Of a DNA stretch of 64,000 bases, positions 1-64,000 are shown piece by piece. The stretch comes from a virus. Taxonomy: Duplodnaviria > Caudoviricetes. Under the pieces are notes generated by a model, which saw nothing but the letters and a program-made list of their open reading frames with translations, did not search any database and was not told where the DNA came from. Both the position numbers and the translations under genes were made by a program. The stretch lies in the IMG/VR virus record IMGVR_UViG_3300043105_000102, positions 91,945 to 155,944 of that record. One strand, written 5' to 3'. Every line of letters starts with the position of its first letter. The first letter of the stretch is position 1.

Positions 1-2363
1 GTACCACCAGCTAAAGGAAGAAAAGCTGGGCTAATAGTAGTATCGGTACCAGTGGCCGCGCCATTAGAATCATATCTCTTAAGTACGATAGAAGTATTAT
101 TAGAACCGAGAGCTATTGTAGTATTAGGCCCTAATAAAGTCGGCTTTCCAGTTACATTTCCCCAAGCTACTGCGGAAGCTGTTCCTGCTGTAAATACTTC
201 ATATCCATCTTCACTTGTAAGTTTTGTTTCATCTTTAACAAAATACATTTTACCGGTAGAAGTAACTTTAACAACATCGCCATTTTGAACTGTACTTGTT
301 GTCAACGCTAAACGAGCTGTATCATCAGCAACTACAGTAAGTCTTTCTAAAGCTGCTTGTGGAATATATTTTAAATCAATTAACTTACTACTATTTAAAG
401 GAACAAAATTACCAATAGTAGTTGTTGAGCCTACTCCGTTAGTGGTTGATAACGTATATTCATCTGAAACATTAACTGACTTTATATATGTTGAAGCAAT
501 ATTTTGTCCGGCAGAGTCAGAAGTCGCTTTGGCGGCCAGTCCATTTAAATCTCCATTAAAGGTTGTAGCATACATATTTGCCCATTTGAATTTAGCGCCA
601 CCAACTGAACCAGTATTATCGGCACTTGGATAAAATTCTCTATAATAAGGTTTAAGCCAAATTGAGCCGCCTTTGGAATGTGAGAAAACAATAGACTCTT
701 CACCATCATCACTAACAAGAAGAATTAACGAACCATTATTGTTGGCAGTTTGACGATAAAAAATTGAAGCACCATCTGTTCCACCCGTCCATTTAATGCC
801 TTTGCTATCTGTTGGATTAGAACTAAAAGTAGTATCAGCAAAGGCAATGTTTCCAGTCATGGTACCTCCGGCCAAAGGTAAATCTTCTGAAGCATGGCCG
901 GTTATGCTTGCTTTAATAGTCGAAGGTAAATAAAGATTTACTTCTCCGTTACCATTAACATCTACTCCGGGGCCTGAGTTATCCCCAGAAGTATCTTTTA
1001 TACGAAAAGTTCTTGCGGTTTCCCAAGTACTTGCTGTTGTAGCGTTTCCAGACAACGAACCAGAAAATTTGGTAGTTGTAAGAGTACCAGTACTAGGGTT
1101 AAAAGTTAAATTACTGTTTTTCCTAGCTCCTTCGGTTCTGGTCGTATTATCAGCAGTATTTGAAAATAATACTTCATAATTAGCGTTAGTAGAAGTAACT
1201 GTTTGAGTTACGTTCTTGTCTTGTGTTGTTAGAGTTGAAGTAGAACCATCACCTTTAGTAACAGTTACTGTTTGTCCACTAGCCGTAACTCCACTAACAT
1301 ATTTACTACGAATTGTTGTAGAATCACCAGTTGCATAATCAGTATTTCTAGCGTAATTTACTATTTCTCCAAAGGTACCATTTTTTGTTGCGTAAATGGG
1401 ATGATTCTGTATTAAGCACATGTTAGTAGTAGAATAAGTCATTCCCAGTAGCATATAAGAATAATTCGTATCGCTAGTTGTCTGAGTTAGGGGAGTAGTA
1501 CTAATAGGAGTAAACGTATTACCTGAGAGAGTTCCTTTAATATATATCGGCTTATAAGCTACTGGCGTAGTATCAAAAGAACTGACGGCTTGCATATTCG
1601 TAAAATTAAACGAATACATCAAGTAGTTATTATATCCAATTCCAGAAGCGGCAATATTACTACCAGCCCAGTAAATAGGATAAGTAATGTCAAAAGCCTT
1701 GCCTGAATTTAAATTATTGTAACCAGAATCAGTTCCCACAATAATATTATTAGATGTGATTGCCGTATTAGCTTTTATGCCAAGAGAATATCTAATATAA
1801 GTATTGTCTATATAAAACTGAGAAGTAATCCACCAACCCGTATAGCTTGTTCCATTAATGATAACGCTTGAACGGTATACCATTCTTACGATATTCCCAG
1901 AACTATAATGTGTCGTTAACCTGCTGGCGCCATTAAAATAGACATTCTTCGCACCAGTAGCAGAACCATCAGACAAGTTTAAATTAAGAGTAGTTCCGCC
2001 ACTTGCTCCACCTGTATTCATCCAATAGTCAATAATTAAACCATCATAAAGCTCTGTAATCCCTGTACCAAATAAACTGCCAGTCCAAGTTCCGGCTGTA
2101 GTTCCTGTGCCAATTACGAAAGTATTAGATTTTAATGTTAAAGTAGGATTTGAAGATTCATCTAAATTGACTGAACCTTTTTCAACGCCATTAACTGTTA
2201 CGCCTCTGGCGGCCGTGGTCATTTTTACTCTAGTATCACTGTCTTTATCAAAATAAATAGAACCTTCGTTGTTATCATTGGTCGCAAAATAAACTTTACC
2301 AGATTCTTTTGTCGTTGGCAAATTTTTTTCAAGACCAGTTGAAAATTTTACTTTATCGGCCAA
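1..2363 (-). CDS. Tail fibre / receptor-binding protein, partial (runs off the left edge)
   Basis: Missing from the ORF track because no stop falls inside the window. TTG start at 2363 after AGAAAGGGGG. Reads MADKVKFSTGLEKNLPTTKESGKVYFATND...; both ends checked in the same frame. Ser/Thr/Gly-rich, with the fibre motif LPLAGGT(MTG) at ~860-880 and ~1-20. Confidence 0.85.
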   Translation of the reverse strand, partial: MADKVKFSTGLEKNLPTTKESGKVYFATNDNNEGSIYFDKDSDTRVKMTTAARGVTVNGVEKGSVNLDESSNPTLTLKSNTFVIGTGTTAGTWTGSLFGTGITELYDGLIIDYWMNTGGASGGTTLNLNLSDGSATGAKNVYFNGASRLTTHYSSGNIVRMVYRSSVIINGTSYTGWWITSQFYIDNTYIRYSLGIKANTAITSNNIIVGTDSGYNNLNSGKAFDITYPIYWAGSNIAASGIGYNNYLMYSFNFTNMQAVSSFDTTPVAYKPIYIKGTLSGNTFTPISTTPLTQTTSDTNYSYMLLGMTYSTTNMCLIQNHPIYATKNGTFGEIVNYARNTDYATGDSTTIRSKYVSGVTASGQTVTVTKGDGSTSTLTTQDKNVTQTVTSTNANYEVLFSNTADNTTRTEGARKNSNLTFNPSTGTLTTTKFSGSLSGNATTASTWETARTFRIKDTSGDNSGPGVDVNGNGEVNLYLPSTIKASITGHASEDLPLAGGTMTGNIAFADTTFSSNPTDSKGIKWTGGTDGASIFYRQTANNNGSLILLVSDDGEESIVFSHSKGGSIWLKPYYREFYPSADNTGSVGGAKFKWANMYATTFNGDLNGLAAKATSDSAGQNIASTYIKSVNVSDEYTLSTTNGVGSTTTIGNFVPLNSSKLIDLKYIPQAALERLTVVADDTARLALTTSTVQNGDVVKVTSTGKMYFVKDETKLTSEDGYEVFTAGTASAVAWGNVTGKPTLLGPNTTIALGSNNTSIVLKRYDSNGAATGTDTTISPAFLPLAGG

Positions 2364-2392
2364 TTTATATCCCCCTTTCTCTAATATTAGAA

Positions 2393-2419
2393 AAGGGGAG
2401 CTTATCTGAAGCTCCCCTT
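2393..2419. terminator. Stem-loop / probable intrinsic terminator
   Basis: AAGGGGAGCTT-ATCTG-AAGCTCCCCTT inverted repeat just after the 2426 stop. Confidence 0.6.
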
Positions 2420-2425
2420 AAAAAT

Positions 2426-2656
2426 TTAATCTTTGTTAATAGAAGCTATAACTTTCTCCTTGAAGGCTTCGTAATCAGCATCAATTGTAGATTTATTATC
2501 TAAATACTTTTCAAAATCTTCAATATTATCATTTAAAGAAAGTCTATTTTCCTGTGAATAATTTGCGTAGAAATTAGCAACAACCTCATCATTTTCAGTC
2601 TTGCTAGTTGCATTAAAGTTAATATTCATATCATTAATAACTAACATAAGGTTCAT
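2426..2656 (-). CDS. Small hypothetical protein in tail module (76 aa)
   Basis: ORF with AAGGAGG RBS and its own sigma-A-like promoter. Confidence 0.75.
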   Translation of the reverse strand: MNLMLVINDMNINFNATSKTENDEVVANFYANYSQENRLSLNDNIEDFEKYLDNKSTIDADYEAFKEKVIASINKD

Positions 2657-2670
2657 TCCTCCTTATTTTT

Positions 2671-2700
2671 ATTTTACCATATTTTTCTATGGTAAGTCAA
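2671..2700 (-). promoter_or_regulatory. sigma-A-like promoter
   Basis: TTGACT-N18-TAAAAT with TG extension; overlaps the inverted repeat TTACCATA...TATGGTAA. Confidence 0.55.
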
Positions 2701-2756
2701 ATTTTTGTTCAAGTAATATAGTTTTTCTTCCAGCTATTTTTATACTTTTTGACCAA

Positions 2757-2794
2757 GAGAAAAAGAAAAAGGGAGAGTATTGCTACTCTCCCTT
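2757..2794 (-). terminator. Rho-independent terminator
   Basis: GGGAGAGTA-GCAA-TACTCTCCC followed by TTTTTCTTTTTT on the minus strand, after the 2801 stop. Confidence 0.8.
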
Positions 2795-2800
2795 CCTTGA

Positions 2801-3421
2801 TTATAAATCAATCCAGTATAAATCTTTTTCACTCGCAACTTTTGCGTAATAAGCCACTTGCTCAACATAGTCAGCTAAAGTATCTGAATTACTGTCATAA
2901 TCAGTTCCTTCATCCATTCCATGTAAAACCTTACTTGTGGCGGGTAAGGTATTTAAATTATACGTTAAGAATTTAGCCGTACTATCCAAAGTATAAAATC
3001 TAATTGTAAAAGTAACATCTCCAGCGGCTTTAGTGGCGGAACCCTCAATGACCCAAGGAAAAAGTATCATTGGTTCATCTATACCGGCTTCGGGATTTAA
3101 AGTAGAATAAGTATCTACATCATAGAAAGGTACTGCATAAACTCTACCTTCTCCGGCAGCATTGATATATTGAATCACACAAGTAGTATTTGTCAAATCA
3201 ATATTATCATAATATCTAGGAACTTTAAAATAGATAATTTCTGACCGATGGTCAGTTTCCACACTAAGAAATTCAGGAGCGTTAATTTTTCTAGTCGCTA
3301 AATCTATATCGTAAATGGTTTCTGTACTTGGCAATAAAACAGCTAAACTGGGAGCGTTTTCATCTTGAATTTTATAAAGTAATTTATAATATTCTTCAGC
3401 AGTGGTAATCATAGATAACAA
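2801..3421 (-). CDS. Baseplate upper protein-like (BppU N-terminal-type domain)
   Basis: Pattern IIYFKVPRYYDNIDL...IQYINA.GEG...FPWVIEGSATKAAGDVTFTIRFY resembles BppU/DUF2479-type domains. Confidence 0.65.
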   Translation of the reverse strand: MLSMITTAEEYYKLLYKIQDENAPSLAVLLPSTETIYDIDLATRKINAPEFLSVETDHRSEIIYFKVPRYYDNIDLTNTTCVIQYINAAGEGRVYAVPFYDVDTYSTLNPEAGIDEPMILFPWVIEGSATKAAGDVTFTIRFYTLDSTAKFLTYNLNTLPATSKVLHGMDEGTDYDSNSDTLADYVEQVAYYAKVASEKDLYWIDL

Positions 3422-3442
3422 AACCCTCCTTTATTGCTAAAA

Positions 3443-5455
3443 TTAAGCTTCAACAATATTGAAGAATCTGGAGCATCTATCGGCAGTAGTTCCATTGTAA
3501 GTATTAGTAACCTGACAATAGAAATATCCAGTAGTGGTTGGAGTATAAGTGGGGGCAGTTGCGCCAGAAAGAATCGTATCGCCATTAAATTTATACTCAC
3601 CAGCATCGGCCAGAGCTAAGTCCTTCTCTAAAGTACTATTTCCGGCATAATATCTGTACCACTGATAAGTGATTGTATCTTCATCAGTTCTCTGAATAGG
3701 CTCACCGCTATCAGCAGGGAAAGAAGCTGTAACAGAAAGGCCTGTCTTAGCAACCTCATTCAGAGTATAATCGTCAGTGTAGCCCTCTGAAATAGTAACG
3801 TCAAGTCTAGTGGCGGGATGAGTCACACGGCAAATATTACTCTCAGTGTCTATAGTCTCTTTATTAACATTATTAGTAGCAATGACCTTGTAATAACCAT
3901 CTCCAACGGCGCCCTCGGCACTCTCTTCCTCAGAACCCACAATAGTATAAGTATCTAAGGTAGCATCCTCAATAGCTTCAAATTCTGTAGCTCCGGGAGC
4001 TTTACGATACCACTGATAAGTAATCTTTCCGGCATCGGTAACAGAAGCTTTAATCTTTAACTCTAAGTCATACAGAGGATCTTCCAAAATACCCTTATCG
4101 GCCAAATTGGATTTATCGGCAATAACTGCGGCCACAGGCTTAGGCACAATGCAGACAGTACTCTGAGTAGAAGCTGTTGAGTTGCGGACTCTATTGGTAG
4201 CAACCACATAATACTTACCAGTAGAGTCAATCAAAGCACTAGAATATCTCTCGAAGATTTTTTCAGGACGATCTTCGGCATCCAGCTCACCATTATACAG
4301 AGTATAAGAATAAACAACCACATCGTCCTCAATCCCAGAAGAAGCAATTTGATAATACAATTTACCCTCTTGGCGCTTTGTATCAGTGGTTTCACTCATG
4401 GTAATTTCATAATCAATGTCAACACGACTATTATCATCTAAGCTATATTTCTTCCAGTAGTAAGAAAGTTGGCCGCCGTCCGTAGCAATAGCTTCAACGC
4501 TCTTGGTTACGTCAATAACACGGAATCCATCATCATCGGTATCAAGATTCAAGAGTTCAGGCAAATCAACAACAAAGATAGGCTCCTCGGCCTTAACAGA
4601 CTTGTCACCAGTCAGAGAAGAGTTCTCAAAACGGTCATTGATTAAATCAGTCACGTCATCAATCTGAGAAGCAGAAGTAATGATTTCAGGTAAGTCAAAG
4701 TCAAGACCGGGCTTAATGGTGGCGGATTGGGTTAGAGTAGATAAACTATAAGTCAGAGTTTCATCTTCGGCATTATACTCATAGAAACGCACGGAGAATT
4801 GAACTGTTCCCGCAGCCTGAGTAATTTTAGAAGATAAGGGCCAACCAAAGATAATATAACCGGGTTCACTCTCAACGTCCTTAACCCAAGGCACAGAAAC
4901 GCCAGTAATATTGCGGCCACTCTCATCCAAAGCAGGAGACTTCCACTGAATATAAATATCTTTAGTATCTAAATCAATAGCATCATAGAATCTATTGATT
5001 TTAAAGTAAACTATCTCAGCAACTTCATCACCCTGAACTGCTATACCATTACTCTTAAAGGAAGCAGGAACAGTAATCACTCTGGTATTAGCGTTAATCT
5101 CAAATACATCTTCATCTAAAGGAAGAATGGTATATCTACGATTGATCGCATTTAACTCAACGATATAAGAGAAGTATTCATTTAAAGAAGTGATTGTATC
5201 AGAAGAATAATATTGCTTGGAATCGTCAAAATCAACATCTTCGCAAAGCATATATTCTCCATCCACCTTTGTATAATATCTGCCCGGCTCATAAGTACTC
5301 TCAGTTAAAGCAATTTCATCAAAACCTTTAACAGCATTGAGACTACCTTTTTCGACCTCATTACCATTGGCGTCATGAGTTCTCAGAGCTTCACTAGCTT
5401 CTTCATACAAGAAAGAATATTTATCTGCATTTGATTTCTTTACATAAGTAATCAT
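3443..5455 (-). CDS. Baseplate/tail protein: BppU-like domain plus Ig-like domains
   Basis: BppU-like segment paralogous to 2801-3421, then Ig-like repeats (LSYYWKK, ITYQWYRK...ATLDTYTI, ITYQWYR...GATAPTYTPTTTGYFYCQVTN). Confidence 0.7.
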   Translation of the reverse strand: MITYVKKSNADKYSFLYEEASEALRTHDANGNEVEKGSLNAVKGFDEIALTESTYEPGRYYTKVDGEYMLCEDVDFDDSKQYYSSDTITSLNEYFSYIVELNAINRRYTILPLDEDVFEINANTRVITVPASFKSNGIAVQGDEVAEIVYFKINRFYDAIDLDTKDIYIQWKSPALDESGRNITGVSVPWVKDVESEPGYIIFGWPLSSKITQAAGTVQFSVRFYEYNAEDETLTYSLSTLTQSATIKPGLDFDLPEIITSASQIDDVTDLINDRFENSSLTGDKSVKAEEPIFVVDLPELLNLDTDDDGFRVIDVTKSVEAIATDGGQLSYYWKKYSLDDNSRVDIDYEITMSETTDTKRQEGKLYYQIASSGIEDDVVVYSYTLYNGELDAEDRPEKIFERYSSALIDSTGKYYVVATNRVRNSTASTQSTVCIVPKPVAAVIADKSNLADKGILEDPLYDLELKIKASVTDAGKITYQWYRKAPGATEFEAIEDATLDTYTIVGSEEESAEGAVGDGYYKVIATNNVNKETIDTESNICRVTHPATRLDVTISEGYTDDYTLNEVAKTGLSVTASFPADSGEPIQRTDEDTITYQWYRYYAGNSTLEKDLALADAGEYKFNGDTILSGATAPTYTPTTTGYFYCQVTNTYNGTTADRCSRFFNIVEA

Positions 5456-5546
5456 TCAATCATTCAGTCCTTTCTTTATTTTTAGGGGAGAAGGAAAACC
5501 TTCTCCCCCTCTCTCTTCTTTTTAAAAGAAGAAGGTTCAATTATAA

Positions 5547-5756
5547 TTAGTTTTGACCAGCGACTTCTTTCCAAAGGTCTAATTCATCAACAGGAATAAC
5601 AACACTCTTTTGGTAAGTTGTATCATCCTTAGTCAACTTTTTACCTTCATCGGCGGTCAAACGGTATCTATTAGTATAATATATGTTTTCAAGGTGAATG
5701 GGACTAACTATAGTTCCATTGGTACCAAGATACACATATAAAGTCTCTTTAGTCAT
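5547..5756 (-). CDS. Small tail-associated protein (69 aa), possible chaperone of the upstream giant protein
   Basis: GGAGG RBS; LTADEGKKLT...WKEV pattern seen in small genes that follow fibre genes. Confidence 0.65.
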   Translation of the reverse strand: MTKETLYVYLGTNGTIVSPIHLENIYYTNRYRLTADEGKKLTKDDTTYQKSVVIPVDELDLWKEVAGQN

Positions 5757-5771
5757 AGCGTTTTATCCTCC

Positions 5772-8700
5772 TTACAGATGGCTAATCGTACCAGTATAGT
5801 TAATATATTCACTATCGTTGAAGTACTGCTTCATAGACTCAGATAAGCCATAAGTCACAACGTCTTGGATAGGAGTTCCAGTGTTCTGAGAGAAAGCGTT
5901 TCTTCCTATTGTTGACAACTTACTGGAATGGGCCGAATCGCCAATAGACAGCAACTTAATACCATTGGCCAAGTTATTCAAGTAAGCAAAGGCGAACTGG
6001 CCAACCGTATTAACTTCTCCGGGAATTAAGAGTTGTTCAACTTGAGTATCAGATTGCAGAGCGCCGTTGAAAGCGTACTGGTCAATAACCGCCAAAGTTT
6101 GCGGGAACTCAAAAGTCTTTAAGGCAGAGTCACCAGAGAAAGCACTTTGTCCGATTTGTCTTAATCCAGAAGTAAACTGATAATAGACTAATTTGCGGCA
6201 ATCTTGGAAAGCCGAAGCGCCAATTAGTCTAAGTTGCGGCGTTCCATACCAGAATATATGAGTCAGATTCTCTTGGTTGTCAAATCCAACGACTGAGATA
6301 ACAGGTAATCCATTGTAAGTGGCCGGAATGGTAATCTTACCTTGTAATTGATAACCAGCGGCGGGCGCCACTTGATAGCCAGCCCCATTCGCAAAGTTAT
6401 AACTACTATCAGAGCCATCTGAATAAGTAGTTAGATTGAAACTAAAATACTTATCATCTGTAGCACTAAGACGAGGATCTTCCAGCACAAAGCAAGCATA
6501 GAATACTCTATTAACGTTCTGCGCCGTAATACTCTCAATATCAACAACTACATTATTAGCAGCACTTATTGACTTCTGGAAACAGTCAGATTGGTCAACG
6601 ACCCAACCAACAAATCTGTATCTCTCATAATCACCTAAACTAGATTCATCGGTAACAGGTAATAAGCTAGGAGCAGTCAAGCGTTCGCCATAAACAGTCT
6701 CCACAGTTGTTAAGACGTTACCTTGAGTATCACAATAAGAAGTTGTATAACGATGCTTTTCAAAGACCGCATAGAAAACATATTTAGTAATAGTATCACT
6801 AAAGGCGCATTCCTGAATTTCTTCATCCGTTAAGACACGACCACTGGCGTTAGCCCATCCAATAAAGTCGTAGTTAATTCTAGTAGGAGTTACTTGGGGA
6901 AGAGCGACTTTTGCATCAGAAACACTAGTACTTATTCTCTGAGTCTCTACAATTGTTTCAGCGCCATTATCGGCCACAGTAACGAATTGAGCCAGATAAC
7001 CTTCTTTGACTTTCCCGCAGAAAATAGTCAAATTAGGGAAATAAGTTAAGTACTCATTCTGAATATCGGCTTCATCATAAGCATCTCCACTGTTATTATC
7101 AACATAAACAATTCCAGTTATATTAGGAATAGTAGGCGCAGAAGCTGTGGCGGAAGTATTTTGGAAGTAGTTCAAACTTCTATCGCCATCGGCCTCATAC
7201 TTTTCATAAGCTGTTTTATAACTATCAATGTAAGTTTTGAACAAGTCCAGAGTTTGAATCGTATTAAATTCAAGTCCGGCAGTATATTCATAAACTTTTC
7301 CATTCAAGGTGTCTGTATCCCAACTGTCGCCAGATGGCTTATAGTTAGCTGTTAATGTATAGCGACCATCATCATACCAGTAAGACTTACCAGAATCATA
7401 AGGCTCACCATATTGAACAGCAGTATAGGGCGACCAGACAACGTCCTCAAGATTGATACTTAAGGCTTTAGTATAGCCATCAGAAACTTGCTCTTTTTGC
7501 TGCATAGCCTTTTTAATATCAGTAGCAGTCTTTAACAGCTTGTAAGAACCATAACCTAAATTGCCGCCAATGACGTTAATGGTGTTGATTTTAGTTTCAA
7601 TATTAGTGAGATCGGTATCTCCACTTTCGTTTGTCAAACCTTCAATAAATAATCCTTCATCAGAAGCCGCAGGCTTTTGACTCTCAATAATCTTTGTTAA
7701 GGCTATTGGCTCAGTCAAAGACAAAGTAGTAACAGTAGAGGGAAGATGCAAAGTCTTAATCTGAACGCCGTCCGCCAAAGTCACACCAGTAATGCTTGTG
7801 TTCAAAGCTCTGAAAGATTCAAGCTTTTCAGAACCAGTAACATCAATGGAGCCATCCATCTTACGCAGACCTGTTAAAACGACTTCTTTTAACAGGGATT
7901 TAGCATTTTCATTAACTTCTCCACTAGCGGTATAAGCAGAGTCAGTCAAAGAGAAGTTATTACTGTTCAACTGGTCATTGAAATATCCTTCAACGTCACT
8001 TCCGACTTTCAAGCTTTCAAGTCTCTTTAAAGTAGGAATATGCAATTCGTCAAGGTACTTTAATCCCAAATCTCCCATGTCAGCTATATACTCACCGCCG
8101 CCAAAGTAAACCAACTGCTGCGTGACATTAGCAGTATCTTTATACTTTTGGAGCAAGTCATCATTAGCGTTAATTGTAACACTAGTTTTGCCATCGCATT
8201 TAACAGGAGAAGTATGAGTTTCATCGTACTGACCATGGATATATTGCTGTAAATAAGAACGAACTTCAAAGTTGGGAGTTGCGTCCAAAGCCACAGGATA
8301 AGTATCAGTATAAGTATACTCAATTCCCGCATCATCAGTATAAGTTTGCCCAGCTAATTCAGGATTGTACAAGAAGCGGTCTGAGGTTGCCGCGCCATAA
8401 GAACCGTCCATTCTGGCCCAGAACTCTGTTTTAGCCGCCGTAGTTTCATATGGGCCGCCATACCATTTACTATCAACATAGTTAATTCTGTTTCTTAAAT
8501 ACAAATACCGCATCAACTCTCTAGTGCCCTGTAAGCAATAGAAAAAGCTGCCGGAATCATAAGTAAGAACGCCACTAGTATTGATAAATCCTGTAAAGGT
8601 GGGGGCAATGTATTTATAATATTCATCCACGTTGGTTAAGACTATGGGGCGCTTACCTTGCATAGCGATAGACTTAGAGACTTCGGGATCAAAGTTGTAG

Positions 8701-11700
8701 TAACCATTCAGATGCTCAATGTCAAGATTGTTCTTACGCATTGAAGCATATTTAGCTTTAATTTGATCGCCAAACTCAGACCAAAGATTAGCCCATAAGA
8801 CGCTATTGGAAGTGGAGAACAGGTTGGCCTCAGTAGGCTCAACATTGTAATCCCAAGTAGGAACGCCAGAGTTGTTAATTCCAAGCTGAGTATCAATATC
8901 ATAATAGATAGGATACCAAATGTAGTTGCCGCCCTCTTTTTGCGGCCCCCACGTTGCCAACATCAAGTTCTTACCACGAGAGTCATAGCAGTGCAACAAT
9001 TCTGTAGTAATAAAATAAATGTAGCAATATTCAGGGTCAAAGTGTAAGGCAAACTCATTACGGAACTTAGCTTTATCATTTTCAGTACTCTTAATCCAGT
9101 CACAAACTTCTCTAAGATTTTTATACTTCTCTAGCATCCACTCATTACGGTCTGATTGAGACATTGAAGCAAAGTCTCCTGCACCGTCCAAGCAATCATC
9201 AATATCATCGGCACTTGCGCTATAACGATATTCAAAATCGTTGTTTACTGTCAGAGGGCCAATGACTCTACTATAGTAAGTCTCATTTTCGTTAAACTCA
9301 CCAGTGGCTAAAACGTAATTGCCATTTGAAGAAGTATAATAAATATCAGGCTCATAAGTAATTGAACTTAAAGTAGCCTTTGTATAAGTATCATTGGTTT
9401 CTTCAAAATCGGTTTTAGTAAAAGAGCAACGTAAACCTTGGTTGTTGGTGAACTCCCAACATTCAGCCGTTTTCTTAAAGGTTAAGTTATTACCCTCAGA
9501 ATCCTTTACGAAAGACTCGCCGCCATTAGTAAATCCATAGGTGTCTTTACAACCCTTATCTAAGTTATAGTTGTACATACCAACAAATTCAATGCTTCCA
9601 TCTTGTTTCTCTTGGAAAACAATCATTGGGAATCCATAAACAGTTGTACGTAAACCTGTAACATCACTTACGCCATAATCTTGTAAAGGATGCTTGCTGT
9701 ACAAAGAAGAAACGTAACTTGCAAAGCCGGAATTGTGCGCACGAGAAGAATCCATATAGTCAGCTTTCCAACAGAAGGTTGATTCACCAATTCCTTTATT
9801 GTCCATATACCAGTATTTGTAGGTCTTATCATCTATTTCAACGCCATCCATTAAAGACTGGCCGGCGCAAGGCCCATTAGTATAAGTCCACTCGGCCCCA
9901 TCTTGCTTAGCTTTAAACTTAAAGTTTCTGCGGGGATAGCCTTGAGAAGAAGTCCCTTGGACATCGAGAGATTTTCCAGTAGAATAGTAATCGTAACTGG
10001 GGCAACTCGTAATGTAATCTAAATCACTTATTAAACCATTTTCATACATATAGTCCAAAGTCGGATTTCTAAAGGAAACAGAAACAGCTTTCTTACCACC
10101 CTTAACGTAAGGCAGCTTATCATCAGCATCTACTGTCTTTACCACCGCATAAGGCATAATGGGCGAAGAGGGATGCTGGACGTTATATTCAAGCATTAAA
10201 TTATAATCAATTATGGGAAGATTATTCTGATAACTGACTATTTGGTTCATGTCGTATTGATTAACATCTTTTATATCAGCAATATAGTTGTGAACAACAT
10301 CGGCGCTGGACAAGGTAGCTTTGTAAATACGCAACTTATACAAATCAACGTCACAATAATCAGAATTGAATGTGATTGCGTTTGCATTTGAAATAAAGCT
10401 ATCAGAGCTAGAATTGTAAGAACTAATACCACTCATAATTCCGTTCAAATAAATATACATTAAAGGATAATTATTTTGGGCGGAGGGAGCCTCTAAGACA
10501 AAGGTCAAGTTAATGGTTTCATCTTCTCTATATCTAGCACTAACGACTTTATCTTGGGAAGCAAAGTAAGCTTCCTGAGTGCCAAGACAGAAGCCCATAG
10601 CTCCATATAATTTTCCAAAGACACCGACATTTGTTTCCATAGAAGCAATAGTATCTTCGGCATCGGCATCACCAGTTCTACTAATTAAAGTAGCATACTC
10701 TTTAACATTACGCACCTTAAATCTAAATTCAAAGGCTAAACTTGTGTTTAAGACCTTGGAATTTAAAATGCCACTAAGCTGAGTAACAGGAATAGAAATG
10801 GACGCGCCATTACTAATTCTCAAGCAAGATTTTCCTTCACTATCAGTAATCCAACCATTGTTATACCAGTTAAAGTTATTAAAGGTGGTAGAAGTCTTAA
10901 TGTCACTAGAGTTTGTATATTCCCAAGTCTGGCGGCTAGTCTTATTTTCGTTGTTGGAACGTCCAGAAGAATCCAGATTAAGAACAAGACCAGATGTGAT
11001 AATATTCATGTCACGAGAAGTATCTTCTTCGACATATAGAGTAATTTGCTTTAAACTACTTCCAACAGAAATGGTGTAAGTATTGGCGCCAACCTCATAA
11101 TCTGTAATAGTCCATTTCAAATAAGAAGTTGAAGAATACGCTAAGTTTTGCGGAGATGTTGCAAGCTCTACACCTTCACGATAGAAGTGTGTTTCGCAAA
11201 CATCAGCCGTGGGGTCATAAACCATATATTGTAAAGTCACATCGGTATAATTTACAACAGAACTTTCATATCCATTAGGAATCCAAACGATAGGGCTTGT
11301 ATTGCCATCTTCTTCCCAAGCTAATTCATAGGTTAAAGAATCTGCTTTAACCTCAACGCCATTAACGTTAGCAGAAAGAACTGCTTCTATGTCATGGGCG
11401 CCGTGCGTTTGCTCAGGAATACTAACCTGATAAGTTCTTGAGTTAATACTGGCCGCCACTGTCTCAGAAACTGTTAAAATTCCATCAACATAAATTCTTA
11501 AAGTTTTCTCAATACCGCCAACAGGCATACAAGCAAAGGTACAAGGTTTAGCTTTACTGAAAACTTGCAGAGGATTGAAATCTGCGCTGGACTGCAAAGC
11601 TAAAGTAATACTTTGTCTACTGGAATAACTCTTAGTGGCCGAACCACTGTTCTCACCAGTAGCAGTAACAGTAATTTTGTTTGTTCCACTATAAAGTAAT

Positions 11701-12290
11701 TGGCCAATATTGATACTATACTCTTGGCCGCTATAAGCAGTATAAGTATAAGTAGCACTTGAAGAACCAGTAACTTTTACTGTATAAGTAACTAAAGTAT
11801 CCATTGTGGCGTTTGCCAAGAATGTTACATTAGCATCTTGCTGGTAAATAAAAGTCATGGGGAAATCGCCCACAAGACTTAAAGTAATGGCCGCACCAGT
11901 GCCGCCGCCACTTTCTCCTCCACCGGAACCTGAGCCTGAACCTGTACCACTAACGGCAAGTAAAGTACACTCAATGCCATCATCATCAGAGGCTAAAACT
12001 CTATAAAAGCTGCCATCCACATTAATGATTAAATCATCTTCTTTGGGACGTGCAGAAGAATCATCCAAACTGTCCCAACTCAAGCTATACGTTCCTTCAG
12101 GATTTTCTGTAACGCTTAAAGCAGAAGCATAAAACAAAGAAGCACCACTACCGCCCATTACAGTACGCTCATTGTTAGCGTCTAAATAAATCTTACCAGT
12201 ATCAGTAGCAAAGTAGACATATCCTTCGGAATATTCCTTCTGGTTAATGACTTCATCTGTACCTCTAACTGGTCTAAATTTAGTTGCCAT
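5772..12290 (-). CDS. Giant multidomain tail/adhesin protein (anchor, LamG-like, CotH-kinase-like, InlB-B-like repeats, BspA-type LRR)
   Basis: 2172 aa. LamG-like (MYIYLNG...LYKLRIYKATLS), CotH-like (QGTSS..YPRRNFK, KADYMDSS, YDSRGKN, WYPIYYDIDTQLG), YDFIGW/YRFVGW repeats, C-terminal IGxxAFxxC repeats. Confidence 0.8.
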   Translation of the reverse strand: MATKFRPVRGTDEVINQKEYSEGYVYFATDTGKIYLDANNERTVMGGSGASLFYASALSVTENPEGTYSLSWDSLDDSSARPKEDDLIINVDGSFYRVLASDDDGIECTLLAVSGTGSGSGSGGGESGGGTGAAITLSLVGDFPMTFIYQQDANVTFLANATMDTLVTYTVKVTGSSSATYTYTAYSGQEYSINIGQLLYSGTNKITVTATGENSGSATKSYSSRQSITLALQSSADFNPLQVFSKAKPCTFACMPVGGIEKTLRIYVDGILTVSETVAASINSRTYQVSIPEQTHGAHDIEAVLSANVNGVEVKADSLTYELAWEEDGNTSPIVWIPNGYESSVVNYTDVTLQYMVYDPTADVCETHFYREGVELATSPQNLAYSSTSYLKWTITDYEVGANTYTISVGSSLKQITLYVEEDTSRDMNIITSGLVLNLDSSGRSNNENKTSRQTWEYTNSSDIKTSTTFNNFNWYNNGWITDSEGKSCLRISNGASISIPVTQLSGILNSKVLNTSLAFEFRFKVRNVKEYATLISRTGDADAEDTIASMETNVGVFGKLYGAMGFCLGTQEAYFASQDKVVSARYREDETINLTFVLEAPSAQNNYPLMYIYLNGIMSGISSYNSSSDSFISNANAITFNSDYCDVDLYKLRIYKATLSSADVVHNYIADIKDVNQYDMNQIVSYQNNLPIIDYNLMLEYNVQHPSSPIMPYAVVKTVDADDKLPYVKGGKKAVSVSFRNPTLDYMYENGLISDLDYITSCPSYDYYSTGKSLDVQGTSSQGYPRRNFKFKAKQDGAEWTYTNGPCAGQSLMDGVEIDDKTYKYWYMDNKGIGESTFCWKADYMDSSRAHNSGFASYVSSLYSKHPLQDYGVSDVTGLRTTVYGFPMIVFQEKQDGSIEFVGMYNYNLDKGCKDTYGFTNGGESFVKDSEGNNLTFKKTAECWEFTNNQGLRCSFTKTDFEETNDTYTKATLSSITYEPDIYYTSSNGNYVLATGEFNENETYYSRVIGPLTVNNDFEYRYSASADDIDDCLDGAGDFASMSQSDRNEWMLEKYKNLREVCDWIKSTENDKAKFRNEFALHFDPEYCYIYFITTELLHCYDSRGKNLMLATWGPQKEGGNYIWYPIYYDIDTQLGINNSGVPTWDYNVEPTEANLFSTSNSVLWANLWSEFGDQIKAKYASMRKNNLDIEHLNGYYNFDPEVSKSIAMQGKRPIVLTNVDEYYKYIAPTFTGFINTSGVLTYDSGSFFYCLQGTRELMRYLYLRNRINYVDSKWYGGPYETTAAKTEFWARMDGSYGAATSDRFLYNPELAGQTYTDDAGIEYTYTDTYPVALDATPNFEVRSYLQQYIHGQYDETHTSPVKCDGKTSVTINANDDLLQKYKDTANVTQQLVYFGGGEYIADMGDLGLKYLDELHIPTLKRLESLKVGSDVEGYFNDQLNSNNFSLTDSAYTASGEVNENAKSLLKEVVLTGLRKMDGSIDVTGSEKLESFRALNTSITGVTLADGVQIKTLHLPSTVTTLSLTEPIALTKIIESQKPAASDEGLFIEGLTNESGDTDLTNIETKINTINVIGGNLGYGSYKLLKTATDIKKAMQQKEQVSDGYTKALSINLEDVVWSPYTAVQYGEPYDSGKSYWYDDGRYTLTANYKPSGDSWDTDTLNGKVYEYTAGLEFNTIQTLDLFKTYIDSYKTAYEKYEADGDRSLNYFQNTSATASAPTIPNITGIVYVDNNSGDAYDEADIQNEYLTYFPNLTIFCGKVKEGYLAQFVTVADNGAETIVETQRISTSVSDAKVALPQVTPTRINYDFIGWANASGRVLTDEEIQECAFSDTITKYVFYAVFEKHRYTTSYCDTQGNVLTTVETVYGERLTAPSLLPVTDESSLGDYERYRFVGWVVDQSDCFQKSISAANNVVVDIESITAQNVNRVFYACFVLEDPRLSATDDKYFSFNLTTYSDGSDSSYNFANGAGYQVAPAAGYQLQGKITIPATYNGLPVISVVGFDNQENLTHIFWYGTPQLRLIGASAFQDCRKLVYYQFTSGLRQIGQSAFSGDSALKTFEFPQTLAVIDQYAFNGALQSDTQVEQLLIPGEVNTVGQFAFAYLNNLANGIKLLSIGDSAHSSKLSTIGRNAFSQNTGTPIQDVVTYGLSESMKQYFNDSEYINYTGTISHL

Positions 12291-12322
12291 ACGGTATCTC
12301 CTTTCTATCTTTTATATAAAAA

Positions 12323-12352
12323 GTAGGGCGGAAATAGAACTTCCCGCCCTAC
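12323..12352 (-). terminator. Stem-loop with T-tract (terminator or leader hairpin)
   Basis: GTAGGGCGGGAA...TTTCCGCCCTAC followed by TTTTT on the minus strand. Confidence 0.55.
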
Positions 12353-12389
12353 GTCTCTAGTAAGAGTAAAAATTAAATCGCGTTAATTA

Positions 12390-14078
12390 TCAAAATGTGC
12401 CCCAGACCATATCAATTTGAAGTCCCGCAGCCTTAGTAGTGCCGCCACTTGCAGTAGCACGGTTATCATTATCAGTAATAGATAAAGACTCACTACTTAA
12501 AGTAAAATTGCCAGCTTTGGAGGTGGAAGAACCAGCGGAGTTCTTTGTGGTCACAGTGGATTTGATAACGCCAACACTAGCTGTACCAGAAGTATAAACG
12601 CTTGTATCATAAGCGTTAGAATCAACGGCGCTATTGGTATCGGTCACAGTATAACTAGTTGTTTCAACCCCAGTAACATGGCCGGCGCTATCTACGGTAA
12701 CTCCTGTAATTGCCGGAATAGTTAAGCTACTGACTTTTCCTTGTGTCTGAGCAGTTCCAGTAGTATTAGACTGAGTAACTGTCTGGTGAGAAATCTTTAA
12801 AGATACTGTATCGCCGGAAGCTCCAGAAGTGTTGGTGGGAGTAACAAGGATTCCGCCACTTGTTTTAGTAGAAGCGTCATCACCAACAACTGTTAAAGTA
12901 CCAACGTCGGCTCCAGTGCTACTTCTAAGTTTAATGCCGCCGCCATTAGTAGCAGTAGTTTGTAAGAACTTAAAAGTGGTATCTGTATCGGTCGTAGACT
13001 CAACAATATCGTAAGTTAAAGTGCTACTTGTGATTTTACCAGTTGAATCCTCTGTGCCGCGAGCTATAAGCAGCGTACCTACAGACAGATTCTTACCGCC
13101 ATAAGTAATTCCAGTAGTACTAATTAAGAAGGTATCACCAATCGAAACATCGGAAGTAGGCAGCGCCGCAAAGGTTGCGCCAGTTGTACCTACAGTACCT
13201 CTATATGTCATTGCATTGAGGACTCTTAAAGTTTCATCAACTTCGGCCTTAGTATAAACACTTAAAGTCGCTGTACCATTAGCAAAACTTGCGGAACTAT
13301 CTCCATTAGCGCCATAAGCAATCTTAGGAGCAACAGTACCTGTAACAGTTTTGCCATAGTTATCAGTTACGGTAATTTTAAAACCATCGGTCTGATTAGC
13401 AATAGTCAAAGAGCTGTTCTGAGAATCCTTGGCCGCTATACTAATAACTCCATTAGACTGGCTAATGGTAACATTGTTATTATTCTTTGCATCGGCGGCC
13501 GGGGCCAAAGTTACCGTAGTATCATTGTCGGTATTAGCAGAATTTAACTGAATATCAACACCGGAAGTCGCATTATCGGCGGTGCCTAAAGAATACTTAT
13601 CTCCAGTAATGGTAAGAGTTGTACCTGTGCCGGAAATGGTAACACCATTCGCGCCAACAACACTAAAACTAGCCTCTTTATAAGAATTATCACTAGAAGA
13701 AACTTTATTAGTAACTGTGCCGTCACTAGCTACACTAAATTCATTACCAGAAATCGTTGTATTAGTATTGGCATTGATTTGCACCCATTGAGAGCCATTA
13801 TAAACACACAAGATATTGCTGCCAGACACATAGTAGAAACGTCCAGTATTTGCAACTTTATCAGTCGCAGAGCTAAGTGTGGGTAAATCACTCAGCGAAC
13901 TAACTGTTACAACACCTTCGTTCACAGGCATCAGAGAAGTATCTGATTTACCAATATACAGTCTGTTAGTATCAGAAGTCAGATAAAAGCTACCTTCTAC
14001 AGCACCTGCTTTTGTGCCTAATGCAATAAGTTCATCAACTTTGGATTGTAAGCCAAGTTTAAAACCTACATTTGCCAT
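12390..14078 (-). CDS. Tail fibre protein (562 aa)
   Basis: Thr/Ser/Gly-rich. N-terminal anchor-like motif EGSFYLTSDTNRLYIG; also AMTYRGTVG...LPTSDVSIGDTF and TVDSAGHVTG fibre motifs. Confidence 0.75.
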   Translation of the reverse strand: MANVGFKLGLQSKVDELIALGTKAGAVEGSFYLTSDTNRLYIGKSDTSLMPVNEGVVTVSSLSDLPTLSSATDKVANTGRFYYVSGSNILCVYNGSQWVQINANTNTTISGNEFSVASDGTVTNKVSSSDNSYKEASFSVVGANGVTISGTGTTLTITGDKYSLGTADNATSGVDIQLNSANTDNDTTVTLAPAADAKNNNNVTISQSNGVISIAAKDSQNSSLTIANQTDGFKITVTDNYGKTVTGTVAPKIAYGANGDSSASFANGTATLSVYTKAEVDETLRVLNAMTYRGTVGTTGATFAALPTSDVSIGDTFLISTTGITYGGKNLSVGTLLIARGTEDSTGKITSSTLTYDIVESTTDTDTTFKFLQTTATNGGGIKLRSSTGADVGTLTVVGDDASTKTSGGILVTPTNTSGASGDTVSLKISHQTVTQSNTTGTAQTQGKVSSLTIPAITGVTVDSAGHVTGVETTSYTVTDTNSAVDSNAYDTSVYTSGTASVGVIKSTVTTKNSAGSSTSKAGNFTLSSESLSITDNDNRATASGGTTKAAGLQIDMVWGTF

Positions 14079-14106
14079 TATTTTGTCTCCTTTCTTTTAA
14101 ATATTA

Positions 14107-15009
14107 TTATTCATCGGAAACTAAGTCTTGCCATTTTAGTCTATTATCAATTGAAGTAACTGTCTCGCTCAAACTATCATAATTATTACTTAAATTAGTA
14201 AACGAATTATCCAGTTTAGTGTAATTAGCTCTTAAGTCTGAGACTACTGCTACTAAACCTTGAGTGGCATCTGTACCATTAATAATATCATTTAAATCAG
14301 AAACAGTTTCAACTAATCCTGTAGTCTCTTCTGTTCCATTAACCGTATCCTCTAAAGCCCCAACTCTGTTAGAGAGTTCAACTACATCAGATACATCTCC
14401 TTGATTGGTTATCCAATCGGCAATTTCTTTTAAAGTATCAAACTCCTCGGGAGCGTTGGCAACTATTTTTGCAACTTCATCGGCGGCTATACTTCTAATA
14501 GAACCTGTATCGCCGGCTAATAAAGTAGCAAATTGAGAAGTTGTACTTTCTTCAAATTTTGCTAGTTCTTCGGAAAGTTCTTCAGTGGGGTTCGCCCAAG
14601 TGGCATCCCCTCTTAAAAACAGATTTTGTTCTCCCGCTTTTGGAGTAGGAACTAAGCCAGAAACGCCATTGTCATCAGCAGTAGCTCCAACCATCTCAGA
14701 AACAAGAGTTTGTAAAACGTTTTCCAAAGGACGATTTACCCAAGCTTTTTGAGCGCTATCATAAACGAGCAAAGAATTAGTGGGGATGCCCTCGGAAAGA
14801 ATAACATCAGATAGTTCGTTTAAACTAGTAATGTTAATATCTCCGCTGCCACTAATAAGCTTTTCTCCTAAGTATAATTTACCAGAGAGCGCATTGGCTT
14901 CAGATATGAAGTACAGGGTATCAGAGTCTTTAGTCTCTAAGCTTGCCCAAGCGGTAGGAGTGCCGCGTATAAACTTAACATATCCACCAAGTTGAGTTAT
15001 ATATGCCAA
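14107..15009 (-). CDS. Tail fibre-like protein with C-terminal coiled coil
   Basis: Motifs GATADDNGVSGLVPTPKAGEQNLFLRGDATW and NAPEEFDTLKEIADWI. The ATG at 15018 abuts the RBS, so TTG at 15009 is the better start. Confidence 0.7.
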   Translation of the reverse strand: MAYITQLGGYVKFIRGTPTAWASLETKDSDTLYFISEANALSGKLYLGEKLISGSGDINITSLNELSDVILSEGIPTNSLLVYDSAQKAWVNRPLENVLQTLVSEMVGATADDNGVSGLVPTPKAGEQNLFLRGDATWANPTEELSEELAKFEESTTSQFATLLAGDTGSIRSIAADEVAKIVANAPEEFDTLKEIADWITNQGDVSDVVELSNRVGALEDTVNGTEETTGLVETVSDLNDIINGTDATQGLVAVVSDLRANYTKLDNSFTNLSNNYDSLSETVTSIDNRLKWQDLVSDE

Positions 15010-15071
15010 ATTAACCATCCTCCTTTACTTAAATCTCCTACAGTTCCTGAAAAAACTTTTTCCCAAATTAA

Positions 15072-16817
15072 TCAGCTCTGGCCCAGTCTAATAAGTTCTA
15101 AAGAATATTCTGCATTAGAATAATTTTCATCTGAGGTTCGCAAAGCAACACAATAATTTCCTTCTTCTGTAATGTCAAAAGTGCCGGAACTACTTGTTTT
15201 ATAATCATATATACCGCTGGAAGTTTCATCTTCTAAATTTTTATAAATCAGCAAAGTAATATCAGGAGAAGTCTTTGTCTTTTTAGTAATACTTAACTGG
15301 TATGTTCCAAGAGAGAGAGCTAAATGATAATCTTTTGCGTTAGATAAGTCACTTGAAGATGCTGTAAACTTTCCTTTTAGGCTTTTAGTATAATCGTTGC
15401 CACTGCTACTTTTCCCATTTATGATAATAGAATTTGTACCAGAGTATTTAATTTCTATACCATCTGTCCACTCTACAAAATCATCAATTCCACTAGCTGT
15501 TCCTATTCCTCTATATGGATAAACCAGAAGATTAACATCAGATGGAGTCTCAGAAACTCTTTTTCTATAATCAGGTCTTATAATCAATTCTATTTCATAA
15601 TAATGTTTATCTTCTGAATTGTTGATAAGATTCGACCGATAAATTACACTATGACCATTTCCGCCATTATATCTATAGTCTTTTGCGCCCGTACAATGAT
15701 AATAATATTCTGTATTTTCAGAAACCATTGCAATATGAGAAATACCTTTAAACCGTCTTTTCTGAGTTTCTGAGGCACTGCCTTTTGCCCAGAAAATTAA
15801 ATCTCCCGGACGTAATTCCTCTATTACTGCTTTGGCTTCATCATCACTACCTATATAACCACTACTAGCGTCAAAAATTATATATCCATTCCTATAGAAA
15901 TATTCTGCATAATCCGCTGCAAAGCGTAAGGAGCTTCTTCCAGAATAGCCTATATTACTATAAGCTCCTTCCGGCTGATAATCCAATGCTTTAAATTCCC
16001 AGCCATCATTTCCGTAGTTTAAACTCCAATTATCAGAAGTACCAGTTCTAGATTGGCGCACAGCGCTTAAAGGATGAAAAGAAGATAAACTAAAGCTAGA
16101 AGACAAGTCTGCGTTTAGGAAAGTGGCCTTTGGCGCAGGAATACCCCCAATTAAATTAGAAGAATTTTTATTAAAATCAAAAGCCTCTTGAATAGGTTCT
16201 ATTAAGTCACTCAATTCTTCTCTACTTTTTAACTTATTATTTATGAAATTTTGAATATTACTTTCTGTAATAGCTAAGTCGTTCGTCTTTAAATATTCCC
16301 AAAGTGTTTTATTCAAATTTTCTATTCCATCAGAACCATGATATTGGCCGCAACTTATAATAGGCCACTCATAAGAATCTGTATGAACAAAACATGAATT
16401 TTCATAAGGGATGTTCCGCAAGCACAATCCTATAAAAGCCGAACAATCCAAAAGGGCATAACCATCAGTACTACGAACCATACACATGGCCGAACCATCA
16501 TCATTTTCGGAAAACATATTCTGTGAAGAATATTCAAACTTATCTGTTCCAGATTTTACTGCGAAGTAATAAGAAGCTGCGGCGGCCGCAGCTCTATAAC
16601 CGTAATAATTTGACATATCTTCAACATCATCATCGGGGGAATAGCTATTCATCTTTTGAAGCTTGTTAATAGACTCAATGGCCGCGGGGAAGTTACTCCC
16701 CGCGATACCACCAAGATATTCTTCTGAATCAGTTTTTAAATGAATAGCTTCTAACATATCAACCATAGTAGACTTTTTAATTAGCCCGTATTCTTTGTTA
16801 ATATCTTCTATATTCAT
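15072..16817 (-). CDS. NlpC/P60-family virion-associated cell-wall hydrolase
   Basis: LDCSAFIG (catalytic Cys), LRPGDLIFW, ISHIAMV (His), YYHCTG (third residue). Confidence 0.75.
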   Translation of the reverse strand: MNIEDINKEYGLIKKSTMVDMLEAIHLKTDSEEYLGGIAGSNFPAAIESINKLQKMNSYSPDDDVEDMSNYYGYRAAAAAASYYFAVKSGTDKFEYSSQNMFSENDDGSAMCMVRSTDGYALLDCSAFIGLCLRNIPYENSCFVHTDSYEWPIISCGQYHGSDGIENLNKTLWEYLKTNDLAITESNIQNFINNKLKSREELSDLIEPIQEAFDFNKNSSNLIGGIPAPKATFLNADLSSSFSLSSFHPLSAVRQSRTGTSDNWSLNYGNDGWEFKALDYQPEGAYSNIGYSGRSSLRFAADYAEYFYRNGYIIFDASSGYIGSDDEAKAVIEELRPGDLIFWAKGSASETQKRRFKGISHIAMVSENTEYYYHCTGAKDYRYNGGNGHSVIYRSNLINNSEDKHYYEIELIIRPDYRKRVSETPSDVNLLVYPYRGIGTASGIDDFVEWTDGIEIKYSGTNSIIINGKSSSGNDYTKSLKGKFTASSSDLSNAKDYHLALSLGTYQLSITKKTKTSPDITLLIYKNLEDETSSGIYDYKTSSSGTFDITEEGNYCVALRTSDENYSNAEYSLELIRLGQS

Positions 16818-16819
16818 AT

Positions 16820-19800
16820 TTAGTTACCTCCTTCTGTAATTTCAGAGGTTTCAAAGTTTACCAATCCTTCAAGAGCAGTTTTTAAAGTTGCAACTTCACT
16901 CTCTAAAGCAGTAACTCTATTTTGTAAGGCTTCCAGATTAGCAGGGTCTAATTCCAAAATGCGGCTTTCTAATTTACTTATGGCCGCCAATAAGGAGTCA
17001 GTTTCTAAAATATCTCCTGTGGCACTTCTGGAATAACCTTCCAACTTAACTCTATTTAATCCAGCAGAGTTAATTCTTCCAAAAGAATCAGTCATTAAGA
17101 TTTTATTTGCTTCAAGCTTATCAAACTTAACAAAAATATCATTTAAAGTATTCAGAGCGCCTTGAACCGTTCTTGTGTCTCTGGTTAAAGTATCACCGGT
17201 ATTTAATACCTGGTTAATCTTTAAAAGCAATCCATGAATAGTATTTAAATATCTGGCAAATTCTGGAAGAACGACCATTTCATATTTTTCTTTTCTGGTT
17301 CCCAAAGTCACAGTATTGGGAATAGCCGTAATGTTTGAGTTCCAATATGCCCCCGACTTAAAGTTATTAGAAGTATCTTCTATTACATATACAAAATCTC
17401 TTGAATATAAAGTACCTTCGGGCCGCAAATCAGAAGTGGCTAATTCATAATCGGAAATATTTCCAGAAGAATCGTAAATAGCCTGATAATATTTATACGG
17501 CTCATAATATACTTGGTCTATCTTTTCTAATCCAGATATTGTATAATACCCATCTCTCTTTTTCGTGGTATAATGGTCTAAAATATAGTTTTTATAAGCC
17601 TTGCCATCTTCTTCCACGGTTGCTAAGTAATGATAAAAATGCGGCTCGTAGAAAGACTGCTGGGCCTCAAGCGCCCAAGTTTCAAAGTCAGTTTTAACAG
17701 GAATAGTTAATTTCTGTTCTTCTGTTAATCCAGTATCGTCCTCATAATCATAGTAGAAGAAAGGTGTATTATTCTTTATCATATATCCCCAAGCAAAATA
17801 AGTGGCGGAACCAGTGGGGTCAATATCGGGTCTTGAAACCAATTGGTACTGTAAAATTGTAGTTTGATTTGTGTCAAAGACTGGCGAATAGAAAGTATTA
17901 TCATGATAGTTAATAAGAGTTAAAGGAGTAGGATCCATCTCATATTGGTTAGCGGGCATCGGCACAAGAGTCTCTTTCTTTTCATAATAAGTCAAATTAG
18001 GATTATAATCTCCGCCAATCAAGAGGTAAGTATCACCAGATTTTACATAATAGAATCCGGGTAAATAATCAGAAGCATCAGCAAAAGTAATTACTTCATA
18101 AGATTCTTCTTTAGTAAAGATTTCGCCATTAACTGTAACTTGGCCGGGTTTCAAAGCATAATAGACTCTGTTAGGAACCAAACTTGAACTATTATCAACT
18201 TGATAAGTACCAGTTTCATCTTTATAGTAATACTTTCCGGGAACATAAATTCTTAATTTGGTAGAATTAACGTCAACTATCTTCTTCTGGTCGATAGTAT
18301 AATAATGGCGCACCACTCGTTCTCCAGTTACAGAATCTATATAAGGGTCGTCATTAGTATCTAGGACATAAGCGTCATCTAATAAATAATAGTATTTGTT
18401 AGGTTCATATCCTTCCTCAACCTCATGTTCTGTAACTTCTCCTATTGTATAGTAATCTCTATCAGAATGGTAAGTACTATCTTGTAAGTAGTCCATCATC
18501 TCAGGAGTAGTTGCATAAGGGCTTCCCGTATAATCTTGATAGTAATATTTTGTACCATCAAAGTCAGGCAAATCCTCACTGCCATAAGTTTCATTTTTAT
18601 TGAGAACCTTTATATAATAAGTAGCCCCTTCGGTATACTGTTTAATAGGATTGCCTTTACTATCATAATACAAAAATGAGTCAAAATCTTCCTCAGAAAC
18701 GTCAACCTTTTTATAAGTATAATCAGTAAGTTCCTCAAAGTCATAAGTTAAATGTTTACGCAAATAAGTACTTTCCTCTTGGTTGAAATAGATACGATCT
18801 TCACTCAAAATGCTCATATTTTCTTCAAAATAGTCAGTACTTTCAATAGGAGTAATAATCATACCCATTAAATCATGAACAGAATTGATACACCCGGCTA
18901 TAGTATTAACCTCAGAAGTATTATAAGCGCTTTGGGCTTCATCGTGCCCAACCATACGTAAACCTTTTCTATCTAAAACGCCTTTGGCATTCTCCCAGCT
19001 TATATCTAAATTCCTTTTGTTGGTTTTAGAAATTGTCTCATTGGTATCTCGGCCGCCATATACCACATCCCAAATTTGGGCAATTGTATTTCCAAGAGAA
19101 GGAAGAATGACAGAAAGTTCTTGAGTATCTGGCTCAACCGATATATTAGTGGTACCATCGTGATTACTATAGGTATGGCCGCTATTGCCAGAAGGTTGAA
19201 TTGAAATGGTATCAGCTACTGGGCCAGCTTTGCCCTTTTCGCCCCAACCAGAATACACTTTATCATCACTATAACTAATCTTTTCTGAGTCAAACCCATC
19301 TTTGTTATAATAAATGGCGGCGGGCTGGGGTATCAATATATCATCGTCAGTTAGCGTATCTTCTTTAACCCATTGACCGGTATTAGCGACTTTATCAAAT
19401 AAGAAAATGTTTTTAGACGCCACATTAGTTTTAGAATCAAATTCATTAGCTCTCCAAAAGACAGATTCATCAGAAGGATAATCTTTTGTATCAGTCGTTA
19501 AAGAGGTGTAAGAACCATAATTAGAACCGTCAGTGTTAAGGATAGGCCCTTTCGTATCTTTTGAGGAACCTTTAACTCTGAATCCCCAAGAAGGTTGCCA
19601 GTGTAACTTATAATAAACATTAGTACTGTCTGTATCTAGATGGGGCGTTAGAGGTACTGTAGTGGGGGCATCAGCGGCCAAATCAAAAATGGGGGTTATA
19701 GTATTTAACTCAGCTACTTTCACATACCGCTCTGAACCATTTGAAAAGACCTTTTGCCATACCGTAGAATCATATCCTCGCCCATTTCCATAGAACGCTG

Positions 19801-20317
19801 TATCAATTCCATAGTTCAAAAGATAATCTTTATCAGATTTAGAGATAAATTCAAAGGCCGCATACCCTTCTTCATCTTCTCCTGTACAAAGCCAAAATTC
19901 ATCATTTTCCAAAATTTCATCAACGGAATTTTGAGAGGGCGGAATTATAATAATTAAGTTTTTAGTAACTGTTATACCAGAGATAATGTTACCTAACTTA
20001 ACACGAGTATCAATTTCAGCATTTTTGCTTGTATAAAAGCCTATTTTTAATTCTTTTTCTTCTTCTTCCTCGTCCTCTTGTTCGGTATCCTTATCTTCCT
20101 CTTCTTCTTCCGTACTCTTTTCTTCTGGAACATAGCTTTTAAATAAGGACAAGAAATAGTCTCTATTGGTTGAATTATCATATTCAACCAATACATAGCG
20201 GCCAATCATAATTTTATCTAACCCGGCGCGCAAATCCATCTCATAACGATTAGCATAAAATTTGTCAAAAGAAAAAGTAGTTCTTGCCGTATTGGTTATA
20301 TTGCCGTAAAAGCTCAC
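16820..20317 (-). CDS. Large tail/baseplate protein with Tyr-rich repeats and C-terminal coiled coil (1165 aa)
   Basis: Long ORF in tail module; repeated YEPxxYY...Y motifs; heptad-like C-terminus. Confidence 0.7.
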   Translation of the reverse strand: MSFYGNITNTARTTFSFDKFYANRYEMDLRAGLDKIMIGRYVLVEYDNSTNRDYFLSLFKSYVPEEKSTEEEEEDKDTEQEDEEEEEKELKIGFYTSKNAEIDTRVKLGNIISGITVTKNLIIIIPPSQNSVDEILENDEFWLCTGEDEEGYAAFEFISKSDKDYLLNYGIDTAFYGNGRGYDSTVWQKVFSNGSERYVKVAELNTITPIFDLAADAPTTVPLTPHLDTDSTNVYYKLHWQPSWGFRVKGSSKDTKGPILNTDGSNYGSYTSLTTDTKDYPSDESVFWRANEFDSKTNVASKNIFLFDKVANTGQWVKEDTLTDDDILIPQPAAIYYNKDGFDSEKISYSDDKVYSGWGEKGKAGPVADTISIQPSGNSGHTYSNHDGTTNISVEPDTQELSVILPSLGNTIAQIWDVVYGGRDTNETISKTNKRNLDISWENAKGVLDRKGLRMVGHDEAQSAYNTSEVNTIAGCINSVHDLMGMIITPIESTDYFEENMSILSEDRIYFNQEESTYLRKHLTYDFEELTDYTYKKVDVSEEDFDSFLYYDSKGNPIKQYTEGATYYIKVLNKNETYGSEDLPDFDGTKYYYQDYTGSPYATTPEMMDYLQDSTYHSDRDYYTIGEVTEHEVEEGYEPNKYYYLLDDAYVLDTNDDPYIDSVTGERVVRHYYTIDQKKIVDVNSTKLRIYVPGKYYYKDETGTYQVDNSSSLVPNRVYYALKPGQVTVNGEIFTKEESYEVITFADASDYLPGFYYVKSGDTYLLIGGDYNPNLTYYEKKETLVPMPANQYEMDPTPLTLINYHDNTFYSPVFDTNQTTILQYQLVSRPDIDPTGSATYFAWGYMIKNNTPFFYYDYEDDTGLTEEQKLTIPVKTDFETWALEAQQSFYEPHFYHYLATVEEDGKAYKNYILDHYTTKKRDGYYTISGLEKIDQVYYEPYKYYQAIYDSSGNISDYELATSDLRPEGTLYSRDFVYVIEDTSNNFKSGAYWNSNITAIPNTVTLGTRKEKYEMVVLPEFARYLNTIHGLLLKINQVLNTGDTLTRDTRTVQGALNTLNDIFVKFDKLEANKILMTDSFGRINSAGLNRVKLEGYSRSATGDILETDSLLAAISKLESRILELDPANLEALQNRVTALESEVATLKTALEGLVNFETSEITEGGN

Positions 20318-20319
20318 TC

Positions 20320-20679
20320 TCAGTCACCCCCATCATAAACTATATCAACAATCAAATAAGCATTTTCATTTTCATTGATTGTTTTCATAGAAGTTACGTC
20401 AAATTGAAGGCTACTAATTTGAGTTTGACCGTCCAAAGTTAATTCAAAAATACCAGTAGAACCTATAATAACGCTATCTATAGCATTGTTTAAATAAAAT
20501 TTAGTTCCCGGAAAAGCTTGAATGCCAAGCTGTAAAATGGGGACACTGTCTTCGAAAACTTTGCCACTTACATAATGGTATAAAGTAAGTTGTTCATCTT
20601 CTACATACGAAGGTTGGTTCCTAGAAGTCTCAGAACTACCATCGTTGTAATATCTAAATTGTTTTACTTTTTTCGACAT
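20320..20679 (-). CDS. Hypothetical baseplate protein (119 aa)
   Basis: Coupled ORF with RBS; LGIQAFPGTKFYLN...IIGSTGIFEL beta-rich pattern. Confidence 0.7.
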   Translation of the reverse strand: MSKKVKQFRYYNDGSSETSRNQPSYVEDEQLTLYHYVSGKVFEDSVPILQLGIQAFPGTKFYLNNAIDSVIIGSTGIFELTLDGQTQISSLQFDVTSMKTINENENAYLIVDIVYDGGD

Positions 20680-20694
20680 TCTCCTCTTACTCCT

Positions 20695-23430
20695 TTAATA
20701 TAGATTTTCGACTGCCTTTGTCGCAGTAACTGACATAGTTCCATTATAAGCCAAAGAGAAGTTTATTCTTGATACGATATATTCTCCATTTATTCCACTA
20801 TTATCATCACGAATAAAAATTCTTACATTAGGTTCAAGGTAATAAACTGGAATCGCAGTAATTGATACCGACTCGGCGCAATAAGCATAATTATATAGTA
20901 AGTTATCCAGTTCATCTTTGGCCGATTTCCCCTGAGTACTTATAGTAAACAGATTCTCAATTGAATCATTCAACTTGACAAAGGTATAACCCGGTTTCAG
21001 CTTCTTTTGGGCAGTAATATCTTCATCACTTGTATCAGGGTCTATAAAGATTACGTCAGGTGTCTCTCTAAAGTAAATAGCCTTTACATCAGAACTATTC
21101 TCTGCTTTTGGCCGCGGCCCTATTCTTGGTACAGAATATTGGGACAAGTCTCCTTCTGTATCCAAAAAGTCAAACCAAAAATTAAGATTTTCTGGAGACT
21201 CTTTTATGCTATTGCTCCAATGACTTTCTTTGTCATATGTTTCAGTTCGTGTATAATAGTCTCTGTCTTTATCATAATTTATCGCAGTAGAGCCTTGTTG
21301 AATATAAAAATAATCCGAAGGAGATTCATTAAAGGCTTCTTGTGTAAGGTCTACCTTTGAGAAAGTTCCGTTAAGATTAAGTATAAAGTATTCTTTTTCC
21401 CCATCAAATTCTTCTGCTTGTTCATACCAATAGTAAGAAGAAGGATTTGCGTTATACTTACTTCGCGTTACATAAGCAACGTCATAAGAATAGGTATCAT
21501 ATATATCGTATAGCTGTCTCCAAAAACCATTTAAGTCAGTATAATATTGTTCATATCCGGTATAACCAGTAGGATAGAAGTCTATGTTATTGGCGGCAAT
21601 GGTTGCGCAGAAATCATCATCGTGCATATGTTTGTTATAGTCTAAAGACATCTGATAAATAATTTCACGCCAATCGCAAACAATCATTTTAGAAGCGTCC
21701 ATTTTTTCCTTAACTTCATCGGTTATATCAGAATCAGGAATTTCGGGATTATAGAAATAAGTTATATAACCATAATCTCTTTTCCAAGCCATCATTTGTG
21801 CGTAAGTATGGCCGCAAACTGTAGGTTCTTTAGTAGAGTCAAAGCCAACTTGCGGGTTATGTCCCAAGAAATACATTGTACCATCAGGCTTAACCGTAAA
21901 CAAGAAAAGAGGTCTTTCTGCTTTCCAAGTACTAGCGCCATCAAAGAGTTTAGCTAAATCTAAATAAGTATATCCCGTCCAGTAAGTATATAAATATCCC
22001 AGAGGTACATTACCAGTTAAATATTCATAATAATTAGCCCAATCTTCAACTTCCCACCAATTATCATCTAATCCTTCGGGAAGAACGGCTGTTCTAAAAG
22101 AATCTCTTGTCACTATATCTGTTCCATTAGTTTCTTCAAACTCTTTGGTAACATAAATTTTTCCGTCATAAGCTCTATAGTAGCTAGGCTTTTTATCTAT
22201 GGCATACCTTAAATGGACTGGCAATTCAGCCCCAGTAGTCGAAGTTCTTGTCCCCCAGATCGAAAAGTCATTGCGCAAACCCAATAAATTCGGGTTATTC
22301 TGAAAAGATGTAATTAAGTTGCCATCCTCAAAGGAATAGGCGCAAGAAGAAGTATAAGCTGCGTTCTCTGGATAAATTTCGTATTCACCATCGGTTGTTA
22401 AATTTGTCCATACCGAACTGACATATGTCTTTTTCCTTTGAAATACAAATTGGCCATCAGTATTATAGAAGTACTCATATTCCCCAAGCATAGAAACAAT
22501 TTTATCTAGCATGGCGGTCACAGACTCTCCAACATTACTAATTAAATCTCCAGCGTAAACCAAATCTGTAATTCTGTATCCTACAACATCTCCGGCCATA
22601 ACTTTACATACAGTATATTCATTCCCGGAGTCATCAACAAATATAGTGGGGGCGGCGTACACTTCTCCATAATCTAAATCTATTCTTTGGTCATATTCCA
22701 TCTTATCAGAATCAGTAATATCAATCTCTTGGCCATCTTTAGTAGTCATGGTGCCGCCAAAACGCATATTAGTAACTAAATCGGCGTTATTGTCAATTAT
22801 TAAATACATGGGCGAAGTCCCTCTATATTCCAATAATTCCAGCCCAACATCATCTAAATCATTTACTATAATATTATGAAAAGGCTCTTTAGCATATTCA
22901 TGAACGGCTTCCTTAATAATTTCTTTTAATAACAAATCTGATGTTGTCTGAGTACCGTCAGAAGCAATCTCTATTAAGTGGCCGAAGTCTACGGTCAAAG
23001 CAGTGATAACGCCACCTACGTCCCCATTCAACAGGCACATCTTATCCTTACCCTGAATTGAAACAGTATAAGAATTAGTAGATTGACTAGTATTAAAAGA
23101 AGAAATAATATATATTCCAAAAGGAATCCAGATAATTTCAGGATATTCACTATTTATCTTATTTTTCATTCCTATGTAGAACTTAAACTTTGTATTTAAG
23201 CCCCAGTAGTAATCATGAATGTTCAACTCTTGGGCGACAAGGGTTATAGAACAAGAACGGCGAACGGCCGAGGTTCCATCAATGTTAATAGAACCCTGAG
23301 TCACTCTTCCTGAGATTTCTTCTATTGGATTTTCATCAAAGTCCATAGAAATAATTTTGGTAAAGATTTCTCTTTCGTTTTGAGAGTCCAATTCTTTTAA
23401 AAAATCTTTATCTAATAAAGGTTTTTTCAT
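20695..23430 (-). CDS. Baseplate hub / Tal-like protein (DUF5048-like N-terminus)
   Basis: N-terminal GSINIDGTSAVRRSCSITL; C-terminal ITAIPVYYLEPN.RIFI.D..SGINGEYIVSRI typical of hub proteins; synteny. Confidence 0.6.
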   Translation of the reverse strand: MKKPLLDKDFLKELDSQNEREIFTKIISMDFDENPIEEISGRVTQGSINIDGTSAVRRSCSITLVAQELNIHDYYWGLNTKFKFYIGMKNKINSEYPEIIWIPFGIYIISSFNTSQSTNSYTVSIQGKDKMCLLNGDVGGVITALTVDFGHLIEIASDGTQTTSDLLLKEIIKEAVHEYAKEPFHNIIVNDLDDVGLELLEYRGTSPMYLIIDNNADLVTNMRFGGTMTTKDGQEIDITDSDKMEYDQRIDLDYGEVYAAPTIFVDDSGNEYTVCKVMAGDVVGYRITDLVYAGDLISNVGESVTAMLDKIVSMLGEYEYFYNTDGQFVFQRKKTYVSSVWTNLTTDGEYEIYPENAAYTSSCAYSFEDGNLITSFQNNPNLLGLRNDFSIWGTRTSTTGAELPVHLRYAIDKKPSYYRAYDGKIYVTKEFEETNGTDIVTRDSFRTAVLPEGLDDNWWEVEDWANYYEYLTGNVPLGYLYTYWTGYTYLDLAKLFDGASTWKAERPLFLFTVKPDGTMYFLGHNPQVGFDSTKEPTVCGHTYAQMMAWKRDYGYITYFYNPEIPDSDITDEVKEKMDASKMIVCDWREIIYQMSLDYNKHMHDDDFCATIAANNIDFYPTGYTGYEQYYTDLNGFWRQLYDIYDTYSYDVAYVTRSKYNANPSSYYWYEQAEEFDGEKEYFILNLNGTFSKVDLTQEAFNESPSDYFYIQQGSTAINYDKDRDYYTRTETYDKESHWSNSIKESPENLNFWFDFLDTEGDLSQYSVPRIGPRPKAENSSDVKAIYFRETPDVIFIDPDTSDEDITAQKKLKPGYTFVKLNDSIENLFTISTQGKSAKDELDNLLYNYAYCAESVSITAIPVYYLEPNVRIFIRDDNSGINGEYIVSRINFSLAYNGTMSVTATKAVENLY

Positions 23431-26030
23431 ATAACGCCAATCTCCTCTCTGTACTCAGCCGCTGCTGTTATTAAAGTACCAATATACTTAGAATAAAGCG
23501 TCTTAATGTCTTGCACTGCGGTTTCAAGATTTTCAACACCATTGGCTCTTTGCTTTAAATATTCTTCTAGTAAACTCAGATAATTACTCTTGGCCTCTGC
23601 GACATAATCTTTATCTTCGAAAGTATATTCAATAACTTGCTTATTATAACTAAGTTCTGTAATAACTCCTCTATAACCAATAATCTTACTTTCTTCTGTA
23701 ATTTCCTCTGTATAATATTTCTCAATTTCATTTAAATTTATCTCTTGGCCATCAATCTCAGCTTTATAAATATTTGTAGAATATTGAAAAAAATCACCAG
23801 TTAAACCGTCTATGGCATAATTGGTGTAGGGGGCATATGCTTCTTCTAAAGCATCAATATAATATTGTTCATTTTGTACATCGGAATAGCTATAATCTTT
23901 TCTTCTAAGACGTATTCTATAAATTGCATAATCATCTAGCTTGGTTATATCAATAGGATTAGTGCAGTCCATATCGTAGTAATAGTTGTATTTATCGGCT
24001 TGAGACAAGGCAAAACTATCAGAATCTACAAAAATTACAATAGTATCTCTTTTAAAGAATCTTACAAAAACAGCATTAGAAATTCTTTCTCTAATATTTG
24101 TCATAAGAGTAAAGAAATCATAAATTTTAAGCTTGGTATCCCAATAGGAATTTCCAATAAATTGCTGTAGCGGCACATCTTCTTCTTCAAAACTACGAAT
24201 GGCGCCAAAAACACTATTAGTATAAGGTGTTGTGGTCTTATAACTATAAGTACAAAGGCCAGAGCTATATGGAGCTTCTATTTTAACATAGACATTTTCT
24301 ATTGGCTCTGCGGTTTCATAATAATAGCTGCCGGTCGCCCCTATTAAAATAGTATTATCTTCATCGGTATCCAACCTAATCTGTGTTCCCGGACGAGCAT
24401 CCGTAAAGTACACAGAATAGGCTGGATATTTGTTAATCTTTATCCAATTTTTTTTTTCATCGCTGGCATCATAAGTGTAATCTGCTAAATCCACTGTAAG
24501 CCAACGAGTTTGTACTGTTAATTTTTCTTCTGGGTTAATAAACCCATAGCGCTCAAGATTATCAAAATTAAATTCGGCAATTTCATAAGCCGTACAAGTA
24601 AAGGTATGCAGCATTCTCCCCACTGTATCATTGGGTGACATGGAAACATTCATTATACGAACTATGAAATTTCCTTCTGTTGGAGACTTAAATATCTTTG
24701 CTTCTCCATTAGTCAACCAATCAAGAACTTCTGATTTAAAGAGTCTTTCGGCAATAATATTCTCGCTTGTTAGGTTGACTCCTTCGGGATTACCAAGCTC
24801 TTCTTTGGACATAAACAATTCGCTCTCGTCCATATGATAAGAGATTAAGCCAGAAATGGCGAACTCCTTATAGTTTACATTACCATTCCTTGAAATTATA
24901 GGATATTTACTTCCTATTGTCTCGGTCTTTGTTTCCAATAGGTCATTCTTAAAAGTGGAAACTTTAGGATTAAATCTTACCTTTAATTGGCGTTCCCCAT
25001 CATAAAGAAAAACATCTTCAAAATCCGCAAAAACTTCATTTGAGACTATTCTATTGGAATAGACACCATTTATATTATATTGTTGAATAGAATATTTATA
25101 TCTGACGCCTTGCTCAATAGTGCAATCCATAAGACTCCAAGTACTGGGTTTAGCCGACTGCATATCAAAGCGACATAATTCTTCCCACAAATATTCATTG
25201 AAATTACTAGCTCTAGAAATTAAGAAAGTTCCAGTCATTGGGGAATCTGATTCATCTTCAAATCTTAAAGTTACATATCCGTTATCGTAATTCGATTTAG
25301 CTACCAACTTAGCGGTAATATCAGAATCAATTGAACGTCTTTGGGAAATACGATAACGCCCTGAACTAACAACCATATTATTAGTAGTAGTTACCACAAA
25401 ACAGATATAATAAATCTTATCTAATTCTAAGTCTTGGGAAAGTTGAAACTGCTCATGGGATTCATAAGATAAATCATCAGAAGAAGTATTATGTAAAATA
25501 TCTCCACTATCAGCTATTACATTGTTTTCTTCATCGTAGACATAAAAACGACTTGAATACATTTTTTCAGTGGCGTCTTTCTTAACCTTTTGGCCTTGAC
25601 CTATCACGGCATAACCATTTTGACTATAAACGCCAGTATAACTATAAATATGCGGATTACGTTCTCCGGCTATTAAATTATCAATTTTAACAGTTGGACA
25701 AGTTGTGTATTTAATTACTCCTATTGTGGAGTAATATCCTACTGTATCAGACTTATCTATATAAGCAATTTGAACCTTATAATATTGTCCAAGTACAAAA
25801 TCCATATCAGAAACATCAAAAGTAACCTCAGATTCAGAGTATTCCGATGATTCTATTAAACCTTTATATACTCCACTAACTGTTTTTACTTTCAAAGCAA
25901 AACTTTTTACTTCATTAATACCAACAGCTTTGTTCATAGAAAAGGGAACTACTATCTTAGCAGTTCCCTCCGAGTTCTTATAAAAGGCTGGAATTGTACC
26001 ATTTATATTAGGAGGATACAATTTAGCCAT
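23427..26030 (-). CDS. Distal-tail (Dit)-like baseplate protein with extra beta-sandwich domains
   Basis: Central tube-like segment (KTETIGSKYP...EVLDWLTNGEAKIFKSPTEGN.IV); ATGA overlap with the next gene. Confidence 0.55.
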   Translation of the reverse strand: MAKLYPPNINGTIPAFYKNSEGTAKIVVPFSMNKAVGINEVKSFALKVKTVSGVYKGLIESSEYSESEVTFDVSDMDFVLGQYYKVQIAYIDKSDTVGYYSTIGVIKYTTCPTVKIDNLIAGERNPHIYSYTGVYSQNGYAVIGQGQKVKKDATEKMYSSRFYVYDEENNVIADSGDILHNTSSDDLSYESHEQFQLSQDLELDKIYYICFVVTTTNNMVVSSGRYRISQRRSIDSDITAKLVAKSNYDNGYVTLRFEDESDSPMTGTFLISRASNFNEYLWEELCRFDMQSAKPSTWSLMDCTIEQGVRYKYSIQQYNINGVYSNRIVSNEVFADFEDVFLYDGERQLKVRFNPKVSTFKNDLLETKTETIGSKYPIISRNGNVNYKEFAISGLISYHMDESELFMSKEELGNPEGVNLTSENIIAERLFKSEVLDWLTNGEAKIFKSPTEGNFIVRIMNVSMSPNDTVGRMLHTFTCTAYEIAEFNFDNLERYGFINPEEKLTVQTRWLTVDLADYTYDASDEKKNWIKINKYPAYSVYFTDARPGTQIRLDTDEDNTILIGATGSYYYETAEPIENVYVKIEAPYSSGLCTYSYKTTTPYTNSVFGAIRSFEEEDVPLQQFIGNSYWDTKLKIYDFFTLMTNIRERISNAVFVRFFKRDTIVIFVDSDSFALSQADKYNYYYDMDCTNPIDITKLDDYAIYRIRLRRKDYSYSDVQNEQYYIDALEEAYAPYTNYAIDGLTGDFFQYSTNIYKAEIDGQEINLNEIEKYYTEEITEESKIIGYRGVITELSYNKQVIEYTFEDKDYVAEAKSNYLSLLEEYLKQRANGVENLETAVQDIKTLYSKYIGTLITAAAEYREEIGVI

Positions 26031-26035
26031 TTTAA

Positions 26036-26422
26036 TTACTCCTCTTCTTCTTTAATCATGAAGGAAATTGCATTAACTTGACTTGTAGAAAGGTCAATAC
26101 TATCAAACCAATCCAACTCAAGCAGATTTACTTTTACCTCTTGCTCAAGCTCAAACAAATCAGTAATTTCCTTATTGACTGTATCAATTACATCTTCGTC
26201 AAAATGATACTGCTGAGTCTCTTCATCCTTAGTACCATACTTATCAAAAATCTCAAGACGAGTCTTTTCAATATCCTGAGCAATATCGACAACTGTCTTA
26301 ATATTTTTCTGTAAATAAAAGTTTATCTTAACAGGAAGATTCAAATCATCGCTAAAACTCTCAAGAAGAGAATTTGCCGTATTATAAATCTCCATATTTT
26401 TCATTGTCTTTCTAATAATCAT
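26036..26422 (-). CDS. Hypothetical protein, DUF1617-like (128 aa)
   Basis: LPVKINFYLQKNIK...EKTRLEIFDKYG pattern; RBS present. Confidence 0.6.
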   Translation of the reverse strand: MIIRKTMKNMEIYNTANSLLESFSDDLNLPVKINFYLQKNIKTVVDIAQDIEKTRLEIFDKYGTKDEETQQYHFDEDVIDTVNKEITDLFELEQEVKVNLLELDWFDSIDLSTSQVNAISFMIKEEEE

Positions 26423-26440
26423 ATTCCTTTTTCTCCTTTT

Positions 26441-29400
26441 TTAATTTGTAGATGATGATGTAAAAATCCCGTTAATAAAATGCAACGTTACCGTTCCATC
26501 AGTAGTTGGTATTTCTACATCTTTAGTGCCTCCATAAGACATTATTCCGCCAGAACTTACCGCGTAGTTTCCAATAAAATAATAATTGCCATTAACGATT
26601 ATACTACCATTCTTAAATGTAGCACCGCCATCACAAAGTAAACCATCAACAACGAGCATACCATTAATACCAAGGGACTTATAAGTATCACTATAGGTCA
26701 TTTTCGTTTGTCCAAGAGAAATTACGCCACTACCAAAAGTAAGATTTCCATAACTCATATTACCGGTTTCAGTGTTAATTTCAAAACCGCCAATTTTTCC
26801 AGCAGTAGCTGTTAATTTGCCTTCACTATTTACTTGAAATACTCCATTAGCGACGCTTAGACCATTAGTTCCTAGATAAATCCCACTTCCACCAAAATCT
26901 TTGTCCTTAGTGTACAGAGCACTACTACCAATAGTAAAACCGCCAATTTTTCCACCAGTAGCTGTCAGGTTATCACAAGTCACAGCTCCACTCCATGAAA
27001 CTTTAAAATCATTACCGCCATCACTAGTATCTTGTATCCGTAAAGGAAACTCACTAGCACCGCTATTAATTAAAATAGACTTGTTCGTGTTACTACTATT
27101 AAAAGCCTTTATCATAAAATCATACGCAGTCAATTTACCTGTAGCTAAATCAAATCTTAATCCAGTACCAGCGCTTGCATCATAATCTGCTGACTGTAAT
27201 AAGTAACTTGAAACTTCCTTACCACTACTATTTTCATATGTTCCAACTTCAAATAAAATTTTTCCTTTATGCCTTATCGTGAAATAAGGTTCACCAGATA
27301 AACTGGAAAGTCTTACATAACTATTATTTACGTTATTACCGCTACTATCTTTTTCCCAATCTTTTGTCCAAGAAGAACGCATATAAAGACGTCCTTTTGC
27401 AAGGTCGAGCAGAGTTCCAGAGGTTCCATCAGCCCAGTTCTGAGAACGTAATGCAAAAGCTGTCTTTGTAATATTTATTAAATCTACCGAAGCTTCTGTA
27501 CTGCTATCTTCGTAATGAATTTTAAAATAAGGATTACCATTACTGTTTAATGAAATATAAGAACCCTTATGAGAATCACCTTCAGTACTGTTAGTTGCTT
27601 GAATAGAAAAATTATAAGCAGTTAATTTACCTGTAGCTAAATTAAAATTAACCCCTGAAGAACCACTTTCATAATCATCAGATTGCAAAAAATAACTATC
27701 TGAACCAACTTTAAACAATGGATTACCAGCTTTACTCTGTACTAAAAAGTAAATCTTATTTTCATCTTCGGTTCCATCTTCATTTGTACGTTTGCAAGGG
27801 TCTATTAAAATTCTTGCTTGTGTCGTAGTACCTTGTGTTGTAGTATATTTCTCACTTCTGGTATCAATAATACCATCATCTAAATCTATTTTCATGCCAC
27901 CATCAGAGCCACTAGTTCCCCAAGCGCTACTTTTAATAACACCAGTATTACCATCTATAAGAATTTGGCCTTTACCTGATTTCCCGAAGAAAGCAGTACC
28001 ATCAACTTTTAGACCAAAACTTTGAACACCTTCATGATAACCATATAGTCCAATTTTCTTAACCGCAGAGTCACCACTCCCTGTAGCTACATCACCCATC
28101 AGAACGCCATGGAACCTATTTTGGTTATCTTTATAGCCAGCTCCTACCATCGTTGATAAGATTGTACCATTTTTTTCATCTAAAGTCAAACTTCCATCCC
28201 AACTATTTATTGCGGAAGAAGCATAAGAATCTTGATAAATTCGAATAGGTTGCGTCCATACAAGGCTATCTCCAAGATAACCATTAACTGCAATTTGTAC
28301 CCCGTTATCTTGCAGGAACATAGAAGGAACAGTCAGTGTTCCTCCTTCTGATACTTGTGGATAATAATTCGTGCTAGTTATTGCAACGCCATCTTCTGTT
28401 CCTTGAGTATCATCGCCATAGGCCATTTTCCAAGTAATATCAGAAACTTCTTTAGTCCTATTATTTTCAAAAGTATAAAGCTTATAAGAGTCTTGGTAGT
28501 ATTGGGGGCTAGTGCCAGCGGTATTATACACAATTTTGGTCGCACCATCAAAAGCTGTATATGTATCATCTAACTTTACGGGTATGCACAAAAAGGCTGT
28601 CAGGTTAGTAGTCGTATCAGCAATGCCCGTATCAACTTCACTAATCATGCCTCGTAAGATGTAGAATTGACAATTTAAAAAATTTGTGGTATTATTTACC
28701 CATAAAGAGCAATCATTTCCGTTCTGTTCTTTCTCTATTCCGCCTTTCCCTTCACTATACCAATCATAACTAAATCTATCACTTTCAAATTCATCTGTAA
28801 TATCTTTCTTTTCATAATTATATATATGAGGAATAACTTTAACTTTATCTTTACTACTAAAATTTAAGGCGTTTACTTTATCTTCAAACTCTAGAGTAAA
28901 AGTATAATTAGTTCCATTAGAACCACTAGGGCCAAAAGATAAAGTATAAGAAGCTTCATAAGTAATATTATTTTTAATTACTTGACAATATACTGTATTA
29001 TTTATAGCGGTTTGACTATAATATTTCTTTATATGAAAATATTGTTCAGCATCTGTAGCTATTTCATCACCAGCACTACGATCTTCGCTTATACTAATAC
29101 CTGTTCTTATAATATTTAAATAGCCGGAATCTATATACGCTTCATTACTATTATAATCTTTACCTTCTACTAATTCAATCATAGTATTTTGTAAAGGAAT
29201 TTTCCAAGTAATTTGTTCAGCAGTATCTAATCTATCATCACCAGTAATTAGAGAACTATACTTAGCACTTAAAATCCTTTGCTTAGTATTTTCAGCAGAA
29301 CTCATTATTTCTCCAGTATCACTATAAATGCAATAGATACCGTTATACCCATCTTCGTCACAAACTATAGATAAACCACGAATTAAATCTATTGTAGCTT

Positions 29401-30844
29401 GATTAGCTACTTCTCTTTCATTATCTAATTCAAGAATATCACTATAATAATAATTGACTTGACCATAATATTCAGACAATATACTATTTATATTATTATA
29501 AAGTTCAATATCTTCTTCTTTTTCTGAGCCTTTTAGTTCTATAAGTTTATCTTGGGCTGCTTTAAGAATCTTACTATTAACTCCTAATAGACTAGCAAGT
29601 TCTTCATCATCTTCAATAGTACCTTCAATATATTCTCTTGAAGGATATTCAATAATTACTTTTATTTTCTCATATTGTAATGAAATATCAGGGGAAAATT
29701 TTTCTATCTCAAATATATTTTCACTATTTGTATCTGTAATTTCTTGCCAAAAGGCGCCAGCTAATTCATCACTTATGTCCTCTTTTAATACATATCTATA
29801 CCAATGAAGCTTTCCTTCTTTTGGCATATCAGTTATCGTATAAAAAGAAGAAGTATCACTATCCTGATGAATCCATCTTACTTGTAAATGTTTATAGTTA
29901 TTTTCTTCTAAAGCTTTAATACCTGTATCTTTACCTTCGCCGGTTAAAAAAGGCGCATAGGTTTCAGAATCTAAAGTATACAATAAAACCCTATCTTCAT
30001 CAAAATCATTCAAGTCATACCCTAAACTAATATAGACGTTAGCCGCAAAGATATTAGCAAATAATTCTTTCATATTATCTTCTATTCCTTCTGGATAGCT
30101 TGAAATAAGACCAGAATTATTTACAAAATCATTTTTTTGATAAAGAACTAGTGACATTTGAGTAATTTGTGTAATATTTGAAATATCAAAAACCAATTCT
30201 TGACTATAATAAGTTTCAAAATTATAAGGGTCGCCATACATATCACTTGAATCTAAATAATAAGAATATCTAATATATTCTGATTCAGTTTGAGAAGTTT
30301 GCGGTTCCTCACTAATAATATCTAAGCGTAATCCATAAGAACCAGATAAAAGATTAAAAGAAGATAATCTAGTTTTAAAATCGGCGCGAAGCCCTAATCT
30401 ATCGTACCCTTTGGCGTTAGAAATATCATTTTTACTCCAAATAACTTTTTCTTTAGAGTCATTGGCTATAAGCCATTGTTCCTTTAAAGAATCCGTTATC
30501 AAATTTTTAGTAATATCTACATAGCTATCCATAGGGGGAGTGTAGGTATAGTATTCGGTATTATCTTGAGTATACTTCCCTATAATTATCTTCTGATTGT
30601 TATAATCGCCGCCCGGTATTGTTACATACACATGGGTTCCAGAATTATAGCTTGTATTTTCGGAATAAGCTCTAAAGGTTATGCTTCCATCATCGACTAC
30701 ATACTCGCCCTTTTCCTTATTGGAATCATCGGTTATTTCACAAACAATGGTTTTATCAAAAGAAACTTTTTGGACTTCTTTTTCTGCTACTATTTGGATA
30801 GCGCCCAAAATATCTTCCATTACTTGGTTATAATCTTTGGCCAT
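26441..30844 (-). CDS. Large tail protein, probable central spike/fibre (1467 aa)
   Basis: Directly after the TMP. N-terminal OB-fold-like segment; C-terminal beta-repeats (LQSxDY...FxLATGKLTAY twice, ATxGKIGGF twice); ends LHFINGIF. Confidence 0.65.
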   Translation of the reverse strand: MAKDYNQVMEDILGAIQIVAEKEVQKVSFDKTIVCEITDDSNKEKGEYVVDDGSITFRAYSENTSYNSGTHVYVTIPGGDYNNQKIIIGKYTQDNTEYYTYTPPMDSYVDITKNLITDSLKEQWLIANDSKEKVIWSKNDISNAKGYDRLGLRADFKTRLSSFNLLSGSYGLRLDIISEEPQTSQTESEYIRYSYYLDSSDMYGDPYNFETYYSQELVFDISNITQITQMSLVLYQKNDFVNNSGLISSYPEGIEDNMKELFANIFAANVYISLGYDLNDFDEDRVLLYTLDSETYAPFLTGEGKDTGIKALEENNYKHLQVRWIHQDSDTSSFYTITDMPKEGKLHWYRYVLKEDISDELAGAFWQEITDTNSENIFEIEKFSPDISLQYEKIKVIIEYPSREYIEGTIEDDEELASLLGVNSKILKAAQDKLIELKGSEKEEDIELYNNINSILSEYYGQVNYYYSDILELDNEREVANQATIDLIRGLSIVCDEDGYNGIYCIYSDTGEIMSSAENTKQRILSAKYSSLITGDDRLDTAEQITWKIPLQNTMIELVEGKDYNSNEAYIDSGYLNIIRTGISISEDRSAGDEIATDAEQYFHIKKYYSQTAINNTVYCQVIKNNITYEASYTLSFGPSGSNGTNYTFTLEFEDKVNALNFSSKDKVKVIPHIYNYEKKDITDEFESDRFSYDWYSEGKGGIEKEQNGNDCSLWVNNTTNFLNCQFYILRGMISEVDTGIADTTTNLTAFLCIPVKLDDTYTAFDGATKIVYNTAGTSPQYYQDSYKLYTFENNRTKEVSDITWKMAYGDDTQGTEDGVAITSTNYYPQVSEGGTLTVPSMFLQDNGVQIAVNGYLGDSLVWTQPIRIYQDSYASSAINSWDGSLTLDEKNGTILSTMVGAGYKDNQNRFHGVLMGDVATGSGDSAVKKIGLYGYHEGVQSFGLKVDGTAFFGKSGKGQILIDGNTGVIKSSAWGTSGSDGGMKIDLDDGIIDTRSEKYTTTQGTTTQARILIDPCKRTNEDGTEDENKIYFLVQSKAGNPLFKVGSDSYFLQSDDYESGSSGVNFNLATGKLTAYNFSIQATNSTEGDSHKGSYISLNSNGNPYFKIHYEDSSTEASVDLINITKTAFALRSQNWADGTSGTLLDLAKGRLYMRSSWTKDWEKDSSGNNVNNSYVRLSSLSGEPYFTIRHKGKILFEVGTYENSSGKEVSSYLLQSADYDASAGTGLRFDLATGKLTAYDFMIKAFNSSNTNKSILINSGASEFPLRIQDTSDGGNDFKVSWSGAVTCDNLTATGGKIGGFTIGSSALYTKDKDFGGSGIYLGTNGLSVANGVFQVNSEGKLTATAGKIGGFEINTETGNMSYGNLTFGSGVISLGQTKMTYSDTYKSLGINGMLVVDGLLCDGGATFKNGSIIVNGNYYFIGNYAVSSGGIMSYGGTKDVEIPTTDGTVTLHFINGIFTSSSTN

Positions 30845-30900
30845 ATAGAAACCTCCTTTTTCTCACTAATCTCTATAAGAAACTAAAAATTCCTAGAAAT

Positions 30901-30929
30901 ATTTTACCACTAATTGTCCAAAAAGTCAA
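30901..30929 (-). promoter_or_regulatory. sigma-A-like promoter overlapping a late-motif copy
   Basis: TTGACT-N17-TAAAAT with TG extension. Confidence 0.55.
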
Positions 30930-30930
30930 G

Positions 30931-30959
30931 AAAAGGGATGGATAAAAAATCCATCCCTT
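30931..30959 (-). terminator. Terminator after tape measure gene
   Basis: AAGGGATGGAT-TTTTT-ATCCATCCCTTTTCTT. Confidence 0.7.
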
Positions 30960-30968
30960 AAAATTTTT

Positions 30969-33900
30969 TTATTTACGATTAGCGTATTGGGCGGCTAGGT
31001 TAATAACATTATCGAAAGCTTCAAGGATAGAGTTCTTATCTGTAGCGTTCGGGAACTCAGCCTTAATAGTTACTTGTTGTTCAAGCGTTCCAGCATTTGT
31101 ATTAACAGAAGCAGCCACTAAATTACTAAGGCCGCCACTAGCACTTAACGCATTTATATCTATTATTTCAGAGATTTGGCGCACTACATCAACAGCCGCC
31201 AAGAAATTATCAGTATCCTCTTTATTCAGAACTAGTTCCTTTTGGTGCAGTAAAGCCAACTTACCATCGGTAGAACCCCAATTACCAGTATAGCCGCCAG
31301 TATCATACCCACTTAGCTGGCTCTTGGTCAACCATCCTATCCATGTATTCTTGGCAGAAGCCGAATCTGTATTAACATTTCCGGGCTTAGAAGAAATATG
31401 ATAAGGATACTTAGATTTTGAATTTATACCAGTAATATAGGCTGTACCAGAACCAGTACCTGTTTTTCCATTGCCACTAGATTCTTCATAATATGTGCCG
31501 GAATAAGTAACTTTATCACCAATCTGTATTTGGCCATCACCTGAAGCTGAATCAGAGCTACTGGAACCAGAGCCAGAAGAAGAAGTACTAGAGCTAGAAC
31601 TAGAACTTGACTTAGTACTAGTATCTTTAGCTTGGAAAGACGACCAAGAAGCAATAACCGCATTAAAAGACTTCACCAAAGCTTCATTCTTAGCCAAAAT
31701 ATTATCAATTACTTTACTATATTCTGTTTCAAAGTTTCCCACGGCGTCAATTACTTCTTCAAACTTTTGGATACTTTCATCAGCAATTTCTTGAATTGAA
31801 TCACTCAATTCGCTAGATTCTTCTGAGATTTGTTCCATATCCTCGGTCATTCTTTCAGCCAATTCATCAGTAGAGGTTCCTGCCATTTCATTAGCATAAT
31901 TAACTTGTTCACTATATCTTTCAGTGTATTCTATAGATTCATCGAACAAGCTTTCTAATTGCTCTATGGAGTTTCTTGCATATTCTTCAACTGTGTCATA
32001 TCCAGTTTTTTGGCCAAGATAGGTTTCATTGAAACTATCAACGTAATCCATATCTACTTGGGCACGATCGCCAGTTAATCTAACGTATTCTTCTCCATAA
32101 TCTTCATAAGTCTCTATATTATTATCTAAGGTTAGATTCATTTCAGCGTCTAAGGCAGCATGTTTTTCAAGATAATCGGCTCTTGTATCATAAATAAGCT
32201 GATACCCTTCTTCGACACTAAGAACCCCATCATCAATTAAACCACTAATTTCTTGAATCCTCTCTATAGTATCTTGGTCTAACTCCATCATTTGAGATTG
32301 AAGTGTATTGATATATTCAGCGTTTAACTTCTCCATTTCATAGAGCTTATCGGAATAATTTTGTTCGGCATCCGCAACATCTTGGTCATTGGCGGTATAC
32401 ACATAACTGTAATTACCCTCAGAGTCTCTGGTCATAGTTACTTGGCTTTTGGCATTTTCAGCCTCATCCAAAGCAGCTTGCGCCAATCTTAATTCATATT
32501 CATCTCTTAAATATTCTAATTCGTATTCGCTCATTTCAACGCCATCGGCTTGATACTGGGCGATTTCTTCTTGCAATTCTAGCAGTTCCCTTTTGGCTTT
32601 AATATTATTGGTTTCACTGGCCGACTTATCAATATCCCTCATCAGTTTAGTTAATTGATAAGCTCTTTCATAGTCCTCAACGTAAACACTAGAAGCATCT
32701 TGAGTACGTTCGAATTGCGTTTGAAGTTGTTCTAATGAACCATATATTCCGCCAAGAGCAGTAGTAGCTTCATCAACAGCATTCTGGATATTAGTGGTAA
32801 AGGCATCGCTAGCTGATTGTAAGGCATCCTCCCAAGCTGACATATATTCTTCTTGGGCGTCCCATAATTCATCTTCAATATTTTGAATCTGTTCATCCCA
32901 AAGGTCAATATCCTCAGTCAATCCCTGTTTTCTAGCTTGCTCTCGGGCGGCTTCAGCGTCAGCTAACTCCTGTTGAATTGTATCCATCTTAACTTTAGAA
33001 GCTGTCAAATTATCCACGGATTCTTTAAATATAGCTTGGTTGAAAACTGCCAATACTTCAGAACTTAATCCTAATGTCTTTTTGCCAACCAAATCAACAA
33101 TATTCATATAAGATTGAGTAACCTTTTGGAGATGCTGAATTTGAGTTATTGTTCTATCAAGTCTATTATTATTTTCTTCAATAACATCGCCGATCTTTTC
33201 AAAAATATCTTTACGATACTGGTCAAGATTTTCACTCTCTGATAAAATCTCAGAAAGGTAATCACGAATTTGAGAAACTTCATCTTCTGTAAAGGTTGAA
33301 TCCTTGCCGATAGTCTTAATGAGGTCAGCTCCTGTCATAGAACCATTCATTAAATTCGTAATTATCTTGCCGCCACTATAACCATGATTTGTAAGAATAT
33401 CTCCAAGTCCAGTTTGATAGGCCGCTATTTTACCAAGGGCATCTCCAGCTTCTGAACTAATTAGCGCAATAGCTTGGGCGGCTTCATAAGCATCATCTTC
33501 TATTTTGTTTAGATAATACTCCATTAACTGCAAGTCATCATCATTGACGTCAACCTTTAATTCAACTATATAAGTTGTTTTCTCTAACAAATCATCATAA
33601 TATTCATACTGCTTTTCTAGTAAATCATTAGTTTGTTCGGCGTAAAGGTCTTGCGTTTCTTCGTATTGTTCCAGAAGCTTAGTAAACTTTTCATAATTAT
33701 CTTCGGCTTTTTCAAAAGTGGCCTTAGCCGCATCATCATCAGTAGTCTTAGTATTATAAACCGCTACGGCGGCGTTATACTTGGCTAAAGCTGCTTTCAT
33801 TAAAGCTTCATAATTTGTAATGGTACCATTGGCATCATATACAGCAGCTAATCCAGTATAGCTTTGGGCGTAAGAACTAAAAGCACTCTTGTCAGCCTTT

Positions 33901-36900
33901 AAGTTAGCCTTAATCTGCGCAAGATATTCTTTCTGTTTTTCAATTAATTGAGATTGTTTAGCTATTTCTTCGTCCATTAACTTGAGCTTAGTTTTTCCAA
34001 ACGCTCTATCCTTGGCCGCAGAAATTTTATCTAATTGGGCTTCTATATCTTCTAATTGATTAAGGACTACATGATAACGTTCAATTTCATCAGAAGCTTG
34101 CTTTTTGTCTTGACTATTTCTTGAAGCAGAACGACTACTTCCACGGCGACTACCAGCAGTACGACCTCCTCTATTTAAAGAAGAATAGTTATTCGCACTG
34201 CCAGTCGGTTTTGCTGTCAGACCTGTAATCTTAGGAGTCTCAACTGTCCCTTGTGGGCCTATTTCTGTAGCAAAGGCAGAAAAATATCCCTCTTGGTCTT
34301 CATATTCTGTTGTAGTGTATTCTCTATCAATCCAATTATCTGTGTTTCCTGCATCAGGATACTCTCTGTTATGATAGGTTGTAGTAACAGGTATTCTTGA
34401 AGTAGTTGGAACAGTCGTTTCGGCGTATTCAGCTTCAAGGCTTAGCCCATCGCATAGTGCATCAACATCGGCTACAGTCATGCCCATTTCTTCTATTAAC
34501 GCATTTAATCCTGCAACGAAATTTGCATCATCTACTTCTGGATTGACAGTAAGATCCATTCCAGCTAAATCATTTTCAAGCTGCTGTCTAAGACTTTCGT
34601 ATGTACTTAAAAAATTATTATATTCTTCTGAACCTTCCTCAAAACCATTATTAATAGCAATATTAACGAAAATTGTATCAGCTAATGCTGATTTTAAATC
34701 ATCAATAGCATCTTCGTCACCAGTGGCAGCCTTAGCAATTTCATCAAGATGACTAGTAATAAAATCGTCAGAGACATATGCCGTAGAGACATCTAATAAT
34801 TCAGCAATTGCTTCTTTTGTATTTGTTAAAGCATTAGTATATTCTTCGCTAGTCTTTTCACTTTTCTTGAGAATGCTGCTCCAATAATCGCCACCATCTC
34901 CTGCGTCCACAAAGTTATCAGCTAGAGTATCTATTGCATTATTCATTTTCATAACAGTTTTAGCGTATATTTTAGCCTGCTTTTCTGTCATGTTGGTAGT
35001 TTCTTCTAAGTAGTCTGTGTATTCTGCTAGTTCTTCACTATCGAGATTTTGAGTATCAAGAGTTTGGCTTAAATTATATGATGCCGTATTAAAAGCGTCA
35101 AGACTGATTTCTCCTTCTTTATAAGCCTTAATCAAATCTTCCAAACTATCATATTGAGACGCTTTGGCCATCTCAAGTGACCAAGATTCTGCTTGCTGCT
35201 CTGCCATTACGTTATTTAAATCTTCGATGGTATAATCAAGTTCTTGATAAGCTTCATTTATTTCTACTACAGTCTCTTTCCACGAATCACTATCTAGGCC
35301 TTGACCCCATTCTGCTAGTTGTCCTTGGCTTTCGGTTCCTAATGCACTCATAATGCTCATTTGCTTCTTGGCTTGTTCAAAAGGATCCGCATCGCTGCCA
35401 AATTCTTTTAAACCACCAGCAATTATAGCATCGCCAATAATAGAACTAGATTGTTTTAATTCGTCTATTCTAGCGTTAAAAGTTGCATTACTATCTTTTT
35501 GAAAAACTTCTTGTAACTCTTCAGCAGCCCCAATTAGTTGATAAGTCCCATCCATCATCATAACGAAATAGGATTTATAGGCATCATCTAAGGTCTGATA
35601 ATCTTCTGCACTTATGGTATCCCCTGTCGATAAGCTACTAATTATATCATTCTGCGCTTTATAGGAAGAAGTCAATTTCTCTATAGAAGTAGAAGCAGTA
35701 TCTAATGCGTCTATGAGATTATTCAATTGCTCTGTCGTAAAATCGGTTTCAATTCCAGCTTCCTTTAACGCAGTAGCTAAATCATTAGCAGAAATATCAT
35801 CAAAGGACATTCCATTAATAGCATCAGCAAAACTTTGAGCCTCATTACTATCTAATTCATTGAAAATACTCGTAAGAGCGACTAATCCCTTAGATCCACT
35901 ACTTTCAAAAGCATTCTCCATTAGATTGGCAACTGATTTTTGGGCGGCCGCAGTCCATTGATCTTTGTTTTCTAAATTCTCAAAAGCATCTTTAGCCATG
36001 GAAAGCATATTGTTGCCAATAGAGCTAAAGTCTAATTCCAAAGCTTGATTAAACTTATCTAAATAGCCTTCACCTAATATTGAAGTTAGTCCTTCTGCAT
36101 CTGTCCCAAAAATGCCCTCTAGATAATTTTCATAATCCTCTGAAGTACTACCAGCTTCATTCTTTAGCTTCTCAAAGTCCTCTTCGGTCATGTTCTCAAA
36201 GTTACCGTTAGCTATAAAGCCCCTTAGGCCCTCGGCAATGCCCGAATCGCTGACATTACTTTCCATAGTAGATAATGACTGGGCCGCATCTTCTGCACTA
36301 TTCCCTAATTCTTCCAGCGCCTCGTAAGCTGCAATAGTTGTAGCTATCTGCTCTTTGGAGACAGTCTTTTCTTCACCGTTTTCTAAGTAGGTTAAAGTAC
36401 GATCTTCGTCAAAACCACGAACGGCATTACTTGCAAGGTCAACTTCGTCGCTAAGTCCAGCCGCAGCTTTATAACGCGACCAAACATCTTGAACGTTAGC
36501 GTTTTGATTCCCAGAGAAAATTGCAACTCCATTAGTTAATTCTTCTTTAATCTGATCCTCAATTTCTTGAACTCTTTCTGTATATGCTCTTCCAGCTATG
36601 GCCTTTTCAGCACTATCATATTCATCGCCCAACTCTGACGCAGCAACAACCTTACCAACGTTTTCCATTTCTGTAGCAGCGTCTTTGGTAGACTCTACTA
36701 AGTTATCTATTTCATCTTGATAACTCATTAAAGATTCTATTGGTACAGTAAAGCCCTTTAATAATTCAGTTAATTTACTTTTATATTCTTCTGTTGTTAG
36801 TCCAGCTAATTCCTCGAGGTGATCTGAAATTATATTACCGAAATATTGTCCGTTTTCATCATAAAAAGCGTTTTCTCTTTCAAGGTTAGTACGATTTGAT

Positions 36901-39900
36901 TTGTTTTGTGCTACGTCAGACTCTTGAGCAGCTACTAATGAAGCATATTGGGCAGCAGAAGCTTTTGTCTCATATTCAGAAAGAATATTATCTATATCTG
37001 ATTGTTCAAAATAAAGATTACCATCAGCAGAAGTTTTAACATATTTAAGTAGTTCGGGATATTCATCTAGCATATCCTTAACTTGGTCGTTTACTTCAGA
37101 TAAGGCTTCACGCCATTCTTCTGTTCCTTTAGTACACGCATTTAAAGTCTCTGTAACTGAATCATACTCATCGAAAGCGCTTTTAAGAGATTCAAATTCT
37201 GATTTAAGGTCACTAGCGACATTTTTTAAAGCTTCTGCTTTTTCGGCAGCTTTTTCAGCAGCTTCAGTATCAGCGTTGATCATTTTATATAGTGCAGAGC
37301 CAATAGCTACTAATCCCGCTATAGCCGCCGTAACGACTATTACTGGCCCTATAATAGTACTAACAGAACTAGTTAGTAACTTCTTTGCTATAGCCGCACG
37401 AATATCTGCGGCGGCCATTTCATCAGTAGCCTCAACCCCAAGCTTTTCAGCTATAGTTGAAAAAATTTGTTTTTCTGTTTCTTCTTCAATAGTTTTATCT
37501 TTTGCTTCCTTCGCTATAGTTGCGCGAATGTCTGCGGCAGTCATATCTTCGGTGGTTGTGATTCCAAGCTTTTCAGCTATAGTGAAAAGAGTTTGCTTTT
37601 CCACGCCCTCTTCAACGTTGCTAGCGTGAAGCTTCTCCATTAAATTCTCTAGGTTTAATGTATTAAGGTACTTTTCTTTTATGCCATTTAATTGCTGATA
37701 ACTAGCAACAACTTGCGGTATTACCATACCAATAGTAGTCAAAGTTGTCAGAAGTTTTTCAGACAGCTCCATGTCATTATTAGACCAAACGTCTCCAAGT
37801 CCCTTAATAGAAGTGAGAGCAGAAAATAGAGTTGTAATACTAGAGCCAACGCCAGTTATCACTTCACCAAAGCCTAAAGCTTCTCCCTTTGCACCTAGTA
37901 AAGTTTTATCAAATTCTTTAACTGAATTATTTAGGGCTTCTTGGCTTTCCGCATAAGCGAAAGCAGCATCGGCCGCTGCATAGCTAGTATCTTGAAGACT
38001 TTTTGCGCTGTTACTATCTTCGGTAATTTCATTAGCAGTGTCATCAGCTTGCTTTTCGAGTCTAAATATTATCGTTCGAAGGCTATTTAATGCTTCTTCA
38101 GCCCCTACTTCACCTTTTTCAATACCTTCAAAAAGCGCTTCGACTTCTGTATCCTTATAAAGATCTTCTTTATCTATTTCTTGTAATCTTGACTTAAATG
38201 ATTCTAAGGCCTTTTTGGCAGCTTCAGCGTCATCTTTTGTTGCTTCAAGCTGCGTAGAAAAACTATCTAATCCATGATGCTGTAAAGTAGTTTTATTAAG
38301 TTCTACCATTTTAGAATCTAAATCAGCAGTGGAGCTAGTTAATTCTCCTTGCTTTTTCTTAGCCGCGTCCAAAGCTGCCTGTGCCTCTGTAACAGCCTCT
38401 TGTGCCTGCCGAGATTCCACAATAGCGCTATTCCATTCAGACAATGCCTTATCAATGGCTTCTGAACTTTGAGTCCTATCTGTGTTCTTTTCTGTAAAGG
38501 CTGTATAAGCAGCTTCTTCTTTCCCTTGAGCTTCTTCTGCTTGGGCTTGAGCGTCTTTCAGTTTTTTCTGGGCTTCATCTACTTCATCTTTTGCTTGAGC
38601 TTCCTGTTTAGCTTGAGCCGCAAGGCGCACTCTTCTTTCCTCTGCCTTTAATGCTTTTTCAGCGGTTGACAATTCAGCTTCGGCACTAATTACCTGTTGA
38701 CCACGAAGTTTCTGTTGGTCAATTAAGATTTGAGCAACTTTTAATTCTTCACTAGAGAGTCTGTCGGCATTCTTTAACAAGGCTTGCTGTGAACTAGCTT
38801 GGGCGGCAAAGGCTGCCTTTTCCGCTGTCTCAGCCCTAGTGTCAGAAGTTTTACCTTGAGAATAATCTAAAATAGCACTTAATGATTCTTGTCTTAATGC
38901 AGTGGCGTCCTTGGCTTTAGTAAAGAGATTCTTAACACTAAAGACCGTATCATTAATACCTTCACTTAATTGCTTACTAAATACTTTAGTAGCAATAGAG
39001 CCAATAGTCGTAAGTACTCCGGGTAATCCTCCAAGACCTTCAATTAAATCATTTATTCCATTTAACGCAGATTCAGTTAAATTCAATAAAGAAATAAAGA
39101 AATCATCATCAATTAAAGCGTTATAAATACTTTCAGCGGCTGCTGTTACTCTATCTCTAGCAGCTTCCCAACTTTCAGCATAAATATCAGCTTGCTCATC
39201 CAAAGTACCTTCTGCGTTTTCGGCAACAGTAAGGTTAGTTTGAAATTTGTCCCAGTTGTCCATTAAGGCAATTAACTGTGTATACTGCCTTGTGCCGGCA
39301 ACAGCTTCGGCCACTGCAATCTGAGTATCGCTAGATAAAGTAGACCATTTACTGCCCAAATCGTCCAGAATATCATCCATGGCAATCAAGTTGCCACTAG
39401 CATCTTTAACCTGAACTCCAACAGTAGCTAAAGCTTGAGCATAAGTACCTAGTGTTGTACCATCGTCTAAAGTTTCACCAAGCTCTAAGTCTTGGAATCT
39501 TGAGAAAATAGTTTTATATGCTGTACCTACAACATCAGCGGATTGACGTGTCTCTGCAACTACGGTCGCCAAAGCAGTGGTAGCGTAATTATAGCTTAAT
39601 CCAATAGTATCAGCGACAGAAGCAAACTTTTCAAGACCTTCGGCTATTTCAGAAGAACTTGACGCAGTACTGGCGCCCAATGCTGTAATAACATCTCCAA
39701 AATGTTCCAGTGATTCAGAACCATCATCAAAGTTATTCCAGATAGCGGTCATATAGGAGGAAACGTCTGTTGCGCTATCTCCTGTAGCTTGCGCCATCTT
39801 TATTGTAGCTTCGGTTCTTGATTGCACTTCATTTGTACTTAGACCTTGCTGATAGTAAATTAAACTAGCATCGGTATAAGTAGTAGTTGTAGTACTTAAT

Positions 39901-40493
39901 GCTTGGGCGGCCTTGTTAGCCTGAACTGCGAAGTTGGCCATTTCCTCTGAGTTCTTCCCAGTAACAATTCTAATATTGTTTAAAGACTCATTTAGGTCTT
40001 GCGCATAATTATAAGCACTAGAAATTGAGCTTTGGAATCCTCTTAAAATATTGGAAGAAATTTGCCATTTGGCTGCGTTTTTAAGAGAAGTCGCAAAACT
40101 GTCTAATAATGCATTAGTCCTTTTTAAAGGAACTTCGGCCGATAAGATGGCAGAAGCTAAATTTGAAAAAACCTTAGTTCCTTCTGGGCCTAAATTTAAA
40201 AGAGCATCTTGGTATTCAGTAATACTAGTATTGCTCTTTTTTAAAGATTCACTAAATTTAGTTAAGTCTAAACTTCCAGTAGAAGTTGTAGCTTCTTGGA
40301 GTTGAACTTTTAATTGAGCTACTTTAGCAGTTGCATCTTGAATTTGTTTAGATAAACCCAATGAGCTGTCAGAAGTAGCAGTCTGTTTCATTAGCTGAGA
40401 CAGTTGAATTTGTAGCTGTTTTAATTGCGCACTTGCTTGCTTGGTATCAGCGGTCAAGGCAAGTGTTAAATTATATTGTCTATTTGCAGCCAT
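30969..40493 (-). CDS. Tape measure protein (3174 aa)
   Basis: TP901-type TMP core (LNNIRIVTG...ETRQSADVVGTAYKTIFSR...AGTRQYTQLIALMDNW), long helical Ala/Glu-rich body, C-terminal YDTGGYTG...LHQKELVLN. Confidence 0.95.
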   Translation of the reverse strand: MAANRQYNLTLALTADTKQASAQLKQLQIQLSQLMKQTATSDSSLGLSKQIQDATAKVAQLKVQLQEATTSTGSLDLTKFSESLKKSNTSITEYQDALLNLGPEGTKVFSNLASAILSAEVPLKRTNALLDSFATSLKNAAKWQISSNILRGFQSSISSAYNYAQDLNESLNNIRIVTGKNSEEMANFAVQANKAAQALSTTTTTYTDASLIYYQQGLSTNEVQSRTEATIKMAQATGDSATDVSSYMTAIWNNFDDGSESLEHFGDVITALGASTASSSSEIAEGLEKFASVADTIGLSYNYATTALATVVAETRQSADVVGTAYKTIFSRFQDLELGETLDDGTTLGTYAQALATVGVQVKDASGNLIAMDDILDDLGSKWSTLSSDTQIAVAEAVAGTRQYTQLIALMDNWDKFQTNLTVAENAEGTLDEQADIYAESWEAARDRVTAAAESIYNALIDDDFFISLLNLTESALNGINDLIEGLGGLPGVLTTIGSIATKVFSKQLSEGINDTVFSVKNLFTKAKDATALRQESLSAILDYSQGKTSDTRAETAEKAAFAAQASSQQALLKNADRLSSEELKVAQILIDQQKLRGQQVISAEAELSTAEKALKAEERRVRLAAQAKQEAQAKDEVDEAQKKLKDAQAQAEEAQGKEEAAYTAFTEKNTDRTQSSEAIDKALSEWNSAIVESRQAQEAVTEAQAALDAAKKKQGELTSSTADLDSKMVELNKTTLQHHGLDSFSTQLEATKDDAEAAKKALESFKSRLQEIDKEDLYKDTEVEALFEGIEKGEVGAEEALNSLRTIIFRLEKQADDTANEITEDSNSAKSLQDTSYAAADAAFAYAESQEALNNSVKEFDKTLLGAKGEALGFGEVITGVGSSITTLFSALTSIKGLGDVWSNNDMELSEKLLTTLTTIGMVIPQVVASYQQLNGIKEKYLNTLNLENLMEKLHASNVEEGVEKQTLFTIAEKLGITTTEDMTAADIRATIAKEAKDKTIEEETEKQIFSTIAEKLGVEATDEMAAADIRAAIAKKLLTSSVSTIIGPVIVVTAAIAGLVAIGSALYKMINADTEAAEKAAEKAEALKNVASDLKSEFESLKSAFDEYDSVTETLNACTKGTEEWREALSEVNDQVKDMLDEYPELLKYVKTSADGNLYFEQSDIDNILSEYETKASAAQYASLVAAQESDVAQNKSNRTNLERENAFYDENGQYFGNIISDHLEELAGLTTEEYKSKLTELLKGFTVPIESLMSYQDEIDNLVESTKDAATEMENVGKVVAASELGDEYDSAEKAIAGRAYTERVQEIEDQIKEELTNGVAIFSGNQNANVQDVWSRYKAAAGLSDEVDLASNAVRGFDEDRTLTYLENGEEKTVSKEQIATTIAAYEALEELGNSAEDAAQSLSTMESNVSDSGIAEGLRGFIANGNFENMTEEDFEKLKNEAGSTSEDYENYLEGIFGTDAEGLTSILGEGYLDKFNQALELDFSSIGNNMLSMAKDAFENLENKDQWTAAAQKSVANLMENAFESSGSKGLVALTSIFNELDSNEAQSFADAINGMSFDDISANDLATALKEAGIETDFTTEQLNNLIDALDTASTSIEKLTSSYKAQNDIISSLSTGDTISAEDYQTLDDAYKSYFVMMMDGTYQLIGAAEELQEVFQKDSNATFNARIDELKQSSSIIGDAIIAGGLKEFGSDADPFEQAKKQMSIMSALGTESQGQLAEWGQGLDSDSWKETVVEINEAYQELDYTIEDLNNVMAEQQAESWSLEMAKASQYDSLEDLIKAYKEGEISLDAFNTASYNLSQTLDTQNLDSEELAEYTDYLEETTNMTEKQAKIYAKTVMKMNNAIDTLADNFVDAGDGGDYWSSILKKSEKTSEEYTNALTNTKEAIAELLDVSTAYVSDDFITSHLDEIAKAATGDEDAIDDLKSALADTIFVNIAINNGFEEGSEEYNNFLSTYESLRQQLENDLAGMDLTVNPEVDDANFVAGLNALIEEMGMTVADVDALCDGLSLEAEYAETTVPTTSRIPVTTTYHNREYPDAGNTDNWIDREYTTTEYEDQEGYFSAFATEIGPQGTVETPKITGLTAKPTGSANNYSSLNRGGRTAGSRRGSSRSASRNSQDKKQASDEIERYHVVLNQLEDIEAQLDKISAAKDRAFGKTKLKLMDEEIAKQSQLIEKQKEYLAQIKANLKADKSAFSSYAQSYTGLAAVYDANGTITNYEALMKAALAKYNAAVAVYNTKTTDDDAAKATFEKAEDNYEKFTKLLEQYEETQDLYAEQTNDLLEKQYEYYDDLLEKTTYIVELKVDVNDDDLQLMEYYLNKIEDDAYEAAQAIALISSEAGDALGKIAAYQTGLGDILTNHGYSGGKIITNLMNGSMTGADLIKTIGKDSTFTEDEVSQIRDYLSEILSESENLDQYRKDIFEKIGDVIEENNNRLDRTITQIQHLQKVTQSYMNIVDLVGKKTLGLSSEVLAVFNQAIFKESVDNLTASKVKMDTIQQELADAEAAREQARKQGLTEDIDLWDEQIQNIEDELWDAQEEYMSAWEDALQSASDAFTTNIQNAVDEATTALGGIYGSLEQLQTQFERTQDASSVYVEDYERAYQLTKLMRDIDKSASETNNIKAKRELLELQEEIAQYQADGVEMSEYELEYLRDEYELRLAQAALDEAENAKSQVTMTRDSEGNYSYVYTANDQDVADAEQNYSDKLYEMEKLNAEYINTLQSQMMELDQDTIERIQEISGLIDDGVLSVEEGYQLIYDTRADYLEKHAALDAEMNLTLDNNIETYEDYGEEYVRLTGDRAQVDMDYVDSFNETYLGQKTGYDTVEEYARNSIEQLESLFDESIEYTERYSEQVNYANEMAGTSTDELAERMTEDMEQISEESSELSDSIQEIADESIQKFEEVIDAVGNFETEYSKVIDNILAKNEALVKSFNAVIASWSSFQAKDTSTKSSSSSSSSTSSSGSGSSSSDSASGDGQIQIGDKVTYSGTYYEESSGNGKTGTGSGTAYITGINSKSKYPYHISSKPGNVNTDSASAKNTWIGWLTKSQLSGYDTGGYTGNWGSTDGKLALLHQKELVLNKEDTDNFLAAVDVVRQISEIIDINALSASGGLSNLVAASVNTNAGTLEQQVTIKAEFPNATDKNSILEAFDNVINLAAQYANRK

Positions 40494-40513
40494 GGTTTTA
40501 CTCCTTTCTCACT

Positions 40514-40552
40514 CAAAAAAAGAGGAGAAAAGTTAAGAAACTTTTCTCCTCT
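40514..40552 (-). terminator. Stem-loop with T-tract in the TMP leader
   Basis: AGAGGAGAAAAGTT-TCTT-AACTTTTCTCCTCT followed by TTTTTT. Confidence 0.55.
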
Positions 40553-40597
40553 AACTCTTTAATTTTTCTAAAAATTCAGAAATGAAAATAAATTAAA

Positions 40598-41101
40598 TTA
40601 GCCCAACTTTTGCATAATAGACTTCAATAAGTCCAAATTTTCTGGGTCAGACAACTTAGCTTGAATACTGGCCGCATCAAAATTCAAATTATCATAATCT
40701 TTATTCAAAGAATCCAAAATACCATAGATAGAATTTTTATAATCGTAAAGTCTTTTAGAAATTTCTTTTAGGTTGTCTTTCAAAAAAGCTAATTCTTTGC
40801 ATGGGATTGCGGCATAAATATACTTAAAAATTCCAGATTTAAGAATGTCATAGGCCTCTTCTAAATTATCTTCGGGAAGTTCAATATCTGTATAATAAGA
40901 AACAAGATATATTTCAAAATAGGTATTCATTTTGGCAGTATAAAGAGCATCATCTTCAGAAGCACATTCTAATACGTCTTTCATAAATTCAAGCTTTTTT
41001 GCTATTGGCAAATATTGCTTAACATGAATTTCAGCGCCATTAATTTCCAAAGTCTCTTCTTCCTCTAAGTTTCCTTCTAACTTTAAATCAGAAAACTTCA
41101 T
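40598..41101 (-). CDS. Probable tail assembly chaperone
   Basis: Immediately upstream of the TMP. ATG at 41101 follows GAGGAG and is preferred to the ORF-track start at 41119. Confidence 0.55.
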   Translation of the reverse strand: MKFSDLKLEGNLEEEETLEINGAEIHVKQYLPIAKKLEFMKDVLECASEDDALYTAKMNTYFEIYLVSYYTDIELPEDNLEEAYDILKSGIFKYIYAAIPCKELAFLKDNLKEISKRLYDYKNSIYGILDSLNKDYDNLNFDAASIQAKLSDPENLDLLKSIMQKLG

Positions 41102-41132
41102 AGTAAATTCTCCTCTCAATCTTTTTTATTAG

Positions 41133-41161
41133 ATTATACCATTTTATTTTTGCGAAGTCAA
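41133..41161 (-). promoter_or_regulatory. Near-consensus sigma-A promoter
   Basis: TTGACT-TCGCAAAAATAAAATGG(17)-TATAAT. Confidence 0.75.
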
Positions 41162-42574
41162 TAGAGAAGAGGATATATAAATTCCACCATGTTTACTTAA
41201 AGCCCCTAATATCTTACTAAGATATTTTTGCTCACATAAATTTCCTCTAAAATTTAAACTTCCAGTAATATCATTTGCTATTTCTTCTGCATCATATCCA
41301 TGTAGCCATTGACTATTATTCCTATCAAGATCATATTCAATTTTACTTAACAAGGAACTTATTGAATAAACATGGATTTTTCTTGCCGCTCTATCATTTA
41401 TTATAATAGTATCTGCATAGTTGCTTAATTGAGAATACCCCATTAGAGAATCTAAAGACACAACAGCTTTAGCGTAATTATGAACGGCATTTAATACACC
41501 TGTTGCCTTTGAAGAAAAATAGCCAACGCTTAATCCGTAAGACAAAGTAGGGTTTACGCCAACAGTTCGAAGCATAGCAGATTCTAAATTAACCGTGCCA
41601 AAATCACGACCTGAAAATTTACTCCAGTTTTTTGCGCTAACTCTAGAAGGTTGGTTATTATTAATTTCAGGAAATTTTATATTAACGTCTATTTTACCTT
41701 GCTTATCACTAAAAGCAGAAGTTACTTCGAAGCTGTCTCCATTTCCTAGTTCCAAGAAAGTTTTTGTTTTACCTTCTTTAGTTTTTGATGTCGTTATTGT
41801 AATGCCCTCTGCGTTAATTATTTCTCCACGATTAGCTGTTTGTTGCCCAAAAGTTGCAGTTTTTCCAAATTCGTTCATTATCTCATCAGTTACTCCTTCA
41901 GTTACTAATTTTACCAAAAAATCTAAGGCATATTCAAATGTCTTTCCTAAAAGGTCATTTGAAATTGGAAAGTTTTGGAAATAAGTAATTTGACTATATA
42001 AATTGTCTATATTGGCAACTTTCTTTATAATATCTTGACTAGAATTTTCAAACAAGATTTTATCTTTGACAAATTCTTCGTCATTTATACCTTTATCTCG
42101 CTTAACTTCTTCTAAAAGTTGTTTTAACTGTTCTTCTAAGTCTCCAACTATTTTGCCAACTTCACCACTTTCATCACCCTTCCATGCCTCAACAGCCTGT
42201 AATCGGGATTCTAGTTCTTTAATAGTTATATATTTTTTATGATTAAAAGAAGTATATTTGCTTAAAGCTATTTTACCACGATCTTCTTCTTCGCCTAAAT
42301 AGCCTGTCGCAAAATCATAATTATATCCATCAAGTTTTTCCCCAATTTCTTCTTCCAACCATTTTTTACTAGCATTAACTAACGCCGTATGTAAGTCCTT
42401 CATCTTATCGGTAGTGGGATTATAAAATATAGCGTTTAAATAATCCTCTAAATCTTGATAACCTTTATTTTTTATTTCATTACCACCCTTAATGATTCTA
42501 TCTTTCCCCTGTTGTAGAACTTTTTTAGTATCTAGGCTATATCTTGCGTAAAACAGAGATTCAATATAATTCAC
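41144..42574 (-). CDS. Hypothetical protein, possible PD-(D/E)xK-fold
   Basis: GTG at 42574 after GGAGG (ORF track gives 42595). GKTFE...KIDV...VSAKN spacing resembles restriction-type nuclease motifs. Confidence 0.6.
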   Translation of the reverse strand: MNYIESLFYARYSLDTKKVLQQGKDRIIKGGNEIKNKGYQDLEDYLNAIFYNPTTDKMKDLHTALVNASKKWLEEEIGEKLDGYNYDFATGYLGEEEDRGKIALSKYTSFNHKKYITIKELESRLQAVEAWKGDESGEVGKIVGDLEEQLKQLLEEVKRDKGINDEEFVKDKILFENSSQDIIKKVANIDNLYSQITYFQNFPISNDLLGKTFEYALDFLVKLVTEGVTDEIMNEFGKTATFGQQTANRGEIINAEGITITTSKTKEGKTKTFLELGNGDSFEVTSAFSDKQGKIDVNIKFPEINNNQPSRVSAKNWSKFSGRDFGTVNLESAMLRTVGVNPTLSYGLSVGYFSSKATGVLNAVHNYAKAVVSLDSLMGYSQLSNYADTIIINDRAARKIHVYSISSLLSKIEYDLDRNNSQWLHGYDAEEIANDITGSLNFRGNLCEQKYLSKILGALSKHGGIYISSSLLTSQK

Positions 42575-42596
42575 TATGTCAACCTCCTTTTTCACT

Positions 42597-42637
42597 AAAA
42601 AAGAAAAGGGGGAGAAAGTTTAAACTTTCTCCCCCTT
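42597..42637 (-). terminator. Terminator after major tail gene
   Basis: AAGGGGGAGAAAG-TTTAAA-CTTTCTCCCCCTTTTCTTTTTT. Confidence 0.8.
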
Positions 42638-42641
42638 AATA

Positions 42642-43661
42642 TTAAAATGTTAATTTATCGTGAGCGCTTTCATGAGTAGTGTCATGTCTGTGCAGATCTA
42701 AGCTACTAGCATCTTCGATAATCTGAATTGCGGCCAAGACCTTTTTGGAATGGTCGAATCTAGTATAATCAGGAAATGCGTCCAGAGTAAAGGTAAATGT
42801 ACTTGGATCGCCACTGCCGGCCATTGTAAAGGTAAAGTTAGACTGAATCTTGCAGTTGGGAATAACAAACTCAGCAGGCATATCCACACCATCAGTAGTA
42901 CGGAACAGAGTAGAAGCCTCTAAGTAATAGTTTCCACCAAACTTGTCAGCAGAAATCTCAATTTGTTGAGCATGAGACTTACGGGCAACATAGTAGTCAA
43001 CCAGAACGCTATCAAATGTACCAGCTTCGGGCAGGTCACTAACAGCATAATCATGAGAAGTAACACCAGACTCAGACTCAGAAGCACTCAGCTCATCATA
43101 AGCCTCATGAGCAGTAATTCTCAGGTTGTAAGTGCCATCCTCTTGAGCTTCCAAATCCTCATGGTAAGGAATGAAAGGCTCAGAAATGATTTCGCCCTCT
43201 TTCACGAACATAACATAAGCCATGTTCTCAGTAGCAGCCGTGAAGGTACCATCCTCACTGGTCTTGCCAAGATAGGGCTTCTCATTAACTTTAATAGTGA
43301 TGGTATCAGCAGTAACGTCACATTCAGAAGCATCGACAGTCTCAGTGACGTGCTGATAGATGGGCTTACTATCGGTAGCATCAATCAGACCGGCACCAGA
43401 CAGAATCATAAATCCTTCAGGTGAAATCAGAGCATCTTCCATGGTAAAGGTAACAGTTCTCTCACCTTCCCATGCAATCAATCTAGCGTTGCCACGTCCA
43501 CCTTGAGCGTACACAGTGGTAGCAGCTCCTTCGACACTAGAGGTTTTCAGAGTATCGAAATAAATGACAGGCTCATTTTTATAGAAAATTTTATTGCCAA
43601 TTTTAGTTGCGGATTTTGCCTTTAAGACAACATCGCAACATTCTCTTACGCCAAATTTCAT
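42642..43661 (-). CDS. Major tail (tube) protein
   Basis: YAQGGRGNARLIAWEGERTVTFTMEDAL...FTMAGSGDPSTFTFTLD; strong codon bias; upstream of the TMP. Confidence 0.85.
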   Translation of the reverse strand: MKFGVRECCDVVLKAKSATKIGNKIFYKNEPVIYFDTLKTSSVEGAATTVYAQGGRGNARLIAWEGERTVTFTMEDALISPEGFMILSGAGLIDATDSKPIYQHVTETVDASECDVTADTITIKVNEKPYLGKTSEDGTFTAATENMAYVMFVKEGEIISEPFIPYHEDLEAQEDGTYNLRITAHEAYDELSASESESGVTSHDYAVSDLPEAGTFDSVLVDYYVARKSHAQQIEISADKFGGNYYLEASTLFRTTDGVDMPAEFVIPNCKIQSNFTFTMAGSGDPSTFTFTLDAFPDYTRFDHSKKVLAAIQIIEDASSLDLHRHDTTHESAHDKLTF

Positions 43662-43694
43662 AAAAAAATTTCCTCCTTATTTAATTAAGTTTTA

Positions 43695-44417
43695 TTAGTG
43701 TAAACCCTTTGTCCAACTTTCTGGCTGATGGTCTGGCTTTCCGCCAGCTAACCGAGTTTGAATATCCAAATCCCAGTTAATATATAGGAAGTATCTTTCT
43801 ATTAAATCATATAGCTGAAACATGGTTAATTTTTCTAACTCCAAAAGAGAGATGTGAAGTCCAATAGTCAAGACAGAAAGGTAAATACTAAATACGTTAG
43901 AGTTAGAGTCACTTTTTTGGGCAGCAACTCTTTGACGACCCCTCATCAATTTATCCGCTATCTCTTTAGCTTTACTATTGGCCGGATTAAAGGCCTGCTG
44001 ATCCATTGGGCCTTCTTGAGAGCAAAACACTTGGCGCAACACCGATTGGAAAGCATCAAAATTGTTTTCATCAACAACATGAGACTCTTTTTCCTCTTGG
44101 AATAGTAAACTTTGCGGCGTCATTAACACCTTATATTTAGGGAAAATCAATGTAAAAACTTGAAGGACACTGCGTTTCTTATCAAGAGTTTGCTTATCCT
44201 TCATTATCGTCATGAATATTTGAAAATTTGATGTTCTGTCTAAAACATCTTTGTCCTCGATAAACATAGACTTATATAAGCATAAAGTTTGAACGCCTAT
44301 AAAGAAATCTGTTTGGCCGAGGTAGGAGATTTCTGTAATGGAAGGTTGGTGTAAAATTAGCTGACATTCAGGGATTGGAATGTCAACCCCAGTCATTAAG
44401 GCGAGTCTGATGTCCAT
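43695..44417 (-). CDS. Hypothetical tail morphogenesis protein (240 aa)
   Basis: Coupled ORF between the tail-completion candidate and the major tail gene. Confidence 0.7.
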   Translation of the reverse strand: MDIRLALMTGVDIPIPECQLILHQPSITEISYLGQTDFFIGVQTLCLYKSMFIEDKDVLDRTSNFQIFMTIMKDKQTLDKKRSVLQVFTLIFPKYKVLMTPQSLLFQEEKESHVVDENNFDAFQSVLRQVFCSQEGPMDQQAFNPANSKAKEIADKLMRGRQRVAAQKSDSNSNVFSIYLSVLTIGLHISLLELEKLTMFQLYDLIERYFLYINWDLDIQTRLAGGKPDHQPESWTKGLH

Positions 44418-44944
44418 GGTACAGGCACTTTATCCTCTCCGCCATGAATAGCTCTATAAAGTAAACATACACCACATAATTCATCGGTATAATTTACTTG
44501 AACGGCTCCTTCAAACTGCAAAAGGCCAATTCCAGTTAATCTTTTATTATTAAGCATAGAATCAATCTCGGCGGCAATCCTATAGGGTCGCATCTGAAAA
44601 TCTTTAAGCTGCCATTGACTAAAATGGCAAACAATATCGAACTCAACTAAGTTATCACGGAACTGCGGATTATTTTGGTTAGTAGTAAAATTATCAAAAT
44701 TAATAAAGATGTAGTTAAGTACGGACTCGTCCACTAAGAGCTTCGGAACACTTTTTATATTTTTTCCGAAAAGTTCTAGAACCTGTTCATCTGTTAAGTC
44801 AGAATGAGAAAGTGGATCTTTATCTGTATAATACAGCAATTTTTGAATCCGTTTATTTTCTAATATCTTTTTTACGATAATTGACATATCCTTTTCCATA
44901 GATAAAAAACTTGAGTTAGGGGTATTTACTCCGTCAATCTTCAT
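44396..44944 (-). CDS. Probable tail terminator/completion protein
   Basis: FDIVCHFSQW...RPYRIAAEIDSMLN pattern; synteny. Confidence 0.55.
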   Translation of the reverse strand: MKIDGVNTPNSSFLSMEKDMSIIVKKILENKRIQKLLYYTDKDPLSHSDLTDEQVLELFGKNIKSVPKLLVDESVLNYIFINFDNFTTNQNNPQFRDNLVEFDIVCHFSQWQLKDFQMRPYRIAAEIDSMLNNKRLTGIGLLQFEGAVQVNYTDELCGVCLLYRAIHGGEDKVPVPWTSDSP

Positions 44945-44965
44945 AAAAAATCTCCTTTTTCTCTT

Positions 44966-46021
44966 TTAAAATAAAGAATCTACTTTAATCACTTTTGTAT
45001 AAAGTCCATAAGTCAGCTCAAATTGGCCACTGTATGGGCTAGTCCAAATTAGTTTAATATGTAATGGGTTATTGGGGTCTACTGCAAATTCTACAGGAGT
45101 CCCTTTTGAGACGCTCCATAAGCCATTATTCAAACCTTTATAAGTATATTCGTAAACCTTATTAGGTTTAATAAAGCTATCTCCATCCAATAGAGTTTCC
45201 ACGTTAGAAGGATTAGGATTGGTTGGGGGTTCAATGCGGCCATCAGCTATTCCCTTTTCAAGGTCATCTTCAAATTCATTACTATAATATTCTGTGGCGT
45301 TGACCTCTAAAATGCCGGGAGTACTTATCCCATCAACAGCTTCTACTCTCCAGCAGGTAGTTGAAACTTTTCCCTCAGTATCTTTCATAAAGAATCTAGC
45401 ATATCTTTTAAAGTACTTTGTAGTTTCTTCTGTCCGTGGCAGTAAGATATTTAATGAATAGTTAGGTCTATCCATACTAATATCGTGTTTTGAAACATAG
45501 TCAATTTTTGTCTCTGTAGGGCCTCTCACGGCGGCATAAGTAGTGCCATCTTCCCAAGAAATAGTATAGGAGCATCGGCGGATTTCCCCTCTAAAGTAAG
45601 CTAATTCAGTTAAATCTTGAAGATAAACTAACCAAAAGGTATTAGTACCTATCCATTCAAACACGTCCCCCACTGATATTTTATCTTCGTAGTGGACTGA
45701 AAGGATTTTATCATCATAGTCTTGCTTATTTTTATCAGGGTTAATTAAAGCTCTAACAACTTTTGATTCTTCCTCAGAGACTTTCTTAATATTGGCGCCT
45801 TGATAAGAATACTTTAGCGCCCTATCTAAAGAGCGTCTCTTATCATAAATCATTCTGTCTTGTTGGATAAATCCGCCGCCATTAGCTAATCTAGTGGCCT
45901 GTTCTTCTAGTCCTTCTAAATCTGATTTTAAAGGTTCTTCTTCCTTCCTAGAGGCTTCAGGCATCCCTTTATATAATCCCAGACGTTGACTCATTAAGTC
46001 CAAAGAAGTATTTTTTTTCAT
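44966..46021 (-). CDS. Probable head closure / neck protein
   Basis: VGDVFEW...FWLV...AYFRGEIRRC beta-barrel pattern; synteny. Confidence 0.55.
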   Translation of the reverse strand: MKKNTSLDLMSQRLGLYKGMPEASRKEEEPLKSDLEGLEEQATRLANGGGFIQQDRMIYDKRRSLDRALKYSYQGANIKKVSEEESKVVRALINPDKNKQDYDDKILSVHYEDKISVGDVFEWIGTNTFWLVYLQDLTELAYFRGEIRRCSYTISWEDGTTYAAVRGPTETKIDYVSKHDISMDRPNYSLNILLPRTEETTKYFKRYARFFMKDTEGKVSTTCWRVEAVDGISTPGILEVNATEYYSNEFEDDLEKGIADGRIEPPTNPNPSNVETLLDGDSFIKPNKVYEYTYKGLNNGLWSVSKGTPVEFAVDPNNPLHIKLIWTSPYSGQFELTYGLYTKVIKVDSLF

Positions 46022-46317
46022 TTATCTAACTCCTGTAATAGACTAATGCTTTCAAATATTGTTTTCCGATATAGCTCAAAATTAGTTTCTGTTACACGAA
46101 GCCCTTCCAATTTACTTAAAAGGTGCAAGAAAACTGGACTAATGAAAAAAATTTCATTTAGTCCAGCTATCTCAATGATAACAGTGTCTAATTGCTTTTG
46201 CCAATCTTCTTCTTTTTCACGCATTGGAATTAATTTCCATAGCTGATTTGTTAAGCGTTTTATATTCTTTTGAATACTTTCTTCCGAGAAACTTTTACCG
46301 TACTTATTTGAGGGCAC
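46018..46317 (-). CDS. Hypothetical neck-region protein
   Basis: ORF track gives 46018-46410. GTG at 46317 minimises overlap with the upstream gene; start uncertain. Confidence 0.55.
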   Translation of the reverse strand: MPSNKYGKSFSEESIQKNIKRLTNQLWKLIPMREKEEDWQKQLDTVIIEIAGLNEIFFISPVFLHLLSKLEGLRVTETNFELYRKTIFESISLLQELDK

Positions 46318-46897
46318 TTTTTTGTCTAAGACTAGACCAGTTTGACTCATAAACGCCATTCTCGTTAGTCTTTCTCCTCTTATAAAGTCTTTGCATATGG
46401 AAAGATTCACGTTGGGCTTCCGCCAATAGTGAGAGTAATTTACTCAAGTGGTTAGCTTGCGAAGTAAACTTAAAATCAGACCCGCTATATTTCATGCGTA
46501 TATTTTCAATAGAAGCTACTTGGCGCTCAATCCAACCTTGTTTCATTAGCAAAGCAAGTATATTTATTTCCTCAGAAGTAAGAGTGGATGAAAAAGAAGA
46601 TTTTTCAACAATAACGTCAGGAACACTAACCTCAGAATCTTCTGGAAGTTCATTCCAGATAACGCCAATTATAAAATCATCAGGTTCAATTTCATCTTCG
46701 CGCATTACCTCAGTTTTAATTTCATAGTCATATAAATTCTGTCTAGGAAATTCAAAGCCCGGAATGGCATCAACCAAAAGTCTCTGTAAATCTTTAATGG
46801 TGTCTTGTGGGGTTAATTCCATATACATATCATCAGTAATTTTTCCAAGAAAGCGATTATAAATAGCGGAAAATGATGTACCTTCCACTATAATCAA
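46304..46897 (-). CDS. Probable head-tail adaptor
   Basis: LTSEEINILALLM...YSGSDFKFTSQANHL; position after the capsid gene. Confidence 0.55.
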   Translation of the reverse strand: MIIVEGTSFSAIYNRFLGKITDDMYMELTPQDTIKDLQRLLVDAIPGFEFPRQNLYDYEIKTEVMREDEIEPDDFIIGVIWNELPEDSEVSVPDVIVEKSSFSSTLTSEEINILALLMKQGWIERQVASIENIRMKYSGSDFKFTSQANHLSKLLSLLAEAQRESFHMQRLYKRRKTNENGVYESNWSSLRQKSALK

Positions 46898-46905
46898 ACC
46901 TCCTT

Positions 46906-47475
46906 TTAATCTTCGGCAGAAGTTGTATCAACAACCTTGTATTCAGGTAAAGAAGCTCTTCTTCCACTAGTTTCAGTAGTGGTTGCCTTTACTCTGCGCT
47001 TGGGGGCTTCGGTAGTAGCCTTTTGGCCATCTTCCTCATAGGCTTCTTCTATATGCTCTAAAGTCTTGCTAACATCAAAGCCAGTCTTTTCTTTTAAAGC
47101 ACGTCTCTTCTGAATGTCATTAAGAGGAAGGGAAATCGCCAGCTTCTTAACAAGGTCGATTACTCCAACAGGCGCAAAGTCTAAACAATCCAAGAAAGCG
47201 TCCAGAGAACCTTCTGTCAGCAGTTTAATAATATCTTGCTCAGACATATTATATTCAGGCTCAGTGGCCATGTTAAGCTCTTCCTTGGCTTCTTCACTTT
47301 GAATTTGCAAGAAATTTACCATAATTTCTTTTCCACCCGGAATATAGGAAAGTTTTTCCAGCTCTTCAAAAGGAATCTTTTTCACTTCTCCGGGGACAAA
47401 TTCTCTACGAATACCCAGCTCAGGGATTCTATAAGTTACAAGACTAGCACTTCTATTTTTAACTTGATAAGTCAT
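46906..47475 (-). CDS. Hypothetical head-module protein (189 aa)
   Basis: RBS AAGGAG; directly after the major capsid gene. Confidence 0.7.
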   Translation of the reverse strand: MTYQVKNRSASLVTYRIPELGIRREFVPGEVKKIPFEELEKLSYIPGGKEIMVNFLQIQSEEAKEELNMATEPEYNMSEQDIIKLLTEGSLDAFLDCLDFAPVGVIDLVKKLAISLPLNDIQKRRALKEKTGFDVSKTLEHIEEAYEEDGQKATTEAPKRRVKATTTETSGRRASLPEYKVVDTTSAED

Positions 47476-47500
47476 TATTTATTTCTCCTTTTTCTCCGAG

Positions 47501-47532
47501 AAGGTAGAACTAAGAAAACTTAGTCCTACCTT
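47501..47532 (-). terminator. Stem-loop after major capsid gene
   Basis: AAGGTAGGACTAAG-TTTT-CTTAGTTCTACCTT. Confidence 0.55.
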
Positions 47533-47545
47533 TTATATGATTTAC

Positions 47546-48655
47546 TTAGTCAGCAGTGGTGCCATCAAGGCGGCCATCATAAGTAGTGACTTGACCAGTC
47601 ACGCCATCCAGATGCCAAGTATCCATCTTGCCCATCAGAGCAGTATCGACATAAGCAAAGATGTTGTTGGTCAGCATACAAGTGACGCCAACCTTCTTAT
47701 AAACCTGAATCTCACGAGACAGGTCAGCATTCTGGGCCTCGTTGACAATAGTATTGCCTTCAAAAGCAACCTTCACAGGCTTGCTATCAGCGCCAGAAGG
47801 AATAATCCAAGCATAACCGGGGTCAATGACTTTACGGCTGTTGGTTTCATCCTCAAAGCCCTGCTCAAGAATAACGACATTCTTACCCTTGTAGTTAGCA
47901 AGGCGGCCAGTCTCCCACAGCTCAGTCTTCATGCCCTCGGTGTAGCGCCAAGCCTCTTGAGGAATCATGTTCACAGCGAACTCATAAGTGCAGTAAATGG
48001 TAGGAGTGCCATAAGCAGAAGCACCAGTAATCAGTCTATCAAATGTAGCTTCATCAAAACCGGGAGCCGCAGCACGGTTGGCAGGAGGCAACTGGTTAAT
48101 GGAAGCTTTCAGAGCAGCGCCAATTTCCTTGTAGATAAGCTCATTCATGCCATCAGTAATGACATTAGTAACCTCAGCCCAATCAACACGGCCATCCAAG
48201 AACTCCTCGAAGCCAATCTGAGCAGCGCCGCCAATAGCACTAGTTCTAACTTCGAAGGACTCTTCGTTCTTACCCAGCTTAAAGACCTCATAACGGCCAC
48301 CTAAGCCAACACGAGTAATAAACTGTTTAGCTCTGTTATTAGAAGTGAGCTTATGCTTGAAGATAATCTTCTGACCTTGGGCGAAGGTCTTAATCTCAGC
48401 GAACTGCTGATACTGCTCAACAACTTTCTTGGGCAGCACATCGTCCACATACTCCTCCATCACGGAGAAGATAAAATTCTTATTTTCACGATACAGTCTG
48501 TAATTACCAGCCAGCTCGTTCAACTCTTTACGCAGAGTCTCTTGCAGAGCCTCATAACTCAGATTCTGGCCATTAAAGCTATAGGCAACAGGAGCGGAAG
48601 GGTCTGCTCTATAAGTCTGCTTCATTAAAGCAAGTAAATTTTCTCTATCCAACAT
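47546..48655 (-). CDS. Major capsid protein
   Basis: 369 aa, strongest codon bias in the window; follows protease-scaffold and decoration genes. Confidence 0.85.
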   Translation of the reverse strand: MLDRENLLALMKQTYRADPSAPVAYSFNGQNLSYEALQETLRKELNELAGNYRLYRENKNFIFSVMEEYVDDVLPKKVVEQYQQFAEIKTFAQGQKIIFKHKLTSNNRAKQFITRVGLGGRYEVFKLGKNEESFEVRTSAIGGAAQIGFEEFLDGRVDWAEVTNVITDGMNELIYKEIGAALKASINQLPPANRAAAPGFDEATFDRLITGASAYGTPTIYCTYEFAVNMIPQEAWRYTEGMKTELWETGRLANYKGKNVVILEQGFEDETNSRKVIDPGYAWIIPSGADSKPVKVAFEGNTIVNEAQNADLSREIQVYKKVGVTCMLTNNIFAYVDTALMGKMDTWHLDGVTGQVTTYDGRLDGTTAD

Positions 48656-48675
48656 ATTAGTTTCCCCTCCTCTTA

Positions 48676-49422
48676 TTAGACAATACGCATAATTTTAACA
48701 GCAGCTTGGCGGTCAGGCAGATTATAAACCTTGACAACCTGCCAAGTCATCTTATCATCAGTGCCAGCTTCAAGAATGCCCTTATCGCCAACCTTCAGAG
48801 TGTCACCAACAGCCAGAGTCTCGGCGTTGACAGTATTGGTAGTGAAAATGTCACCAACATTAGTCTTAAAGACGCGAGGAACCATAGTAGTGCCCTCGGG
48901 CATCTTGGCAGCGGTGTACTGAGGTTCAACATGGAAAGGATCTTCGTTGTAACGAGGCTCATAGATGTCGGGGCCAGCAGTCACATCGTCATACTTATAT
49001 GTGTTGTCGCCCAGAGTAATCTCACTCTTACCTTCGGCATCAACGCCATTGTAGTAACGAGACTGGGGATCATCATCATCACCATATTTATTGCCGCCAT
49101 AGGGGCTATAAATACGAGCCTGATAGTTGTCCTTCAGCATTGCAAACTCGCAATCATCTTGGCCGTCACGATACAATTTAATCTCATTGAAAACCAGCAT
49201 CCATTCGCCGGCTCCCTCAAAGTCAACTAAGCCTTTAGCATAGTCATACTTTACGAACTGGCCCTGCTCCAGAATATCAATATCAGCAGCAGCGGGCAGT
49301 TGTGCATAAATTTGAGCAGTCTTTTGGGCAGACAGATGGTTAGGCTCGACTTGGCCGTAGCCCCACTGCACATAAGTAGCCTGACTCTTTATACCATTTC
49401 TAGTTAAGAAATCACTAAGCAT
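48676..49422 (-). CDS. Capsid decoration / minor head protein
   Basis: GYGQVEPNHLSAQKTAQIYAQLPA...VGDIFTTN; between scaffold and MCP; high-expression codon bias. Confidence 0.65.
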   Translation of the reverse strand: MLSDFLTRNGIKSQATYVQWGYGQVEPNHLSAQKTAQIYAQLPAAADIDILEQGQFVKYDYAKGLVDFEGAGEWMLVFNEIKLYRDGQDDCEFAMLKDNYQARIYSPYGGNKYGDDDDPQSRYYNGVDAEGKSEITLGDNTYKYDDVTAGPDIYEPRYNEDPFHVEPQYTAAKMPEGTTMVPRVFKTNVGDIFTTNTVNAETLAVGDTLKVGDKGILEAGTDDKMTWQVVKVYNLPDRQAAVKIMRIV

Positions 49423-49437
49423 TTTATATCCTCCTTA

Positions 49438-50727
49438 TTAGTCCATTGTTTTTGCAACTTCAAGCGCAGCTTTTACCCACGCAGGAGTCGAATCAATTTG
49501 AGATGAATCCCCATTTAAGTTATAAGAAATTGGGGCTTCTTCTTCTTCCAGAGAGAAACTTACCTTATTGCGGAAACAAATAACAGAAAGCTCTTTTTCT
49601 ATATCATCCAAAGAGTAAGTATCAATGTTATCTATAACATTTTTCTTATCTTCATTAGACAGCATATAGAAGCTATCAATCATATCTTCCTTTTGCTTTC
49701 TCTCGATAGCATTGCGGAACTGGGTTAAATTAGCTACCTGTTCCTCTAAAGAACGCTTTTCCGCAGATACGTTATTATACATTATCTGAAGCGCAGCATA
49801 AGAGTTTTGTAAGTTGGAATATTTAGAAACCAATTCTTGATAGACGGGATTCTCTTCTAAAGAGAACTCCTTTTTCTCAGGTTCTTTTTCAACAACTTCG
49901 ACCTCTTCTTCCTCAGAAGTTTCTTCTTCTTGGAGTGTAGTTTCTACCTCTTCGACCGGGGTTTCAACTTCTTCCACAGAAGTCTCTTCATTTTCCGTAG
50001 AGGTTTCTACAGCTTGAATATCCTCTTCTAACACTTGCGTTCCTCCTTTTTCCATTAGTTCTTTTAGTTCTTCCATCATTGAATACAATTTACTTTGCAT
50101 CTCCTCTTGCAAAGAGAACTGTACGTTACCAATAGAAGCACCTTCAAAGCAAGGCTCATAATCTTCACCTAAAATACAAAGTTTCTTGATTATAGCCTCA
50201 TTGATAATAAAAAATTGGGGTTTTCCACTAGAATCTTTTGTCCAAAACGCATCAATATTTTTATCATCTAATTCCATTGACTGGTTGTTACCTTTATCCA
50301 AAATTCTTTGGGCTTCTGGATAAATAGAAGTCCATAAGTAACCTTCAGTTACTAGATACGTGCGCTCATTGACGCCATCATCTAAGAACTTTTGGAACCA
50401 AACTTTGGCATTTAAATCAACGAAACCATAAGGTTGCATTCCGGGTTCATCTTGCAGAACCCATTTGCCATCTTCATCCATTTGGAAGGTCTTGTTATGC
50501 TCCTCAAAATCTCCTTCGTCCTTGTTGTAATAACCAATAATGGCGGCACCTCTTAAGCTAGGCGCCATTTTTAAAGCTGTCTCTTTGGTGATAACACTTC
50601 TATTGCGATTGGGTTCATCGCCAACATAACAAACTTTAATCTGACATTTAGAAATTAAAGGAGAAAAACTAGAATCTTCCATGGAAATAATTTCTATTTC
50701 TGGCAGTGCGATACTTGTATGTGTCAT
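49438..50727 (-). CDS. Prohead protease-scaffold fusion
   Basis: N-terminal NRNRSVI...DFEEH...YLVTEGYLW...QSMEL...LCILG; acidic linker and coiled-coil C-terminus. Confidence 0.75.
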   Translation of the reverse strand: MTHTSIALPEIEIISMEDSSFSPLISKCQIKVCYVGDEPNRNRSVITKETALKMAPSLRGAAIIGYYNKDEGDFEEHNKTFQMDEDGKWVLQDEPGMQPYGFVDLNAKVWFQKFLDDGVNERTYLVTEGYLWTSIYPEAQRILDKGNNQSMELDDKNIDAFWTKDSSGKPQFFIINEAIIKKLCILGEDYEPCFEGASIGNVQFSLQEEMQSKLYSMMEELKELMEKGGTQVLEEDIQAVETSTENEETSVEEVETPVEEVETTLQEEETSEEEEVEVVEKEPEKKEFSLEENPVYQELVSKYSNLQNSYAALQIMYNNVSAEKRSLEEQVANLTQFRNAIERKQKEDMIDSFYMLSNEDKKNVIDNIDTYSLDDIEKELSVICFRNKVSFSLEEEEAPISYNLNGDSSQIDSTPAWVKAALEVAKTMD

Positions 50728-50743
50728 TTTCTTTTTCCCTCCT

Positions 50744-52318
50744 TTAACTCATAGATTCTAAATTAGCGATTGTTTTTTCGCTCTTCTCATCATCGGACTT
50801 TTCTGGGCGTCCAGTTTCTCCCGAAGAACTATCTTCTGTTGCAACTTGATTTTCTTGAGTAGAAGATTTGTCTCTGTTGCCCAAAAGAGCTTCGGCATTC
50901 ATAGTCGAACTCATTAAGGGCGGTATCATAATCTCACTCAAGTGCAAGACTTCATTTTCAAAGTTAGCCATATGAATAATTGAACTCTGAGAATGGCCCA
51001 TAGCAATTTGCGGCAGCATCTTAGAATAACCAATCTGAACTTGCTCTTTATACATCTTCGCCAGAGTCTGATAATTATCTTGGGTGGTTTCAAGCATATA
51101 AAGCCTAAATCCATATTTAGATTTATTCCTACCCAATTGCTGAACTACGCTATCATAAAAAGAACTAAGCTGTAAAAGCAAAGGCCGCATAGCTGATTCA
51201 TCAGCTAGAATTGACTTTGATAAAGAAAGGTTGCCGTCCGTATTAAATAAGTTCTTAGAAATACCAAGAGAGTTATAAACCGCACGTTCCATCTTCTCCA
51301 AATCGTCAGTAGAAGTAGTAGTATTAGAGTCCGCCATATCTTCAACATCAACATCAGCAAAGGTTGTTAAAACGTCAACTCCAATAGCATGACTAAGCAT
51401 TTCTACCGCATTATTATGAATATCAGTAGCTTCATCAAGGTCAAATACTAGGTCGCCGTTCTTATCAGTCGGCAATTTTTGAATAACAATCTTTAATAGC
51501 TTCTGCATTTGTTTGCGGCGGTCAAGGTCTTGGGCCGCGTCCAAATCAAGAATCTCTGGAATTGAGTTAATAAAAAGGGGTTGGTCAGCGTTACTAAAGC
51601 TAAACTTGATTGTAGAATCAGGGTCTAATAAATACCAACCGCCAAAAGATTCTCCAATATAATCGGCCTCCAATTTACCTTGCTTATACAGATTGTATCC
51701 CTTTTGGAAGTCTTTGGGGAACATCTTTAAGATTCTCATTCTGTAAGATACATCTCTAAAGCTATCATCAAAAAATTTCATATTAAACTCTACAGCAGGT
51801 CGGCCACTTACGCTGTAGCGCGAACGGCAATAATTAACTGGCAATTGCTGTAAGACTAGTCCATCAGAAGAAGGAACTATATAACCATAATAGGCTCCAT
51901 CTTTTACAACACTAAGAGCTATATCGTTACATTGCTGCTTAATGTGCGTATTATCTAGATAGTGCATTATACGGTTAAAGTCTTTAAGAATTTTTTCTTC
52001 GGCCACAGTCTTATCATAGACTTCGGGAACTAAGTACCAATCATATCTATACATGGTCGCTACATAGTTACAAGCTGTTGCATAAATACCATTAGTATTA
52101 TAGAAGAAATTAGAAATTTCCCGCATTAAGGGATAATTTCTGTCGGCCATAGCCTTTAAAACAGTCTGCTTGTTCCCATAGTACCTGTTAGCTTTTGGGA
52201 TGCTGCCAAGGTTTAAAACCGCATCATCTAATATCTTGGCGCCGACCTTAACTTTGCCGTATTCAGTGGGGCCACACGCTATATTAAAGCCCTTTTCGTG
52301 ATTCTTACTTTTTTCCAA
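50744..52318 (-). CDS. Portal protein
   Basis: 524 aa between terminase and protease; C-terminal GRPEKSDDEKSEKT motif. Confidence 0.8.
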   Translation of the reverse strand: MEKSKNHEKGFNIACGPTEYGKVKVGAKILDDAVLNLGSIPKANRYYGNKQTVLKAMADRNYPLMREISNFFYNTNGIYATACNYVATMYRYDWYLVPEVYDKTVAEEKILKDFNRIMHYLDNTHIKQQCNDIALSVVKDGAYYGYIVPSSDGLVLQQLPVNYCRSRYSVSGRPAVEFNMKFFDDSFRDVSYRMRILKMFPKDFQKGYNLYKQGKLEADYIGESFGGWYLLDPDSTIKFSFSNADQPLFINSIPEILDLDAAQDLDRRKQMQKLLKIVIQKLPTDKNGDLVFDLDEATDIHNNAVEMLSHAIGVDVLTTFADVDVEDMADSNTTTSTDDLEKMERAVYNSLGISKNLFNTDGNLSLSKSILADESAMRPLLLQLSSFYDSVVQQLGRNKSKYGFRLYMLETTQDNYQTLAKMYKEQVQIGYSKMLPQIAMGHSQSSIIHMANFENEVLHLSEIMIPPLMSSTMNAEALLGNRDKSSTQENQVATEDSSSGETGRPEKSDDEKSEKTIANLESMS

Positions 52319-52331
52319 TCATTCCACCTCC

Positions 52332-52697
52332 TTAATACCCAGCTTTTTTCATTATATAATCATAGGAAATAAGATTTTCCTCGGTATAAGGAATCTCTAT
52401 TAGCTTAAATTCATGGAGAGCGCAAAATCTGCGCTTTTTATTATCATTGAATTGCTGTTGGTAAAATCCTCTTTTTCCGCCAAACTTAGAGCTAGGCTCA
52501 TAATGTTGCTTACCTTGGTATTCAATGATAAAATCTATTTTATCGTCATCATCAAAGACAACAAAATCAAAACGAAGGGGCTTTCCATTAGAACTCTTCA
52601 AATCAGGGAAAATATACTCCATTTTGTATTTAAACCCGGAGTCCTCAAGAATCTCGTGAATTTTAATCTCTGCTCTACTTGCGTCCAATTTAGTCAC
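52332..52697 (-). CDS. DUF559/Vsr-like PD-(D/E)xK endonuclease
   Basis: LRFDF...IIEYQGKQHY...DNKKRRFC...LIEIPY. Confidence 0.7.
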   Translation of the reverse strand: MTKLDASRAEIKIHEILEDSGFKYKMEYIFPDLKSSNGKPLRFDFVVFDDDDKIDFIIEYQGKQHYEPSSKFGGKRGFYQQQFNDNKKRRFCALHEFKLIEIPYTEENLISYDYIMKKAGY

Positions 52698-52713
52698 CCC
52701 TTCCTTTATGTAT

Positions 52714-53571
52714 TTAATTGAAAAGTTTCCACTCTTTAAAGTTGCGGTTTTTCTTTTTCTTTTTACTATCTTCTTCTTGCTTTATATAATATAATCCATA
52801 CTCCAAGCTAGAGACTTTATCTTTGGCAATACCACGGTTTACTTGCTTTAATATAATATTAACGCCCTCATTAGTTTGCCGCAAATTTAGCATTTCTTCT
52901 TTTAAAACACTGGTTAATTTGTAAGGCTTTAAGTAATCAGCTCTTTGTTCAGGCTTCATGCTTTGCCCCACCTTGGTACCTAACAATTTATTTTGGGCCA
53001 CTCTTTCATCAATCAGAAGCTTAAGCTTTCCAGAACTGATTTGCTCTTGGAGGTTAGCATGGGCTTCTGTGTTAATGGGGGCGCTTGCCTTAATAATATA
53101 AACAGCGTTCATTTCACAGTTAGGAGTTTGAAATTTCTTATAAAAGTTATCGGCATCGTTATAAATTCCAAAATCATTAAAGATTTCATTTGTATCAGGG
53201 TCTACCTGAGATTTTACCAGATAATCTATGAGGCCAATGCCGATACCATTACCATCGACCACTAGACGTCTTGCTTTATATTTATAGAATAATCTTTTTA
53301 TTTTGATGGTCTGTTCCTCAAAGTGTTCATCGTTCATGGTATAAATATTAACAAGTTGCTTTAAAGAAACGCCTTGAGATTGCGGCGTAACTTTCAGAAC
53401 CATAAGAACTGAGTCGCACCCACGCCGACCAACGTCTAGCGTAAGGACATAATAAGTGCCTTTTCCCGATCGTCCAGAAGCTTCATACTCTGCTTGCCGC
53501 AAAATTCTATTTCTTTCAAAAGCTTCACTACTAAAGAACGCATCTTCGGTACTTCCTGACCATCGACTTTC
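52714..53571 (-). CDS. terL: Terminase large subunit, exon 3 (RNase H-like nuclease domain)
   Basis: Begins ESRWSGSTEDAFF; TLDVGR, VVDGNGIG, KDKVSSLEY. Spliced TerL = 234+57+285 = 576 aa. Confidence 0.9.
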   Translation of the reverse strand, partial: ESRWSGSTEDAFFSSEAFERNRILRQAEYEASGRSGKGTYYVLTLDVGRRGCDSVLMVLKVTPQSQGVSLKQLVNIYTMNDEHFEEQTIKIKRLFYKYKARRLVVDGNGIGIGLIDYLVKSQVDPDTNEIFNDFGIYNDADNFYKKFQTPNCEMNAVYIIKASAPINTEAHANLQEQISSGKLKLLIDERVAQNKLLGTKVGQSMKPEQRADYLKPYKLTSVLKEEMLNLRQTNEGVNIILKQVNRGIAKDKVSSLEYGLYYIKQEEDSKKKKKNRNFKEWKLFN

Positions 53572-54312
53572 CATTTTTCTTGCGATATTTTGCGAAATAT
53601 CTCTCTGGTTTTCGCCAGAAGGTGAGAACACATCATCTACATAACGCCACACAAAACCCTTATATGTTTTAACTTTACCTCGGCAGCATTCACCAATATG
53701 CGCAGAATTTTTGAGTCCTAAGGCGCGAGCTGCTGTTCCAACAGAAGGATATGTTGTAATAAACTTACCTTTTAAGTCATACTGATTAACGGGTTTTGAC
53801 TTACCAGTGCTTTTATATTCTTTGGTTTCCCCCAATTCAGGAAAATAAGACCAATAGAAGTTTCCACTTAAAGTCTTGACTTTCTTATTTAATTCTTGTA
53901 AAATAATTGAGTACCTTATTTGGGTGGCGGCCGCGGCTTCATCTATTGTCAAGTACTCTGCAACTAATTGCTTATTTTTATTAAAGCAAAATACATGATT
54001 TGCTACTTGGCTTTGGCTTTCTTCTTGAATCGCCCATTCAAGATTATCCACACAATTATTTAATTTATTACCGTCAATATGATTTATCCTATTTTTACTT
54101 TTATCTATTTTTTCGATAAAAGTTTCGGCCACTAATCTATGAGCATAGCATCTTTTCTTCTTTCCAGAAGGAAGAACTATAGTGTAATAAAGATAACCGT
54201 TCTTTTGGTCTATTTGGCCTTTTAAAAATTTATCGGTATTTGAGTTAAAGCATTTTCCATCTTGTGTAATATAATATGAGGTACCGATATTATTGATAAC
54301 AATGTTTTCCAT
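52714..54312 (-). CDS. Intron-encoded HNH/NUMOD1 homing-endonuclease ORF read through into terL exon 3 (532 aa)
   Basis: RBS GAAAGG and ATG at 54312; AHRLVAETF...NHIDGNKLNN.VDNLEW; two NUMOD1-like segments; no stop before exon 3. Confidence 0.75.
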   Translation of the reverse strand: MENIVINNIGTSYYITQDGKCFNSNTDKFLKGQIDQKNGYLYYTIVLPSGKKKRCYAHRLVAETFIEKIDKSKNRINHIDGNKLNNCVDNLEWAIQEESQSQVANHVFCFNKNKQLVAEYLTIDEAAAATQIRYSIILQELNKKVKTLSGNFYWSYFPELGETKEYKSTGKSKPVNQYDLKGKFITTYPSVGTAARALGLKNSAHIGECCRGKVKTYKGFVWRYVDDVFSPSGENQRDISQNIARKMESRWSGSTEDAFFSSEAFERNRILRQAEYEASGRSGKGTYYVLTLDVGRRGCDSVLMVLKVTPQSQGVSLKQLVNIYTMNDEHFEEQTIKIKRLFYKYKARRLVVDGNGIGIGLIDYLVKSQVDPDTNEIFNDFGIYNDADNFYKKFQTPNCEMNAVYIIKASAPINTEAHANLQEQISSGKLKLLIDERVAQNKLLGTKVGQSMKPEQRADYLKPYKLTSVLKEEMLNLRQTNEGVNIILKQVNRGIAKDKVSSLEYGLYYIKQEEDSKKKKKNRNFKEWKLFN

Positions 54313-54530
54313 AATAACAACCTTTCCGTTATTTTTGTAGTATTGCGCTGCTTAACGCTCTGTTAAGTCTTGTTCGTTGAACCTTCCCCTGTTCGGGGCT
54401 TGGCTGCTGATTATCCAATCCAATTTATTTTCAAACTTTCACGCTTAATTTTATTTCATATTTACGTTGTAGTTAAACTGGCTCTGAGGACTTTCCAGCA
54501 ATTCACAATATTTAAAGAATACAAAAGTCT
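53572..54530 (-). mobile_element. Group I intron (terL intron 2, 959 nt) with HNH ORF in L8
   Basis: P1 AGAAUAU/GUAUUCU with U.G at the splice site; P10 GACUUUU/GAAAGUC; P AAUUGCUGGAAA; Q AAUCAGCAGC; P7 GAACA/UGUUC; terminal G. Removal gives SFSREY|ESRW. Confidence 0.9.
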
Positions 54531-54701
54531 ATATTCTCTGCTAAAGGAAGCTTCGTTAAAGGTACCATCTAATTTTAGGTCTTTAACAAAGTTCTTATCT
54601 AGTAATTTGACAAGGACGGGAATACGATAGGTGCCGCCCATTATCATAGATTTTTCTGGTTTAACAATTTGCCAAACCAAAAGCTGTATTAACTTATCAT
54701 A
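54531..54701 (-). CDS. terL: Terminase large subunit, exon 2 (57 codons)
   Basis: YDKLIQLL...NEASFSREY, in phase 0 with both flanking exons. Confidence 0.88.
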
Positions 54702-54997
54702 CAAAAATTGGACTATTTCTTAGTCTAAAGTACTTTATTTTTTGGCTAGACAAAATGGATTTTTTTGTCCAAGACTTTAGACCCTTCGCGCTTCGATGCT
54801 GGAATTGCGCCAGTCACCTACTCTACTTGCTTTTGCTTTCGATAGTCTCTGAACCTTCCGCTCTTCTAAGCGGCTTGGCACAGCGTTAGTTTTAGACCTT
54901 CACTGTTAGCAGCGCTATGCGCCACACCCCAGTATTCTGGGTTCACGAAGTTTTTCCATATAATATCACTATTATAGGCCCCTATGATAATGCTATA
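54702..54997 (-). ncRNA. Group I intron (terL intron 1, 296 nt, ORF-less)
   Basis: P1 CCCU/GGGG; P10 UUAUCAUA/UAUGAUAA; R GGUUCAGAGACUA; S AAGAAAUAGUCC; ends in G. Removal gives KNTYP|YDKL. Confidence 0.9.
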
Positions 54998-55699
54998 AGG
55001 GTAAGTATTTTTGTATCCAGCCGTTGTAATATACAATTGGCTCTTATTTAATTGCTCTTCTGGATGTGTTGAACCATCCGCACACCTACGAGAAATGTTC
55101 ATGGTAGGTATAATTACTTCTGATAATATTTTGCCATCAACGCCGACACATTCTTCAATAACTCCGGCGTGTCTTCTCTTACCACGAGAAGTTTCTCTGG
55201 CGGCTATGTTGTCAAAGTAGGAACCATTCTTAAAACAATATTTAACGTAGTCCTTACTCTGCTGGGTGGTACCACGAGAATGTTCAATCTCGTTATCAAA
55301 AGCAGGAATAAGCTGACAAATTTCTTGCACTTTTTCCTTCATGATTCCGGCTGCTTGCTGTTTGCCGCCCGAAGTAACAAACAACTTACATTTGGGATAT
55401 AGTATACAACGTATCATTAAAATCATTATAGATAGGAATGATTTGCTGTAGGCTCTAGGGAATACTGCGTATACGTACTGGTGCCGCATACCTATACGCA
55501 GGAAAACTCTTTGATAGAAATAGAATTGGAAATTTTGAGGATTGCCGAACCGCAATAACAAATCTACGAACATATCAGGATATTCTCGCCAAAAGGCTAT
55601 ATAAGAGCGGCCAACTGGTATTACGGCCCGCAACCTTTCTTCAGAAAGTCCTATCTTTTTTCGTTGAGTCGTTAAGTCTAATAGTTCTTGTAGCGCCAT
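54998..55699 (-). CDS. terL: Terminase large subunit, exon 1 (ATPase domain)
   Basis: FYQRVFLR (Q motif), PRAYSKSF (Walker A variant), GVIEEC (Walker B), YITTAG (coupling motif). Confidence 0.9.
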
Positions 55700-56151
55700 T
55701 ATATTTTCGAAGCCTCTTTCAGTTTGTCAATTAGATCTTCTGTGGCCTCGGCCTCATCTTGCTCGAAGTCAAGGAAATCTTCAATGTCAGCGTCCTTAAG
55801 TTCTTCGATGCGATCGAGGGTGAGTTCTTCATCAATTTCCACATCTTCATCTTCTTCTTTGGCTTCCTCAATGGCCATCTTCTTGACAGCTCCCTCAATC
55901 AGGCTGCCCAAATTCATTTCATCTACTATCAAATTTCTTGTATATTGTTTTAAATCTAAAATGGTTTCATCCACTTTATCTTGCGGCTTATCGGTATAAT
56001 ATCTAGGAATAAACCCTTCTTTCTCGCAAAGTTCCACAAATTCGGCGAAGGAATCAATGCCATCAGTTTCAGATTTATTTTGTCGAGCAGTAAAGTTACC
56101 GCTCTTCATAAGACTATCATACATCTTAACCATTTTTTGTGCGCCATCTAC
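55699..56151 (-). CDS. Terminase-associated (TerS-like) protein, exon 2
   Basis: VDGAQKMVKMYDSLMKSG...; stop overlaps the terL start (TAATG). Confidence 0.75.
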   Translation of the reverse strand, partial: VDGAQKMVKMYDSLMKSGNFTARQNKSETDGIDSFAEFVELCEKEGFIPRYYTDKPQDKVDETILDLKQYTRNLIVDEMNLGSLIEGAVKKMAIEEAKEEDEDVEIDEELTLDRIEELKDADIEDFLDFEQDEAEATEDLIDKLKEASKI

Positions 56152-57296
56152 CATTACGTTACGAGAAATCGCTACTTTCTCTCTCTATATTTCTATAGAG
56201 GTCAGACTATATCTTCGTTTATAAAAAACGCTCTCCTTTTCGGTTTTGCTTAAAACCTACTCCTTTTCAGGATAGTCGTTGAACTTGTTATCTTTCACCA
56301 AATTTCCAATAATATCCTCCTGCTCTTTGCTTCTTCCTTATAGCCCTACTAATGTTACTTATATGTAACTCTTTTTGGGCTACATTGATTGAAGGATACT
56401 TACTTATTATATTAAAGTCATTATCTAGTTGCACTATTTCCTTGCAGCAATTATTTGTTTTTATTTCATAAACTGCGTGTAAATTATTTTTTTGGTATGT
56501 TGTCTTTTCTAAATTATCAATTTTATTATTTTTCTTATTTCCGTCTATGTGATTAATTACAAATCCTTCCAAATCACAATCGTTTTTAAATTGGGTATAA
56601 ACAAGAGCATGAATCCGAAACTTTTTATTTTTGCCCTTTTTCCATAGATTTACGACCAAATAGCCACCAGCATTATCTTCATATTGTTTTAGTAGCCTTT
56701 TTGTATTGATATTCATAACTCTTCCAAAAGATGAAATCAAATAATTAGGATAATCTTTTATCATTTTCCATTGTTCTTGCGGCAAATTTTTAATATATTT
56801 ATTTATTGTTTGATTTCCTTTTTTTCTTAGTCCTAATTTTATTGCATGTTGACTGTTTTCTTTTTCCGTTACCCATTCTAAATTGGACAAAACAAAATTA
56901 TGAGTGTTTCCATCAATATGATTTACTATATTTTTACCTTCGATCTTTGGTAAAAACATTTCCGCTACCATTCTATGTACTTTTATTTTTTTCTTTTTTC
57001 CGTTGATGGTTAAATTGTAAGTTGGATAAGTATTGGTCATTTGTGGTGATAGAAACTTATCAGACAAATGACTATAGCACCTACCATCACTATAAATATC
57101 ATAAGAAGTATTGTAATATTGTTTGAACATTTTATTTTCCTTTTTTGGTGAAATATATTTAGCTGCTGATTGCCCAATCTTTATAATTTTCAAGCATTCT
57201 AGCTTAACCTTAAAGAAGGTTTTCTATGTAGCTTATAAAGCTTTAAGGGGTTCCCAGCAATTAAGAGAGTTTAAAGGGAACATAGATTTTTGGTTT
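56152..57296 (-). mobile_element. Group I intron (1145 nt) with HNH ORF between Q and R (L6)
   Basis: P1 GGGGAU/GUUCCC; P10 AUCUAU/GUAGAU; P AAUUGCUGGGAA; Q AAUCAGCAGC; R GUUCAACGACUA; S AAGAUAUAGUCU; terminal G. Removal gives LLDIGD|VDGAQK. Confidence 0.9.
56288..57130 (-). CDS. Intron-encoded homing endonuclease, tandem NUMOD4-HNH domains plus NUMOD1-like tail
   Basis: VHRMVAEMF...NHIDGN...NLEWVTEKENSQHA and WKMIKDYPNYLISSFGRV...NHIDGNKKNN..DNLE...NNLHA. ATG at 57130 lies outside the ribozyme core. Confidence 0.88.
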   Translation of the reverse strand: MFKQYYNTSYDIYSDGRCYSHLSDKFLSPQMTNTYPTYNLTINGKKKKIKVHRMVAEMFLPKIEGKNIVNHIDGNTHNFVLSNLEWVTEKENSQHAIKLGLRKKGNQTINKYIKNLPQEQWKMIKDYPNYLISSFGRVMNINTKRLLKQYEDNAGGYLVVNLWKKGKNKKFRIHALVYTQFKNDCDLEGFVINHIDGNKKNNKIDNLEKTTYQKNNLHAVYEIKTNNCCKEIVQLDNDFNIISKYPSINVAQKELHISNISRAIRKKQRAGGYYWKFGER

Positions 57297-58019
57297 ATCC
57301 CCTATGTCCAAAAGCTGATTAGCTTTTAAGGACGTTTTGCACACTAGCTTTAAAACATCTTCATGGCCCGCCCCTTGAATATCATAAGATTGGGTCATTT
57401 CATTATAAAGTTGCTCCAACCGCACCCATTCTATTGGCTTATAGGGCTTGCCCCATTTTAGCTTTAAGAATTTTAGATCTTCTTCGGTCAAATCTTTAGT
57501 TAATTCTTCATCATCACTATCATCTTTATCGAAGTAATCCTCTACGGGTTCTTGTTGGGGAGGAGCAGGTCGCGGCACCGGGCAATCATCTTTGACCGAA
57601 AGTACTTGAGCTATGTCAATATTTTCATAGCCTTGGCGTTTCATGGTCTGCTCAATTTGATGCTCCTCCATTTTTTCAATAAAATCATTGTCTTTCCAGC
57701 GATAATTGCACCATTGCGATAATTGCATTTTGCCCAAGTAGCGGCCAAGAATAGTAGACCCAGTAACTTTAGCTGGGTCTTTGGCATATTTGACCATTAA
57801 CTTATTCCACTCTTTTGGAATATACGGCACATCGCACTCTTGAAGAATCCAAGTATAGGTATCAGGGTTCCAGTTATCAACGTGCATTGTAACACATTTT
57901 TTACATTGATTCAGTCGCCCATTAGGATACTTCTCAAGATTATAGGTTTTATAGAACTCGCCGCCGCGCATAGTCCTATTACACTTCTCGCAAAAAAAGA
58001 CACCTTCTTTTGTCGCCAT
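57297..58019 (-). CDS. Terminase-associated (TerS-like) protein with N-terminal Zn finger, exon 1
   Basis: CEKC...CKKC; spliced product 391 aa directly upstream of terL. TerS identity rests on synteny only. Confidence 0.7.
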
Positions 58020-58065
58020 TAAATAATACCTCCTTTATTCTCAGTCTAAAAAATTGGTTGTAAAA

Positions 58066-59121
58066 TTAACCTTTTTTGACCGGATTATTTCGGCATTCTT
58101 TACAAATACTATAGAAGCCGTCTTTACTGGTATTATTTTTACTAAAATATTTATTATGCGCCAACTTGACTTTGCCGCATCGACTGCAACGCTTATATTT
58201 GCCCTTCTCTATATTGAGATAATACCAATCAAGAAATTCATCTTCGGCTGCGGAAGCTATTAACTTTGGAATTTTTCGGCGCCAAAGACTAGAGATGTAT
58301 TCAACGCTATGGGTACTTCCAAATTTTTCCAGAAGCAGAGATTGAATTTGGGTATTTTGAAGGCCATCTATCTTAGCGACTACTAATTCTTCATATAAAG
58401 GGTAGGGCCGCAACGCTTCACCACTTACTTGATCGAAGGATTCCAAAAGGTACCAAAGGTCAGAATCAAAATTTCCTTCGGCGCTCTCCTTAAGTCGTGA
58501 ATAGTTACAGAGAATGGCGGAACAGATTTTAGGGTCGCATAGAGAAAATCCTGCGGGAATTACGTATTCTTCAGAATTTAAGTTATAAGAGTCCTCTAAG
58601 GAAGGAGCGATGGTAGTGTGCGGGACGCTATTAAAACTTATAGGCTTGCGGTAAGCATTTTTAATTATGTATTGGTCTTTCCGCATTTCTATTAAAGCTT
58701 TCCGCATTGTATACGCATCTTTTCCTTTAGCTTGCTTGGTTTCTTTCTCCCAGTCATTTATGGTATCGCGCAATTGCTTGAGTAAAGGAATTTCTTTTAA
58801 GTCTTTCTTGGTTATAGTTACTTTTGGTTGGAATATAGTGGTTTTACTTTCGTTAATTAAGGCATATATACCATCTTCGCCATTTTCAAACTGGGCGGCC
58901 AAGCCCTCAAAGGAGGTTTCTCTTTTATTTACTGTAGTAAGACGATTCTCTGTTAGGATTTTTCGTTCTTTTCTTTCTTCTTTCTCCACAGGGAGGACTA
59001 GATAATCGGCCAAAAGGGTTAAGTAAGATTCTGATAAAGGTTCAGTAGCTTCTTCAACAATTTTTTTGACTAATTCATTTCGTTCTTCAATGGAGGTTAT
59101 TGTATAATCTAGCTTTAAAAT
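58066..59121 (-). CDS. Putative transcription regulator (HTH-like region plus C-terminal Zn finger)
   Basis: KRCSRC...SICKEC. Frame stays open upstream of the ORF-track start (59013) to an ATT 7 nt after GGAGGTG. Confidence 0.65.
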   Translation of the reverse strand: MLKLDYTITSIEERNELVKKIVEEATEPLSESYLTLLADYLVLPVEKEERKERKILTENRLTTVNKRETSFEGLAAQFENGEDGIYALINESKTTIFQPKVTITKKDLKEIPLLKQLRDTINDWEKETKQAKGKDAYTMRKALIEMRKDQYIIKNAYRKPISFNSVPHTTIAPSLEDSYNLNSEEYVIPAGFSLCDPKICSAILCNYSRLKESAEGNFDSDLWYLLESFDQVSGEALRPYPLYEELVVAKIDGLQNTQIQSLLLEKFGSTHSVEYISSLWRRKIPKLIASAAEDEFLDWYYLNIEKGKYKRCSRCGKVKLAHNKYFSKNNTSKDGFYSICKECRNNPVKKG

Positions 59122-59142
59122 TTCAGGTCACCTCCTGATTGA

Positions 59143-59201
59143 ATTGTATCATATTTTTCAAAGAAAGTCAACTAGACAGAGAAAAAATTTTTTGATATAA
59201 T
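59143..59201. promoter_or_regulatory. Back-to-back divergent sigma-A promoters
   Basis: Minus: TTGACT-N17-TACAAT (59171-59143). Plus: TAGACA-N17-TATAAT (59173-59201). Confidence 0.7.
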
Positions 59202-59223
59202 TTTAAAAAAGGAGGAATTTTTT

Positions 59224-59412
59224 ATGGCTATTGGATTATGGATTTTGATTGGGCTTTCTTTGGTGGCGCAATATATTGAAACTATCAGGAAAATTGGAGT
59301 AATTGATAAGATTTTAGTTTGTGTTATTTTATTGGCGGCTGGGCCTTGCTTTTTGGTGGTTAGCTTTTTGAGTGCGGTTTTGGAAGGGATTTATCCGGGG
59401 GGTTGGGAATAA
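59224..59412 (+). CDS. Small membrane protein (62 aa, two hydrophobic segments)
   Basis: AAGGAGG RBS and upstream promoter. Confidence 0.75.
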   Translation: MAIGLWILIGLSLVAQYIETIRKIGVIDKILVCVILLAAGPCFLVVSFLSAVLEGIYPGGWE

Positions 59413-59729
59413 AATATACTAGCGTATATTTTATTCCCTAAGGATATATCGTAATTTGGAATTAAAAAAAGTTTTGGGGAAAGTTGTGAGCAGGACAGAA
59501 AGATTTGACGATTCACCAAAATTTTCTCCTGAAATATACCCCCCTATCTATTGTCAGCGTTTTAAGACCCAAGGGCTGCTGATTGCATAGCAACCCCGGG
59601 TCGCTAACGCTAGTAAAGACCCGAATTTACATTTATAAAAGTCTTTGGAGAAAGTCTTTTGCAAAACTACTTGTTACAACTATTGAAACCTTTTTCCCGA
59701 AAGTCTTTTACTAAACTCTTTTATAAAAT

Positions 59730-60400
59730 ACTTTTACTAAAGCTTTGCTATTTTAAAAATCTCGGCATCCACCAAATTACTTTCACACACTAAAGCGTTA
59801 AACCACTAAAGCTCTTCTGCTACTCTCTTTTATAAAAGTACCTACCTAAAGACTTTCACAAGCTAAAGCGCTAAATTCTTTAATACATTAAAGCGTCACA
59901 GTAAAGCGCTAAAGCCCTTCGGGTAACCACTTTGGCAAAACCTCTTTCTCTTTCACAGACTAAAGCGTTAAAGACTTTCACAGGTTAAAGAGCTAAAGTC
60001 TTTCGCAGACTAAAGGGCTAAAGAGCGAAGGGGGTCTTTAGCAAGCTAAAGCGTTAAAGAACTAAAGTCTTTAGTAAACTAAAGGACTAAAGCGTTGAAG
60101 TCTTTAGCTCACTAAAGACTTCAATAGACTAAAGCGTTAAAGACTTTAACGAGTTAAAGAGCTAAAGACTTCAATAGACTAAAGACTTTAACGAGTTAAA
60201 GAGCTAAAGACTTTCGTAGATTAAGTCTTTCGTAAGATCTTTACCAAAAGTAAAGAGATAAAGACTTGTGTAAAGGTAGAGCATCAAAGACTTTACTAAA
60301 AGTAGGGAACCAAAGGCTTTAGTAGGCTAAAGAGCTAAAGTCTTTAACGTACTAAAGACTATCAGCAGACTAGAGCAATAACGTAAAGCCAAAGAACTAG
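59730..60400 (+). repeat. Non-coding array of short TAAAG-based repeats
   Basis: More than 30 TAAAG copies, often 8 nt apart (CTAAAGCG/TTAAAGAG), with AAAG(A/T)CTTT palindromes. Confidence 0.85.
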
Positions 60401-60733
60401 AGACTATTAAGTCAACCAATAGATTAAGAGATTAGAACATTAAGAGATTAGGTAGCTTTAAGAAAAGGTCTTTTACCAAACTACATTAGTAAAGTGAGAA
60501 GAAGGGGGCGGGAAAGAAGGTGGGCGCAAAGGCAAAGGCTATACTATAGACATAGATATAAACTACAAAGTACAGATAAAGCCACAATGAGAGAGACTTT
60601 ACTATAAGAAGAAAAGTCAAGAGGTTCAGCTAGACAGAGAAGCAAATCTTTGTCATTGACAAAGATTATATATAGACAAAGAGAGATTCAATCAAACCAA
60701 TAATTTTCCAATAGAAGAAGATAAGAAAAAGGG

Positions 60734-60762
60734 TTGACAATCATGGTAAAAAGTGCTATGAT
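60734..60762 (+). promoter_or_regulatory. Early sigma-A promoter
   Basis: TTGACA-N17-TATGAT with TG extension and upstream A-tract. Confidence 0.75.
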
Positions 60763-60818
60763 TATATCATAGAAAAGGAATGGGGAATATCCTTTTCAGA
60801 AGAAAGGAGTAAGATACT

Positions 60819-60971
60819 ATGGACTATGATTATTTGGAACGGGAATGGGAGAACTACTCTTGCCACCAATACGCTGACTTGCCTGAGATGGTCAACGACT
60901 TTGCTAACTTCTACGCTAATAGCTATGGGGAGTATATGGAGATTTGGAACTTCCTTATTAACGAGAACTAA
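60819..60971 (+). CDS. Small acidic/aromatic early protein (50 aa)
   Basis: Below the ORF-track cutoff. AGAAAGGAG RBS; MDYDYLEREWENYSCHQYADLPEMVNDFANFYANSYGEYMEIWNFLINEN. Confidence 0.75.
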   Translation: MDYDYLEREWENYSCHQYADLPEMVNDFANFYANSYGEYMEIWNFLINEN

Positions 60972-60998
60972 ACACTTTCTTTTCGGAGGCAACGAACT

Positions 60999-61388
60999 AT
61001 GCTAAAACCTTATAAAAGATATTATACCATCACTGTTTATTCTGAGGGGCGTAAGCCCCTTTCATATAGCTGGGTGGGGAACCTACAGGTACTAGACGAA
61101 GATACCGTACCAACACCACTTGCCTTGAACAGTATGGAACCAGACACTATTAAGAACTGGGCTAGAGCTATTAAAGCCGCTGGTTATACCACAGACCCTA
61201 TTACAGGTAAAGAGTACCTAGCTATCGGCGGTGAGAAGTTGCCCTTGTCTGAGGTACAGCGCTTTGAATACACTGCTTTAGCAAAAGAAATTGGTATCAG
61301 CCCCAAAGAGATATTGATGAACTGTAGCGCGGACATTGCCATTCAATACTTAGAAGAGCAGGGGGTTGACAGTTTCACAATTGCATAA
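60999..61388 (+). CDS. Hypothetical early protein (129 aa)
   Basis: GGAGG RBS. Confidence 0.75.
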   Translation: MLKPYKRYYTITVYSEGRKPLSYSWVGNLQVLDEDTVPTPLALNSMEPDTIKNWARAIKAAGYTTDPITGKEYLAIGGEKLPLSEVQRFEYTALAKEIGISPKEILMNCSADIAIQYLEEQGVDSFTIA

Positions 61389-61538
61389 CACTTGGTAGCT
61401 TTACGATTGTCTCCGCGACTTTCGTAAAGCCCCCTAACTTTTATAAAAGTACCTATTGCAAGTTTTTATGCACGAAAATTCGTTCGTCATTTTGCACAAA
61501 GGTTTTCCCGGAAAGAAAAAATTCGTCATTTTGACGAC

Positions 61539-61567
61539 TTGACTTTTGGCTCCAATAGGACTATAAT
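61539..61567 (+). promoter_or_regulatory. Early sigma-A promoter
   Basis: TTGACT-N17-TATAAT. Confidence 0.75.
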
Positions 61568-61597
61568 AAGGGTAATTTATTAAAGGGGGCAACTGTT

Positions 61598-61750
61598 ATG
61601 GCCTATGTTTTGATTGTTATGTATCTAGTGTATAGTGTTGGGGAAGTCCTTCTTCAATTGGTAAACCACCGTGAGGGCGGGAACCTATGGGTCGCTTTGT
61701 TCTTGCGTGTGGGCTTTGCAGTTCTGGTTATGCAACAGCTAGGAGCATAA
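61598..61750 (+). CDS. Small membrane protein (50 aa)
   Basis: AAAGGGGG RBS; MAYVLIVMYLVYSVGEVLLQLVNHREGGNLWVALFLRVGFAVLVMQQLGA. Confidence 0.65.
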   Translation: MAYVLIVMYLVYSVGEVLLQLVNHREGGNLWVALFLRVGFAVLVMQQLGA

Positions 61751-61780
61751 TTTTGGTAAAACTGCACAAACCGATTTCCC

Positions 61781-61809
61781 TTGACTTCTAGGTTAATCTA
61801 TGTTAATAT
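61781..61809 (+). promoter_or_regulatory. Early promoter, related to the 63403 and 63942 copies
   Basis: TTGACT-N17-TAATAT with TG extension. Confidence 0.6.
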
Positions 61810-61862
61810 ATATACAAGAAGCAGGAAGGAAAACCTGACAAACCAGAAAGGAATTGATAATT

Positions 61863-62072
61863 ATGACAATTTATATTGTAACCCGTATTTGCGATGAAGA
61901 ATATGGGAACACTGAGAACGTGGGAGTGTTCGCAAGCCGTGAAGAAGCAGAGCAGTTCTTGAATGAGCATGTTCAACCCTTCAACAACTGGGCAATGGGC
62001 GCCAATGAAACTCGCCCGGACATGTATATTGAGGAATGGGAAGTCGGCCAGACACGTTTGGAGATTTGGTGA
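61863..62072 (+). CDS. Small early protein (69 aa)
   Basis: AGAAAGGA RBS; IYIV...VGVFASREEAEQF pattern common in small phage proteins. Confidence 0.75.
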   Translation: MTIYIVTRICDEEYGNTENVGVFASREEAEQFLNEHVQPFNNWAMGANETRPDMYIEEWEVGQTRLEIW

Positions 62073-62125
62073 GGTTCCTAGCGGAACCTCTCCTTTCCTT
62101 TCCCGTTCGAAAAGGAGTTGACCTT

Positions 62126-62437
62126 ATGAAAACCAGAAAATACGAAAAGTGGGCGGATGGAAGAATTAAAATGTATGATAGGTACATGGCACTTGTCACT
62201 CTTTCCGATATTCCAGACGCTGGACAGCAAATAGCTTATATCTATGTAGCCGATGAAGAAGCATTCGACCATATAAATAAGGTCTTTGAAGAAAATGGTC
62301 TTTACGGCCCCAAAGAGTATGGGTGTGACTTTACTGATGGAACCTGTTTTATGTTTGACAGGAATGAGAATCGGTGGTGTGCCATTCCCAACATGATTAA
62401 AGAGCTTTTTCAGTTAATGAAAGACCTTCAAAATTAA
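62126..62437 (+). CDS. Hypothetical early protein (103 aa)
   Basis: AAAGGAG RBS before ATG 62126; the ORF-track start at 62036 overlaps the upstream gene. Confidence 0.7.
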   Translation: MKTRKYEKWADGRIKMYDRYMALVTLSDIPDAGQQIAYIYVADEEAFDHINKVFEENGLYGPKEYGCDFTDGTCFMFDRNENRWCAIPNMIKELFQLMKDLQN

Positions 62438-62440
62438 GGG

Positions 62441-62730
62441 TTGACAAACGGTTAAATCTATGGTATATTATAGTAAAGAAAACCAATAGATAAGAAGCAA
62501 ACAAAAAATCTTAAAAAAGGGCTTGACAAACCTAAGAAAGTCTGATATAATCTTAAATGTAAAGAGGTCAAGGCGGACAAAGTAAACGCAAGTTGAAATA
62601 AGAACGCAAGGTAAGAGCGGAACCAGATAAGTGAGAATGAGATGGACAAAAGTCCTAGATGCTTAAAGCTGACCGCCACCTCAAAAAAATTAAAAAGGGG
62701 GTTGACAAACCTAAAAACTTTTGATATAAT
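62441..62730 (+). promoter_or_regulatory. Three tandem consensus sigma-A promoters
   Basis: TTGACA-N17-TATATT (62441-62469); TTGACA-N17-TATAAT (62523-62551 and 62702-62730). Confidence 0.85.
62564..62682 (+). ncRNA. Candidate structured small RNA
   Basis: Starts just after a consensus promoter. Ends pair (GAGGU..GGCGG / CCGCC ACCUC); internal AAC-GCAA-GUU and GGAC-AAAA-GUCC hairpins; no ORF. Confidence 0.45.
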
Positions 62731-62877
62731 AAAGAGGGTCAAGGGAGAGTAAACTCCCACAGAGCTTGTAAAAAAATCTGTTAAATCCAATTTTCTCTTG
62801 ACTTTCTTTATTGTACCAGAAGGTACAAATTAAATTGAAGAAGGATAACTTCTAAAAACCAGAAAGGAACTGATACT

Positions 62878-63225
62878 ATGGATAAGAAAATGACTCGCAA
62901 GGACGCCCTGACTTACGTTCTGACCAACGGTGAATGGCCTGAGGACGTGGCCGCAACTCTTGAGGCTATGGTTGAGCAGTTGAGCAAGCCTCATGCCTCT
63001 AAGAAGAAGGTTACGACTTCCGATAAGCTGTTGGAAGTGTACCGTGATTCTATCCTCTCTCTATTGACAGAGGGTAGCAAGCTGGCCAGTGATATTCGAA
63101 AGGGTATTCCCGAACTGGCAGAGGTAAGTCCTCAGTCCATCACGGCTATGTTGAACAAGCTGACTGCTGAGGGTGCAGTTGTCCGTGAGAAGGGCAAAAA
63201 GGGCATGGAGTACTCTCTGGCCTAA
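62878..63225 (+). CDS. Winged-helix/HTH DNA-binding protein (115 aa)
   Basis: ASDIRKGIPELAEVSPQSITAMLNKLTAEGAVVREKGKKGMEYSLA; AGAAAGGA RBS. Confidence 0.7.
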   Translation: MDKKMTRKDALTYVLTNGEWPEDVAATLEAMVEQLSKPHASKKKVTTSDKLLEVYRDSILSLLTEGSKLASDIRKGIPELAEVSPQSITAMLNKLTAEGAVVREKGKKGMEYSLA

Positions 63226-63334
63226 CGCAACCTCTCCCCTTCCTCAAAAGGGAAGGGGGGAAGGAAATACCTATCCATCCCAGAGTGGAAAAGGCTGAGG
63301 TTTTGCCCCCTTCATTAAGGGGGCGTTTCCGTAT

Positions 63335-63461
63335 AAAGAGAAGGGCGAAAGCCCTTCTTCTTTTTTGTGCAACTTGCACAACTCTTTTTGTGTAATTTTC
63401 CCTTGACTTCTGGGCTAACCTGTGGTAATATAATAAATGTAAAGAGAAGGGCGAACCTCTC
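63335..63461 (+). repeat. 127-bp direct repeat, copy 1 (terminator, palindrome, promoter)
   Basis: Identical to 63874-64000. Contains GAAGGGC-GAAA-GCCCTTC plus T-tract, TTGTGCAACTTGCACAA and TTGACT-N17-TAATAT. Confidence 0.95.
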
Positions 63462-63483
63462 TAATAGAAAGGAATTGATTATC

Positions 63484-63873
63484 ATGACAGTTAAAGAAAT
63501 GATTCAGCAGTTGGTTTCTCTCCCCATGGACGCGCAGGTTGTTTCTCGTTACAACGCTCGTAAGAGCTGGGGTCGTAAGGTGACCGGTGTTCTTCCTTCT
63601 GGTGAAGAAGTTTCATACTGGGTGCTAGGTTGCGTGTTATCCGTCCCACTGGGGGAATTTGAAAATGCAAAAGAGGTCAAACTAATGCACCCCTTTAAAG
63701 GTAGCCACCTTACCGTACGAGACTTTCTCTGCGACCTAGTCAAATGCCCCATGGAAGCTGAGGTGACTATGAGCATGACAACTATAAGGACAGGTACAGA
63801 ATATGTTTCCGATTTTACCCCAACTGTTATTCGGGATAAAGAGGGTGGCTATATGGTAGAATTCAACCCATAA
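63484..63873 (+). CDS. Hypothetical early protein (129 aa) with internal duplication
   Basis: AGAAAGGA RBS; MTVKEMIQQLVSLPMDAQV resembles LTVRDFLCDLVKCPMEAEV. Confidence 0.75.
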   Translation: MTVKEMIQQLVSLPMDAQVVSRYNARKSWGRKVTGVLPSGEEVSYWVLGCVLSVPLGEFENAKEVKLMHPFKGSHLTVRDFLCDLVKCPMEAEVTMSMTTIRTGTEYVSDFTPTVIRDKEGGYMVEFNP

Positions 63874-64000
63874 AAAGAGAAGGGCGAAAGCCCTTCTTCT
63901 TTTTTGTGCAACTTGCACAACTCTTTTTGTGTAATTTTCCCTTGACTTCTGGGCTAACCTGTGGTAATATAATAAATGTAAAGAGAAGGGCGAACCTCTC
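63874..64000 (+). repeat. 127-bp direct repeat, copy 2 (reaches the window edge)
   Basis: Identical to 63335-63461. Confidence 0.95.

Follow-up and report, generated by a model that had tools for sequence, protein, structure and literature searches.

Organisation of the split terL gene

The window analysed here (64,000 nt, positions 91,945 to 155,944 of IMG/VR record IMGVR_UViG_3300043105_000102) is part of a 155,944-bp virus record with direct terminal repeats, which was rated complete and represents a 156-kb phage genome. The gene for the terminase large subunit (terL) lies on the minus strand of the window, as do all features described below, and is interrupted by two group I introns which divide it into three exons. 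As reference we used the uninterrupted 591 aa TerL encoded on a gut phage scaffold (L002). Exon 1 (55699 to 54998, 234 codons according to the ORF listing) encodes the ATPase part, matches the PHROG family phrog_2 (terminase large subunit, 1e-09) and is collinear with the L002 TerL, with the 5′ splice site located after CCU at 54998. Exon 2 (54701 to 54531, 57 codons) aligned in BLASTP with residues 246–302 of the L002 TerL, without gaps and at 60% identity, and its frame continues into intron 2 for 22 codons until a stop codon at 54464–54462. Exon 3 (53571 to 52714, 285 codons and the stop codon) encodes the linker and the C-terminal nuclease half, and aligned without a gap from residue 303/304 to residue 591 of the L002 TerL (56% identity), so that exons 2 and 3 abut at residues 302/303 of the reference. 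Joining of exons 1, 2 and 3 results in a 576 aa TerL with a single, terminal stop, the homologues of which are annotated as terminase large subunit. Introns in terL genes were reported for the Bastillevirinae in a 2025 survey (PMC11878797).

The first intron (54997 to 54702, 296 nt) does not contain an ORF and gave a full-length match with Rfam model RF00028 (55008 to 54692, 47 bits, E-value 1.3e-09), with boundaries defined by the exon alignment (...NTYP|YDKLI...) and by the omega-G at 54702. The second intron (54530 to 53572, 959 nt) is a group I intron whose P8 loop harbours an endonuclease gene, and was matched by RF00028 only partially (54513 to 54340, representing P3–P7 and P3′, model positions 47–158, 37.6 bits, E-value 8e-07). 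This is below the gathering threshold of 50 bits, and such a low score is expected when a 670-nt ORF in L8 splits the model.

Covariation in the intron 2 ribozyme

We aligned the sequence outside the ORF for 13 homologous introns and counted base pairs for covariation. Locus L011 was left aside, since the placement of its 3′ splice site clashes with the exon frame. The 13 introns supported helices P1, P3, P4, P6a, P7, P7.1, P8, P9, P9.1 and P10, with P3 being 96% and P4 100% paired. The internal guide sequence (54528 to 54517) consists of the P10 strand ACUUUU (54528–54523) followed by the P1 strand GUAUUC (54522–54517), which pair with GAAAGU in exon 3 (53571–53566) and GAAUAU in exon 2 (54536–54531), respectively. 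P1 reads GAAUAU/GUAUUC in the window and GAGUAU/GUACUC in most relatives, and has six standard pairs in 13/13 homologues, with two covarying positions and an invariant U.G at the splice site. P10 was 87% paired over the 13 sequences with 2–3 pair types per position, and reads GAAAGU/ACUUUU in the window and GAAUCU/AGAUUU in relatives. The 5′ strand of P7 (GAACA, 54375 to 54371) pairs with UGUUC at 53630–53626, and this helix is present as four compensatory variants (GAACA/UGUUC in the window, GAUCA/UGAUC in L091, GAUUA/UAAUC in L012 and GACUA/UAGUC in the rest), while at least six compensatory variants were found for P8. Both P1 and P7 include covarying variants that are specific to the window, and the compensatory changes in P1, P7, P8, P9 and P10 indicate that the intron 2 ribozyme is intact and under selection. 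The splice sites, with the omega-G as the terminal nucleotide of intron 2 at 53572, are firm because the alignment with the uninterrupted L002 TerL is accompanied by P1 and P10 pairing with covariation.

An endonuclease frame continuing into exon 3

The endonuclease frame (54312 to 52714, 532 codons, ATG startcodon) starts in the P8 loop, passes P8′, P7′, P9 and P9.1 and enters exon 3 without a stop, thereby connecting 247 intron codons with the 285 codons of exon 3. The start at 54312 in L8, the 247 intronic codons and the 532-aa in-frame run had been described in the initial annotation, and are upheld by the ORF listing, the covariation-defined helices and identical DNA in independent assemblies. 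A Shine-Dalgarno-like GGAAAGG (54327 to 54321) is located 8 nt ahead of the ATG, the sequence GAAAGGUUGUUAUUAUG upstream of the ORF is kept in the 13 homologous introns, and the GAAAGG...AUG context is conserved. The intronic part of the frame (54312 to 53572) matches PHROG family phrog_59 (HNH endonuclease, 2.4e-31) and contains an HNH_3 domain (PF13392, residues 55–94, 28.9 bits with a cut-off of 24.8), followed at residues 173–222 by NUMOD1 (PF07453, 34.6 bits, cut-off 22.8) and the I-HmuI NUMOD-like domain (PF22083, 27.2 bits, cut-off 27), and finally by a tail of 24 codons.

These last 24 intronic codons (YVDDVFSPSGENQRDISQNIARKM) represent P8′ (53641–53637), J8/7, P7′ (53630–53626), P9 (53621–53602), P9.1 (53601–53584) and a spacer to the omega-G, with the ribozyme 3′ strands thus being read as codons from 53641 to 53584. 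It is the covariation of P7 and P8 which identifies the tail codons as ribozyme strands, confirming the previously noted overlap of the ORF with P8′, P7′ and P9. At the two positions where related frames usually stop, the window has sense codons: CAG within P9 (53607–53605) and GCA after P9.1 (53583–53581). The CAG faces a G in the 5′ strand of P9 to form a G-C pair, where family members with a TAG have an A-U pair. In comparison with the nearest relative (L091), the region around the former TAA differs by one additional base in the P9.1 hairpin, one A fewer in an A-run, and a T-to-C change.

An assembly or sequencing error hiding a stop codon or frameshift, which the initial annotation had mentioned as potential source of the missing stop, has a negligible probability and is refuted by the finding that all 2986 terL bases are identical (0 mismatches) in two Logan contigs from other runs, by the presence of the exact window protein (P0001) on 7 contigs, and by three other lineages which share the architecture with different sequences. 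Recoding of TAG in the window was also considered and rejected, since standard-code ORFs cover the window and TAG is used as stop codon; there was no suppressor tRNA among the 12 tRNAs of the genome.

The matches of exon 3 with PHROG terminase families were weak, Pfam did not identify a domain in the second half of the 532-aa frame, and searches of PDB sequences with exon 3 and its profile gave nothing relevant. An AlphaFold model of exon 3, based on six sequences, had low confidence (mean pLDDT of 50.8), and its β-β-β-α-β-α core resembles RuvC, poxvirus resolvase and the nuclease of the G20c large terminase, the latter match to this low-confidence model being at rank 12 with an rmsd of 1.9 over 83 columns. 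The predicted fold is consistent with, and not proof of, an RNase H-like nuclease half.

Stop codons in related introns

A first homologue search covered only proteins of 292–931 aa and returned fused forms alone, these being P0002 (538 aa, 61% identical), P0005 (532 aa, 50% identical, on 3 contigs) and P0003, which is cut by the end of its contig. The conserved fusion suggested by this long-protein search was rejected as sampling bias by an endonuclease-length search and by viral and metagenome loci, since at least 348 homologue clusters (E ≤ 1e-40) consisted of stand-alone proteins of 234–257 aa with 58–74% identity. Read-through was found only in P0001, P0002, P0005 and P0003, thus ~1% versus ~350 stand-alone clusters, and no further protein covering both halves was present among the best 150 matches in a 50%-identity representative library. 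Protein P0004 (locus L008) was initially called long because a TAG was read as Gln; it was rejected as a fusion, as there is a 7-nt deletion and the original frame contains TAG, TGA, TAG and TAA.

The tails in the family are mainly of two kinds, one having its stop in the P9 3′ strand, with 11 residues following WRY (...SPSSEN-stop), and the other just after P9.1, with ~19 residues following WRY (...SPSGESQRDISEIS-stop). A few further variants occur, and the stops detected at the DNA level at viral and metagenome loci agree with these protein tails. Throughout the family, the last 10–25 endonuclease codons are formed by the P8′, J8/7, P7′, P9 and P9.1 strands, and the usual stops fall after P7′, at a distance of a few codons from the 3′ splice site. 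Judged from these tails, it is normal in the family for the frame to overlap the ribozyme core, and the window stands out only by lacking the stop. The nearest relative (L091, protein P0038, ~75% identical) has the same tail length and exon 3 phase as the window, and its frame is closed by a TAA located three codons upstream of the 3′ splice site. The initial annotation had named a stop in close homologues as an observation that would refute its proposal, and such a stop is indeed present, although in modified form, being located after P7′ rather than before P8′ and P7′. Maintenance of the open frame in homologous introns, which had also been raised, is contradicted by its restriction to four fused lineages and by the TAA of this nearest relative. 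Other loci come close to the fused state, as L106 is open into exon 3 except for one TAG in P9, and L103 and L017 have stops 1–3 codons ahead of the exon, while the tails of in-phase relatives, such as L008 and L017, often contain between two and four stops. The endonuclease frame was in phase with exon 3 in 8/13 loci, where one third is expected, although the loci are not independent and the test is not convincing.

In a tree of 65 rows the four fused rows are separate tips, corresponding to four state changes, and well-supported (starred) branches force at least three of these. The sister of the window is P0038 (95% support), which carries a stop, and every fused row has a stop-bearing neighbour. 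On this tree the fused state has arisen repeatedly and is confined to tips, with no clade having inherited it. As synonymous divergence between members is >1, a neutral stop would be lost in most lineages, and the retention of stops points to selection usually acting against read-through into exon 3. Conservation of the tail stops may be partly structural, as a number of them are located in paired RNA.

Condition of the endonuclease

The catalytic histidine (H78, NH in xNHxDGN) was invariant in all alignments. The initial annotation described the HNH motif of the window as degenerate, and the motif is indeed non-canonical: NLEWAIQEESQSQVANH is found where the family consensus has NLEWVTxxENQQHAxxxELRKFNH, with the metal-ligand Asn at +21 from the His replaced by Ser (S99), the next His replaced by Gln, and 7 residues missing. 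The +21 His-Asn spacing of the family corresponds to H75–N96 of I-HmuI. The acidic residue E98 is located beside the lost Asn and might substitute for it as ligand. While ~90% of the family clusters keep ENxxH and only ~7% of the unfused clusters have it altered, it was changed in 4/4 fused lineages (EES..Q in the window, ASD in L005, ENRQQ in L004 and ENQQR in L007).

Comparison of the window with L091 gave a dN/dS of 0.087 over 221 codons, with a dS of ~1.8, and the non-synonymous branch relative to the outgroup was slightly longer for the window (~0.09) than for L091 (~0.065). The low dN/dS and the conserved Shine-Dalgarno and ATG context indicate that the protein is still selected, and by this measure the endonuclease frame is under purifying selection and not decaying. 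If so, the protein would in the window phage be completed only as a chimera or as a non-stop product. The loss of the Asn ligand and the following His, the deletion of 7 residues, and an end branch of the window in the 65-row tree about twice that of its sister (0.41 versus 0.19) could instead be taken to reflect a dead gene, having lost activity and translation, and with the open frame being a relic awaiting stops. This we consider quite unlikely in view of the dN/dS value, the 247 codons without frameshift or stop, the conserved Shine-Dalgarno sequence, and the potential of E98 to assume the role of the Asn.

Potential products of the fused frame

We consider it probable that the fused frame represents a sporadic and tolerated loss of the stop in an intron family that is often in phase with exon 3, rather than a selected design. 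Sense codons occupy both usual stop positions in the window, and as the endonuclease phase matches that of exon 3, the frame continues to the terL stop. The ribozyme would still splice, making the 576-aa TerL the main product. On unspliced RNA, ribosomes initiating at 54312 would open the P7 and P9 helices during translation, giving a 532-aa chimera of HNH, NUMOD and TerL nuclease parts, whereas the excised intron would be a non-stop message, with its product probably cleared by tmRNA tagging and proteolysis of the host. The continued selection on the frame and the conserved translation start context count against the reading as a tolerated stop loss, and the at least three origins and the persistence in circulating phages (7 contigs for P0001, 3 for P0005) would also fit with a benefit. 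The association of the fusion with altered ENxxH residues likewise counts against this reading.

The stop loss might also serve to limit expression, with the product of the excised intron being tagged and degraded, so that stable nicking enzyme would only be made from the short-lived precursor and at low dose. The excised intron would end with ...AAA AUG-3′, without an in-frame stop; in bacteria, ribosomes that stall on a message lacking a stop are rescued and the tagged product is degraded, and phage intron endonucleases are often translationally restrained, both of which count for such a role. Conversely, the stop-less state is rare in the family, and the in-frame join to exon 3 is unnecessary to achieve the same effect, and we consider this explanation very unlikely.

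A further alternative is that the chimera from unspliced terL RNA is a functional intron-retention isoform, which might be used to cut the intron-less terL of competitors, with the terminase nuclease replacing the weakened HNH, or to modulate packaging. This would be in agreement with the intact frame, Shine-Dalgarno sequence and ATG under purifying selection, with the at least three origins of the fusion, with the altered HNH metal-site residues in all fused lineages, and with the presence of the whole C-terminal half, including the predicted RNase H-like core, in exon 3. Set against this, ~99% of the family clusters, including the nearest relative, stop before the exon, the fused forms are single tips and not clades, and the multiple tail stops of the in-phase L008 and L017 resemble selection against read-through. 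Degenerate HNH motifs are also not limited to fused forms, as they were found in the unfused P0038, P0043, P0078, P0104, P0117 and P0124. A functional isoform is therefore unlikely. In its most extensive form, intron retention would combine the NUMOD modules of a weakened HNH enzyme with the RNase H-like nuclease of the terminase, only from unspliced terL RNA, for use in homing, in the exclusion of intron-less competitors or in packaging control, with at least three intron lineages having arrived at this state independently; we think it quite improbable that all of this applies.

The initial annotation had proposed that splicing could switch between two nucleases. Such a splicing-controlled switch is possible, but it lacks the conservation expected of a selected design, and with at least 348 stand-alone clusters and the fused lineages as separate tips it does not receive comparative support. 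Repeated origin, an intact and selected frame, and the association with altered HNH sites are the observations that favour it.

Comparison with other intron-encoded proteins

The endonucleases I-HmuI, I-HmuII, I-BasI and I-TwoI from introns of Bacillus and Staphylococcus phages likewise have HNH_3 followed by NUMOD or I-HmuI NUMOD-like modules, and their genes likewise occupy a loop of a group I intron that interrupts an essential phage gene, with the I-HmuI group having DNA polymerase as host gene and the intron in the window being located in terL. Unlike this group, the enzyme of the window has a Ser in place of the Asn at +21, and its frame is without its own stop and joined to the downstream exon. 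Organellar group I intron ORFs, such as those in the yeast mitochondrial cob and cox1 genes, form fusions with the upstream exon, from whose startcodon they are translated, and are processed. These fusions combine an intron protein with host-gene sequence from unspliced RNA, a property which the window frame would share; it differs by having its own Shine-Dalgarno sequence and ATG, by being fused downstream, and by not being continuous with the exon 2 frame. Descriptions of intron ORFs joined to the exon downstream were not found in our literature searches.

Enterococcus phage EF1 (MF001358, annotated as 'HNH homing endonuclease # Phage intron') has an intron at the same terL position (...FNRE|...), with the HNH gene likewise in the P8 loop and a KGFxWRY motif shared at the end of the protein. 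The frame of this distant homologue (175 aa, 33% identical) has a TAA in J8/7 directly before P7′ (AGAUAUAGUC) and, unlike the frame in the window, does not run through P7′ and P9 or into the exon. Endonuclease ORFs overlapping group I ribozyme core sequences were described by Hausner et al. (2014, Fig. 2b, PMC3984707), and in these cases the 3′ end of the ORF likewise consists of core pairing strands but ends inside the intron, whereas the frame in the window crosses the 3′ splice site. The intron family documented here is one where the endonuclease gene and the ribozyme share ~70 nucleotides, where a stop codon within a P9 base pair can be erased by a compensatory change, and where the enzyme automatically becomes joined to the terminase nuclease once the last stop is gone. 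Should the chimera be produced and have activity, it would represent the first example of phage protein diversity via group I intron retention, and a natural case in which a homing enzyme makes use of the nuclease encoded by its host gene. The locus also offers a tractable system for the competition between translation and splicing on one RNA. For genome annotation some caution is required, as gene callers report a 532-aa 'HNH' protein at this locus and miss TerL.

A third group I intron and a nuclease-like ORF adjacent to terL

Upstream of terL, a further gene is interrupted by a third group I intron on the minus strand (56155-57260), which is represented by partial Rfam matches at 57259..57122 and 56305..56184, and which separates the gene into parts at 57261-58019 and 55699-56154. 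The counterpart of this gene in L002, a gut phage scaffold with an uninterrupted TerL, is a single unbroken 405-aa ORF, whereas the copy in the window is split by the intron. The intron encodes a 301-aa double-HNH/NUMOD4 protein, with the ORF having its own stop codon.

Directly 3′ of terL, also on the minus strand, lies a 121-aa ORF (52332-52697) with matches to homing endonuclease PHROGs (phrog_9084, 1.4e-26; phrog_559, 7.9e-25) and a weak match to DUF2726. Homologues were found at the equivalent location in L002 (118 aa), Enterococcus phage EF1 (122 aa) and the related loci L004 and L005, and this conserved placement gives the ORF the appearance of a nuclease-like gene that stands on its own and is fixed between terL and the portal gene.

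TAG decoding and terL architecture in related phages

TAG is a sense codon in several related phages sharing the terL intron of the window (L004:4001-5617, L012, L014 and L008), and in these recoded relatives in-frame TAGs occur where both TerL exon 3 and the intron endonuclease have conserved glutamines, with six such codons in L004. The TAG stop of the endonuclease family, located in the ribozyme stem P9, is there read through up to the next TAA or TGA. In contrast, the phage of the window uses the standard code; none of its 12 tRNAs is a suppressor, and TAG terminates 17 of its 153 long ORFs.

In several relatives the exon-3 frame is interrupted after 61–134 codons, for example following ...DCNGLG, and these breaks (L013:3755-4138, L016:3755-4138, L015:3764-4165 and L014:3756-3938) point to additional introns within the terL nuclease half of these phages.

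The endonuclease gene at L008:917-1945 is a decaying copy of the family's intron endonuclease gene, with a 7-nt deletion immediately 5′ of the KGFIWRY codons and four stops in its tail. For the homologous intron at L011:3001-3800, no placement of the 3′ splice site satisfied both the terminal G and the exon frame, which could be a one-base contig error or an unusual junction. Finally, the JGI contig L091 (155,986 bp), which carries the nearest relative of the window's intron endonuclease and is nearly equal in length to the genome of the window, stops 6 nt beyond the 3′ splice site of its terL intron 2 homologue; its assembly break point lies within terL.
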